40,402 nt of DNA. Source: a virus. Its lineage: Duplodnaviria > Caudoviricetes. This document shows, one piece after another, positions 1 to 40,402 of this stretch. The stretch lies in IMG/VR virus record IMGVR_UViG_3300017648_000007, positions 1-40,402 of that record; one strand, written 5' to 3'. Positions within the stretch are counted from its first letter, which is position 1, and each line of letters starts with the position of its first letter. The notes under the pieces were generated by a model. The model searched no databases. It was not told the origin of the DNA and was given only the letters and a program-made list of their open reading frames with translations. The position numbers were made by a program, and so were the translations under genes.

Positions 1-40
1 AAGCCCAGGTAGCTCAGTTGGTAGAGCACGTGACTGAAAA
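1..40 (+). repeat. attL core; truncated 5' half of tRNA-Phe(GAA)
   Basis: aagcccaggtagctcagttggtagagcacgtgactgaaaa is identical to 40363-40402; acceptor 5' strand, D-arm and anticodon loop CTGAAAA are followed by non-tRNA sequence. Confidence 0.95.
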
Positions 41-113
41 GGACACGTACTAGAGCTAGGTTATTGAAACTCCTTCCATAATTTTTATCACATTCCATCA
101 TGTTGGTCCATAT

Positions 114-128
114 GTTCCACTGATGTTC
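114..128. promoter_or_regulatory. Alphaproteobacterial LexA box
   Basis: GTTC-cactgat-GTTC matches GTTC-N7-GTTC exactly. Confidence 0.6.
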
Positions 129-134
129 TTATCG

Positions 135-183
135 CTGGTCCAACATGGACCACGGGCCTCTGGTCCAAACGCTCTGGTCCAAA
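135..183. repeat. Probable integrase arm-type sites (CTGGTCCAA repeats)
   Basis: ctggtccaa at 135, 160 and 174; inverted tggacca at 146-152; same motif at 40322-40338. Confidence 0.7.
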
Positions 184-1236
184 TCAGTCATTGCGACGGA
201 TGACCAGAGCCGACGCAGCCCTCCCCATGAACTCCGGATGGAAATGCGCATAGTGCTTGCGCGTGGTCTCCATCGATGAATGCCCCATGTAGGCAGCGAT
301 CTCTGCCATCGGGACACCGGCCCTAGCCATCCATACCCCTGCAGTGTGGCGGAGCACGTAGGGCGTGACGCCTTCAAGCTCTGCCCGGCGGGCCGCCTCG
401 GTCACGCCCTTGCGGATGTTCGCAATCGGCTTCCCCTGCCACTCAATCACGTATTCGGTGCGGCGCAGTTCGCGCGCCAGCTGCAAATGCTCGTAGGCCG
501 TGTCGTTGATCGGCACGCGCGGTCGTCGCTTGTTGTTCGGACCGCGGCTCGGATCGCGGAAATTTATCACGCGGTGCTCGAGGTCAACCCGGTCCCACGT
601 CAGCTGCAGAATGTGCGATGGCCGCGCGGCGGTCGTCACCGCAAGAATGATGTAAAGCTTGACGTGCAACTCCTGAGCGCCGTCGATCAGCTGGTTTATT
701 TCCTCATTGGTACACCATCGCTCACGCGCCTCGCCTCCAGATGGCACCCAGACTGTAGGTGCGTACGGGATGCGCTTGCGATCGGCTGCGTGTTTCACCG
801 CGGCGCGAAGATAGGCCAGCTCAATACGGACAGTGTCTCGCGCAAGGCCCAGGTCGAAACGCTTCTCAGCATATGCCTCGCAAACATCTGGCGTTACGTC
901 TGTCGCCAGCATGTCTCCCATCTCGGCGCACACAACAGTGCGGGCGCGCTCCTGGCTCTGCGTCCACTGCTCTTTCAATTCCTTCGCATATTTGTAGAGG
1001 TCGAAGCATGCCGCGACGGTAGCAGCGCCACCGGCAACAACTTCTTCGTTCAGCTGCCGGATAAGTGCATCAGCCTCTTGCTCCGACGATGTGCCGAGAG
1101 TGCGCCGTTCGCGGAGCGGGCTGCCATCTGGTCGGGTGGTGATTCTGACGGCTTCGAAAACGCCTCGTCGTCGTCCACGATACCAGAGGCCCGTTCGCAC
1201 ATCCTCACATACCGATTCACGTCTATCGCCCGACAT
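184..1236 (-). CDS. int: Tyrosine recombinase (phage integrase)
   Basis: TAARPSHI (Arg I), PYVLRHT (H/YxxR), YMGHSS, HYAH (catalytic Tyr); adjacent to att; start uncertain (ATG 1236 or a nearby GTG). Confidence 0.95.
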   Translation of the reverse strand: MSGDRRESVCEDVRTGLWYRGRRRGVFEAVRITTRPDGSPLRERRTLGTSSEQEADALIRQLNEEVVAGGAATVAACFDLYKYAKELKEQWTQSQERARTVVCAEMGDMLATDVTPDVCEAYAEKRFDLGLARDTVRIELAYLRAAVKHAADRKRIPYAPTVWVPSGGEARERWCTNEEINQLIDGAQELHVKLYIILAVTTAARPSHILQLTWDRVDLEHRVINFRDPSRGPNNKRRPRVPINDTAYEHLQLARELRRTEYVIEWQGKPIANIRKGVTEAARRAELEGVTPYVLRHTAGVWMARAGVPMAEIAAYMGHSSMETTRKHYAHFHPEFMGRAASALVIRRND

Positions 1237-1394
1237 AGTGTTTTCCCCGCAACCTTTACCGTAGGCAATTCCCCGGAGTAGATCAGATTGTAGACCTGTG
1301 ACTTTGAGCACCTCAGAGCTGCAGCAACTTCCACGACTGTCGCGTAACGTGGGATCGTCACATCGCTCTCGGGCATAAGCTCACTCATTCTCAC
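1050..1394 (-). CDS. xis: Excisionase-like HTH protein
   Basis: YATVVEVAAALRCSKSQVYNLIYSGELPTVKVAGKTL is an HTH_17/Xis-type motif; upstream of int. Confidence 0.85.
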   Translation of the reverse strand: MRMSELMPESDVTIPRYATVVEVAAALRCSKSQVYNLIYSGELPTVKVAGKTLCRAIDVNRYVRMCERASGIVDDDEAFSKPSESPPDQMAARSANGALSAHRRSKRLMHLSGS

Positions 1395-1567
1395 TCCCTC
1401 CCAAAACGGCCAAGCCAGACCACGAAGAGCACGACGCCGGTGACGATTATGGTGGCCAGCGATGGCGGCTTCCCCAGCATCACCCAGCCGAGTCCCAACA
1501 CGATCGCTAGGGATGCCGCTAACTGAACAGCATCTATCAGCGCCTCTCTCGTGAATAAGCGGCCCAT
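1391..1567 (-). CDS. Small two-TM membrane protein
   Basis: MGRLFTRE... 58 aa with two hydrophobic stretches; coupled to neighbouring genes. Confidence 0.7.
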   Translation of the reverse strand: MGRLFTREALIDAVQLAASLAIVLGLGWVMLGKPPSLATIIVTGVVLFVVWLGRFGRE

Positions 1568-1568
1568 G

Positions 1569-1865
1569 TCAGTCACCCCGGCCTTGTTCGCGGCGGGACA
1601 ATTCAGCAGGCGAAATTCCAAGCTCGCTAGCGGCTTCCAAAAGCGTCTTGCCGGTCGCCCTCCGCTTTTCGCGAAGCTCCAGGCCGATCCGCATCCGCTC
1701 GGCACGATCAGCGGAGATCACACCCTCACCCTCGCAGGTCCGGCAGGTGATTTGACGGAGGTCGCCCCACGGACGACCATCGGCGGTGTGCCCGTCTACG
1801 AACGCGTAGATCTTTCCCGTGCCTTCGCACCGATGGCACTCCTGCCCATCAGAGATGCTACTCAT
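1569..1865 (-). CDS. DnaJ-type zinc finger fused to XRE-like HTH
   Basis: CHRCEGTG and CRTCEGEG (CxxCxGxG twice) then LREKRRATGKTLLEAASELGISPAELSRREQG. Confidence 0.75.
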   Translation of the reverse strand: MSSISDGQECHRCEGTGKIYAFVDGHTADGRPWGDLRQITCRTCEGEGVISADRAERMRIGLELREKRRATGKTLLEAASELGISPAELSRREQGRGD

Positions 1866-2230
1866 CGCCTCACTACCTCCCCGTTCATCTTCCGCTTCCA
1901 GCCAGACGCCCGTGATCCTGGCATCGGCCGCCCCTTCCGCCTGCCTTCACCCACGTAGCCGCTGTCAACGAGGCGGTTGCGCTTGGCGATCTTCGCGGCG
2001 TCGTCCTTGTCCTTCACCCGACGGCACTTCTCATGGGCTGGGTGCAGGTCTTCGTCATTGTCGGAGCCTCCGAGCGCTACGGCGTCTGGGTGCTCAATGA
2101 TCCACGCTTCGCCCTGCCTGATCTGGCGCGTGCAAATGCAGCAGATGCCGTTGCGCGAGAGGAAGATCTTGACCCGGCGCGACTTGGACATTGATCGCCG
2201 CTTCGTCGGTGCGATGTACTGGACGCTCAC
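1862..2230 (-). CDS. HNH-family endonuclease
   Basis: CCIC...EHPDAVALGGSDNDEDLHPAHEKC; basic C-terminal tail. Confidence 0.8.
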   Translation of the reverse strand: MSVQYIAPTKRRSMSKSRRVKIFLSRNGICCICTRQIRQGEAWIIEHPDAVALGGSDNDEDLHPAHEKCRRVKDKDDAAKIAKRNRLVDSGYVGEGRRKGRPMPGSRASGWKRKMNGEVVRR

Positions 2231-2595
2231 GTGTCACCCTCCCCCTTGGAAAGAGCAGCGCGGGCGCGGCGTGCGAACAAAATGGCATCAGCCGTTTCAT
2301 TGTCGCCCCATGCGGGGTCACTGTGGTTCTCGTCCGCGATAGCCGGACACGCCAGCAACCTATCCAGCGCGTCCCGAAGCTCTCTAATCACCTCGTCACG
2401 GGGGTCGGGAGTGTCAGAGGCAGGCTGGCGGTCGATCAGATCCGCACGCACATAACGGACGGACGGAGAACCGCAGTCCTCACACTTCCCATTCCAGCAA
2501 TCGTGCCCGCACCAAGTGCGACCTTCGTAGCTGTCGTCTGCGCAAGCAGGTTCAAGCCAAATCTCTGGCAGGTCGGGCTTCAGGCTCTCAGACAT
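2227..2595 (-). CDS. Hypothetical phage protein
   Basis: 122-aa ORF with overlapping start/stop junctions in the leftward operon. Confidence 0.7.
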   Translation of the reverse strand: MSESLKPDLPEIWLEPACADDSYEGRTWCGHDCWNGKCEDCGSPSVRYVRADLIDRQPASDTPDPRDEVIRELRDALDRLLACPAIADENHSDPAWGDNETADAILFARRARAALSKGEGDT

Positions 2596-3034
2596 TCACC
2601 GCCTCCCTGTGCATAGCGATCAGAGCGGAGAGGATGGCGGAGAGCCAAGCGAGGCATTCGCCATGTCTGTGGTCTTCGTAGTAAAGCCAGCCGAAACCAG
2701 GCCCCCAGACAAACACTCTGCATACATTGCCGTGGTATTCGACCTCTCGAAGCGACCCCGGCCATAGCTCTGCCTGTAGGGCGGCGCAGGCGTCGAGGGA
2801 TGAGGAAAGCTTTGGAAACACCCACGTGCTGATGTAACCCTGGTTTACAGCCTCCCACGCAAACCGAAGATCAGCAAAGGTCTGCGGGTGCTTTTCGGGG
2901 TCGATCTTGAATACCGGGGCATCAGGATGAAACAGGCGTTCCAGATCCCAATCCAGCTCCCGATCCGGCCCCGTCGCGTCTCTCACTCGATCACGTAGAG
3001 CCTCTAGGGCGGCTATGTCGTAGGTGGCGGTCAC
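2588..3034 (-). CDS. Hypothetical phage protein (ABA-sandwich-like)
   Basis: ATGPDRELD...PKLSSSLDACAAL motif recurrent in phage proteins; GTG start overlaps the upstream stop. Confidence 0.65.
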   Translation of the reverse strand: MTATYDIAALEALRDRVRDATGPDRELDWDLERLFHPDAPVFKIDPEKHPQTFADLRFAWEAVNQGYISTWVFPKLSSSLDACAALQAELWPGSLREVEYHGNVCRVFVWGPGFGWLYYEDHRHGECLAWLSAILSALIAMHREAVNV

Positions 3035-3231
3035 TGCGTCGTCCTTTCTGAAATCTCGGCCTCTGGGAACGCACGCAACGCTGCGATAACGGTGTGCAGA
3101 AAATCGGCGTGGTCTCGGAGCCAGCGAAGGTTGGAGACGATGGCCGCGCGGCAAACCGCGTCCCGCTCGGTGCCCTCTTTGCCGATCTGGCTCTCTGCAA
3201 ATTCCACCAGTTCATCTAGAGACGGCTTCAC
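3031..3231 (-). CDS. Hypothetical protein
   Basis: GTG start with GGAGG RBS, 66 aa, stop overlaps next start. Confidence 0.65.
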   Translation of the reverse strand: MKPSLDELVEFAESQIGKEGTERDAVCRAAIVSNLRWLRDHADFLHTVIAALRAFPEAEISERTTQ

Positions 3232-3382
3232 GCGCGACCTCCTTCCAGTCAGTCTCAGGAGCGACGAAATTGATCGAATTCCCGTCCGCGCACTCAATCC
3301 GGATGTGCACACGGATCGCTCCGAACAGCTTCAGGAGCTTCTCGGCAACCTCTCGGGCGAACCAGTCAAAGCGGGTGGTCAT
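3212..3382 (-). CDS. Hypothetical protein (56 aa, not in ORF track)
   Basis: Manual translation MTTRFDWFAREVAEKLLKLFGAIRVHIRIECADGNSINFVAPETDWKEVAREAVSR; fills the operon gap. Confidence 0.6.
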   Translation of the reverse strand: MTTRFDWFAREVAEKLLKLFGAIRVHIRIECADGNSINFVAPETDWKEVAREAVSR

Positions 3383-3400
3383 GTCAGGCGGCCCTCGCTG
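3377..3400. repeat. 24-bp direct repeat (copy 1) flanking the MTase gene
   Basis: ggtcatgtcaggcggccctcgctg identical to 4221-4244. Confidence 0.95.
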
Positions 3401-4226
3401 CTTCTGCAGAAAGGATCGCCTGGCCCCAAATCTCTGGTATGATCGTGACTACCGCGTTTCCGAGCGCTGCGACGGCGGCAGCGGCGTCGGATCGGTCCAG
3501 TCTTGAGGAAACGCCATCATCCATTCGACGAAGCGCCTCAAACTGGGTTTGCCAGTCACAGGACCACCAAGCTCCGTCACGAGCTGCGTTATCAACCCGT
3601 CGCCGGACATCTCCGAGGAGCCTTGGCGGTTGTAATTCCCATGCACCGTCGGCGTTGCAAGCCGCTGCAATTTCTTGCGGGCTCCAGAGCCACCATCCAG
3701 CGCCCGCACGGCTCCGCTCCGACCGCTCGAGCTTGTCGGCGTCGGCAAGGGTGATCCAAATTCGATCACGCCCGTGGGGTGCGCCACAGTCGCCAGCCGA
3801 AATGCAATCCCATTCCGCATCAAGCCCGTTCTCGGCCACGTCTCCGAGAACTCGGCCCATCCCGTCACAAAGCAGCGCTGCCACGTTCTCCAGGATCGTG
3901 AACTTGGGTCGTACCAAGCGAATGGCTCGAAGCACCTCCCGATAGAGTCCCGAACGGGCACCGGTAACTCCGGCGCGCTTTCCGGCGAAGCTGACATCCT
4001 GGCAGGGGAAGCCCGCTGTGATGATGTCTGCCTCTCCCTCGACAAATTCCTGGCTTCGAATGTCATCGTGTATCGGCACCTTTGGCCAATGTTTTGTTAG
4101 TATACGGCGCGGAAACTCTTCGATCTCACAGAACGCCACCGTTTCAAATCCGCCGGTGCGTTCCAGGCCAAGGCTAAATCCGCCTATGCCACTGAACAGA
4201 TCGAGCACCTTGAGTTTGCCGGTCAT
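3384..4226 (-). CDS. DNA cytosine-C5 methyltransferase (alpha polypeptide)
   Basis: Motif I DLFSGIGG, IV GFPCQ, VI ENV, VIII HGRDRIW, X LGNAVV. Confidence 0.95.
   Translation of the reverse strand: MTGKLKVLDLFSGIGGFSLGLERTGGFETVAFCEIEEFPRRILTKHWPKVPIHDDIRSQEFVEGEADIITAGFPCQDVSFAGKRAGVTGARSGLYREVLRAIRLVRPKFTILENVAALLCDGMGRVLGDVAENGLDAEWDCISAGDCGAPHGRDRIWITLADADKLERSERSRAGAGWWLWSPQEIAAACNADGAWELQPPRLLGDVRRRVDNAARDGAWWSCDWQTQFEALRRMDDGVSSRLDRSDAAAAVAALGNAVVTIIPEIWGQAILSAEAARAA
3449..4066 (-). CDS. Out-of-frame overlapping MTase beta polypeptide (motif IX)
   Basis: 205-aa nested ORF in the +1 frame ending RRFVEWMMAFPQDWT (motif IX-like); M.EcoHK31I-type arrangement. Confidence 0.75.
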   Translation of the reverse strand: MTFEARNLSRERQTSSQRASPARMSASPESAPELPVPVRDSIGRCFEPFAWYDPSSRSWRTWQRCFVTGWAEFSETWPRTGLMRNGIAFRLATVAHPTGVIEFGSPLPTPTSSSGRSGAVRALDGGSGARKKLQRLATPTVHGNYNRQGSSEMSGDGLITQLVTELGGPVTGKPSLRRFVEWMMAFPQDWTDPTPLPPSQRSETR

Positions 4227-4244
4227 GTCAGGCGGCCCTCGCTG
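4221..4244. repeat. 24-bp direct repeat (copy 2)
   Basis: Identical to 3377-3400. Confidence 0.95.
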
Positions 4245-4695
4245 TTTCATTGAGCAGCTGGTCAGGGTCCAAGCCGGTTTCGGCTCGAATTACCTCATCA
4301 ACGGCGTTGTTCAGGGCGCAAAATGCGATGTGAGGCAGCTTCGAGAACGCTATGGACTTGGGTTTGAAGATCACCATCGTGTCGCCGTGCAGGACTGGCA
4401 CCGCGTAGCTGCCAGCGCCACGGATCGACGCTTCCACCAGGACGAGAGCCTTCTCCCTCGGCAGGCCGACAAGAGGGATTTGCGCCGCGATCTCGCGGTA
4501 GCCTGCCTTCATCTGCAAAAACTTTCGGCATTCCTCGGCGTCGCCAAACTGGCGTTCGTGCGTCTCCGGCCAGTGGGCGTAGACGGCGCGGCAAAGGGCA
4601 AAAAATCGCCGGTGCTGATCGATCGACCGGGGCTTGCCCTTGAACTCTTCGTCGAACTGGCAGCCGCACTGAGGGCAGTGGATTTGCTTACTCAT
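4228..4695 (-). CDS. DUF1367/NinB-like phage protein
   Basis: PRSIDQHRRFFAL...KAGY...PKSIAFSKL pattern; sits in the recombination module. Confidence 0.65.
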   Translation of the reverse strand: MSKQIHCPQCGCQFDEEFKGKPRSIDQHRRFFALCRAVYAHWPETHERQFGDAEECRKFLQMKAGYREIAAQIPLVGLPREKALVLVEASIRGAGSYAVPVLHGDTMVIFKPKSIAFSKLPHIAFCALNNAVDEVIRAETGLDPDQLLNETARAA

Positions 4696-4894
4696 TCAGC
4701 ATCCTCTCAAGCCGTATGAAGAGGGCGATCAAGATGACCAAAAATGAGACGATCTGAACGGCGAGGGCGATGGCGAAATTTGCTCCTAATCCGATTAGAA
4801 GCAGTGAAAGAGCCATCGAAATCAAAAGGCTGACTATCGCGATCCCGTCGCGGACCTCCTTCAGGTACGCTTCTTGTGAGTGCTTGCTCATCAC
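4688..4894 (-). CDS. Small membrane protein
   Basis: 68 aa, two hydrophobic helices, operon-coupled. Confidence 0.7.
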   Translation of the reverse strand: MMSKHSQEAYLKEVRDGIAIVSLLISMALSLLLIGLGANFAIALAVQIVSFLVILIALFIRLERMLNE

Positions 4895-5532
4895 GCTGCC
4901 TCGCTTTGCTGGTAGGTCTTGCGGAGACTCGCGACGGTCGCGTCTACTTCCGCTAGGAAGGCAGAGACTTCGCGCTCCAGTTCTGCAATCATTTCGTCAT
5001 CGCGAGGGATGCGCTTGACGAACAGCTGCATTTCTGCCGGCACTCTTGGATCGAAGGAAATGAAGTCGCACCAATCGCGTCCGGTGCATGCGATTTGCCA
5101 CTGCATTTGCTTCAAGTAGCGGCCGTCGATTGATCCGCGCATAAGCGTTTCAATGTGGACCCGGCTGGATGGAGCCTTGATCTCGATCAGCCCGCTATCC
5201 CCGACCAATCCGTCCGGGCTGGCGTGAGTGCCCTTGATCGTGGGGTGCAGAACAAGGCCCACCTGTTTCACGTCCGCATCGTGGAGGAACTCGTACATTG
5301 CCCGGGCGTGCGGCTCTTGCTCGGTCCCGTGGCGCATGGCTTCCGAGACAAAGCATTCCGTGGGTATGCCGGTCAGGCGCTCGCAAACCAGTTCAGTGAG
5401 CAGATTGCCGCGAGATGCCCCCCATCCTGATCGGGTCTTCGCAACAGCATCCGCAATCCTTGATGCGCCAAGGCTCCCGCATCGCGCTTGCAGCCATTCC
5501 GGGCTGCCCTGTTCGAGGTCCAGAACGTTCAT
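4891..5532 (-). CDS. YqaJ/lambda-type exonuclease
   Basis: EQGSPEWLQARCG, ASPDGLV, IEIKAP, QMQWQ motifs. Confidence 0.93.
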   Translation of the reverse strand: MNVLDLEQGSPEWLQARCGSLGASRIADAVAKTRSGWGASRGNLLTELVCERLTGIPTECFVSEAMRHGTEQEPHARAMYEFLHDADVKQVGLVLHPTIKGTHASPDGLVGDSGLIEIKAPSSRVHIETLMRGSIDGRYLKQMQWQIACTGRDWCDFISFDPRVPAEMQLFVKRIPRDDEMIAELEREVSAFLAEVDATVASLRKTYQQSEAA

Positions 5533-6263
5533 TTCTTCACCTTCTTTGCGCGCTGAAGCAGGAGGGCGTGCAGGCGGCCAAAGTCCTTGACCTTGATGTC
5601 CGCGAAGCTGTTGGCCTTCGCGAACTCCAGGAACTTGGCCGGGCTGCTGTCGATCTTCGCGACGATGGATTTCAGGATTTCCTGCTGCTCATCGGTGATC
5701 GTGGCCAAGCCAGCCGCGTTTCCGTCGTCATCCTCGCCACGGGCAGAGATGTTCAGCAGGGCGAATGACGTGTACCGCTTGCCGTAAGAAACTGACGAAC
5801 CCCATCCTTGGACGTTGTTCTTGCTGCCGCTGTTGTCGATCGGCAGGGACATCGATGTTTCTTCCGTATGCCCTTCTGAGTGGCCAAGGACCGCCGTGAC
5901 GGAGATGCGGTCTGGCGTCGGCTGGTCAACGCGGAACGATAGAGAAAAACCGTTCCGAGCAAGCACCGGCGTGATGGCCTCTACGACATCCTCCCAGCGG
6001 GCATACTTCGATTGCGTACCGATGGTGCCCCGCTTCTCGATCACGGGAAGTTCGGTCTGCATCTTCGCCAGCGCAGCCAGGTAAGCGGCTTTTGCAGAGT
6101 GTGCCGTCATTCGCTCGTGCATCTCGAACAACCGTTCCATTTTGTCGATATCGACATTAGGATCGCGCGCCGCCCGTTCGATCATGGACAGCAGGGCAGC
6201 ACTTTCTCCCTTCTGGACGGGGGCTGGCGCGGTGCTCTCTTCAACTGTGACAGGTACGCTCAT
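5529..6263 (-). CDS. erf: ERF-family single-strand annealing protein
   Basis: SKYARWEDV, QGWGSSVSYGKRY, EDDDG motifs. Confidence 0.92.
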   Translation of the reverse strand: MSVPVTVEESTAPAPVQKGESAALLSMIERAARDPNVDIDKMERLFEMHERMTAHSAKAAYLAALAKMQTELPVIEKRGTIGTQSKYARWEDVVEAITPVLARNGFSLSFRVDQPTPDRISVTAVLGHSEGHTEETSMSLPIDNSGSKNNVQGWGSSVSYGKRYTSFALLNISARGEDDDGNAAGLATITDEQQEILKSIVAKIDSSPAKFLEFAKANSFADIKVKDFGRLHALLLQRAKKVKK

Positions 6264-6439
6264 TTGACTGGTTCCTTATTGGCTTCAAGCTGCTGCTTTT
6301 CGGCTTCGAGTTCGTATTGGACCAGCCATCGCAGAGACTTGGTCTGGTCGAACATGCGAAGGCACTGTTGAGGGTCGAGCTTGCTGCGCTTGATGACGCC
6401 TGCTAGAAGCTTCGCCAGTGGATCGGATACGTGTTCCAT
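6260..6439 (-). CDS. Hypothetical protein (59 aa, not in ORF track)
   Basis: Manual translation MEHVSDPLAKLLAGVIKRSKLDPQQCL...; ATGA/TGATG coupling on both sides. Confidence 0.6.
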   Translation of the reverse strand: MEHVSDPLAKLLAGVIKRSKLDPQQCLRMFDQTKSLRWLVQYELEAEKQQLEANKEPVK

Positions 6440-6717
6440 CAGGCGTGCTCGCTCGGGTGTTGCAGGGCTATGATCTGCTGCACGGCCTCATCTGCTGTGA
6501 TGATCCCTAGAGCAGCGTGTCGAGCGATCGTCTGTGCCGTGGAGAACGCGCCCGTGTAGCGCCACAGGTTACGGCTCGTTCTGTTCAGGAGCAGAGCCAG
6601 CCCTCGAACACGTATGCTGTCCGTTTCGTCTGTTCGGGTAAGAGGTCCGAAGTCGTACTCGGCCCACTCATCGACGCTGGCCTTGGGCGGGTCGGCAGTT
6701 TCGATGCAATCGCTCAT
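6439..6717 (-). CDS. Hypothetical protein
   Basis: 92-aa ORF, coupled junctions. Confidence 0.65.
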   Translation of the reverse strand: MSDCIETADPPKASVDEWAEYDFGPLTRTDETDSIRVRGLALLLNRTSRNLWRYTGAFSTAQTIARHAALGIITADEAVQQIIALQHPSEHA

Positions 6718-6911
6718 GGCTTCCTCCCGATCTGGTAGCCTGCCTTGTTCAGGTCGCTTTCGATCATCACAGCGCCGTGGAGAGGCGTGTCGGCGTTGTC
6801 TCTGGCGCGTTTGAAGGCCGAGGCGAGGATGTCTAGAAGCGATGCACGCTCTTCCCGCTCCATCAGCTGCTTCATGATGGCGTCGGTGCCGAATGTGGGT
6901 TCGTCGGTCAT
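6714..6911 (-). CDS. Hypothetical protein
   Basis: MTDEPTFGTDAIMKQ..., ATGA overlap with the upstream gene. Confidence 0.65.
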   Translation of the reverse strand: MTDEPTFGTDAIMKQLMEREERASLLDILASAFKRARDNADTPLHGAVMIESDLNKAGYQIGRKP

Positions 6912-7228
6912 CGTCCTACCCCCATCTGTGCTGCTGACAGGCGGTGCTCTGCGTATGGATCTACGTATGGACGGTTGGCCGCCTCCCGCGCCTCGATCTC
7001 GTCTGCAAATGCCTTCAGAAGAGGGTCTGCGAGCAGGTCGTAGAGCTGGTCGCCCGGGTAAACCGTGACCGTCTCCGCTTCCCATGAGCGGTCTGCCGGG
7101 CGGTATCCATCCAGCTCAATCCACTCAATCAGGCCGTCGTCATCGAGAGAGAACCGGCCGCTGAAGCTCCCGACCTGCACGTCGCCGGGGAACGGAAGCC
7201 CGAAGTCGTCGAAGGTGAGCCGCATCAC
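6908..7228 (-). CDS. Hypothetical acidic phage protein
   Basis: 106 aa, GAGG RBS, coupled junctions. Confidence 0.7.
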   Translation of the reverse strand: MMRLTFDDFGLPFPGDVQVGSFSGRFSLDDDGLIEWIELDGYRPADRSWEAETVTVYPGDQLYDLLADPLLKAFADEIEAREAANRPYVDPYAEHRLSAAQMGVGR

Positions 7229-7596
7229 GCCACCTCATATTCAGGAGTTGGAGCCGTGAGAGCTTCGCGGAGTTCGAAGAACCATGAGGGCTTTCGAACC
7301 CACAGCAGGTCCAGCTCGTGCCGTTCGGTCTGGTAGGCGCGGGCCAGTGCTGCCCGTTGTGCCGTTGAATTGACCGCCTTGCTGCGAACCATCTCGCTCA
7401 GGTGATTGATGACGCGCTGGCGTCCGGCGAGGCTGTGGTCGCTCAGATCCATGCCTACGGGCCAGTCTGCGACGTGCTCGGCCGCGCAGAGTTCCAGGGT
7501 GCGCAGAGCTGTCGGGCGGATGGCCTTGTCGCTGGCCCGAAGATATTCGCTGGCCGTTTCCAGCTCGTCTGTCGCTAATCTCGTGAAATCGACCAT
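7225..7596 (-). CDS. Hypothetical protein, first gene of the PL operon
   Basis: MVDFTRLAT...; directly downstream of the PL leader. Confidence 0.65.
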   Translation of the reverse strand: MVDFTRLATDELETASEYLRASDKAIRPTALRTLELCAAEHVADWPVGMDLSDHSLAGRQRVINHLSEMVRSKAVNSTAQRAALARAYQTERHELDLLWVRKPSWFFELREALTAPTPEYEVA

Positions 7597-7700
7597 TGGT
7601 CTGCATCCCATCGCTGAATTGCTCAGTTCGACGGGGCTACCTGCTGGGGAGAGGTATCAGCGTTGGTAGGAGTGCAGGTTGCGCCCCGTCGATGAGGTCA

Positions 7701-7753
7701 ACAATATCCGCTTTCGCGGACGTGTCAACAACAATCGTCCGCTATCGAGGATA
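7701..7753 (-). promoter_or_regulatory. PL promoter with operators OL1/OL2
   Basis: Minus strand TTGACA-16-TATTGT; 18-bp near-palindromes at 7705-7722 (tatccgctttcgcggacg) and 7736-7753 (cgtccgctatcgaggata). Confidence 0.85.
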
Positions 7754-7791
7754 TTTTTTGTTGCATTCAACAGGCGACGCATGAGATGGAT

Positions 7792-8030
7792 GGGGCGTTA
7801 AACCGGCCATAGGGTGCAATTCCCTCACTGGTGAAGCCGGGTGCGCGGGAGTCGAAAGTCCTACGGCGCTACCAGAAACAGAGGACGGATTAGCCGAGAG
7901 GCGTCCTGCTTATGCGATGCGACCGATGCGACGGTTCACTCGCAGCAAACGACTCTCCCGCCTTTCGTGGCCTAGCGGCTATGAGGGGTAGGGGGAGTCT
8001 TTGCTTGCTCCGCTCCCTCTGCTCTGGTTC
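7792..8030 (+). ncRNA. Putative structured non-coding RNA of unknown family
   Basis: No long ORF; nested stems, GNRA loops, ~27-bp hairpin with six G-U pairs; ends approximate. Confidence 0.6.
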
Positions 8031-8101
8031 AGAGCTGTATAGGGAATATCGCTACACGGAAATGGGTTATCTAGCACGGTGCTGACAACTCAGTGCAAAT
8101 C

Positions 8102-8116
8102 GTTCACGATATGTTC
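8102..8116. promoter_or_regulatory. Alphaproteobacterial LexA box abutting a TTGACC -35
   Basis: GTTC-acgatat-GTTC immediately followed by ttgacc. Confidence 0.8.
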
Positions 8117-8166
8117 TTGACCACCCAGAAGGCGGCATGTTCCTATGGCATCATAGGGGGGAAAGC

Positions 8167-8307
8167 ATGACTGTTTCTGAATTGCTGCTGCTCATGGAGA
8201 GCTTGACGGATCAACAAAAAGCTAACCGTCTGAGGGATTTCAAGACTTTAGAAACTCGAGAAGAGCCTTCCGCCGCTCAGGCGAAGCCCTCTCTAGCTCC
8301 CGAATAA
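8167..8307 (+). CDS. 46-aa putative SOS-inducible antirepressor (not in ORF track)
   Basis: AGGGGGG RBS, ATG 8167, MTVSELLLLMESLTDQQKANRLRDFKTLETREEPSAAQAKPSLAPE; downstream of the LexA box; 3' end overlaps cI. Confidence 0.5.
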   Translation: MTVSELLLLMESLTDQQKANRLRDFKTLETREEPSAAQAKPSLAPE

Positions 8308-8536
8308 TCGCTTCGGTTTCAGGGCTCATATCGACACCATACAGAACGTACGAGAGGCTCACGCCCATTTCTCTGCAAAGCGCCACCAGGTTGTCGATCG
8401 ACGGATCTTTGCCCTCAACCAAAATGCCGTGCATGTAGCCGTGCCCTAGTCCCGCGCCTAGGGACACTGCCCTTTTGGACTTGCCGCTCTTTTCGAGAGC
8501 TGTGGCAAGCCTGCCTCTCCAATCTTCCTTACTCAT
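8240..8536 (-). CDS. CI-like XRE repressor without S24 peptidase domain
   Basis: HTH (KSKRAVSLGAGLGHGYMHGIL...DPSIDNLVALCREMGVSLSYVLYG); divergent from cro; 98 aa. Confidence 0.85.
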   Translation of the reverse strand: MSKEDWRGRLATALEKSGKSKRAVSLGAGLGHGYMHGILVEGKDPSIDNLVALCREMGVSLSYVLYGVDMSPETEAIIRELERASPERRKALLEFLKS

Positions 8537-8545
8537 GAGGCCGAA

Positions 8546-8618
8546 TATCCTCTATTTCGGCCACGCACGCACGTATTCTATCGAGGATGCTTGACGCGTC
8601 CGCGAAAGCGGATATGAT
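8546..8618 (+). promoter_or_regulatory. OR operators and PR promoter
   Basis: TTGACG-16-TATGAT (8591-8618); operators 8546-8563, 8572-8589 and 8597-8614, the last being the exact reverse complement of 7705-7722. Confidence 0.85.
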
Positions 8619-8625
8619 GCGGGAC

Positions 8626-8832
8626 ATGAACAACGATCTTCTTTCAGATATTCGCGAATTCTTGGCCAAAACCGGAATGGGTAAATCCTACTTCGGAAAG
8701 GTTGCCTGTGGGAACTCAGAAGTTGTCGGAAGATTGGAGAACGGACGGACGGTCACGCTCGCGACCGCCGAGAAGATCCGGTCGTTCATCGAGTCTCACC
8801 GCCCATCAGGCGGCGACACCGCGTGTCAGTAG
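8626..8832 (+). CDS. Cro-like HTH regulator
   Basis: LLSDIREFLAKTGMGKSYFGKVACGNSEVVGRLENGRTVTLATAEKIRSFI; divergent from cI. Confidence 0.85.
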   Translation: MNNDLLSDIREFLAKTGMGKSYFGKVACGNSEVVGRLENGRTVTLATAEKIRSFIESHRPSGGDTACQ

Positions 8833-9108
8833 CGTGAGTACGGCGCCAGCGCCGGGCAGACGGGCCATTCCGTGAGGGTGGCCGGGGTTTCCTCTGTGCC
8901 CCGACAGCGTCTGCCCTGCCTTAGTGCCTAGCGATCCCCGCTATTCTCGGGGGGTGTAGTTCGGTGGCCGCCCTTACCAAAGGGCTGATCCCAGGTTCGG
9001 GTAAATCGGTGCGGGGAGCCTCTCCGGAGGTCATATCGGCCGTCAATCAGCCCAAGCCGCCGGTGTTCTAGTGGCGTGAGTTCAGATTGCTTCCTCTCTA
9101 CCAAACTC

Positions 9109-9140
9109 GGGCCGTCCGTTCGTGGCGGCCCCCTTTGGTT
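9109..9140 (+). terminator. tR1-like terminator
   Basis: gggccgtc-cgttcgt-ggcggccc followed by a weak U-tract (ctttggtt). Confidence 0.45.
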
Positions 9141-9167
9141 GAGTAGAGAATTTCACAGGCGGGGGCC

Positions 9168-9827
9168 ATGACAGAGAGCCGAGCGGTTCACCGGACATTC
9201 ACGCACTGGACGCCCGAACGGCTGGCCGTGCTCCGACACCTGTATGCGGCTGGGCTGCCATTGGCTGAAATCGCGGTGCAAACAGGCGCAACTGAGCAGG
9301 CGATCCAGCAGCAGGTTTATCTGCGCGGGATGCGGCGGCGTAAAAGTTCCTGGACTCCTGAACGCGAGCAGAGACTAACCGAACTATGGGCGGCCGGGTA
9401 TAGCGCCAGCGTGTGTGCAAGGCAGCTTGGCGGCGTCACGAGATGCGCTGTTATCGCCAAGGTTCACCGGATGGGGCTGCCGGCGCGCGCGACCGATAAG
9501 CGGAAAGCCTCCGTCCGATCGAGGAAAGCGCAGAAGCGTGTTGCCAGGCGGGTCGGTCGCGCTCCCGTGCCGCCAATGGCCTGCCGCAGCCTGCCGCAGA
9601 CCCGCGAGACTGACATCGCCCGCAAGCAATTGCTGGATCTTGAAAAACATGACTGCCGCTGGCCGGTCGGCGAGCCGGGAGAACCCGGTTTCGGATTCTG
9701 CGCTGCTGAGCGCGTTCCCGGATCACCCTACTGCGCGGAGCATCTGCAAAGAGCGACTGTGCCCCTGCCACCAAGGAAGGAGGCGGCCGAGCCAGCGGCA
9801 TCCAGAGAGCTGGAGGTTGTCGCATGA
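9168..9827 (+). CDS. GcrA-family regulator with duplicated N-terminal HTH
   Basis: WTPER...WAAGYSAS...GGVTRCAVIAKVHRMGL and LLDLEKHDCRWPVGEP...FCAAERVPGSPYCAEH. Confidence 0.9.
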   Translation: MTESRAVHRTFTHWTPERLAVLRHLYAAGLPLAEIAVQTGATEQAIQQQVYLRGMRRRKSSWTPEREQRLTELWAAGYSASVCARQLGGVTRCAVIAKVHRMGLPARATDKRKASVRSRKAQKRVARRVGRAPVPPMACRSLPQTRETDIARKQLLDLEKHDCRWPVGEPGEPGFGFCAAERVPGSPYCAEHLQRATVPLPPRKEAAEPAASRELEVVA

Positions 9828-10579
9828 GGTGGTTCAGGTGGCGCAGACAGCCACGGCGAATGACGTTGGAGGAACAGCGCGAGCGGTGCCCTGACATCAT
9901 CGTCGCCATGCTCTGCAACCGGTACGAATTCAACATGCCGTGGCCGGAAGACCCCGACGAGGTTCCATGCTGGCGACTGCGGGATGACGAGTGGTCGCGC
10001 GCTACCGGCATCCCTGTACCGTGCCCCGCCCGCACCCTCCGAGAGTTCCTGATCCAGGAGCTGCCGCAGGAGGTGGACACCCTTCGCCAGCTGCGTGTGT
10101 ACGCATCCCAAAGGCTGGCGAGTGCACGCATAGCGAGTGCTGGAACGGTTATGGTTCCAATTTCGGTGGAACCCTCAGTGGAACCACTGGAACCCCAAGT
10201 GGAACCTGTCGTGGAACCTCCGGTGGAACCAAAAGAAAACCGTGAGACTTCAGTCAGTTCCACTGTTCCACCGGAAAGCGTGGAACCGATGCTGGAACCA
10301 TCAATGGAACCAGTGGAACCAACGGTGGAACCTCAAATGGAACCACTCGTGGAACCAGTGAAACCGCAGCAGGTCCAAACACCATTCATGCCCGCTTTGG
10401 TTGTCTCGAACAACACGACCGAACGGATGGAAAAAGCGCTGGAATGGATCAGCAACTATCACGATGAGCGCGGCGTCTGGCCATCGCTCCACGTGGTGCA
10501 GTCCAGTCTCAAGCTGCCGAAATCGACGGCATACAGATACCGGTCAATGGCAATGAGCAAGGAGGCGCAGGCGGCATGA
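9824..10579 (+). CDS. Hypothetical protein with (V/M/L)EP repeats and C-terminal HTH
   Basis: Coupled start/stop; C-terminal WPSLHVVQSSLKLPKSTAYRYRS. Confidence 0.75.
   Translation: MRWFRWRRQPRRMTLEEQRERCPDIIVAMLCNRYEFNMPWPEDPDEVPCWRLRDDEWSRATGIPVPCPARTLREFLIQELPQEVDTLRQLRVYASQRLASARIASAGTVMVPISVEPSVEPLEPQVEPVVEPPVEPKENRETSVSSTVPPESVEPMLEPSMEPVEPTVEPQMEPLVEPVKPQQVQTPFMPALVVSNNTTERMEKALEWISNYHDERGVWPSLHVVQSSLKLPKSTAYRYRSMAMSKEAQAA
10167..10356 (+). repeat. TGGAACC array, 13 copies at 9-12 bp spacing
   Basis: Starts at 10167, 10179, 10188, 10200, 10212, 10224, 10281, 10293, 10305, 10314, 10326, 10338, 10350. Confidence 0.95.
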
Positions 10580-10764
10580 AAACAAAACAGCAGGAGATGA
10601 TCGAGCGCATTCGCGGAAGGGCCGCCAGCTGCATTGAGAAGGGCGAGCACTTCCTGCCACTGCTCAAGGAGGAATACCAGGTGATGGAAGAGGCCGGGCT
10701 GATCGACACGTCTTACGGCGAGCCGATGTTCCGGTTCCTGACCATCAAGAAACTGAACTCATAA
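10576..10764 (+). CDS. Hypothetical protein
   Basis: 62 aa, ATGA overlap, GGAGG/CAGG RBS. Confidence 0.7.
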   Translation: MKTKQQEMIERIRGRAASCIEKGEHFLPLLKEEYQVMEEAGLIDTSYGEPMFRFLTIKKLNS

Positions 10765-10875
10765 ACGCGAAAAGCTCCCGGTTGCCGCCGAGAGCTTCTC
10801 AAAATTCATGGCTCGATAGGTTGGCGCCGAAGGAGCCGTTTCTGACTGTCGGAGCATGCTCCGTAGAGGGAGATA
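10764..10875 (-). ncRNA. Putative OOP-like antisense RNA
   Basis: Minus strand TTGCGG-17-TAACAA (10909-10881) and terminator aagctctcgg-cggcaa-ccgggagctt-ttcgcgttt. Confidence 0.4.
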
Positions 10876-10930
10876 CGACTTTGTTAACAAATCAGCATGA
10901 TTCCCGCAAGCGTCGTTTTGAGGTGTGCAC

Positions 10931-12391
10931 ATGTTGATGCGTACCGAAACGGCGATGGGGATAGAAGCCGCCCCGCGGGAAGCGCCGCACAACATCGACG
11001 CAGAACAGGCGCTGCTGGGTGCGATCCTGGTGCACAACGAGGCATACGAGCGCGTCGTTGATGTCATCAGCGCGGGCCATTTCTACGACCCGCTGCATCA
11101 GGCGCTGTTCGAGACGGCGGCCAAGATGCTCGCGGCCGGCACGCATGTTTCCGCGGCGACGCTGCGCACGTTCTTCGAGAACGCGCCACCGATCACCGAT
11201 GATCTGACTGTTCCGGAATATCTAAACCGTCTGGCGTTCAACGCGGCAACGGTGGCGAGCGCTCGGGCCTACGCCGAGACGATCCGGGATTTGGCCATTC
11301 GGCGCCAGATTATCGCCATTGGTCAGGACGCGGCAGAGGCAGCGTTTGAGGCGGATATAGACACGCCGCCAAGCGTTCTGATCGAGGAAACCGAGCAAGC
11401 GTTGTTTGCGCTGGCAGAGGCCGGAAGCGATGGCCGTAGCGAGGTGACGTTCGCGCAATCCGTAGATGTCGCCCTGGAGCGTATGCAGGAAGCCCTGAAG
11501 CACGGCGGCCGCATGCGTGGGCTGTCGACCGGGCTGGCCGATCTGGACGACAAGCTAGGCGGGTTGGTGCCGGCACGGCTCTACATTCTGGCGGGCCGTC
11601 CGGGCATGGGCAAAACCGCGCTGGCAACGAACATCGCTTGGCACGTCGCTAAGAGCGGCACCCATGACGACAACGGGGAGTGTATCCCGGCTCCGGTGGA
11701 TTTCTTCTCGCTGGAAATGGCCCACGACGAGCTGACAGAGCGGATCGTATCGGGGGAGTGCGGCGTCAGCTCATCGAAGCTGCAACGCGGTACAGCGGCA
11801 CCGCATGAGGTGGAAGCGGCTATCAGAGCGGGCAGCCGCATCCGCAACGTTCCGCTCATCATCGATGACCGCGGCGGCGTCACGCTTGCCCAGATTGCGG
11901 CGCGCGCACGACGCCGGAAGCGCAAGCACGGAACGGCGTTGATCGTCATCGACTACTTGCAACTGATCCGCGGCAAAGGCCGTGAAAACCGCGTTCAGGA
12001 AATCACCGAGATAACGACCGGGCTCAAGGCTCTGGCGAAGGAGCTGCACGTCCCGATCATCGCTCTGTCGCAGCTTTCCCGAGCAGTCGAGCAGAGAGAG
12101 AACAAGCGCCCGCAGCTCTCGGACCTGAGAGATTCCGGATCGATCGAGCAAGACGCAGACGTCGTGCTCTTTGCCTACCGCGAAGAATACTACATCCGGC
12201 AGCGCGAGCCGGACGGCGCGGACGGAGCGGCCTATTCGAAATGGCAAGAGGAACTGCTCGCTGCGCAAGGCAAGGCAGAGGTCATCATCGCCAAGCAGAG
12301 GCAGGGGCCTACGGGCTCCGTGCCGCTGGCGTTCCAGGCTGAACTGACAAGGTTCTCAAACCTCTCACGACAGGGGGGCGATTATGCGTAG
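10931..12391 (+). CDS. dnaB: Replicative DNA helicase
   Basis: PHNIDAEQALLGAIL, AGRPGMGKT, FSLEM, IDYLQL, LSQLSRAVEQRENKRPQLSDLRDSGSIEQDAD. Confidence 0.97.
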   Translation: MLMRTETAMGIEAAPREAPHNIDAEQALLGAILVHNEAYERVVDVISAGHFYDPLHQALFETAAKMLAAGTHVSAATLRTFFENAPPITDDLTVPEYLNRLAFNAATVASARAYAETIRDLAIRRQIIAIGQDAAEAAFEADIDTPPSVLIEETEQALFALAEAGSDGRSEVTFAQSVDVALERMQEALKHGGRMRGLSTGLADLDDKLGGLVPARLYILAGRPGMGKTALATNIAWHVAKSGTHDDNGECIPAPVDFFSLEMAHDELTERIVSGECGVSSSKLQRGTAAPHEVEAAIRAGSRIRNVPLIIDDRGGVTLAQIAARARRRKRKHGTALIVIDYLQLIRGKGRENRVQEITEITTGLKALAKELHVPIIALSQLSRAVEQRENKRPQLSDLRDSGSIEQDADVVLFAYREEYYIRQREPDGADGAAYSKWQEELLAAQGKAEVIIAKQRQGPTGSVPLAFQAELTRFSNLSRQGGDYA

Positions 12392-13427
12392 ACGCGGCGA
12401 TCCTTGGTTCAAATTCTACCCGCAAGATTGGATCGATGGCACGCGCGACCTCACGCCTGAGCAGCGCGGCGCATACATCGACATGATCGCACTGCAGATG
12501 CTGAGCGGTGACCCGGTTAAGGATGACTACGCTTGGCTCGGTCACCAGATGCACATCTCGTCTCGCAAGGCGCGGTCGCTCGTTGAGAGCTTGATCGAGG
12601 CAACCAAGCTGATCCGGACAGAGCGCGGGATACTCAACGAGAGGGCAGCTGTAGAGATCGAGGCGCGCGAAAAACAGCGCCGGGCGAACTCAGAGATTGC
12701 CGTCGAACGCGAGCGAAAGAACCGCGAAAAGTCCGTGAAACTTCCGCGAACCATCCGTGAAACTTCCGCGAAAATAGCAGATAACGACGTCGAAAATTGC
12801 GAATTAACTAATGAAATCAACGAATGGGTTGCAAGTTCGTGCCACGAAAGAAGCACCACGCGCGCGCGTTCAGATACAGATACAGAGTTAGAGATAAGTA
12901 ATAACCCCCTTTCCCCCTTACGGGGGGACGGGATGTCTGAGCCAAAACCAGCACCTAGGAAGCGCATCCCCTACTCGGACGACTTCGAGAAGTTTTGGAG
13001 TGAGTACCCGGACACTCGCGGTATGTCGAAAGCGAACGCCTGGAAGCGTTGGCGAGCTCTGACCGCTGACGAGCGGGATGCGGCTTACCGCGCACTGCCC
13101 GCGTTCCGTGAACTGCTAGCCGAGCGCCGCCGTAAATCGCCGGACGCTGTGACGCTTCACGCCGAGGGATATCTCAGTCAACGCCGGTTCGAAACGCTGG
13201 CCGAAGCCAAGCCGGCAGGGCCGTGGTGGAAGGACCCCAACCTGCTGGCCGAGATGACGCTGGAACGGTGGCGCAAGGGGATCCGCCAGTACGCGAACGG
13301 AATCTGGCGGGTGGCGGAGTTGGGGCCAGCACCGGGGCATCCGCAATGCGTCGTGCCGGCGCAACTCATTGCCGAGCTACGGCTCGATGAAATCTACGAC
13401 AGCCAGGGGATGAGACGATGCAACTGA
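12384..13427 (+). CDS. Phage replication initiator (DUF1376/YdaU N-terminus)
   Basis: PWFKFYPQDWIDGTRDLTPEQRGAYIDMI; FEKFWSEYP...KANAWKRW; internal iterons. Confidence 0.88.
   Translation: MRRRGDPWFKFYPQDWIDGTRDLTPEQRGAYIDMIALQMLSGDPVKDDYAWLGHQMHISSRKARSLVESLIEATKLIRTERGILNERAAVEIEAREKQRRANSEIAVERERKNREKSVKLPRTIRETSAKIADNDVENCELTNEINEWVASSCHERSTTRARSDTDTELEISNNPLSPLRGDGMSEPKPAPRKRIPYSDDFEKFWSEYPDTRGMSKANAWKRWRALTADERDAAYRALPAFRELLAERRRKSPDAVTLHAEGYLSQRRFETLAEAKPAGPWWKDPNLLAEMTLERWRKGIRQYANGIWRVAELGPAPGHPQCVVPAQLIAELRLDEIYDSQGMRRCN
12722..12930. other. Probable replication origin (iterons plus AT-rich tract)
   Basis: Five 11-bp units CCG(C/T)GAA-N4 at 12722-12776, then gaaaattgcgaattaactaatgaaatc. 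Confidence 0.75.
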
Positions 13428-14089
13428 TCGACGAAGAGCCGTTTTTCGATGCAGCGGAAGAAGACGGCATAATCTTGGATATTCGAAGGGTTATTGCCCG
13501 CGAAATACGGCCGATCATCCAGACGGTTGAGCAAGCGCACGGCGCGATATTCAAAGAACTCGCTAGGCTTCGCCACAACATCAGCCTGGGCGAAGACGAC
13601 GAAGATACCCGTCGCGATTATCTCAACTCGATCCAGACAATCGAGAGCAGACTGTTCGACAGCGACGAATTGGAAATGGTCCCGGGGGTAATTCGTGAAA
13701 AGCCCCTGGACGGCCTGTTTCGCGCCAGCAAATTTTTGGGCGATCTGCGCCGTAGCCACGAGGAATTGAGGTCGCAGCTTGCCGATATGCGTCGCTTGCA
13801 CGTGGACAGCCCGAACGATCCCGCCGTTCGCGAAGCGGTGAAGGCTCTGACGGAAGGGCTTTGCGCTTACTGCGACGCCGAACTCGGGGAAGACTGGCAC
13901 ATCGAGCACGTCGTTCCGAAGTCGGCCGGCGGCCCTGACACTCTCGCGAACTACGTGCCGTCCTGCAAGTCCTGCAACAGCGCCAAGCACGCGCTGCACG
14001 TTCTCGAATTTATCCGACGCAAGCAAGGCAATGAACCGCGGACGGCAGCGCCCGTTCCGGTCGAGTTTCGCGTCGTGGCTGGTGAGTGA
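13418..14089 (+). CDS. HNH endonuclease
   Basis: CAYC...IEHVVPKSAGGPDTLANYVPSCKSCNSAK. Confidence 0.9.
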   Translation: MQLIDEEPFFDAAEEDGIILDIRRVIAREIRPIIQTVEQAHGAIFKELARLRHNISLGEDDEDTRRDYLNSIQTIESRLFDSDELEMVPGVIREKPLDGLFRASKFLGDLRRSHEELRSQLADMRRLHVDSPNDPAVREAVKALTEGLCAYCDAELGEDWHIEHVVPKSAGGPDTLANYVPSCKSCNSAKHALHVLEFIRRKQGNEPRTAAPVPVEFRVVAGE

Positions 14090-14102
14090 GGGAGGCTGAA
14101 AC

Positions 14103-14702
14103 ATGGGGGAACAATCGATGGCGAACGTTGAAGAAATCCAGGAACGCCGCCCATGGCGGGTAAACGAAATCATCCGGGCAGTTTCGAAGGCGTCCGGCGT
14201 CCCGGTGCGCGACATCACGGGGCCGCTCAGAGCGCAGGAAATCGTCTCCGCCCGCCATGCGGTGATGTGGATCGCCCGGCAGCAAGGGTGCTGGTCCTAC
14301 CCACAGATCGGCCGGCTGCTCGGAAATCGCGATCACACGACGGTGCTCCACGGGGTGCGGAAGGCAGAGAAGCGTCTGCAATCCGATGACTGGTTCCGCT
14401 GGCTTGTTGCGGCGTCAGAGGCCCATCTCACGTCGGAGAATTTCCCGACGCTGGAGGCAGTGTCCAGGCAGGTTGTGAAAGTCGAGGCGCCAGAGTCCGA
14501 GATTGTCTGGCCAGCCCTTCCGGTTGAGCCGCAGGAGAAACGGGAACCCACGAAAGAGGAACGCATCGCGGAGCTTGAGCGGCGGCGCGTCCGGATTTTC
14601 AGCGAGGAATGGTGGGAGCTGAATGAGCTCCGCGGCGAAATTGGCTTTACCTGTGGCTACGCAGCTGAGTACGCCGCGCGCATGAATGGGGAGGCAGCAT
14701 GA
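14103..14702 (+). CDS. DnaA C-terminal (domain IV) HTH protein
   Basis: ITGPLRAQEIVSARHAVMWIARQ...SYPQIGRLLGNRDHTTVLHGVRK. Confidence 0.88.
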   Translation: MGEQSMANVEEIQERRPWRVNEIIRAVSKASGVPVRDITGPLRAQEIVSARHAVMWIARQQGCWSYPQIGRLLGNRDHTTVLHGVRKAEKRLQSDDWFRWLVAASEAHLTSENFPTLEAVSRQVVKVEAPESEIVWPALPVEPQEKREPTKEERIAELERRRVRIFSEEWWELNELRGEIGFTCGYAAEYAARMNGEAA

Positions 14703-15376
14703 CAACAAGCTACCGCGAAGAAATCATTGGCGATTGCCGTCTTATTCTCGGGGATTGCCGTGAAATCCTGCCAACGCTTGGCAAGGTCGATGCTGTCGTG
14801 ACCGATCCGCCGTATGGGCTGGCCCAAAAGCTACAAGGTGGAACATGGGGCAAAAAGTTTGCGGGGGCTGATTATGACTGGGACGCGCGGCCACCTGTGT
14901 TGGACTGGATAGGTCAAACTCCTGCGATTGTATGGGGCGGCAATTACATGGCCCTGCCGCCTTCAAGATGCTGGCTGACTTGGTATAAGCGCGATGCAGT
15001 GCCAACAATGGCTGATTGTGAACATGCGTGGACGAATTTCGATGCGAACGCTCGCCTGTTTGATTGGACCATTGCAGCAACAAACGCCGAGCGCGTAGCC
15101 CACCCCACGCAAAAGCCCATCGCCCTGATGCAATGGTGTCTCGGTTTCCTCCCCGACGCCAACACTATCCTCGATCCCTTCATGGGTTCTGGCACCACTG
15201 GTGTTGCCTGCGTGAAGCTGGGCCGGAAGTTCATCGGCATTGAGATCGAGCCCAAGTATTTCGACATCGCTTGCAAGCGTATCGAGGCCGCCTATGCGCA
15301 GCCCGATATGTTCGTTGAGCGTCCCAAGGAAAAGCCTGTTCAGCTCAATCTTGCGGAGGTGGTCAATGGTCAGTGA
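14699..15376 (+). CDS. DNA amino-methyltransferase (N6A/N4C, beta class)
   Basis: VVTDPPYG, HPTQKP, DPFMGSGTTG. Confidence 0.93.
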   Translation: MTTSYREEIIGDCRLILGDCREILPTLGKVDAVVTDPPYGLAQKLQGGTWGKKFAGADYDWDARPPVLDWIGQTPAIVWGGNYMALPPSRCWLTWYKRDAVPTMADCEHAWTNFDANARLFDWTIAATNAERVAHPTQKPIALMQWCLGFLPDANTILDPFMGSGTTGVACVKLGRKFIGIEIEPKYFDIACKRIEAAYAQPDMFVERPKEKPVQLNLAEVVNGQ

Positions 15377-15779
15377 GGTCACGATTACAGCACACAAAGA
15401 CGACACCGCAAAGGTGAGCCGCCCCGGCCTGATTGCCTGGGAGATGATCGACGGCATGGGGAAGGTGCTGGCCTTCGGTGCGAGGAAGTACGCGGCAGGA
15501 AATTGGGCGCTCGGCATGGATTGGTCGCGCCCTTGGGATGCGCTGCATCGGCACCTGAACGCGTGGGCCAGCGGCGAGCGCCATGATCGCGAGACGGGCT
15601 ACAGCCACCTATGGCACGCCGCCTGCTGCCTGATGTTCCTGATTGCGTATGAGGCCCGCGGCATTGGGCGAGACGATTTGCACGAGGCGGGTGTGTGCGG
15701 AAAGCCGAAAGCCCAAAAATCCGAAAACGCACACAGAGCGTCACACAGCGGCGTTTTAACCATTCCGGCTGCTGAGTAG
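15366..15779 (+). CDS. DUF5664 / dATP-dGTP diphosphohydrolase-domain protein
   Basis: KVLAFGARKYAAGNW...ALHRHL...DRETGYSHLWHAACCLMFL. Confidence 0.8.
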   Translation: MVSEVTITAHKDDTAKVSRPGLIAWEMIDGMGKVLAFGARKYAAGNWALGMDWSRPWDALHRHLNAWASGERHDRETGYSHLWHAACCLMFLIAYEARGIGRDDLHEAGVCGKPKAQKSENAHRASHSGVLTIPAAE

Positions 15780-15853
15780 CGGAAAGGGCACGAAAGGCCG
15801 TCACGGGCCAAATTTGGGCCAGCAAACAGCATTCAGACAGGGGGTCATGAGCA

Positions 15854-16597
15854 ATGGACGGCAAAAAGGTTGCAAGCACTCGAATAGCCGAGATGCGGCG
15901 ACGAGTAATCCGACAGTGCAGTTCAATGGGGATCGACATCGAGCGGATTCCCCACGACGACGGGGCAGTACGGGTGGCTACCAAAGCCCTGAAGCGGCTG
16001 GCATCTCGCATGGCGGCTCGGGAAACGCGCTCACCTACGGCACCTACGCCGGAGCGGCTGCGGCAGGCCGGGGAGCCTCCAATAGTCGATATCGTAGAGC
16101 CAGCCAATGGCCCGATACCCGCCTTGAAACGGCACCGCTTTGATTGGCCCGTAGATCAGGCAATGGATCTGCTGACGGTAGCGGAATACAACGCCGCTGC
16201 CCGCCTGAGGGACGCTTACTACGGGATGCAGCCCCGATCAGCGATCAGTTCCTACGGTGGCGGGGTGGGGGGAGGTGATCCAGCGAGCAAGCTTCCCCTA
16301 GCAGAGCGCCAGGAGGCGGCGGCCCGGGACTTCAACGCCCTATGGGACAGGCTTCCGGCAGAGATCAAGGTGATACTGAAAGCATTTGTGCTGGAAGAAC
16401 CATTATCGGGAGCAGAAAGGGCTCCAACGCCGGCAGAGTTTGGCATGAGCTACGGGCGCTGCAGGGACGCTCGCCGGGCCAAGGGTGTGGCAGACGGTGC
16501 CCTGAAAGCAGCCCTTTCCATGCTGGCCGCCACGGCACAGGAATATGACCAGTGGAAGGCTCAGAAGCGCCGTGAACAGCAAAGGCGGGTGGCATGA
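15854..16597 (+). CDS. Hypothetical protein, DUF6456-like; possible late-gene regulator
   Basis: PTPERL, EYNAAARLRDAY, SSYGGG pattern; late in the early-right operon. Confidence 0.6.
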   Translation: MDGKKVASTRIAEMRRRVIRQCSSMGIDIERIPHDDGAVRVATKALKRLASRMAARETRSPTAPTPERLRQAGEPPIVDIVEPANGPIPALKRHRFDWPVDQAMDLLTVAEYNAAARLRDAYYGMQPRSAISSYGGGVGGGDPASKLPLAERQEAAARDFNALWDRLPAEIKVILKAFVLEEPLSGAERAPTPAEFGMSYGRCRDARRAKGVADGALKAALSMLAATAQEYDQWKAQKRREQQRRVA

Positions 16598-16737
16598 CCT
16601 CGAAACCAGTCACCGGGGTCCGGATCGGGAAGGACGGCAAGCTGCAGATTGTGCATCGCAAGCCGCGAAACGTCTCGGAAGCTATTGCGATGAAAAAATC
16701 AACCAAGGTTCGCGTTGTGCCGAAAGGAAAGCATTGA
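16594..16737 (+). CDS. Small basic hypothetical protein (47 aa)
   Basis: Manual translation [27 protein letters not shown]...; ATGA overlap; ends just before ssb. Confidence 0.55.
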
Positions 16738-16738
16738 T

Positions 16739-17200
16739 ATGGCCGGTTCAATTAATCGCGTGACCCTTCTTGGGCACCTCGGGCGGGACCCGGAAATCCG
16801 TCGGACACAGGATGGTCGTCCAATAGCCAATCTTCGGGTTGCGACCACAGAGACGTGGCGCGACAAGAACTCAGGCGAGCGCCGTGAAAAGACGGAATGG
16901 CACTCGGTAGTGCTCTTCAACGAGGGCTTGTGCCGGGTGGCGGAGCAGTATCTGCGCAAGGGCTCGAAGATCTACGTCGAGGGCCAGCTGCAAACACGTA
17001 AATGGCAGGACCAGTCCGGGACTGATCGGTATTCAACCGAGATCGTGCTGCAGGGTTTCAACAGCAGCCTGATCATGCTGGATGGGCGGGGCGGTTGGCA
17101 GGATAGCGGTCAGCCTGAGCATGGCGATCAGGCCAGCGCGCCAAAGGCTGCAGCGCCGAGCGAATACGAGCGGCCGTTGGATGACGAGATACCGTTTTAG
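16739..17200 (+). CDS. ssb: Single-stranded DNA-binding protein
   Basis: [19 protein letters not shown]...TEWH...EGQLQTRKW...DDEIPF. Confidence 0.97.
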
Positions 17201-17214
17201 GATCAGCGCGAGGC

Positions 17215-17246
17215 ACAAAGAAGCCCCGTTAGTGGCCGGGCTGTTC
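17215..17246 (-). terminator. Rho-independent terminator
   Basis: Minus strand agcccggccactaacggggct-tctttgt between convergent genes. Confidence 0.55.
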
Positions 17247-17284
17247 GCGCAGCTCCGGCCTTGCTGTATTTGATCGCGGGCGGC

Positions 17285-17470
17285 TTAGGCAAACAGGCTA
17301 TGGACCGCCTTGCGGCCCCAGACGATGACGAGCGCCCCGTACGTGGCGATGGCGGAGGCTCCGATGCTGCCCAGGGTGGTAGGCTGGAAGTTCAGGGCCG
17401 TGACGATGGTTGCGAAGATTGCGGTCCAGAGGGCTGCGGTAGCTGCGATCTTGAGGAAGGTCTTGGTCAT
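17285..17470 (-). CDS. Small two-TM membrane protein (moron)
   Basis: 61 aa, AAGGAG RBS, own promoter and terminator. Confidence 0.75.
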   Translation of the reverse strand: MTKTFLKIAATAALWTAIFATIVTALNFQPTTLGSIGASAIATYGALVIVWGRKAVHSLFA

Positions 17471-17512
17471 TTGGCTTCTCCTTGGTTTGCGTTTCCCGTC
17501 TTTCTGATTATG

Positions 17513-17608
17513 AATCTACACAAAGATTGCGCATCTGTCAATGGGGCAGGCACAAAGATTGTGTAATTTTCTTGCTAAACCCCGGGTTTTTGTGCTAAAG
17601 ATTGCGCA
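17513..17608. promoter_or_regulatory. Divergent promoter region with three 17-bp operators
   Basis: Minus strand TTGACA-17-TAGATT; tacacaaagattgcgca, ggcacaaagattgtgta, gtgctaaagattgcgca. Confidence 0.75.
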
Positions 17609-17844
17609 TGAGCGAAATGACACCAGAAGAATATCGGGAAGCGCTGAAGCGCCACGGGCTGACACAGGTGGGATTTGCCCGAATGCTGGGAGCGAAGTCC
17701 CGCACCGGCCAGTATTGGGCAACGGTTGCGGTTCCGCCTGCAGTGGCGACGATCATTCAACTGTTGGACCGCCTGCCAGCGCTGTTGCCGATCATTGAGC
17801 AGATCGCCAAGGAGCGGGATGGCGCTGCACAGAAACATGGTTAA
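17608..17844 (+). CDS. XRE-type HTH regulator
   Basis: MTPEEYREALKRHGLTQVGFARMLGAKSRTGQYWA...VPPAVA. Confidence 0.8.
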   Translation: MSEMTPEEYREALKRHGLTQVGFARMLGAKSRTGQYWATVAVPPAVATIIQLLDRLPALLPIIEQIAKERDGAAQKHG

Positions 17845-17910
17845 TTTTTGGTTGACTTCATGCCACGCTTATGCGAATCAGTATGTATTGAGCCGCATTG
17901 CGACTCAAAG

Positions 17911-17945
17911 TGGCCCGCGCGAGAAATCGTCAGCGGGCTTTTTCG
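17911..17945 (+). terminator. tR'-like terminator upstream of late genes
   Basis: ggcccgc...gcgggct followed by ttttcg. Confidence 0.55.
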
Positions 17946-18073
17946 TTGTAATCAGCATCTTGCGACCGGCATGCGCCCTCAACAGAAAACAGGCGAACGA
18001 CCGGCAATGTGCTGAGACGCGAATAGGCGAATAGCTCAATCGGCTATTTGAAATAGTAGAGGCAACTATCAAA

Positions 18074-18355
18074 ATGACCGTCAAACCAACAGGGAGAGGC
18101 GGAAAACGTCCGGGGTCAGGTCGCAAGAAAGGCGTGCCAAACAAGATCAACGCTGATCTGAAAGCAATGATCCTCGGAGCGCTGGAGCAAAAGGGCGGGG
18201 TTGAGTACCTGGTTGAACAGGCTTCTGAGAACCCGACAGCGTTCCTCACCTTGGTCGGCAAGGTTCTCCCGATGACCGTGGCTGGCGACAAGGACAACCC
18301 GGTCAGAACGACGATAGAGGTACTATGGGGCGGCACGAGCGAGTCAGGGTCGTAA
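18074..18355 (+). CDS. terS: Terminase small subunit
   Basis: GGKRPGSGRKKGVPNK...GGVEYL...NPTAFLTLVGKVLP; precedes terL. Confidence 0.85.
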   Translation: MTVKPTGRGGKRPGSGRKKGVPNKINADLKAMILGALEQKGGVEYLVEQASENPTAFLTLVGKVLPMTVAGDKDNPVRTTIEVLWGGTSESGS

Positions 18356-19623
18356 TCCCATATACGCCGCGTCCGCAGTTTCTTGCGTACCACAACAGGA
18401 CCGAGCGATGGGCGTGCATTGTCGCACATCGGCGGGCGGGCAAAACGGTAGCCTGCATCAACGACCTGATCAAAGCTGCACTGACCTGCACCAAGCCTAA
18501 CCCACGCTTCGCCTATCTGGCGCCATTCTATGCGCAGGCCAAAGACGTTGCGTGGCAGTACCTCAAACAATTCGCCATGCCGATACCGGGCACGGAGTCG
18601 AACGAGAGCGAGCTGCGGGTGGATTTCCCGAATGGTGCGCGGATCAGGCTGTATGGCGCTGACAACTACGAACGGCTTCGCGGTATCTATCTCGATGGCC
18701 TGATCCTCGACGAATACGCCGACATGGACCCGAACGCATGGTCCGAGGTCATTAGGCCGGCGCTATCGGATCGGCAGGGATGGGCAACCTTCATCGGCAC
18801 GCCAAAGGGCCGAAACGGATTCTACGACATTTGGGCGGGCAACACTGAGACGGGCTGGGTCGGGGCGCTTAATTCCGACGACTGGTTCAGCCTGATGCTC
18901 AAGGCGTCTGAAACCGGCTTTCTCGCTGATGAAGAACTGCGAGACGCCCGTCAGGCCATGACGCCGGAGCAATACGCTCAGGAATACGAGTGCAGCTTTG
19001 ATGCGGCTATCGTCGGCGCCTATTACGGCAGAGACATAGCGGATCTACAGGAGCGCGGGCAGATAACCGCGGTGCCGTTTGATCGCGCCACAACGGTTGA
19101 TACAGCCTGGGATCTTGGTCTGGACGACGCAACCGCAATCTGGTTCTTCCAGACGGTCGGCCGCGAAATCCGTGTCATCGACTACTACGAGGTCAACAAT
19201 CAGGGCCTGGACGAGACAACCCGCGTTGTTCTGTCCAAGCCCTATGTCTACGGCACGCACTACCTGCCGCACGACATCGCGATCCGCGAGCTGATCTCCG
19301 GCACCAGCCGCAAGGAAACACTCGAGGGCCTGGGCCTCAAGAACATCAACGTTGGCGTGAAGTGCAACCCGGTTGAGCGCATCAACGCTACCCGGATGAT
19401 CCTGAGCCGCTGCGTGTTCGATGAGACGCGCACCAAGCGGGGCCTCGAGGTTTTGAAGAATTACCGCCGCGAGTGGGACGACAAGCGGAAAACATTCCGC
19501 GAGCGCCCATTGCACGATTGGTCGAGTCACGGTGCCGACGCCTTCGGAGAGTTTGCAGTGAACTACCGGGCGAAATCCACTAATGTGGCGCGCATTAGGC
19601 AGCGGATTGGGACAGTAGCATGA
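18325..19623 (+). CDS. terL: Terminase large subunit
   Basis: HRRAGKT Walker A, LILDEYA Walker B, IGTPKG, AWDLG, HDWSSHGADAF. Confidence 0.95.
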   Translation: MGRHERVRVVIPYTPRPQFLAYHNRTERWACIVAHRRAGKTVACINDLIKAALTCTKPNPRFAYLAPFYAQAKDVAWQYLKQFAMPIPGTESNESELRVDFPNGARIRLYGADNYERLRGIYLDGLILDEYADMDPNAWSEVIRPALSDRQGWATFIGTPKGRNGFYDIWAGNTETGWVGALNSDDWFSLMLKASETGFLADEELRDARQAMTPEQYAQEYECSFDAAIVGAYYGRDIADLQERGQITAVPFDRATTVDTAWDLGLDDATAIWFFQTVGREIRVIDYYEVNNQGLDETTRVVLSKPYVYGTHYLPHDIAIRELISGTSRKETLEGLGLKNINVGVKCNPVERINATRMILSRCVFDETRTKRGLEVLKNYRREWDDKRKTFRERPLHDWSSHGADAFGEFAVNYRAKSTNVARIRQRIGTVA

Positions 19624-19799
19624 CGAACGATTACACAGTCAATGTTGTTAGCGACCACATCATCGAGGTCGTTTGCGGTGAAGCTAGGCCGATCCGCGTA
19701 ATGTTCACGAGCCTCGACTTGTCCCTCGATGAGAAGAAAGAGCGGGCAGTGGCTGAAGCCAAGCGGCGGCTAGGTCAGGCCGACAACCCAGAGGTCTAG
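19620..19799 (+). CDS. Hypothetical protein (59 aa, not in ORF track)
   Basis: ATGA overlap with the terL stop; MTNDYTVNVVSDHIIEVVCG... Confidence 0.5.
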   Translation: MTNDYTVNVVSDHIIEVVCGEARPIRVMFTSLDLSLDEKKERAVAEAKRRLGQADNPEV

Positions 19800-19923
19800 C
19801 CACTCGGTATCGCTCAGATCAACGCCATACTGCTCCTTGAACTCGTCGATGGTCAGGCTTTCGCGGTGATCACAGCGTCCATAGCGCCCTCCAAATCGGT
19901 TTGAGGCTGGAAGTATAGCACAC

Positions 19924-22104
19924 ATGGATGAGAAATCATTGCTCCGCATCCTCAAACAAGAGGAAGCGGACTCATCGTCGTATTACGACTCCGAGCTGGC
20001 CACGGCGCAGGCCCGCGCGCTGGACCATTATTTCGCGCGCCCCTATGGTGACGAAGCGGAAGGCCGTTCGCGCGTCGTAAGCCATGACGTAGAAGATACA
20101 ATCAACTGGATCATGCCGGACCTGATGCGGTGTTTCGCGTCGTCGGATGATCTTGTTTCCGCCAAGGCGATGGCGCCGGAGGACGACAACCAATACCCCG
20201 GCGCGCCAGACGGCAAGAGCAAGGCTGACATCGTAGCCGCTTACCTGAGCCATATCTATTTCGAGGACAACGCAGGCACGGAAGTTACCTATGACTTCCT
20301 GTTCGACGGCCTGCTTCAGCGCCTCGGCATCATCAGCGTATCGTGGGAGGATCCGGAACCTGAACCGCCAACCCTTGTTGAAGGCGTCGGCGTCGAGCAG
20401 GTACTGCGATACCTGGAAGATCCCGAATACGAAATCCTTGGACACGAAGAACAAGAGGGGCCTGACGGTCCCTCTTATTCGTTGGAGCTTCGCCGCACGC
20501 CAGCAATGGGCCGGGTGCACATCGAGGCCGTTCCGCCGGAAGAATTTCGCATCCACAAAGGGGCCAAGTCGATCGACACGGCCAAATACCACGCCCGCAA
20601 GCGGCTGGCCTACGTGGAGGAATTGGCCCGACAGCATCCCGAACAGGCAGTGGCCCTGCGTGAGCGCAAGCCGGCAGATGGCGAGCCGAGCGATGATGGC
20701 CGCTATCAGGCCCGCTATCCCGATGACAACGTGCACGCTCTGCAGACTGGCGGAGAGGTAGACGAAGGTCGCCGCGAATGCTGGCTGATGGAGGAATATG
20801 TCCGCGTTGACTACGACGGCGACGGCATTGTCGAACTGCGGTTCATCAAGCGCGTTGATGATATCATTCTGCAGAACATCGACGTAACTCATAGCCAGTT
20901 TACCGCTTGGACGCCGAGCCGGGTAGCGCACCGTGTCGTTGGTCGCTCGATCGACGACATGATTGCGGACCTGCAGAAAATCCGCACGGTTATCACGCGC
21001 GCCTATCTGGACGGGCTGCAGCAGACGGTTACGCCGCGCACCTACGTCAACACGCTGGTTATCGATCAGGACGGGCTGGACGCTCTGGCTGATAACCAGA
21101 TCGGCGGCATCATTCCGGGTAAGGGGCCGGTCCGCGATGCGGTTCACGAAACAGTATCGCCGGACGTGTCAGGCCCTTGTCTGCAGGCCTTGGAATACTT
21201 CGACCAGACCAGCCAGGTAGCCTCGGGCGTCACCAAACACGCGCAGGGCATGGACCCGACAGCGCTGAACAAGACTGCCACGGGCATTGATCTGCTACAG
21301 GCGGCAGCCAAGACCCGCGTTGAGATGATTGCCCGTTGGGCCGGTGTCGCGCTGGAAGGCGTTTTCAAGAACATCCTGCGGCTGGTGGTGGCTCATCAAG
21401 ACCGCCCCCGCATGGTCAAGCTGTTCGGTCAGTGGGTGGAACTGGATCCGCGCACATGGTCAGACGAGATGGCCGTGAAGATCGACGTAGGATCGGCCGG
21501 CGTCTCCAAGCAGCAGCGCATTGCGCACCTGATGCAGATCGCGGCCAAGCAGGAGCAGGTCTTGCAGGTGGCAGGGCCTACTCCGCTGGTCACGCTGGAG
21601 CATCTTCGGAACAGCTACGTGTCGATGGCCTCAGACATGGGCTTCCCGGATCCGTCACGGTTCTTCGGTGAAATCCCGCCAGACTGGCAGCCACCAGAGC
21701 CGCAGCCTGATCCCAAGGTGGTTGAGGCACAGGGCCGGCTGCAGCTTGAAGGCCAGAAGATGCAAGCTCAGTTGCAGCTGGAGCAGCAGAAGCAGCAGGC
21801 GGATCAGGAAGCGACAACCCTCAAGTTCGCGTCCGAACGGGAACTGGCGCTCATCAAGGCGGAATCTGAGCGCGAAATCGCTGTGCTCCGCATGACCTCT
21901 GAGGCGCAGCTGGCCCGGGAACGCATGGCTCAGGAGATGCAGTTGGCTCGCGAGCGGGCTGACATGGAAATGGCGCTGGCAGAGCGCGACCTGCGCCTGA
22001 AAGCCGAGATCGGACTGTACACGGCTAAGGCGAAGAGCAGCGGTGACAGCAAGGGCCGGGCGGCACTGTCTTCCCATAGGCCCGGCGGAGACCTCGCAAA
22101 ATGA
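19924..22104 (+). CDS. Portal protein (P22-like, with C-terminal barrel)
   Basis: 726 aa after terL; GRSRVVSHDV, VPPEEF, long Q/E/A-rich coiled-coil tail. Confidence 0.9.
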   Translation: MDEKSLLRILKQEEADSSSYYDSELATAQARALDHYFARPYGDEAEGRSRVVSHDVEDTINWIMPDLMRCFASSDDLVSAKAMAPEDDNQYPGAPDGKSKADIVAAYLSHIYFEDNAGTEVTYDFLFDGLLQRLGIISVSWEDPEPEPPTLVEGVGVEQVLRYLEDPEYEILGHEEQEGPDGPSYSLELRRTPAMGRVHIEAVPPEEFRIHKGAKSIDTAKYHARKRLAYVEELARQHPEQAVALRERKPADGEPSDDGRYQARYPDDNVHALQTGGEVDEGRRECWLMEEYVRVDYDGDGIVELRFIKRVDDIILQNIDVTHSQFTAWTPSRVAHRVVGRSIDDMIADLQKIRTVITRAYLDGLQQTVTPRTYVNTLVIDQDGLDALADNQIGGIIPGKGPVRDAVHETVSPDVSGPCLQALEYFDQTSQVASGVTKHAQGMDPTALNKTATGIDLLQAAAKTRVEMIARWAGVALEGVFKNILRLVVAHQDRPRMVKLFGQWVELDPRTWSDEMAVKIDVGSAGVSKQQRIAHLMQIAAKQEQVLQVAGPTPLVTLEHLRNSYVSMASDMGFPDPSRFFGEIPPDWQPPEPQPDPKVVEAQGRLQLEGQKMQAQLQLEQQKQQADQEATTLKFASERELALIKAESEREIAVLRMTSEAQLARERMAQEMQLARERADMEMALAERDLRLKAEIGLYTAKAKSSGDSKGRAALSSHRPGGDLAK

Positions 22105-22388
22105 CGCCATCACGACCGAGAGAAGAACGCTTAGCCGATCAGGTTGAGCGGGGGATAGCGGCTGAGCGGTTGCTTGGCGATGAGTTGGTCCAGTCGTGGT
22201 TCGCAGCAGAGATGACCCGGATCACAGAGGCGATGATTGGAGCCCCGGTTTCTGACGACCAGACGCGCCGGGATTGCGCGGTGCAGCTGAAGCAGCTCCG
22301 GTCGCTCAAAGCCGAATTGGAAGCAACGGCAGCACAGGGCCGACAGGCAGCGAAGCAACAGGAAAAGGCACAATCGCATGTTTATTGA
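22101..22388 (+). CDS. Hypothetical head-module protein
   Basis: 95 aa between portal and scaffold, coupled. Confidence 0.7.
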   Translation: MTPSRPREERLADQVERGIAAERLLGDELVQSWFAAEMTRITEAMIGAPVSDDQTRRDCAVQLKQLRSLKAELEATAAQGRQAAKQQEKAQSHVY

Positions 22389-23418
22389 ATGGTTTTTGAG
22401 GTCATTCGAGGCTGAGAACGAAGGCGCGACCGGCGGGGGTGCGATCGATGTGCAGGCGCCAGCGGCCTACGACGTTGACAGCGCAGCAGCACGGCTCACC
22501 GAGGTCACACAACAGCAGACCACGCCGCGTGACGAAGGCGGTCGTTTCGCAGCCAAGGAACAGCCGGAAGCCGAATCCGAAGGCGAGCCAGAGAGCAACG
22601 TGGTTGATCTGGCGACGGGTAAAGCGCCAGAAGCACAGGCCGAAGAAGAAGACGACGATCCGGAATTTGAAATTCCAGGTGAGGAAGGCGCAGAGCCTGC
22701 CCGCCTGAAGCTCAGCCAGATCTGGGAAGGCTACGAGGAAGCGCAGAGGCTCAAGACCGAAGTCGAGAAGCTTCGCACGCAGGCCCGTGAGGTTCCAGCC
22801 GAGTACACGCAGGCGCTGCAGGACACCATTCAGGCCCGTGGCCAGTACCTGCAGAACCTTGAGCTTGTCTCGCGTTTCCTGCAGCCGCAGCCGCCGTCTC
22901 AGACGCTCGTTGATCCACGTCACCCGGACTACAACCCCGAGGCCTACCACGCTCAGTTGCAGGCATTCCAGCGGGACTTTGCTGCACTGGAAGCGGTGAA
23001 CAAGGAGCGCGATCAGCTAACCAAGCATCAGCGCGAAGAGTATCAGGCACTCGAAAAAGCTTATCGGGCACGTGAGCAGCAAGCGCTGGAGCGCGTCTGG
23101 CCAGAGTATGCCAAGGACGAAACGAAGGCGAAATTCCGCAGCACGCTCAAAGAGGTCTACGGGTTCACCGATCAGGAAATTGCAGGCATTCTCGACCATC
23201 GGCAGATGCTGGTCATCCGGGATGCAATGAAATTCCGTGAGCTTCAGGCAGCTCAGGAAAAGGCGGTCAAGGTCGTCCGCAGCAAGCCAAAGCTCGTCAA
23301 GGGCGCGGCTCGAAATACGACCGATCCAAAGGCAACGCAACGCACAAACGCCATGGCCCGCTTGCAGGCCACTGGCTCAATGGACGCTGCCGCTGCCGCA
23401 ATCAAGGGTCTGCTCTAA
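22378..23418 (+). CDS. Scaffolding protein
   Basis: Acidic N-terminus, helical, basic C-terminus; precedes the capsid gene. Confidence 0.75.
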   Translation: MFIEWFLRSFEAENEGATGGGAIDVQAPAAYDVDSAAARLTEVTQQQTTPRDEGGRFAAKEQPEAESEGEPESNVVDLATGKAPEAQAEEEDDDPEFEIPGEEGAEPARLKLSQIWEGYEEAQRLKTEVEKLRTQAREVPAEYTQALQDTIQARGQYLQNLELVSRFLQPQPPSQTLVDPRHPDYNPEAYHAQLQAFQRDFAALEAVNKERDQLTKHQREEYQALEKAYRAREQQALERVWPEYAKDETKAKFRSTLKEVYGFTDQEIAGILDHRQMLVIRDAMKFRELQAAQEKAVKVVRSKPKLVKGAARNTTDPKATQRTNAMARLQATGSMDAAAAAIKGLL

Positions 23419-23448
23419 AGGCACCCTACTTCCTCAGGAGGTATCATT

Positions 23449-24462
23449 ATGGCTGTTGCCAGTAATACGGTGCAGACCTTTGCAATGGTCGGCATCCGCG
23501 AAGAACTGTCTGACATCATTACGATGACGGACCCAACCGAAACGCCGTTCTACTCCGGCATTTCCAAGAAGGCCGCCAGGAGCCGCACGCCAGAGTGGCA
23601 GGTGGACTCGCTGAACGATCCGAATCCCGACAACAAAAACATCGAAGGCGACGCGGCGACGAACGATCCGGGCACTCAGCCGGTTCGCATCAAGAACGTT
23701 GTTCAGCTGTTCGACAAGGTTGTCGAGGTGTCCAGCACCGCGCAGGCCGTCGATACTGCCGGCCGTGAGAACGAACTGAGCTACCAACTCGTAAAGCGCG
23801 GCAAGGAACTGAAGCGGGACATCGAAACCCGCATGCTCGGCAACTTCTCGTCCGTGCTGGGTGCGGCAGGAACAGCCGGTGAAATGGCTGGTGTTGAAGC
23901 GTATCTCAAGACCAACGTTAGCCGTGGTGCAGGCGGTGCAAGCGGTGGCTACAACACTGGCACGGGTCTCATCACTCTTGCCACTGACGGTACGCTTCGC
24001 GAGGCTGACGAAGACCAGCTGAAGGACGTTATCGCCCTTGCATGGCAGAACGGCGGCGATCCTTCGACCATCATGGTCAACGGCAAGATGAAGCAGAAAT
24101 ACTCGGGCTTCCCGGGCATTGCCACGCAGTACCGCGACAACCCGGGCAACAAGGCTGCAACGATCATCGCTGCTGCGGACGTGTACAAGTCGGACTTCGG
24201 CCTGCACACCATCGTTCCCAACCGCTGGGTTGGCCGTGGTACGGGCCGCACACCGGGTGACGAGGACAACAACCGCTCGGCTCTGGTCCTTGACATGTCG
24301 TCGTGGTCGGCTCGCTTCCTGCAGCCGATGAAGACGGAGGATCTAGCCAAGCTCGGTCACTCTGACCGCAAGATGATCTCATGCGAGCTTACCCTGGAAT
24401 GCAGCGACGAGAAGAAGAACGGCGTCGTTGCCGACATCCAGGTCGACAAGGTCGGCGGTTAA
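23449..24462 (+). CDS. Major capsid protein (DUF5309/SU10-like)
   Basis: GIREELSDII...PTETPF...EWQVDSL...ELKRDIE...YKSDFG; AGGAGG RBS; followed by a terminator. Confidence 0.92.
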   Translation: MAVASNTVQTFAMVGIREELSDIITMTDPTETPFYSGISKKAARSRTPEWQVDSLNDPNPDNKNIEGDAATNDPGTQPVRIKNVVQLFDKVVEVSSTAQAVDTAGRENELSYQLVKRGKELKRDIETRMLGNFSSVLGAAGTAGEMAGVEAYLKTNVSRGAGGASGGYNTGTGLITLATDGTLREADEDQLKDVIALAWQNGGDPSTIMVNGKMKQKYSGFPGIATQYRDNPGNKAATIIAAADVYKSDFGLHTIVPNRWVGRGTGRTPGDEDNNRSALVLDMSSWSARFLQPMKTEDLAKLGHSDRKMISCELTLECSDEKKNGVVADIQVDKVGG

Positions 24463-24486
24463 ACCAGCGGCACACAACCAAACAGA

Positions 24487-24516
24487 AGGCGGGCGTCACA
24501 ACCCGCCTTTTTTATT
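24487..24516 (+). terminator. Rho-independent terminator
   Basis: aggcgggcgtcacaacccgcct-ttttta. Confidence 0.85.
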
Positions 24517-24533
24517 GGGCAATGGAGGGATGA

Positions 24534-25211
24534 ATGGCCAAGTCACACCTGATGGTCATGGATGACAACGGAGTGTGGGTGCCGCTCCGACAGAGCCTGT
24601 TGGTTCGCATCGCCCGGAATACCGGGTCAGCGGCCAAGCCTGAGAACGAAGTGACGCCGGTTGTCAGCGGTGCACCGCCGATGGTCGGAACGGTCCTCTC
24701 AGTATCCAACGGCATTTGGTATTCGGTCGAGGACATCACGGGTTATGCGTACCAGTGGAAGCGCGACGGCTCGAACATCTCGGGTGCCACGGGCAAGACG
24801 TACACGCTCGCGGCTGCTGACGTTGGCAAATCGGTCTCCTGCGCGGTCACGGCGACGAACACGACTGGTTCCACGGCTGCGGACTCCAACGCCATCGGCC
24901 CGATTGGCAGCGCTCCGGTTAACACCGTGGCACCAGCCATCACGGGAACCGCGACGGAAGGCGAAACGCTCACGGCCTCTGACGGCACGTGGCAGGGCTA
25001 TCCGGTGCCGACACTCACCTATCAGTGGTTCCGCAGCTCTGAGGCGATCGTAGGCGCCACCGACGCCACCTACGAGCTCACAACCGATGACGTTGGCGAG
25101 ACGATCACTGTCACCGTCACGGCGATGAACCTGTTTGGCACGGCCAGCGAAACCAGCGCGGCAACTGCCGAGGTTGAGCCAGCCGAAGAAGAAGAGGGTG
25201 TCGAAGAGTGA
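24534..25211 (+). CDS. Two-Ig-like-domain virion protein (decoration?)
   Basis: Repeated P..SG...G..L....G.W...Y(A/T)YQW.R....I.GAT..TY.L...DVG. Confidence 0.8.
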   Translation: MAKSHLMVMDDNGVWVPLRQSLLVRIARNTGSAAKPENEVTPVVSGAPPMVGTVLSVSNGIWYSVEDITGYAYQWKRDGSNISGATGKTYTLAAADVGKSVSCAVTATNTTGSTAADSNAIGPIGSAPVNTVAPAITGTATEGETLTASDGTWQGYPVPTLTYQWFRSSEAIVGATDATYELTTDDVGETITVTVTAMNLFGTASETSAATAEVEPAEEEEGVEE

Positions 25212-25531
25212 CGCGGCGGCTGCTCGAATACGACCCTTTCCGTGGGCTCAGGATCGACTTCGAGGCAGACGGCGATCAATTCCACCTGCACTACACGCAG
25301 GACGTTGAGCCGGTCCTTGAAGAGAACAAGGCCAAGCAGAACGCGGGCCGGGACTACTACGCCAAAGACCCGGACATGTGGAAAATCGCATCCATCCCGG
25401 TCACGGTCCAATACGAGTGGATCAGGCGTTATGGCCGCGATCCTCTTAAATCCGAAAACCACGATTTGTTGCGCCGTCTCCTGAACGATCCGGAGTGGCG
25501 TTATTTGCGAACTTCGGAGGTCATAGTCTGA
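25208..25531 (+). CDS. Hypothetical virion/assembly protein
   Basis: QDVEPVLEENK...IASIP...LLNDPEWRYLRT; post-capsid position. Confidence 0.75.
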   Translation: MTRRLLEYDPFRGLRIDFEADGDQFHLHYTQDVEPVLEENKAKQNAGRDYYAKDPDMWKIASIPVTVQYEWIRRYGRDPLKSENHDLLRRLLNDPEWRYLRTSEVIV

Positions 25532-25761
25532 TGACGGAAAAGAAAACGGTGCGGAAGGCCAAGGCGAAAGCCGCCGCTCCCGCCCCGGTCGGTGACGACA
25601 CGGCCAAGCCAGTCCGATCGACCAAGCGCACGGTGGCGTGGACCGCCCTCGGTGAGGAACAGCGGGCACATTCCGAGCACGGTATGCACGTAGCAGGCGA
25701 GATCGTTGAAACCGATTTCGCTGACGTCCTGATCGAACGCGGCTTTGCGGAAGAGGTCTGA
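25531..25761 (+). CDS. Hypothetical protein
   Basis: GGAGG RBS, TGATG coupling, ends ADVLIERGFAEEV. Confidence 0.7.
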   Translation: MTEKKTVRKAKAKAAAPAPVGDDTAKPVRSTKRTVAWTALGEEQRAHSEHGMHVAGEIVETDFADVLIERGFAEEV

Positions 25762-25763
25762 TC

Positions 25764-26396
25764 ATGGCCCTTGGCACTCTTGGCGAACTGCGGACGGAAG
25801 CCCTGGGACCGCGCACGGACCTTGTTGCGCGCTTCCCGGCTATGGTCGCACTCGCAGAACAGCGCATGTTCTACGGCGAAGGCGACGTGCCGCCGCTCAG
25901 GGTGCTGCCTATGGAGGCATCGGAGGACCTGTCCTTTACGGACGGTGAAGCCGATCTGCCGGCCGATTTCCTCGACAAGCGCGCTCTGTATTGGGAAGGG
26001 GCTTACACGGCTTCGCTCAGCTACGAGCCGCCGAGTGTGTTCTATCCGATGGGCTATCAGCGCCGTGGCGGATCCATGCCTATGGCGTACACCATCGAGG
26101 GCAACACGGTGAAGATTTCGCCAGCCCTGACGGGTGACGCCAAGCTGCTCTACTACCAGCGGCCGTTGACGCTTTCCGATGGCGGCGACAGCACCACGAA
26201 CGACATTCTGAAGAAGTGGCCCGGTGTCTATTTGCACGGGACGCAGATCGAGCTTTATCGCATCACGCGGAACAATGACGAACTGGCCAAGTCTTTGCAG
26301 ATGTACGCGGCTTCTGTACGGGCAGCGAACATTCAGCAGATGACGGCCCGCAGCGTTGGCGGTCCAATGAAGCGCCGCGCAGGATTCCCCGTATGA
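25764..26396 (+). CDS. Head-tail adaptor (podovirus)
   Basis: Size, position, LPADFL...TNDILKKWPGVYLHG motif. Confidence 0.75.
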   Translation: MALGTLGELRTEALGPRTDLVARFPAMVALAEQRMFYGEGDVPPLRVLPMEASEDLSFTDGEADLPADFLDKRALYWEGAYTASLSYEPPSVFYPMGYQRRGGSMPMAYTIEGNTVKISPALTGDAKLLYYQRPLTLSDGGDSTTNDILKKWPGVYLHGTQIELYRITRNNDELAKSLQMYAASVRAANIQQMTARSVGGPMKRRAGFPV

Positions 26397-27868
26397 GACA
26401 GAAGAGCCCGCTGGCATTTGCGGCATGGGAGCCAGACAAGTCGGCTATTGCTGGCGCTGCGGCAGAAGCCAAGGGCGTTGTGTCGATTGGCGGCAGGTAC
26501 GCCCCTGACCAGTCATTCAAGCCTTTGAAGCCCGGCGCTGCTATCGGTGACAGGGCTTTGGGTGGACGGGGTTTCTACGAGGGTGGCACAACGGCGCGGA
26601 TCTTCGTTGGTGATGCTGCAAGGCTCTATGAGCTGCAGGCCCGTGTGCCGGTCGATATTTCACGCATTGGTGGCTACACCGCAAACCCGGATTGGGGCTG
26701 GTCGTTCGAGCAGTTTGGCGAACACATCATCGCCACGGCACGCGGCCTCGATCAGCTGCAATATTTCACGCTCGGTTCGTCGGCAACGTTCGAGGACATC
26801 GACACGGGGCCGGGACCGGCAGACACAGTGTTCCGCATCCGTGAGTTCCTGTTCACCGGGCGCGGCGTCACGCTGCGCAACTGCGCATTTAACAATTTCA
26901 CGGACTGGGAGCCTGACAGCGGCACGCAGGCCACGATCTTTGACCTGCCGGGATCAGGCGGCGATATCGTATCCGGCGTCGGCGGCCAGTTCGGCTTGGT
27001 GTTCCAGGAACGCAAGGTGCACCGGCTGACCTATCAGGGATCGTCTGGTGCTCCGTTCCAGCGCGACGAGATCGAGGATAAACGCGGGGCTCTCGGGCCT
27101 CACGCTGTGACGAGGTTTGGCGCCTATACGTTCTTTGCCAGCGATGACGGGATCAGGGTCACGGACGGCTCAGGGCCGTCGGAGGGCATTGGCGAAGGCA
27201 AGATTGATCGATATTTCGCGAGCCGTCTGAACTACGTGCAACGGCACCGGGTGACGATGGCTGTTGACGTGCAGAACCGTCTGCTGCGCATCGCCTTCCC
27301 TGCCGGCGGGTCGGATCGCTGCAATGAACTGCTGACCTACTCGATGGCAGATGGCCGCTGGACGCATGACGATTGCGAGCTTGATTACCTGTTCGAGTCG
27401 CCGCGCCCCGGCGTTGCCATCAACGACGACGAGGCAATCGCCGCCATAGCCGGTTCGAGCATCATCGACGAGGTGGATATCCCCGTAGACTCGCTGGCAT
27501 GGCGTGAAAGCCGCAAGCAGGTCATGGGCGTTGGCTGGACGGGTGAGGTCGGCACGTTCGAGGGTGAAAACCGCCCTGCAGTCATCGAGACGGGCTTTGC
27601 CGAGGTGCTTCCGGGCCGCATGGGCCTTGTTACCGAGGTTTGGCCTTTGATCGACGCTGAAAACGTGTCGGTGCAGATCACGACGAAGCTTAAGAGGCTG
27701 TCGGATCAGACAGTCAATCATCCGGTGATTGCAATGAACGCCGATGGAATTTGCCCGGTGTTGGTTGAGGCGCGCTGGATCAGGGTGCAGACGCATATCC
27801 CGCACGGCGCGGACTGGACCGAGGCATCGGGCATAGACTGGGACGCAGGGGGCGCTGGTGAGCTTTGA
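26393..27868 (+). CDS. Tail nozzle/hub (P22 gp10-like)
   Basis: 491 aa, beta-rich; FAAWEPD, WSFEQFG; follows the adaptor. Confidence 0.75.
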   Translation: MRQKSPLAFAAWEPDKSAIAGAAAEAKGVVSIGGRYAPDQSFKPLKPGAAIGDRALGGRGFYEGGTTARIFVGDAARLYELQARVPVDISRIGGYTANPDWGWSFEQFGEHIIATARGLDQLQYFTLGSSATFEDIDTGPGPADTVFRIREFLFTGRGVTLRNCAFNNFTDWEPDSGTQATIFDLPGSGGDIVSGVGGQFGLVFQERKVHRLTYQGSSGAPFQRDEIEDKRGALGPHAVTRFGAYTFFASDDGIRVTDGSGPSEGIGEGKIDRYFASRLNYVQRHRVTMAVDVQNRLLRIAFPAGGSDRCNELLTYSMADGRWTHDDCELDYLFESPRPGVAINDDEAIAAIAGSSIIDEVDIPVDSLAWRESRKQVMGVGWTGEVGTFEGENRPAVIETGFAEVLPGRMGLVTEVWPLIDAENVSVQITTKLKRLSDQTVNHPVIAMNADGICPVLVEARWIRVQTHIPHGADWTEASGIDWDAGGAGEL

Positions 27869-28817
27869 AAACGTCCCGTTCCCTACTGGTCAATCGAACC
27901 AGCAGCTTTACGCATGGGGCACGAACCTAACGTCGCAACTGCGGCGCATCCTGCAGGCTGTCTCGACGGGCGGTGGCGGCGACATCTCCGACCTGGAACA
28001 GGCCGTTCAGGAGCTCCAGAACGTAACGCAGCCGCTCACGCCGCAGTTCTACAGCGAGCACGAACTGATCACGGCCGGAGAGGATGTCAGAAACTCGCTT
28101 GCAGAGGTCGCCAGCCGCCAACAGACGCAGCTAGAGCTAAACGCACAGGCGACGATAAAGGCCGCCATAGAGGCTCACAGAGGCTCTACGGGCATACGTA
28201 CTCAGGTCACGGTCAATGAGGGCGTTGCGCAGGTCCTGAACGAGGTCATGGCCTCGCTGGGCGTGACTGGCGCCAGCCTCACGGAGCTCCGGCAGGCCAT
28301 CGCGACGGGTGATGCGGCTTCGACCAGCTACATCATCGCTGCAGCCAGCCAGGTTGCGGGCAACATCGCGGAAATTCAGATCATCGCGAGTTCGGTTGAC
28401 GGCATCGCCTCTCGATTTGGCGTGATGCTGAACAGCCAGAACGAGGTGATCGGCGCAATCCAGCTGGACGGCACACCGGCAGGCTCCACGTTCACGGTAG
28501 CGGTTGATCAGTTCAGGGTTTCCAAGGCTGGAACGGCGGGGGGCGACGCTGTTCCGGTGTTCGCCATTCAGACGGTCGGCGGAACACCCAAGATCGCTCT
28601 TGTTGGCGACATGATCGCGGATGGCACAATTACGGCGCGGCACATTTCGGTCGGTAGTCTTTCGGCAATCAGCGCCGACATCGGCACGGTGACGGCTGGG
28701 CTTATCCGAGATGCGGCGAATACCATCCGGTTCGACCTCGACAACATGCGCATCTACCGGACTGATGGGAAGATGGACATGGACTTCAAAAACCTTCGTT
28801 TCAGGATGGGGTCATAA
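27858..28817 (+). CDS. Tail tip/fibre protein with TipJ C-terminal (DUF1983-like) region
   Basis: Coiled coil then FTVAVDQFRV...PVFAIQ...DGTITARHISVGSLSAISADIGTVTAG. Confidence 0.65.
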   Translation: MSFENVPFPTGQSNQQLYAWGTNLTSQLRRILQAVSTGGGGDISDLEQAVQELQNVTQPLTPQFYSEHELITAGEDVRNSLAEVASRQQTQLELNAQATIKAAIEAHRGSTGIRTQVTVNEGVAQVLNEVMASLGVTGASLTELRQAIATGDAASTSYIIAAASQVAGNIAEIQIIASSVDGIASRFGVMLNSQNEVIGAIQLDGTPAGSTFTVAVDQFRVSKAGTAGGDAVPVFAIQTVGGTPKIALVGDMIADGTITARHISVGSLSAISADIGTVTAGLIRDAANTIRFDLDNMRIYRTDGKMDMDFKNLRFRMGS

Positions 28818-29302
28818 TGCCGATCTGGTTTGACGCTGACGGGCAGAACGCCCGCGTTGCGATCTATACGGGCAACGATGATGCGCCTCTGCATAACCCG
28901 ACGGCATACATCGGAACCCGGACGAAGTTTCACACGAGCTTCAACTATATCCCGTTCGTGCCTGCCAAGAAGATCACGGCGTCCGTGAGCATCCCGGCGA
29001 ACTATAATGATGGCGCGCGCGGCCCATTGCGCAGGACGATCAATCTGGGCGCTCATGGGGTGGCTGGCGTTCCCTTCATTTACGGGTTTGCGATGGTTGG
29101 CGGAGTGGCCCGGCCATTGTGCGGCACGGTGCCTGTCCGTGTGACAACGTCCGGCGACGACACCATAAATGTCGTGCACTGGACCCTTGGCGTGAACAAC
29201 ACACACGTGTTCATCAGCGAAGGCCGTAACAGGCCTGGGATCGGCAGCGGCGCGATCAATGTAAATGTAGAAGTCTACATCTCAGACAAGGTTGTCCTTT
29301 AG
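28817..29302 (+). CDS. Hypothetical tail protein
   Basis: TAATG coupling, beta-rich, 161 aa. Confidence 0.7.
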   Translation: MPIWFDADGQNARVAIYTGNDDAPLHNPTAYIGTRTKFHTSFNYIPFVPAKKITASVSIPANYNDGARGPLRRTINLGAHGVAGVPFIYGFAMVGGVARPLCGTVPVRVTTSGDDTINVVHWTLGVNNTHVFISEGRNRPGIGSGAINVNVEVYISDKVVL

Positions 29303-29572
29303 ATGGTGGACTATATCGATATTCAGGAAAACTACATCGTGGCTGGCGATTACGATAGCCGCAAGCGGTACATCCGCAAGGGTGTTGGCGCGTCACTTGC
29401 TGTTTGTTCCGGAGTGACCTGGGAGGTCTCGAACTGGCCGACCGATATCGCCGCTCACCCTGCGTGCGGATGGAGATGGAGCCTCGGGCCACGCGGCAGT
29501 GCGAGTTTCCGACAGGCCAGCCAGGCTGTGCCAGCGCCCTCTCCGCTTCAAGTGACGACCTGCAAGATATGA
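29303..29572 (+). CDS. Hypothetical tail protein
   Basis: Starts immediately after the previous stop. Confidence 0.6.
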   Translation: MVDYIDIQENYIVAGDYDSRKRYIRKGVGASLAVCSGVTWEVSNWPTDIAAHPACGWRWSLGPRGSASFRQASQAVPAPSPLQVTTCKI

Positions 29573-30066
29573 TCGAGAACAAGGACGGCATTCTCCGCAT
29601 CACGGATGGGGGTGCGGAGGTCTACAACTCGTCAACCGACGAGCTCCTCCATTATCTGCCGCCTCGCATAGACGGGAGCGTGAGCCGGGACAGTGTAAAC
29701 TGGCCGGGGGGGACCGCGTGGGAGCGCCGCGATGCTGACATTCTGCTCGGGACCGTCCCGGCGGTTGCGAGTGACCTCGTCGGCCTCGTGCGGGTGCAGT
29801 ACGACACCGGCTATACGCACCTTCCGCCGAATGCCTGGTACGTGGCTGGCGGCTCGTTCCTGCTGGTCTTCAAGACGTTCCAATCCCTCAGCGGCACATG
29901 GGCCAACTACGTCTCCTCGGTGGCGGCGGTGACGATTTACAAGAGCGGAAACCAGCTGCGGTTCCAGGAGCGCATCCGCCTTCTAGATCACTATATGGCG
30001 GGGCCAAACCTGAACCTTGCCGGTTACACCCTGACCTATCGGCTCTATCCGGCCGTTTTCAGCTAA
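29569..30066 (+). CDS. Hypothetical tail protein
   Basis: ATGA overlap; MIENKDGILRITDGG... Confidence 0.7.
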   Translation: MIENKDGILRITDGGAEVYNSSTDELLHYLPPRIDGSVSRDSVNWPGGTAWERRDADILLGTVPAVASDLVGLVRVQYDTGYTHLPPNAWYVAGGSFLLVFKTFQSLSGTWANYVSSVAAVTIYKSGNQLRFQERIRLLDHYMAGPNLNLAGYTLTYRLYPAVFS

Positions 30067-30081
30067 ATCCCAAGGACAGTC

Positions 30082-31671
30082 ATGACAGCTTGGTATCGGC
30101 ACGGCACGGCGACCGTATCTAACGGCTCGACGACGGTAACGCTTTCTGTGGGCGCGACGGCTTTGAATTCCGTGCGTCCCGGCGATGCGCTCGTGATTGG
30201 CATGTTTACGCCCGTAGAGATTGCATCGGTCACGGACAACCGCACGGTAGAGCTGCGGAAGGCATGGCCCAACGCCAATCAGAGCGGCGCGGACTATGGG
30301 ATCATCCCCGGCGCAGCTTGGAACAGCACGGCGACCCTTGCGCTTGAGGTCAGCGAGTACCTTTCTGCGATCTCCGGCATCATAAATTCAGCCTCTTCGC
30401 TGACGGTCGGCATGGGCCTGCAAACGCTGCAAGTGCCTGCAAACCTTCGTCTCAGCGTCGGGGCCTACGTGCGGATTTCCGACACTGCCAATCCGACAAC
30501 GAGGTTCATGGCTGGCACGGTCACGGGCTACGCGGGAACAACGCTATCAGTTGAGGTTGACCGTGTAGAGGGCACCGGCACCGCGTCAACCTGGAATGTC
30601 AACCTTGCCGGTGAGCCGGGGCCAGCGGGCCCGAAGGGCGATCAGGGCGATCCGGGACCCAAGGGTGATAAAGGCGATAAGGGGGACAAGGGTGATCAGG
30701 GCGATCCCGGCCCCAAAGGTGACAAGGGCGACGTAGGCGAGCCGGGTGGCCCGGTCGATATCGTAGGTTATCCCGAGGAAACCGATCCCGCTCCTGCGGA
30801 TCTATTTCTCATGCAGCGCGCGAGCGACAACGCCTTCCGCAAGATCAAGGCGGAGAACCTGCCAGGGAGCGGCGGGGGCGGCGGCGGGCGCGAGCTTCTG
30901 ACCGGTCCGCGTTCCTACTACGTCAACGGAACAACCGGTTCGGACAGTAACGATGGTCTGACCAGCGGCACGGCTTTCGCCACCATCCAGAAGGCTGTGG
31001 ATGCCGCGGCAAGCCTCGATCTCGGAATCTTCGATGTCACCATCAATGTTGCAAGCGGCACGTATCCGGAAAGCGTAGTACTCAAACACCTGATAGGGGC
31101 CGGAAGTTGCTACATCGTGGGTGATGAGGGGACGCCAGCGAATGTCCAGATCACGCCGCCAAATGATGGCTGCTTCGTTGCGCCTTCCATCTACTGCACA
31201 TACTACACCCGGGGTATGAGGCTCGCCCCGGTTTCTGGTGCTGGGGTGTCCGTGCCCGGTCCCGGTAAAGTCGTCGTGCGCAATGTGCTGATGGCGGCCG
31301 CGGTGGCTCACTTCACCGCCACGTCGGGTGGGGAGATAGAGATTGACGGCAATTACTCCGTATCGGGTGGCGCGACGTACCATTGGCTCGCTTCCGGGGG
31401 GACCATCCGGACGGGGTCTCCGACAATCACGTTTACTACCAGCGGCATTACATTTGGCACCACCGGATCGTCCGGCTTCGCATGCGCTATCCGCGGCGGT
31501 GCTGTGCTCGCCTTTTCGCAAACGGTCAGCTTCATTGGAAAGGGCAATGTCACCGGCGGCAGGCGCTACTTCGCTTCAGGTGCCAGCGTTGTGGACAGCA
31601 ACGGCGGGGCAGCGGACTTCTTCCCGGGTTCGGTAGCGGGGTCCACGGGAGTTGGAGGCTTCTATGTCTAA
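30082..31671 (+). CDS. Tail fibre / receptor-binding protein with collagen-like segment
   Basis: WYRHGTATVSNGSTTVT N-terminus, Gly-X-Y repeats, YYVNGTTGSDSNDGL...FATIQKAVD beta-helix-type C-terminus. Confidence 0.85.
   Translation: MTAWYRHGTATVSNGSTTVTLSVGATALNSVRPGDALVIGMFTPVEIASVTDNRTVELRKAWPNANQSGADYGIIPGAAWNSTATLALEVSEYLSAISGIINSASSLTVGMGLQTLQVPANLRLSVGAYVRISDTANPTTRFMAGTVTGYAGTTLSVEVDRVEGTGTASTWNVNLAGEPGPAGPKGDQGDPGPKGDKGDKGDKGDQGDPGPKGDKGDVGEPGGPVDIVGYPEETDPAPADLFLMQRASDNAFRKIKAENLPGSGGGGGGRELLTGPRSYYVNGTTGSDSNDGLTSGTAFATIQKAVDAAASLDLGIFDVTINVASGTYPESVVLKHLIGAGSCYIVGDEGTPANVQITPPNDGCFVAPSIYCTYYTRGMRLAPVSGAGVSVPGPGKVVVRNVLMAAAVAHFTATSGGEIEIDGNYSVSGGATYHWLASGGTIRTGSPTITFTTSGITFGTTGSSGFACAIRGGAVLAFSQTVSFIGKGNVTGGRRYFASGASVVDSNGGAADFFPGSVAGSTGVGGFYV
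30610..30753 (+). repeat. Collagen-like Gly-X-Y repeat, 16 triplets
   Basis: GEPGPAGPKGDQGDPGPKGDKGDKGDKGDQGDPGPKGDKGDVGEPGGP. Confidence 0.95.
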
Positions 31672-32062
31672 TCCGTTCGATCATTATTGGCTTGTCGATG
31701 AGCGCCCGGGTGAGGTCTACGCCAGCGCCCGCCAGCAGTATGTGCCGGACACTGACCCCGATTATCTCGCCCGAGCCGCCGATCCAGTGAGCCCACCGTC
31801 AAGGGTGGCAACGGAAGAGGAGCTTGTCGAGGTTCTGCGCCGCTTTGGTGTTCCGCCATATCACCAGGTGTCCACATTCACGCTCGTGGGGAGATTAGAC
31901 GCTGCGGGACTTTTGGCGCTTGCGGAGGCAGCTCTTGATCAGGACCCAAGCCAGAAGTGGCGCTTCAGCCAAGCAACCTACGTCGATGCGGATCACCCCG
32001 AGGTTATCGGACTGCTGACAGCAATCGGGGCGAATGTCGCCGAAATGCTAGCCCCGGAATAG
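31664..32062 (+). CDS. Tail fibre-associated protein/chaperone
   Basis: GGAGG RBS; directly follows the fibre gene. Confidence 0.65.
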   Translation: MSNPFDHYWLVDERPGEVYASARQQYVPDTDPDYLARAADPVSPPSRVATEEELVEVLRRFGVPPYHQVSTFTLVGRLDAAGLLALAEAALDQDPSQKWRFSQATYVDADHPEVIGLLTAIGANVAEMLAPE

Positions 32063-32064
32063 GC

Positions 32065-32115
32065 AGGGACCCGATCCCGAGCGATTACACCGCAGACGCG
32101 TACTGGCAGGTCTAG
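32065..32115 (+). pseudogene. 3' remnant of a former tail-fibre chaperone gene
   Basis: Reads RDPIPSDYTADAYWQV-stop with no start; resembles PIPADY..D.YW C-termini of fibre-associated proteins. Confidence 0.5.
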
Positions 32116-32130
32116 GGGCCAACAACTCAC

Positions 32131-32580
32131 ATGCTGACACGGCACAGCGACCGCTCCAACCGGGGCGGCGAACACACTGTCACGTTCTTCATAGACGCAG
32201 AGCACCGGCACTGGTCACAGGCCCGCCCTTGGCTGGAGAAGGCCTGCAACGAGGCTGACGGGTGGTGGACCATAGAGGCGCTGGAACAGCTTCTGAGGGA
32301 CGGCAAGGCGCTGTTGTGGGTGCTGGCGCAGGACGGGGAGCCGATAGCGGCTGTTGTCACCACGCTTTGCGACTGGGACGGGCGGGAAGTCGCGGAAATC
32401 CTTGTAACGGGCGGGACGGGAATTCTCGCAGGTATCGCGGACCACTTCTGGAAAATCGAGCACTGGGCCAAGTCCCACGGCGCTCGCGAGATCATGCTTC
32501 GCGGCCGGCGGGGCTGGGTGAAAGCCCTGAAATCACGAGGCTATGACGAAATAGCCGTTACTCTCAGAAAGGCATTGTGA
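32131..32580 (+). CDS. GNAT-like protein preceding ejection genes
   Basis: IEHWAKSHGAREIMLRGRRGWVKALKSRGY; usual position in P22-like phages. Confidence 0.7.
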   Translation: MLTRHSDRSNRGGEHTVTFFIDAEHRHWSQARPWLEKACNEADGWWTIEALEQLLRDGKALLWVLAQDGEPIAAVVTTLCDWDGREVAEILVTGGTGILAGIADHFWKIEHWAKSHGAREIMLRGRRGWVKALKSRGYDEIAVTLRKAL

Positions 32581-33395
32581 TGGGCGGCAAATCCACGACG
32601 ACAAGCACGCAGACGAATGACCCGTACAAGCAGGTTGCTCCGGTGATTCAGCAAGGCTCGGGCATCATGCAAAGCTACCTGAACGACCCGGCGTCAAATG
32701 CCGTGTATTCAGGCCCTCGGGTGGCTGACTTGTCCAGCGACACGCAGGCAGGCCTTGACCTGATGCGGCAGTCCGGCGGGGCCAATCAGGCCTACGACTT
32801 CTATTCCAACCTTCTCAACTCCGGCGCGGGCACAATGAACCCTCAGGTTCAACAGATGCAGGACGCTATTCGGCGTCAGGTGCAGGCGGCAACTAACGCG
32901 CAGTTCTCAAATGCCGGGATGGTTGGCGGAACGGCGCATCAGGAAAGCTTCGCCAAGGGTCTCGCAGACGGTCTCGCACAGCCTTTGTTCGCGGCCTATG
33001 AAAATGACATGGCCCGCCGCATGGGAGCCGCTACAGGCATCATGGGGGCCGATCAGCAGCGCATCGGCAATCAGCTCGGGGCCGGCGAGATCATCGACAG
33101 CCACAATCAGGCACGGATCAACGCGGACCGCGAACTGTTCGAGGAACAGCGCACGGCACCGCTTAGAGCTTGGTCCGAGGTCTACCCGATGGCAAGCGAC
33201 CTTGGCTCGCGGTTTGGCTCGTCAACGCAGACGCAGACGCAGAAAACGCCACTGGCGCAGCAGATCGCAGGCGGCGCGATGATGGGCGTTGGGCTGATGT
33301 CCGGAATTCCCGGTGTAGCGGCAGGGGCAGGGAACCTTTTGCAGGGCGCTCCGTGGTCCTACGGGTCATCGTGGGCTCCGTGGGTGAAGGGGTAA
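32577..33395 (+). CDS. DNA ejection protein (P22 gp7-like)
   Basis: MGGKSTTTSTQT N-terminus, G/A/Q-rich. Confidence 0.7.
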   Translation: MMGGKSTTTSTQTNDPYKQVAPVIQQGSGIMQSYLNDPASNAVYSGPRVADLSSDTQAGLDLMRQSGGANQAYDFYSNLLNSGAGTMNPQVQQMQDAIRRQVQAATNAQFSNAGMVGGTAHQESFAKGLADGLAQPLFAAYENDMARRMGAATGIMGADQQRIGNQLGAGEIIDSHNQARINADRELFEEQRTAPLRAWSEVYPMASDLGSRFGSSTQTQTQKTPLAQQIAGGAMMGVGLMSGIPGVAAGAGNLLQGAPWSYGSSWAPWVKG

Positions 33396-33399
33396 CGAC

Positions 33400-34458
33400 A
33401 TGAGACGCGGTTTACTCGATCAGGGCGAGCAGCCCATGGGCCTCATGGGTGGCCTTCAGAACGCCTTTGAGAACCCTCTGACCTTGGGTGGCCTTAGCCT
33501 CCTGTCCGGTGGTGGATGGGGCGGCGCGTTTCAGGGCATGCGCACCGGTGCAGGGATGCAGGACCGCCGCCGGGAACAGGAGCTGCAGGCGCAACAGCAG
33601 CAGCAATTCCGCTCTGCTCTGGACGCCCTCGGGGAAATGCCTCCCGCTGAACGGGCGCTTCTGGAGGCGGCAGGAGTCAACTCAGCACCGGCGTTCCTGA
33701 AACACCTCATGGACCAGCGCGACCCGGCTCGGCAGCTGGAAATGGAATACAAGCGGGCGCAGATCGCGAACCTGCAACGACAGGCGCAGGCCGGGCCGGA
33801 CAACCCGTCGAGCGTTCGGGAATGGGAATACTACAATAGCCTATCGCCGGAGGATCAGCGCCGCTATCTCGGCATGAAGCGTGCACAGCAGTTCCTCGAC
33901 ACCGGCACCGGCTTTGTGCCTGTCGATCCCACCTCGCCGGGTGGAACCGGACCAGTCATCGAGAAGAATTTGTCGGCTGCCGAGCGGGAAAAAGCGGCTG
34001 GCAGAGTAGAGGGCCAAGCCGAGGCGGAAGCCCGCGTAAATCTCGGGACCGCGCTCGAAAAGGCCGATCAGTCGATCGCGCTGATCGACCAGATGCTGGC
34101 CCACCCCGGCCTGTCTACAGCAACAGGTCTTAGTGGCGTTCTTGATCCGCGGAACTACATCGCCGGAACGGACGCGACAAACTTCAACGTAATGCGCAAG
34201 CAGCTGGAAGGAAGGGCCTTCCTCGAAGCGTTTGAAAGCCTAAAGGGCGGCGGCCAGATCACGGAGGTTGAGGGCCAGAAGGCAACGGAAGCGATTGCTC
34301 GCCTGAGCACGACCCAATCGACCAGCGAATACAAGAAGGCACTGAATGAACTGAAGGACATCCTGCGGCAGGGCAAGGCGCGGGCAAGGCGAGCTGCTGG
34401 CGCGTCTCCAGGAAGCAGCGCAGCCCCATCAGGCTGGCAGATGAAGAGGGTTGATTGA
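33400..34458 (+). CDS. DNA ejection protein (gp20-like)
   Basis: PSSVREWEYY, AFESLKGGGQITEVEGQKAT; position. Confidence 0.7.
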   Translation: MRRGLLDQGEQPMGLMGGLQNAFENPLTLGGLSLLSGGGWGGAFQGMRTGAGMQDRRREQELQAQQQQQFRSALDALGEMPPAERALLEAAGVNSAPAFLKHLMDQRDPARQLEMEYKRAQIANLQRQAQAGPDNPSSVREWEYYNSLSPEDQRRYLGMKRAQQFLDTGTGFVPVDPTSPGGTGPVIEKNLSAAEREKAAGRVEGQAEAEARVNLGTALEKADQSIALIDQMLAHPGLSTATGLSGVLDPRNYIAGTDATNFNVMRKQLEGRAFLEAFESLKGGGQITEVEGQKATEAIARLSTTQSTSEYKKALNELKDILRQGKARARRAAGASPGSSAAPSGWQMKRVD

Positions 34459-36233
34459 TGGCACGCTATCAGATTGCCGGCCCGGATGGCGCAACCTACG
34501 AAATTACAGCACCAGACGACGCCTCGGAAGATGAAGTCTGGCAGTATTTCCGGTCTCAGCTGGAACAGCAGGCTCCGGAGCCCGAAGAGCCGGTGCAGGA
34601 AAACCCTGACGGCACATTCGGGACGCCGCCGGAAGGTGTGGTCTACAACCCGGCAACTGGCCAGATGGAGGACCTGCGCAGCCCGGTCAATCCGAACATC
34701 ATGGAAGGGCGAGGAACGGCGGCGGCCATTGGAGCCGGGCAGGGCCTCGGATTCAACCTGCTGGACGAAGCGTCAGCCTTTGTCTCATCCCTGCTTGGTG
34801 GCGACTACAACTACAACCTGGAACGGATGCGTGAAAGCGAGCGCCGGGCCGCCGAAGATAATCCTGTGTCCTACTACGGCGGGATGTTGGGTGGAGCGGT
34901 CGGCACGGGCGCAGGGCTGGCTAAAAGCGGGCTTTCGCTTGGTGCAAACGCGGTCAACGCCGGATGGAGGCTTCCGGGCGTTGCGCTCGCGTCAGCCGGT
35001 GAAGGCGGGTTGCTGGGGGCTGCGTATGGGGCAGGTGCTGGGGAAGGTGCGGAGGATCGCGGCGGACAAGCAGCGCAAGGCTTGGCACTGGGTGCGATCT
35101 TGGGAGCGGCAACACCATTTGCGGTGAAGGGTGCATCAAAGGTTGCTGAACGGGCCATCTCACCATTTAGGACTTCACCGGAGCGCGTTGCGGCGGCGAG
35201 GGTTCTGGAACAAGAGGGCATCCCGCTGACCGCAGGCCAGAGGACCGGCAGCAAGTGGCTACAGTATCGCGAAAGCGAACTGGGTGGCGCACGCGCTGCT
35301 GACATGATGGAAGATCAGGCCAAGGCGTTCACGGACGCCGTTATGCGCCGGGCAGGCGGGTCTGGGCTGGCAGACCCGGATAATCTCGCGGCGCTCAGAA
35401 ACCAGATCGGGCAGGGGTTTGATGATGTGGCCGCAAGGAACACCCTGAGAGCTGATACCCGGTTTTCTCAGGATATGTCGCGGACACTTAGAGAGTACGC
35501 GCGCGTTCTGCCGTCGGAGCAGAGACAAATTCTCGCAAATACTGCATCGGACCTTGTTGAGCGCTTGCAGCTTGGCGGGGGAACGCTTTCCGGACGCGAT
35601 TATCAGAGTATCCGCTCACGCCTGTCCCGACGAGCGCAGAACGCACGGGGCAATGATCCTGAACTTGCGGCCGCGTACCGGGGCATACGGGATGCGCTGG
35701 ATAGCGCTATGGAACGGTCAATCAACCCGGCTGATGCGGGACGCTGGTCGGAGCTTCGTCGCCAGTATGGAAACTACAAGACGATCAGCAAGGCGGCCAC
35801 AGGTGGCGGCGAAAGTGCGGGATTGGGCCTTATTTCTCCGGCACGTCTACGCATGGCAGCCGCGTCCGGCAATCAGGAAGGGTTTGCCACCGGAGCCAAT
35901 GAGTTCACGCGATTGGCGAAGGCAGGTCAGGCACTCATGACGCCGCTGCCCAACTCAGGCACCGCACAGAGAATAGCTGCACAAGGCATTGCTGCGGCCT
36001 TGCTCGGTGGTACGGGCGGAGCGGTCGGGGGGCCAATTGGATTGGCCGCAGGGCTGGCTGGTCCTGCGCTGGCTGGGCGTGCTCTGATGAGCAGCCCAGT
36101 TCAGCGGTATCTGTCTAATCAGGCGGCCAGACCAATGACACCAGAAAGGCAGGCGCTGCTGAATGCGTTGTTGGTGTCGATGGGATCAGCGGCGTCGCCG
36201 CGGCTTCCGTCGCCAGGACTCGGGGGTATCTAG
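34458..36233 (+). CDS. DNA ejection protein (gp16-like)
   Basis: YQIAGPDGATYEITAPDDA, GIPLTAGQRTG, PNSGTAQR; G/A-rich. Confidence 0.72.
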   Translation: MARYQIAGPDGATYEITAPDDASEDEVWQYFRSQLEQQAPEPEEPVQENPDGTFGTPPEGVVYNPATGQMEDLRSPVNPNIMEGRGTAAAIGAGQGLGFNLLDEASAFVSSLLGGDYNYNLERMRESERRAAEDNPVSYYGGMLGGAVGTGAGLAKSGLSLGANAVNAGWRLPGVALASAGEGGLLGAAYGAGAGEGAEDRGGQAAQGLALGAILGAATPFAVKGASKVAERAISPFRTSPERVAAARVLEQEGIPLTAGQRTGSKWLQYRESELGGARAADMMEDQAKAFTDAVMRRAGGSGLADPDNLAALRNQIGQGFDDVAARNTLRADTRFSQDMSRTLREYARVLPSEQRQILANTASDLVERLQLGGGTLSGRDYQSIRSRLSRRAQNARGNDPELAAAYRGIRDALDSAMERSINPADAGRWSELRRQYGNYKTISKAATGGGESAGLGLISPARLRMAAASGNQEGFATGANEFTRLAKAGQALMTPLPNSGTAQRIAAQGIAAALLGGTGGAVGGPIGLAAGLAGPALAGRALMSSPVQRYLSNQAARPMTPERQALLNALLVSMGSAASPRLPSPGLGGI

Positions 36234-36434
36234 GCCAGCGATATCGGCAACCCAACTCACGAGCATGATGCCGGTTAGTCCACCGACCGCAAGAGAGTGC
36301 CAGTCAGGGCCATGTGTCATTAGATAGCTGACCCAAACTACACCCACGAAGGCCCACCCCACCCACCATAGCCACCAAGGTTGAGGCTTCTCGTAAGGGT
36401 TGTGCTCGATCAACCGGCCTTCATCTTTGTGCAT
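36186..36434 (-). CDS. Trp-rich two-TM membrane protein; possible superinfection exclusion
   Basis: AGGAGG RBS, TTGACG-16-CATGGT upstream, convergent with the last ejection gene. Confidence 0.7.
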   Translation of the reverse strand: MHKDEGRLIEHNPYEKPQPWWLWWVGWAFVGVVWVSYLMTHGPDWHSLAVGGLTGIMLVSWVADIAGLDTPESWRRKPRRRR

Positions 36435-36483
36435 GGATCCTCCTAGGACTACCATGCACGGAATACCCGAACCGTCAATATGC

Positions 36484-36510
36484 AGCCCGCCTTGTGCGGG
36501 CTTTTTATTC
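36484..36510 (+). terminator. Rho-independent terminator
   Basis: agcccgc-cttgt-gcgggct-ttttatt. Confidence 0.8.
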
Positions 36511-37092
36511 GAGCCACGACCAATTACGTCCGTAGACTGCGTAGATGATCGTGGATCGGGCTACGTTGTAACGTTCAGCGATCCTATCGAATGTCATTTC
36601 GGGGCGAAGTTTTCGGATTGTGCGAACGTCATCGGCAGACAGCTTTGTATTTGGAAGCCTCTCGCCGCGTGCCGCTGTCCCGTGGAGAACTGAGTCCTCA
36701 TAGTTTTCACTCCTCGTGGCCCAACGCAGATGCTTTGGGTTTACGCAACCGCTGTGACCCTTGCCACAGCTGTGGGCTGCTACGTGTTGATCGCTGGGCG
36801 GCTTTCCGTGAGCAAGTTCGCAGATGTACCGGCTGGCATAATGCCTGCGGCCGCCGAAATTGAGAACGGCGCGTCCGTACTTGTCCGGCTGAAATGGCCA
36901 AATCAGGCATTCGTCACTGGCGTGACTTAGCGCGGTCTCTCTGATCCATTTTTGCGTTGTTCCGTTCGCAGGACGCAGCGATTTCGTAGGGTCGCCGTTC
37001 CGACGAAGCCGCTTGTAGTGCTTTGTGCACAAGCCACGAGCCAAGTGTAAATTCTGGCACCCTTCAACGGTGCAAATCGTTCTATCTGTCAT
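36505..37092 (-). CDS. Free-standing HNH homing endonuclease
   Basis: CTVEGC...ARGLCTKHY; ECLIWP; AAHSCG...CVNPKHLRWATRSEN; C-terminal HTH. Confidence 0.88.
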   Translation of the reverse strand: MTDRTICTVEGCQNLHLARGLCTKHYKRLRRNGDPTKSLRPANGTTQKWIRETALSHASDECLIWPFQPDKYGRAVLNFGGRRHYASRYICELAHGKPPSDQHVAAHSCGKGHSGCVNPKHLRWATRSENYEDSVLHGTAARGERLPNTKLSADDVRTIRKLRPEMTFDRIAERYNVARSTIIYAVYGRNWSWLE

Positions 37093-37133
37093 CTGCACAT
37101 TATAGCAGTAATCGAACAATAGAGGGCAAATCT

Positions 37134-37541
37134 ATGGCAGAGATAAACAGCTTAAAGAACACGGATGCTAACAACACCGAGCGCTTTAACGGCGCAAAAA
37201 ATGTTTCAGAACTTGACAATGCAGGGCAAGCCCTAGAGGGCATGCTGTCGCGCTTCTTCAAGGACAACGACGGGACGAACACCACGACTGGCTCTGACAC
37301 GGCCTACGTGCTGGCGGGAAACCGGACGGGTGTGACTGAGAACAAGGACGTTCGGACCTGCTTGGTCCGCTTCCACGTCGAAAACGATGGAGCGGCAACG
37401 TTCCAGTTCAACTCTCTGCCCGCCCTGCCGCTCCGCAAGCGAGGCAACGCCGAACTGGAAGCGGGCGACATCAACACGAACGACATCTGCCTCGTCGTCT
37501 ACAACCCAGCCTGGAACGCCTATCAGGTCATCGGAATATGA
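37134..37541 (+). CDS. Stand-alone tail-fibre N-terminal (virion-anchoring)-like domain
   Basis: GAGGG RBS; NTDANN...VSELDNAGQALEG...TTTGSDTAY...NDGAATFQFN...ELEAGDI. Confidence 0.6.
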   Translation: MAEINSLKNTDANNTERFNGAKNVSELDNAGQALEGMLSRFFKDNDGTNTTTGSDTAYVLAGNRTGVTENKDVRTCLVRFHVENDGAATFQFNSLPALPLRKRGNAELEAGDINTNDICLVVYNPAWNAYQVIGI

Positions 37542-37668
37542 CATGAGCAACGAGCCGTCACCCGAGGTCATGGCCGTTCTGGTCGATATGACGGCGGCAA
37601 TTGTGAGCCTGAAAGCGCAGGTGGAAGCGCTTAGCCCTAAGCCAGAACATTCGGCCAAGGAATCCTCA

Positions 37669-38781
37669 ATGCAGATCATTAACGACCGCCTCCACAAGGA
37701 CGGCGAGCCAGTTCCCTATGTCCGATCCCCAAATCAGGGCGGGCGGATATCGCCAACGCTGATCGTGCTGCACGACACTGCCGGCCGGTTGACGCCCGGA
37801 ACAACGGTCAACTGGTTCAAAGACCCCAAGGCGAAGGTTTCCGCGCACTTCGTCGTGGAAGTGGACGGATCAATCACGCAGATGGTCGATTGCGACCGGG
37901 CGGCGTGGCACGCGGGCAAATCCTCATGGGGCGGGCGTTCGGGCTGCAATTCGTTCTCAATCGGCATCGAGATCGTGAACCCGGGCAAGCTGGCCACGGA
38001 CGGCACGGCATGGTTCGGGCAACGGTTCGCAGGGGCCGTTGAGTGCACCACGAAGGAGCACGGGCGCGGGTGTTGGCTGCCTTACACCCCGGCTCAGATC
38101 GGGGCCGTCAAGGCGCTCTGTGAGGCTCTGACGCGGGCCTATCCGATCAAGGACATTGTCACGCACTGGCAGATCAGCCCCGGGCGCAAGGTGGATTGCA
38201 ACCCGCTGTTCCCGCTCGATGAGGTCAGGGCCGCAGCGCTCAGCAAGAAGCCGGCCGGCACGGACCACTGGCCGCTACAGGTTGGCTCAGAGGGCGCGAA
38301 CGTCCGGACCCTGCAGCAACGCTTGCTCACTCTAGGCTATAGCATGGTGAAGCACGCCGACGGCATCTTTGGACCGCAGACGCGGGCGGGCGTGGTCGCA
38401 TGGGAAGCCGAGAACGGCGTCACGCTCGATGGCAAGATCGACCGGGCGGAGTTTGAGAAGCTGATGGCCCCGGAGAGCAAGGAACTGCCGGTAGGACCAG
38501 CCACGGCGCAGGCCGAAGCCGATCAGAAGGCATCGACCAAGGCAATAGAGGCAACGGCGGCAACCGCAGCCGTAACCATCGCAGGCAATGAAGCCGTCAG
38601 TAGCGTTGAGGACCAGAGCCTTTGGGAAATCTTCATGGGCAACCTCGGATTGGCTGGTGAGGCGGTCTCAAAGATCACCGTCATGGGCGTGCAACTCGAT
38701 CAGCGGGTAGCGCTGGCCGCACTCGGGACTGTTGGGGCCTTGGCCGTATGGCGGTGGGCGCGAATTGCGAGGGCAAAATGA
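37669..38781 (+). CDS. Endolysin: N-acetylmuramoyl-L-alanine amidase, PG-binding domain and C-terminal TM
   Basis: IVLHDTAG, VSAHFVV, AWHAGKS, SIGIEIVN, THWQISPGRKVD; DGIFGPQT; alternative in-frame start at 37543. Confidence 0.92.
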   Translation: MQIINDRLHKDGEPVPYVRSPNQGGRISPTLIVLHDTAGRLTPGTTVNWFKDPKAKVSAHFVVEVDGSITQMVDCDRAAWHAGKSSWGGRSGCNSFSIGIEIVNPGKLATDGTAWFGQRFAGAVECTTKEHGRGCWLPYTPAQIGAVKALCEALTRAYPIKDIVTHWQISPGRKVDCNPLFPLDEVRAAALSKKPAGTDHWPLQVGSEGANVRTLQQRLLTLGYSMVKHADGIFGPQTRAGVVAWEAENGVTLDGKIDRAEFEKLMAPESKELPVGPATAQAEADQKASTKAIEATAATAAVTIAGNEAVSSVEDQSLWEIFMGNLGLAGEAVSKITVMGVQLDQRVALAALGTVGALAVWRWARIARAK

Positions 38782-39179
38782 ACATCAGAGAACTGGTAGG
38801 GCGCGCCCGTTGGGTCGGGTTCGCAGCGCGGGAGCGCATCACAATTGCAGCAGAACGGGCCGCACCGGCCTTCCGGGTGTTCCTCATCATTCTTGCAGCG
38901 TTCGTCATTGGCTACGGCGTGGCCTGGTGGACCGCTGAGAAGCGAGTGAACGCAGAGTGGCGCCAGCGGATCGCCGCAGCAAGCTCCGCAGTGCGTGAGG
39001 CCAACGCCACCGGCACCGCGGAAATCAAACTGACCGACGAAGAAATCATCCAACGACTGGGGGACACGGATGCACAGCTTAGGAATGCAGAACAAGCGCT
39101 GGAAACGGCACGCAAGGACCGCCGCGAAACTGACGGCTGCCCTGCTCTTGCCGCTCAGTGTTATCGGGTGCGCCAGTGA
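38778..39179 (+). CDS. i-spanin (Rz-like)
   Basis: Single TM followed by coiled coil; directly after the endolysin. Confidence 0.75.
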   Translation: MNIRELVGRARWVGFAARERITIAAERAAPAFRVFLIILAAFVIGYGVAWWTAEKRVNAEWRQRIAAASSAVREANATGTAEIKLTDEEIIQRLGDTDAQLRNAEQALETARKDRRETDGCPALAAQCYRVRQ

Positions 39180-39423
39180 AACTGTTGTCGTCCAGCCGGT
39201 GACGTTCAAACCGGTGCCGAAATCACTGATGGCCCGCCAAGCGCTCCCGAAATGCGACTACGACGACACGCAGGCGACAATCGCCCCGCACGTCGTAGGG
39301 GAATCGCAGCGGTGCTGGAAGGCGTCTGCGATCAGCGCAAGGGACCGTCTCCATGGGCTGCAGGACGCCGTGGCAGTGCGTGAACGAGCGGCAGCACGCG
39401 TGGCCGCAGCGAGCAAACCCTAA
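39085..39423 (+). CDS. o-spanin (Rz1-like lipoprotein)
   Basis: Basic N-terminus, AALLLPLSVIGC lipobox, overlaps the Rz 3' end in another frame. Confidence 0.75.
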   Translation: MQNKRWKRHARTAAKLTAALLLPLSVIGCASETVVVQPVTFKPVPKSLMARQALPKCDYDDTQATIAPHVVGESQRCWKASAISARDRLHGLQDAVAVRERAAARVAAASKP

Positions 39424-39441
39424 GGGGGGATTAAATGCCCA

Positions 39442-39666
39442 ATGCATACGTTCGAGATCGGGAGACTCCTTGGGGAGTTGGCACAACGCGTGAGCCGCTT
39501 GGAGCAGCGGGCGGACAGTATAGACGCACTCGTTACAGTAGTGCGCACGTGGTCGACGCGTCTCGCGATCCTCGGCGGCATATGGGGCGGGGCTATCGGG
39601 ATCAACATCCCGGCAGATCAGGTAGGGGCGCAGATCGCAGCGATCCTCAGACACGTGCTGAGATGA
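39442..39666 (+). CDS. Small coiled-coil/TM protein, holin candidate
   Basis: 74 aa in the lysis cassette with a C-terminal hydrophobic segment. Confidence 0.5.
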   Translation: MHTFEIGRLLGELAQRVSRLEQRADSIDALVTVVRTWSTRLAILGGIWGGAIGINIPADQVGAQIAAILRHVLR

Positions 39667-39761
39667 TCCTGAACACGCTTTGCTGGCTTGGGTGGGCCGG
39701 TGTTCTGATAGGTGTTGGGCGGGTGAGCTTTTACGTGTTTTCAGCGCTGCTCACCCATTAG
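39663..39761 (+). CDS. Small hydrophobic peptide
   Basis: ATGA overlap; MILNTLCWLGWAGVLIGVGRVSFYVFSALLTH. Confidence 0.4.
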   Translation: MILNTLCWLGWAGVLIGVGRVSFYVFSALLTH

Positions 39762-39767
39762 TATTGT

Positions 39768-40211
39768 TCACTGCCCCGTTGACCCAAACCCGCCATTACC
39801 TCTGGCAGTGTCGCTCAATTCGGTCGCTTCTTCTACGCGTGCCTGCACAACTGGAGCGATGACCAGCTGAGCCATGCGTTCGCCACGCTCTATGGTGAGT
39901 TGTCCTGTTCCGTTATTCGCGAGCAAAACCATAACCTCGCCTCGGTAGTCGCAGTCGATGGTCCCGACCCCCTGAGCGATGGATATGCCCACGCTGCCCA
40001 AACCTGACCGGCCTCGGACCTGCCCCTCGAAACCCTGGGGGATCTCAATTGCAAACCCCGTGGGCACCCGGACAACTTCGCCCGGTGCGATAGAGACGCT
40101 CTCTGCGGCTGCCAGATCCATCCCGGCAGCCCCTTCTGTCTGATAGGCCGGCAGCGGCAGGCCATCCCCATGCGGTAGACGCCGGAACCGTACGCAAGGT
40201 CTGTCAGTCAT
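39768..40211 (-). CDS. dut: Trimeric dUTPase
   Basis: AAGMDL, RGRSGL, GTIDCDYRGE, RMAQLV, RGNGGFGSTG (motifs I-V). Confidence 0.96.
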   Translation of the reverse strand: MTDRPCVRFRRLPHGDGLPLPAYQTEGAAGMDLAAAESVSIAPGEVVRVPTGFAIEIPQGFEGQVRGRSGLGSVGISIAQGVGTIDCDYRGEVMVLLANNGTGQLTIERGERMAQLVIAPVVQARVEEATELSDTARGNGGFGSTGQ

Positions 40212-40273
40212 ATTTCCCCTCTCTAATCTGTATATCTGTGTTGCGCGTGCAATTAGTTACATGCGCTACCCTC

Positions 40274-40301
40274 TTGACGTGGTCTCAGGAACCGTTACAA
40301 G
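40274..40301 (+). promoter_or_regulatory. Candidate phage promoter for the restored tRNA
   Basis: cTTGACG-16-TACAAG about 60 bp upstream of the tRNA 5' end. Confidence 0.4.
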
Positions 40302-40362
40302 GAGCGTGTCAAGGGGGTGCTCTGGTCCAAGTTGGACCGAACGAAAACAGCTAACCCCTTGA

Positions 40363-40402
40363 AAGCCCAGGTAGCTCAGTTGGTAGAGCACGTGACTGAA
40401 AA
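40363..40402 (+). repeat. attR core
   Basis: Identical to 1-40. Confidence 0.95.
40365..40402 (+). tRNA. tRNA-Phe(GAA), 5' part; presumably completed beyond the window
   Basis: GCCCAGG-TA-GCTCAGTTGGTAGAGC-A-CGTGA-CTGAAAA. Confidence 0.8.

What the first reader, a model, noticed from the sequence alone, without database searches (positions are those of the whole stretch)
7792..8030. Large structured ncRNA candidate in the immunity region
Seen: the ORF track is empty from 7785 to 8239, and hand folding gives an almost fully paired + strand RNA. Elements are a T-loop-like AGGG-UGCAAUU-CCCU within ACCGG/CUGGU; a GAAA-capped stem (7840-7870); a closing helix ACCAGAAACAGAGG (7871) / CCUCUGCUCUGGU (8016); GCC-GAGA-GGC; UGCGA..GACCG/CGGUU..UCGCA; and a ~27-bp hairpin at 7945-8004 with six G-U pairs. 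Wobbles and GNRA loops point to RNA-level selection on the + strand. A weak promoter (TTGCAT-16-TGAGAT, 7761-7787) lies divergent from PL beside OL2. Inference: it occupies the slot where lambdoid phages keep lysogen-expressed immunity or exclusion genes (rexAB/sieB), so it may be an RNA-based immunity, anti-defence decoy or regulatory element. I cannot assign it to a known family.
Basis: partly seen in the sequence, partly recalled or inferred. Interest (0 to 1): 0.85.

Follow-up and report, generated by a model that had tools for sequence, protein, structure and literature searches.

The report
Self-anchoring phage RNA, likely replication primer
Next to the repressor gene of a temperate bacterial virus lies a conserved, uncatalogued sequence predicted to fold into a knotted RNA whose two loop tags copy sequences at its own far end, so it would likely grip the DNA it is read from and likely start DNA copying the way ColE1 plasmids do, which is still untested.

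Summary
Window 7803-8031 (+) belongs to a family of over 90 non-redundant members, mostly alphaproteobacterial temperate phages, sitting between the leftward promoter and the repressor; no Rfam match. A double-pseudoknot model covaries (32 of 43 pairs change on both sides). Two direct-repeat tags change together: a 7-nt loop tag equals the end of the 3' G-tract (58 of 68; held-out 19 of 25) and a loop hexamer equals a 3'-terminal hexamer (55 of 68; 18 of 25). The hexamer has no same-strand complement, and mismatches favour RNA-on-template wobble (16 vs 2). Vibrio ColE1-type origins show the same layout and the identical G-tract, but profile searches find no homology. Best reading: a compact ColE1-like primer RNA forming an R-loop origin (0.55). 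No expression data; this phage also has a likely protein-initiated origin. The scan met this family twice before on other DNA, filed near P4 CI/c4, and similar self-anchoring RNAs in other phages.

The parts
7701..7728 (-). Leftward early promoter PL (-35 at 7728, -10 ending 7701), divergent from the RNA
   Evidence: inverted copy of the rightward promoter at 8591-8615
7703..7722 (.). Operator-like repeat OL1
   Evidence: D4, I1, I2
7736..7755 (.). Operator-like repeat OL2, 5 nt upstream of the RNA promoter's -35
   Evidence: D1, I2, I3; repressor binding inferred
7761..7789 (+). Likely promoter of the RNA (-35 TTGCAT at 7761; -10 poorly defined)
   Evidence: same distance from the core as TTGAC in homologs; not called
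7803..8031 (+). Conserved structured element, predicted RNA (5' end probably a few nt earlier)
7803..7840 (+). 5' domain: P1 (7803-7807/7836-7840) and T-loop hairpin (7812-7824); replaced by another fold in some members
   Evidence: helices 1-2
7828..7875 (+). Pseudoknot P4: 7828-7831 with 7872-7875
   Evidence: 88% paired, 3 of 4 pairs change on both sides
7842..7870 (+). Stem P2: 7842-7846 with 7866-7870
   Evidence: 98.8% paired
7847..7853 (+). Tag alpha (GGGAGTC), in the loop closed by P2, followed by GAAA; direct copy of the end of the 3' G-tract
7858..7886 (+). Pseudoknot P3: 7858-7862 with 7882-7886
   Evidence: 97.9% paired, 2 of 5 pairs change on both sides
7887..7906 (+). P5, GNRA-capped stem
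   Evidence: helices 7-8
7907..7938 (+). Segment X, imperfect direct repeat of Y, ending in hexamer GGTTCA (7933-7938)
7945..8004 (+). Long hairpin: C-rich arm (beta) and G-rich arm
   Evidence: helix 9
7985..7999 (+). G-tract gamma (G4-TA-G5-AGTC); last 7 nt equal alpha
   Evidence: same tract form at the Vibrio ColE1-type origin
8003..8031 (+). Segment Y, ending in hexamer GGTTCA (8026-8031); predicted anchoring site on the template strand and predicted neighbourhood of the RNA-DNA junction
   Evidence: junction position is inference from the ColE1 layout
8240..8536 (-). cI-like repressor, convergent with the RNA
   Evidence: weak HTH_3 match; position between operator sets
10925..12391 (+). 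DnaB-like helicase, candidate user of the opened DNA
12384..13427 (+). DUF1376 initiator-like protein with 22-bp-period repeats at 12715-12800 (possible second, protein-initiated origin)

Best explanation
The element is a conserved, covarying sequence with two co-varying direct-repeat tags, predicted to be a self-anchoring RNA that likely re-pairs with its own template DNA to form a lasting R-loop and likely primes rightward phage DNA replication, as ColE1 RNA II does. Steps: (shown) fold, tags, polarity, position, promoter signal. (Inferred) RNA polymerase starts beside OL2; the 5' half folds into a double pseudoknot that holds tag alpha and segment X next to each other at the end of helix P3; as polymerase passes the G-tract and Y, alpha and X pair with the template strand of gamma and Y and keep the bubble open; host RNase H cuts near the gamma/Y junction, host Pol I extends the 3' end rightwards, and the phage DnaB (or the host restart primosome) is loaded on the displaced strand. 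Because no antisense RNA I promoter is conserved, control would likely come from the repressor at OL2; whether it turns the promoter off or on is unknown. In this particular phage it would be a second origin beside a likely iteron origin in the DUF1376 gene.
For: RNA-level fold: 91.5% of cells paired, 32 of 43 pairs with both-side changes, slid controls 47-57%. alpha equals gamma in 58 of 68 with 9 matched states (permutation 20+-3); X6 equals Y6 in 55 of 68 with 12 matched states (permutation 3.87 vs 5.65 of 6); held-out metagenome members 19 of 25 and 18 of 25. No column window complements Y6 beyond permutation (best 2.97 of 6). In 57 of 59 members with alpha=gamma the only same-strand partner, beta, is not fully Watson-Crick and in 11 has a true mismatch, so the identity is tighter than a shared RNA partner needs. 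Transitions between copies are G>A or T>C (wobble on the template) 16 times, reverse 2 times; distinct variants 12 vs 1, p=0.003. The ColE1-type origin of Vibrio plasmid pSDH-2 has a G-run plus GNRA loop inside a stem, then X, a hairpin with the identical 13-nt G-tract, then Y, and X/Y change together among 8 such origins. ColE1 needs an rG stretch pairing with a template dC stretch (PMC4412123, passages). L014 and L026 lie 1.0 and 0.4 kb (start to start) upstream of dnaB, followed by an initiator-like ORF that lacks the N-terminal DUF1376 part. Orientation is fixed: recombination genes upstream on the opposite strand in 42 of 102, repressor downstream opposite in 65 of 102. RNA-based prophage origins exist in mycobacteriophages (PMC7157519, passages).
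Against: No profile-level homology to ColE1-type origins in either direction: best E 2.3 on ColE1, nothing at the Vibrio origin, covariance model of 8 Vibrio origins misses the element in the window and 19 loci. A crude architecture filter passes 45 of 101 member tracts, 20 of 401 background tracts, only 2 of 4 origin tracts it could score, and one non-origin ColE1 tract. The X:template hybrid is weak: better than all flanking windows in only 25 of 68 members. This phage has a DUF1376 protein with iteron-like repeats. Scarcity of initiators in RNA-bearing phages (DUF1376 2 of 50; HTH_36 over cut-off 1 of 31) is not specific: 1 of 9 RNA-lacking controls had HTH_36, and 2 RNA-bearing phages carry a DUF7146 primase-like gene. 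Permutations ignore kinship. No transcript, R-loop or replication data exist.
Confidence: 0.55

Rival explanations
1. The RNA anchors on its template, but the R-loop or stalled polymerase is regulatory or recombinational: a roadblock that stops repressor or cargo transcripts from entering the PL operon, or a hot spot that helps swap the cargo genes beside it.
For: Same tag evidence. Fixed place between PL and cI. No terminator-like site on the - strand between cI and the element in the window. Variable cargo follows it. This phage has another likely origin.
Against: A plain terminator would do; L014 and L026 sit before dnaB without a nearby repressor hit; the layout and G-tract match plasmid origin regions.
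Confidence: 0.2
2. The tags pair with an antisense RNA (repressor read-through across gamma and Y), making it an RNA-RNA immunity switch that works like P4 CI or P1 c4.
For: An antisense transcript has the same sequence as the template strand, so the polarity test cannot tell them apart; cI is convergent.
Against: An antisense RNA would pair perfectly with gamma-Y itself; - strand promoter-like sites pointing into the RNA in only 5 of 70 and scattered; no Rfam C4 match; cargo on either strand often lies between.
Confidence: 0.1
3. A trans-acting immunity or anti-defence decoy RNA; the repeats are protein-binding sites or by-products of local duplication and conversion.
For: Elaborate fold with T-loop and GNRA loops; slot shared with defence-like cargo.
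Against: Does not explain one-way wobble polarity or the kept GA-versus-UC differences inside X and Y; no partner gene is shared among members.
Confidence: 0.09
4. A leader (riboswitch or self-cleaving RNA) for downstream cargo, or a retron-like template.
For: DUF5131 follows on the same strand in 11 of 102; invariant core bases.
Against: In the window the next credible gene is the convergent repressor; no reverse transcriptase among 55 scanned window proteins; no Rfam ribozyme or riboswitch match.
Confidence: 0.06

Closest known systems
ColE1 RNA II pre-primer / origin (Enterobacterales; record NC_001371)
   Same: Upstream G-run, GGAGC word repeated at the origin, C-rich/G-rich hairpin, direct repeat before the hairpin and just after the G-tract (by eye; passes the filter); rG-dC pairing is essential there (PMC4412123 passages).
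   Different: About 235 nt against about 550; no significant profile match; no conserved antisense RNA I promoter; in integrating phages of Alphaproteobacteria, whereas ColE1 replicons were found in five orders of Gammaproteobacteria (PMC8683028 passages); function untested.
ColE1-like Vibrionaceae (CLV) origins, e.g. pSDH-2 (PMC5703827, section 12 read)
   Same: G-run plus GNRA loop closed by a stem, co-varying X/Y repeat, hairpin whose 3' arm is the same 13-nt G-tract, similar tag-to-tract spacing (118 vs 146 nt start to start).
   Different: Covariance model and HMM do not cross-detect; there the bases after the loop pair upstream (nested), here downstream (pseudoknot); no T-loop domain seen; has RNA I. 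The paper's figure marking the RNase H site could not be seen.
RNA-based origins of cluster A parABS mycobacteriophage prophages (PMC7157519, passages)
   Same: Non-coding RNA needed for phage DNA replication without a Rep protein.
   Different: Those maintain extrachromosomal prophages beside parABS; this sits in the immunity region of an integrase-bearing phage; sequences were not compared.
P4 CI RNA / P1-P7 c4 antisense RNA (Rfam C4; mechanism recalled, not read)
   Same: Structured RNA in a phage immunity region.
   Different: They pair with complementary targets on the same strand; here the co-varying partner is a direct repeat with no same-strand complement; no Rfam match.

Membership tests
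ColE1-family origin (RNA II) | Sequence or covariance-model homology to ColE1-type origins | tested here: not met
ColE1-family origin (RNA II) | Upstream G-rich RNA tag matching a G-tract near the 3' end (RNA rG on template dC) | tested here: met
   sequence-level only:
ColE1-family origin (RNA II) | C-rich/G-rich hairpin flanked by a direct repeat | tested here: met
   also in Vibrio origins; filter only moderately specific
ColE1-family origin (RNA II) | About 550-nt pre-primer with overlapping antisense RNA I | tested here: not met
   promoter-to-end about 240 nt; - strand promoter-like sites in 5 of 70, scattered
ColE1-family origin (RNA II) | Persistent hybrid, RNase H cleavage, Pol I extension, autonomous replication | not testable with these tools
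   needs bench work
ColE1-family origin (RNA II) | No replicon-encoded initiator needed | tested here: inconclusive
   DUF1376 2 of 50, HTH_36 1 of 31 vs 1 of 9 controls; the window has DUF1376
P4 CI / P1 c4 immunity RNAs | Match to Rfam model | tested here: not met
P4 CI / P1 c4 immunity RNAs | Loop sequences complementary to same-strand targets | tested here: not met
   none inside the element; flank scan found no standout partner but was insensitive
Retron msr-msd | Adjacent reverse transcriptase and conserved a1/a2 closing helix | tested here: not met
   no RT among 55 window proteins; closing helix outer part 45% paired
Any Rfam 15 family (riboswitch, ribozyme, tRNA-like, tmRNA) | cmscan or ARAGORN match | tested here: not met

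The most novel reading that the evidence does not exclude
Many temperate phages of Alphaproteobacteria carry a repressor-controlled, protein-free replication origin made of a 235-nt double-pseudoknot RNA that uses a split, re-programmable guide (7-nt tag plus about 30-nt segment) to invade its own template: a minimal ColE1-type primer in which the anchoring pairs can be read from covariation, and which in some phages has replaced the DNA-binding half of the initiator.
Probability: 0.45. Interest if true: 0.88.

Novelty: new variant of a known kind. Interest (0 to 1): 0.74.

Why it matters
If true, it moves RNA-primed origins from Gammaproteobacterial plasmids into the immunity region of integrating phages, under operator control instead of antisense control. 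It would also make an old question testable: a review states that what triggers the persistent hybrid at the ColE1 origin remains speculative (PMC5043065, passage). Here over 90 diverse natural variants give base-by-base predictions of which RNA letters pair with which template letters, including a second, longer anchor that Vibrio origins and ColE1 also seem to have. A compact, re-taggable origin could also give new compatible vectors for rhizobia.

Tried and rejected
Rfam, ARAGORN: nothing. Profile homology to ColE1-type origins both ways: negative. blastn of two members against PLSDB found only prophages on large Pseudochrobactrum plasmids and short chance matches, no small plasmid using this element. 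Origins of pB1005 and pES213 could not be located by motif; the Aeromonas pAsal3 origin fits only by eye. Sequencing runs: no RNA holder listed; DNA contigs of 4 runs showed relatives only. GC skew turns between about 6 and 9 kb but follows gene direction, so it was not used. Initiator control: set small (9 records) and Pfam insensitive, inconclusive; only 133 of 500 right-arm ORFs were scanned; an alignment-based locus search was not possible. Duplex energies use RNA-RNA parameters as a stand-in: X on Y-template beat the reverse in 92 of 93 and in all 9 plasmid origins by 0.1-5.6 kcal, but composition can cause this and the hybrid is no stronger than the best chance partner in 1.5 kb. Dropped rows: chance pattern hits without the rest of the element (e.g. 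L052, L076, L088, L099, L104, L107, L112, L113); L014 and L026 left out of alignment A2 (68 of 70); L015, L030-type duplicates and L114 handled by the parser and the 90% filter (L015 missed by the parser); of 120 metagenome loci 52 matched the HMM, 31 were new, 25 non-redundant; three of the 25 (L256, L261, L308) were mis-registered at X6/Y6 and counted as misses. Literature searches found no description of this family or of a ColE1-like origin in such phages; the library lacks most subscription papers, and supplements of large RNA-motif surveys were not searched. One search opened an unrelated paper. PMC3035462 (passages) gave nothing usable. Hammerhead, group II domain V, retron and ssDNA primase-site readings were considered from recall and dropped because the matching letters vary or the fold favours the + strand.

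Full report
Setting. The window is a complete 40.4-kb virus record with terminal repeats. It encodes an integrase, ERF and YqaJ recombination proteins, a small HTH repressor, GcrA, DnaB, a DUF1376 protein and SU10-type head proteins: a temperate phage, alphaproteobacterial by its GcrA and by the hosts of its relatives. Five operator-like repeats flank the repressor, two at 7703-7755 and three at 8544-8615. The element lies between PL and the 3' end of the repressor gene, one copy per genome.

The observation. The + strand folds at z -3.46, the - strand at -2.55. Rfam and ARAGORN give nothing. blastn found relatives in two phage records and in prophages on Pseudochrobactrum plasmids, each right beside the start of the leftward operon and followed by different cargo. 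Pattern scans of viral, genome and metagenome contigs gave 84 distinct and 70 non-redundant members and later 25 more. Named hosts of true members are Hyphomicrobiales; two phage records are labelled Synechococcus, which I did not check.

Structure. On a plain MAFFT alignment of 68 members, a 43-pair model with two pseudoknots is 91.5% paired, with 32 pairs changing on both sides; slid controls give 47-57%. I drew the pseudoknots by eye from these same sequences and the nested stems partly from RNAalifold, so the counts lean towards the model, and kinship is not removed. Tetraloops swap within GNRA and G-U pairs are common, which points to RNA on the + strand. A promoter-like pair precedes the RNA in 22 of 70 members against 1 of 69 controls, and the window's -35 lies at the same distance.

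The key feature. Two stretches in loops are direct copies of stretches at the 3' end, and each pair changes together. Tag alpha (7847-7853) equals the last 7 nt of the G-tract (7993-7999) in 58 of 68, in 9 states; the hexamer ending X (7933-7938) equals the hexamer ending Y (8026-8031) in 55 of 68, in 12 states. Members found afterwards kept both rules, 19 and 18 of 25, with new states. No part of the RNA complements the hexamer. Alpha could pair with the hairpin's C-rich arm, but that arm drifts (not fully Watson-Crick in 57 of 59, mismatched in 11) while alpha stays equal to gamma. Where copies differ by a transition, the upstream copy has G for A or U for C 16 times and the reverse twice: what is expected if the upstream copy pairs with the complement of the downstream copy. 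In the window's subtype X has GA where Y has UC, which on the template gives tandem G-A mismatches (structures). The hybrid is weak on its own, so it would work only in cis, during transcription. I put self-pairing with the opposite strand at about 0.8.

Comparison with RNA-primed origins. I recalled that ColE1 RNA II uses an upstream G-run to grip a template C-run; a review passage confirms that this rG-dC interaction is essential (PMC4412123). The ColE1 record shows a repeated GGAGC word, a C-rich/G-rich hairpin and a direct repeat on both sides of it. The Vibrio plasmid pSDH-2, whose origin region is described as 97% like experimentally studied ColE1-like Vibrio origins (PMC5703827 section 12), is closer: G-run plus GNRA in a stem, X, hairpin with the same 13-nt G-tract as the common phage form, then Y; X and Y change together among 8 Vibrio origins. 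Against membership: HMMs and a covariance model do not cross-detect (the Vibrio HMM's best hit fell in the element in 5 of 36 loci with any hit, best E 0.04), the architecture filter is only moderately specific, the RNA is less than half as long, and no RNA I promoter is conserved. So it likely works like RNA II, but is not filed as a ColE1 origin.

Genomic context. A repressor-like gene lies downstream on the opposite strand in 65 of 102 loci and recombination genes upstream on the opposite strand in 42 (flanks often too short). The two most divergent members lie just before dnaB, followed by an initiator-like ORF without its N-terminal part; their X/Y repeat is not evident. In 14-kb right arms of 32 records a DnaB-like gene was found in 17, mostly not followed by a recognisable initiator; DUF1376 occurs in 2 of 50 records. 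A small control set lacking the RNA was no richer in recognisable initiators, so this point is open. The window itself is an exception with DUF1376 and 22-bp-period repeats.

Verdict. A real, uncatalogued structured RNA family. Best mechanism: co-transcriptional self-anchoring that primes replication (0.55); regulatory or recombinational R-loop (0.2); antisense RNA switch (0.1); decoy (0.09); leader or ribozyme (0.06). Nothing here shows expression; no RNA run was listed. Six paper searches found no description. Papers seen: PMC5043065, PMC7157519, PMC3035462, PMC8683028, PMC4412123 as passages; PMC8683028 also supplement rows; PMC5703827 passages and section 12; the primary ColE1 and CLV papers were not read. 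The scan's earlier notes list this family on two other genomes near P4 CI/c4 and self-anchoring primer-like RNAs in other phages; I had written down the ColE1 reading, before either look-up, and those notes are unchecked AI leads, not support.

Noticed in passing
L207 2420-2800 (-), L214 2420-2800 (-), L222 2420-2740 (-), L223 2230-2600 (+), L199 2250-2600 (+): Other elements with the same G-tract and a Y-like tail but a different 5' part; L223 has a 16-nt X/Y repeat and an ERF gene upstream, L207 and L214 follow an SF2 helicase gene, L199 precedes RecE/RecT. Possibly sister families.
   Followed up: partly
L010 and L075: Two prophage records whose ids share one genome number carry elements with different alpha tags and different X/Y types, as if tags act like incompatibility groups; one case only.
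   Followed up: partly
window 7907-7938; L224 1310-1370: Type-A X segments share 8-11-nt words with the GA-rich hairpin downstream of the ColE1 origin (7 of 68 members), recalled as the primosome assembly site; X on the Y template would mimic its tandem G-A pairs.
   Followed up: partly
L224 1078-1088 and 1192-1204; L231 3961-3975 and 4058-4071: ColE1 and Vibrio origins have a direct repeat before the hairpin and right after the G-tract that may be an unrecognised second RNA-template anchor; not found described in my searches.
   Followed up: partly
window 12715-12800: 22-bp-period imperfect repeats inside the DUF1376 gene, a likely iteron origin.
   Followed up: no
L367 6734-8230 and cluster 0: Many RNA-bearing prophages have a divergent stand-alone DnaB (22-30% identical to the window's) preceded by an unassigned 200-aa RuvC-like-looking protein and followed by a 100-125-aa unknown.
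   Followed up: partly
L004-L006, L012, L014: DUF5131 (with TcmP in L006) is the commonest cargo directly behind the RNA, 11 of 102.
   Followed up: no
L403 about 7560-7900 (-): A relative without this RNA has a different GC-rich, hairpin-rich stretch ending in a G-tract at the same slot.
   Followed up: no
L004, L005: Two phages deposited as Synechococcus phages carry this element and a DUF5131-like gene in an alphaproteobacterial-style layout; the host label may be wrong.
   Followed up: no
window 17261-17566 and 36505-37119: A small ORF between SSB and terminase and an HNH gene on the - strand in the late region look like inserted genes.
   Followed up: no
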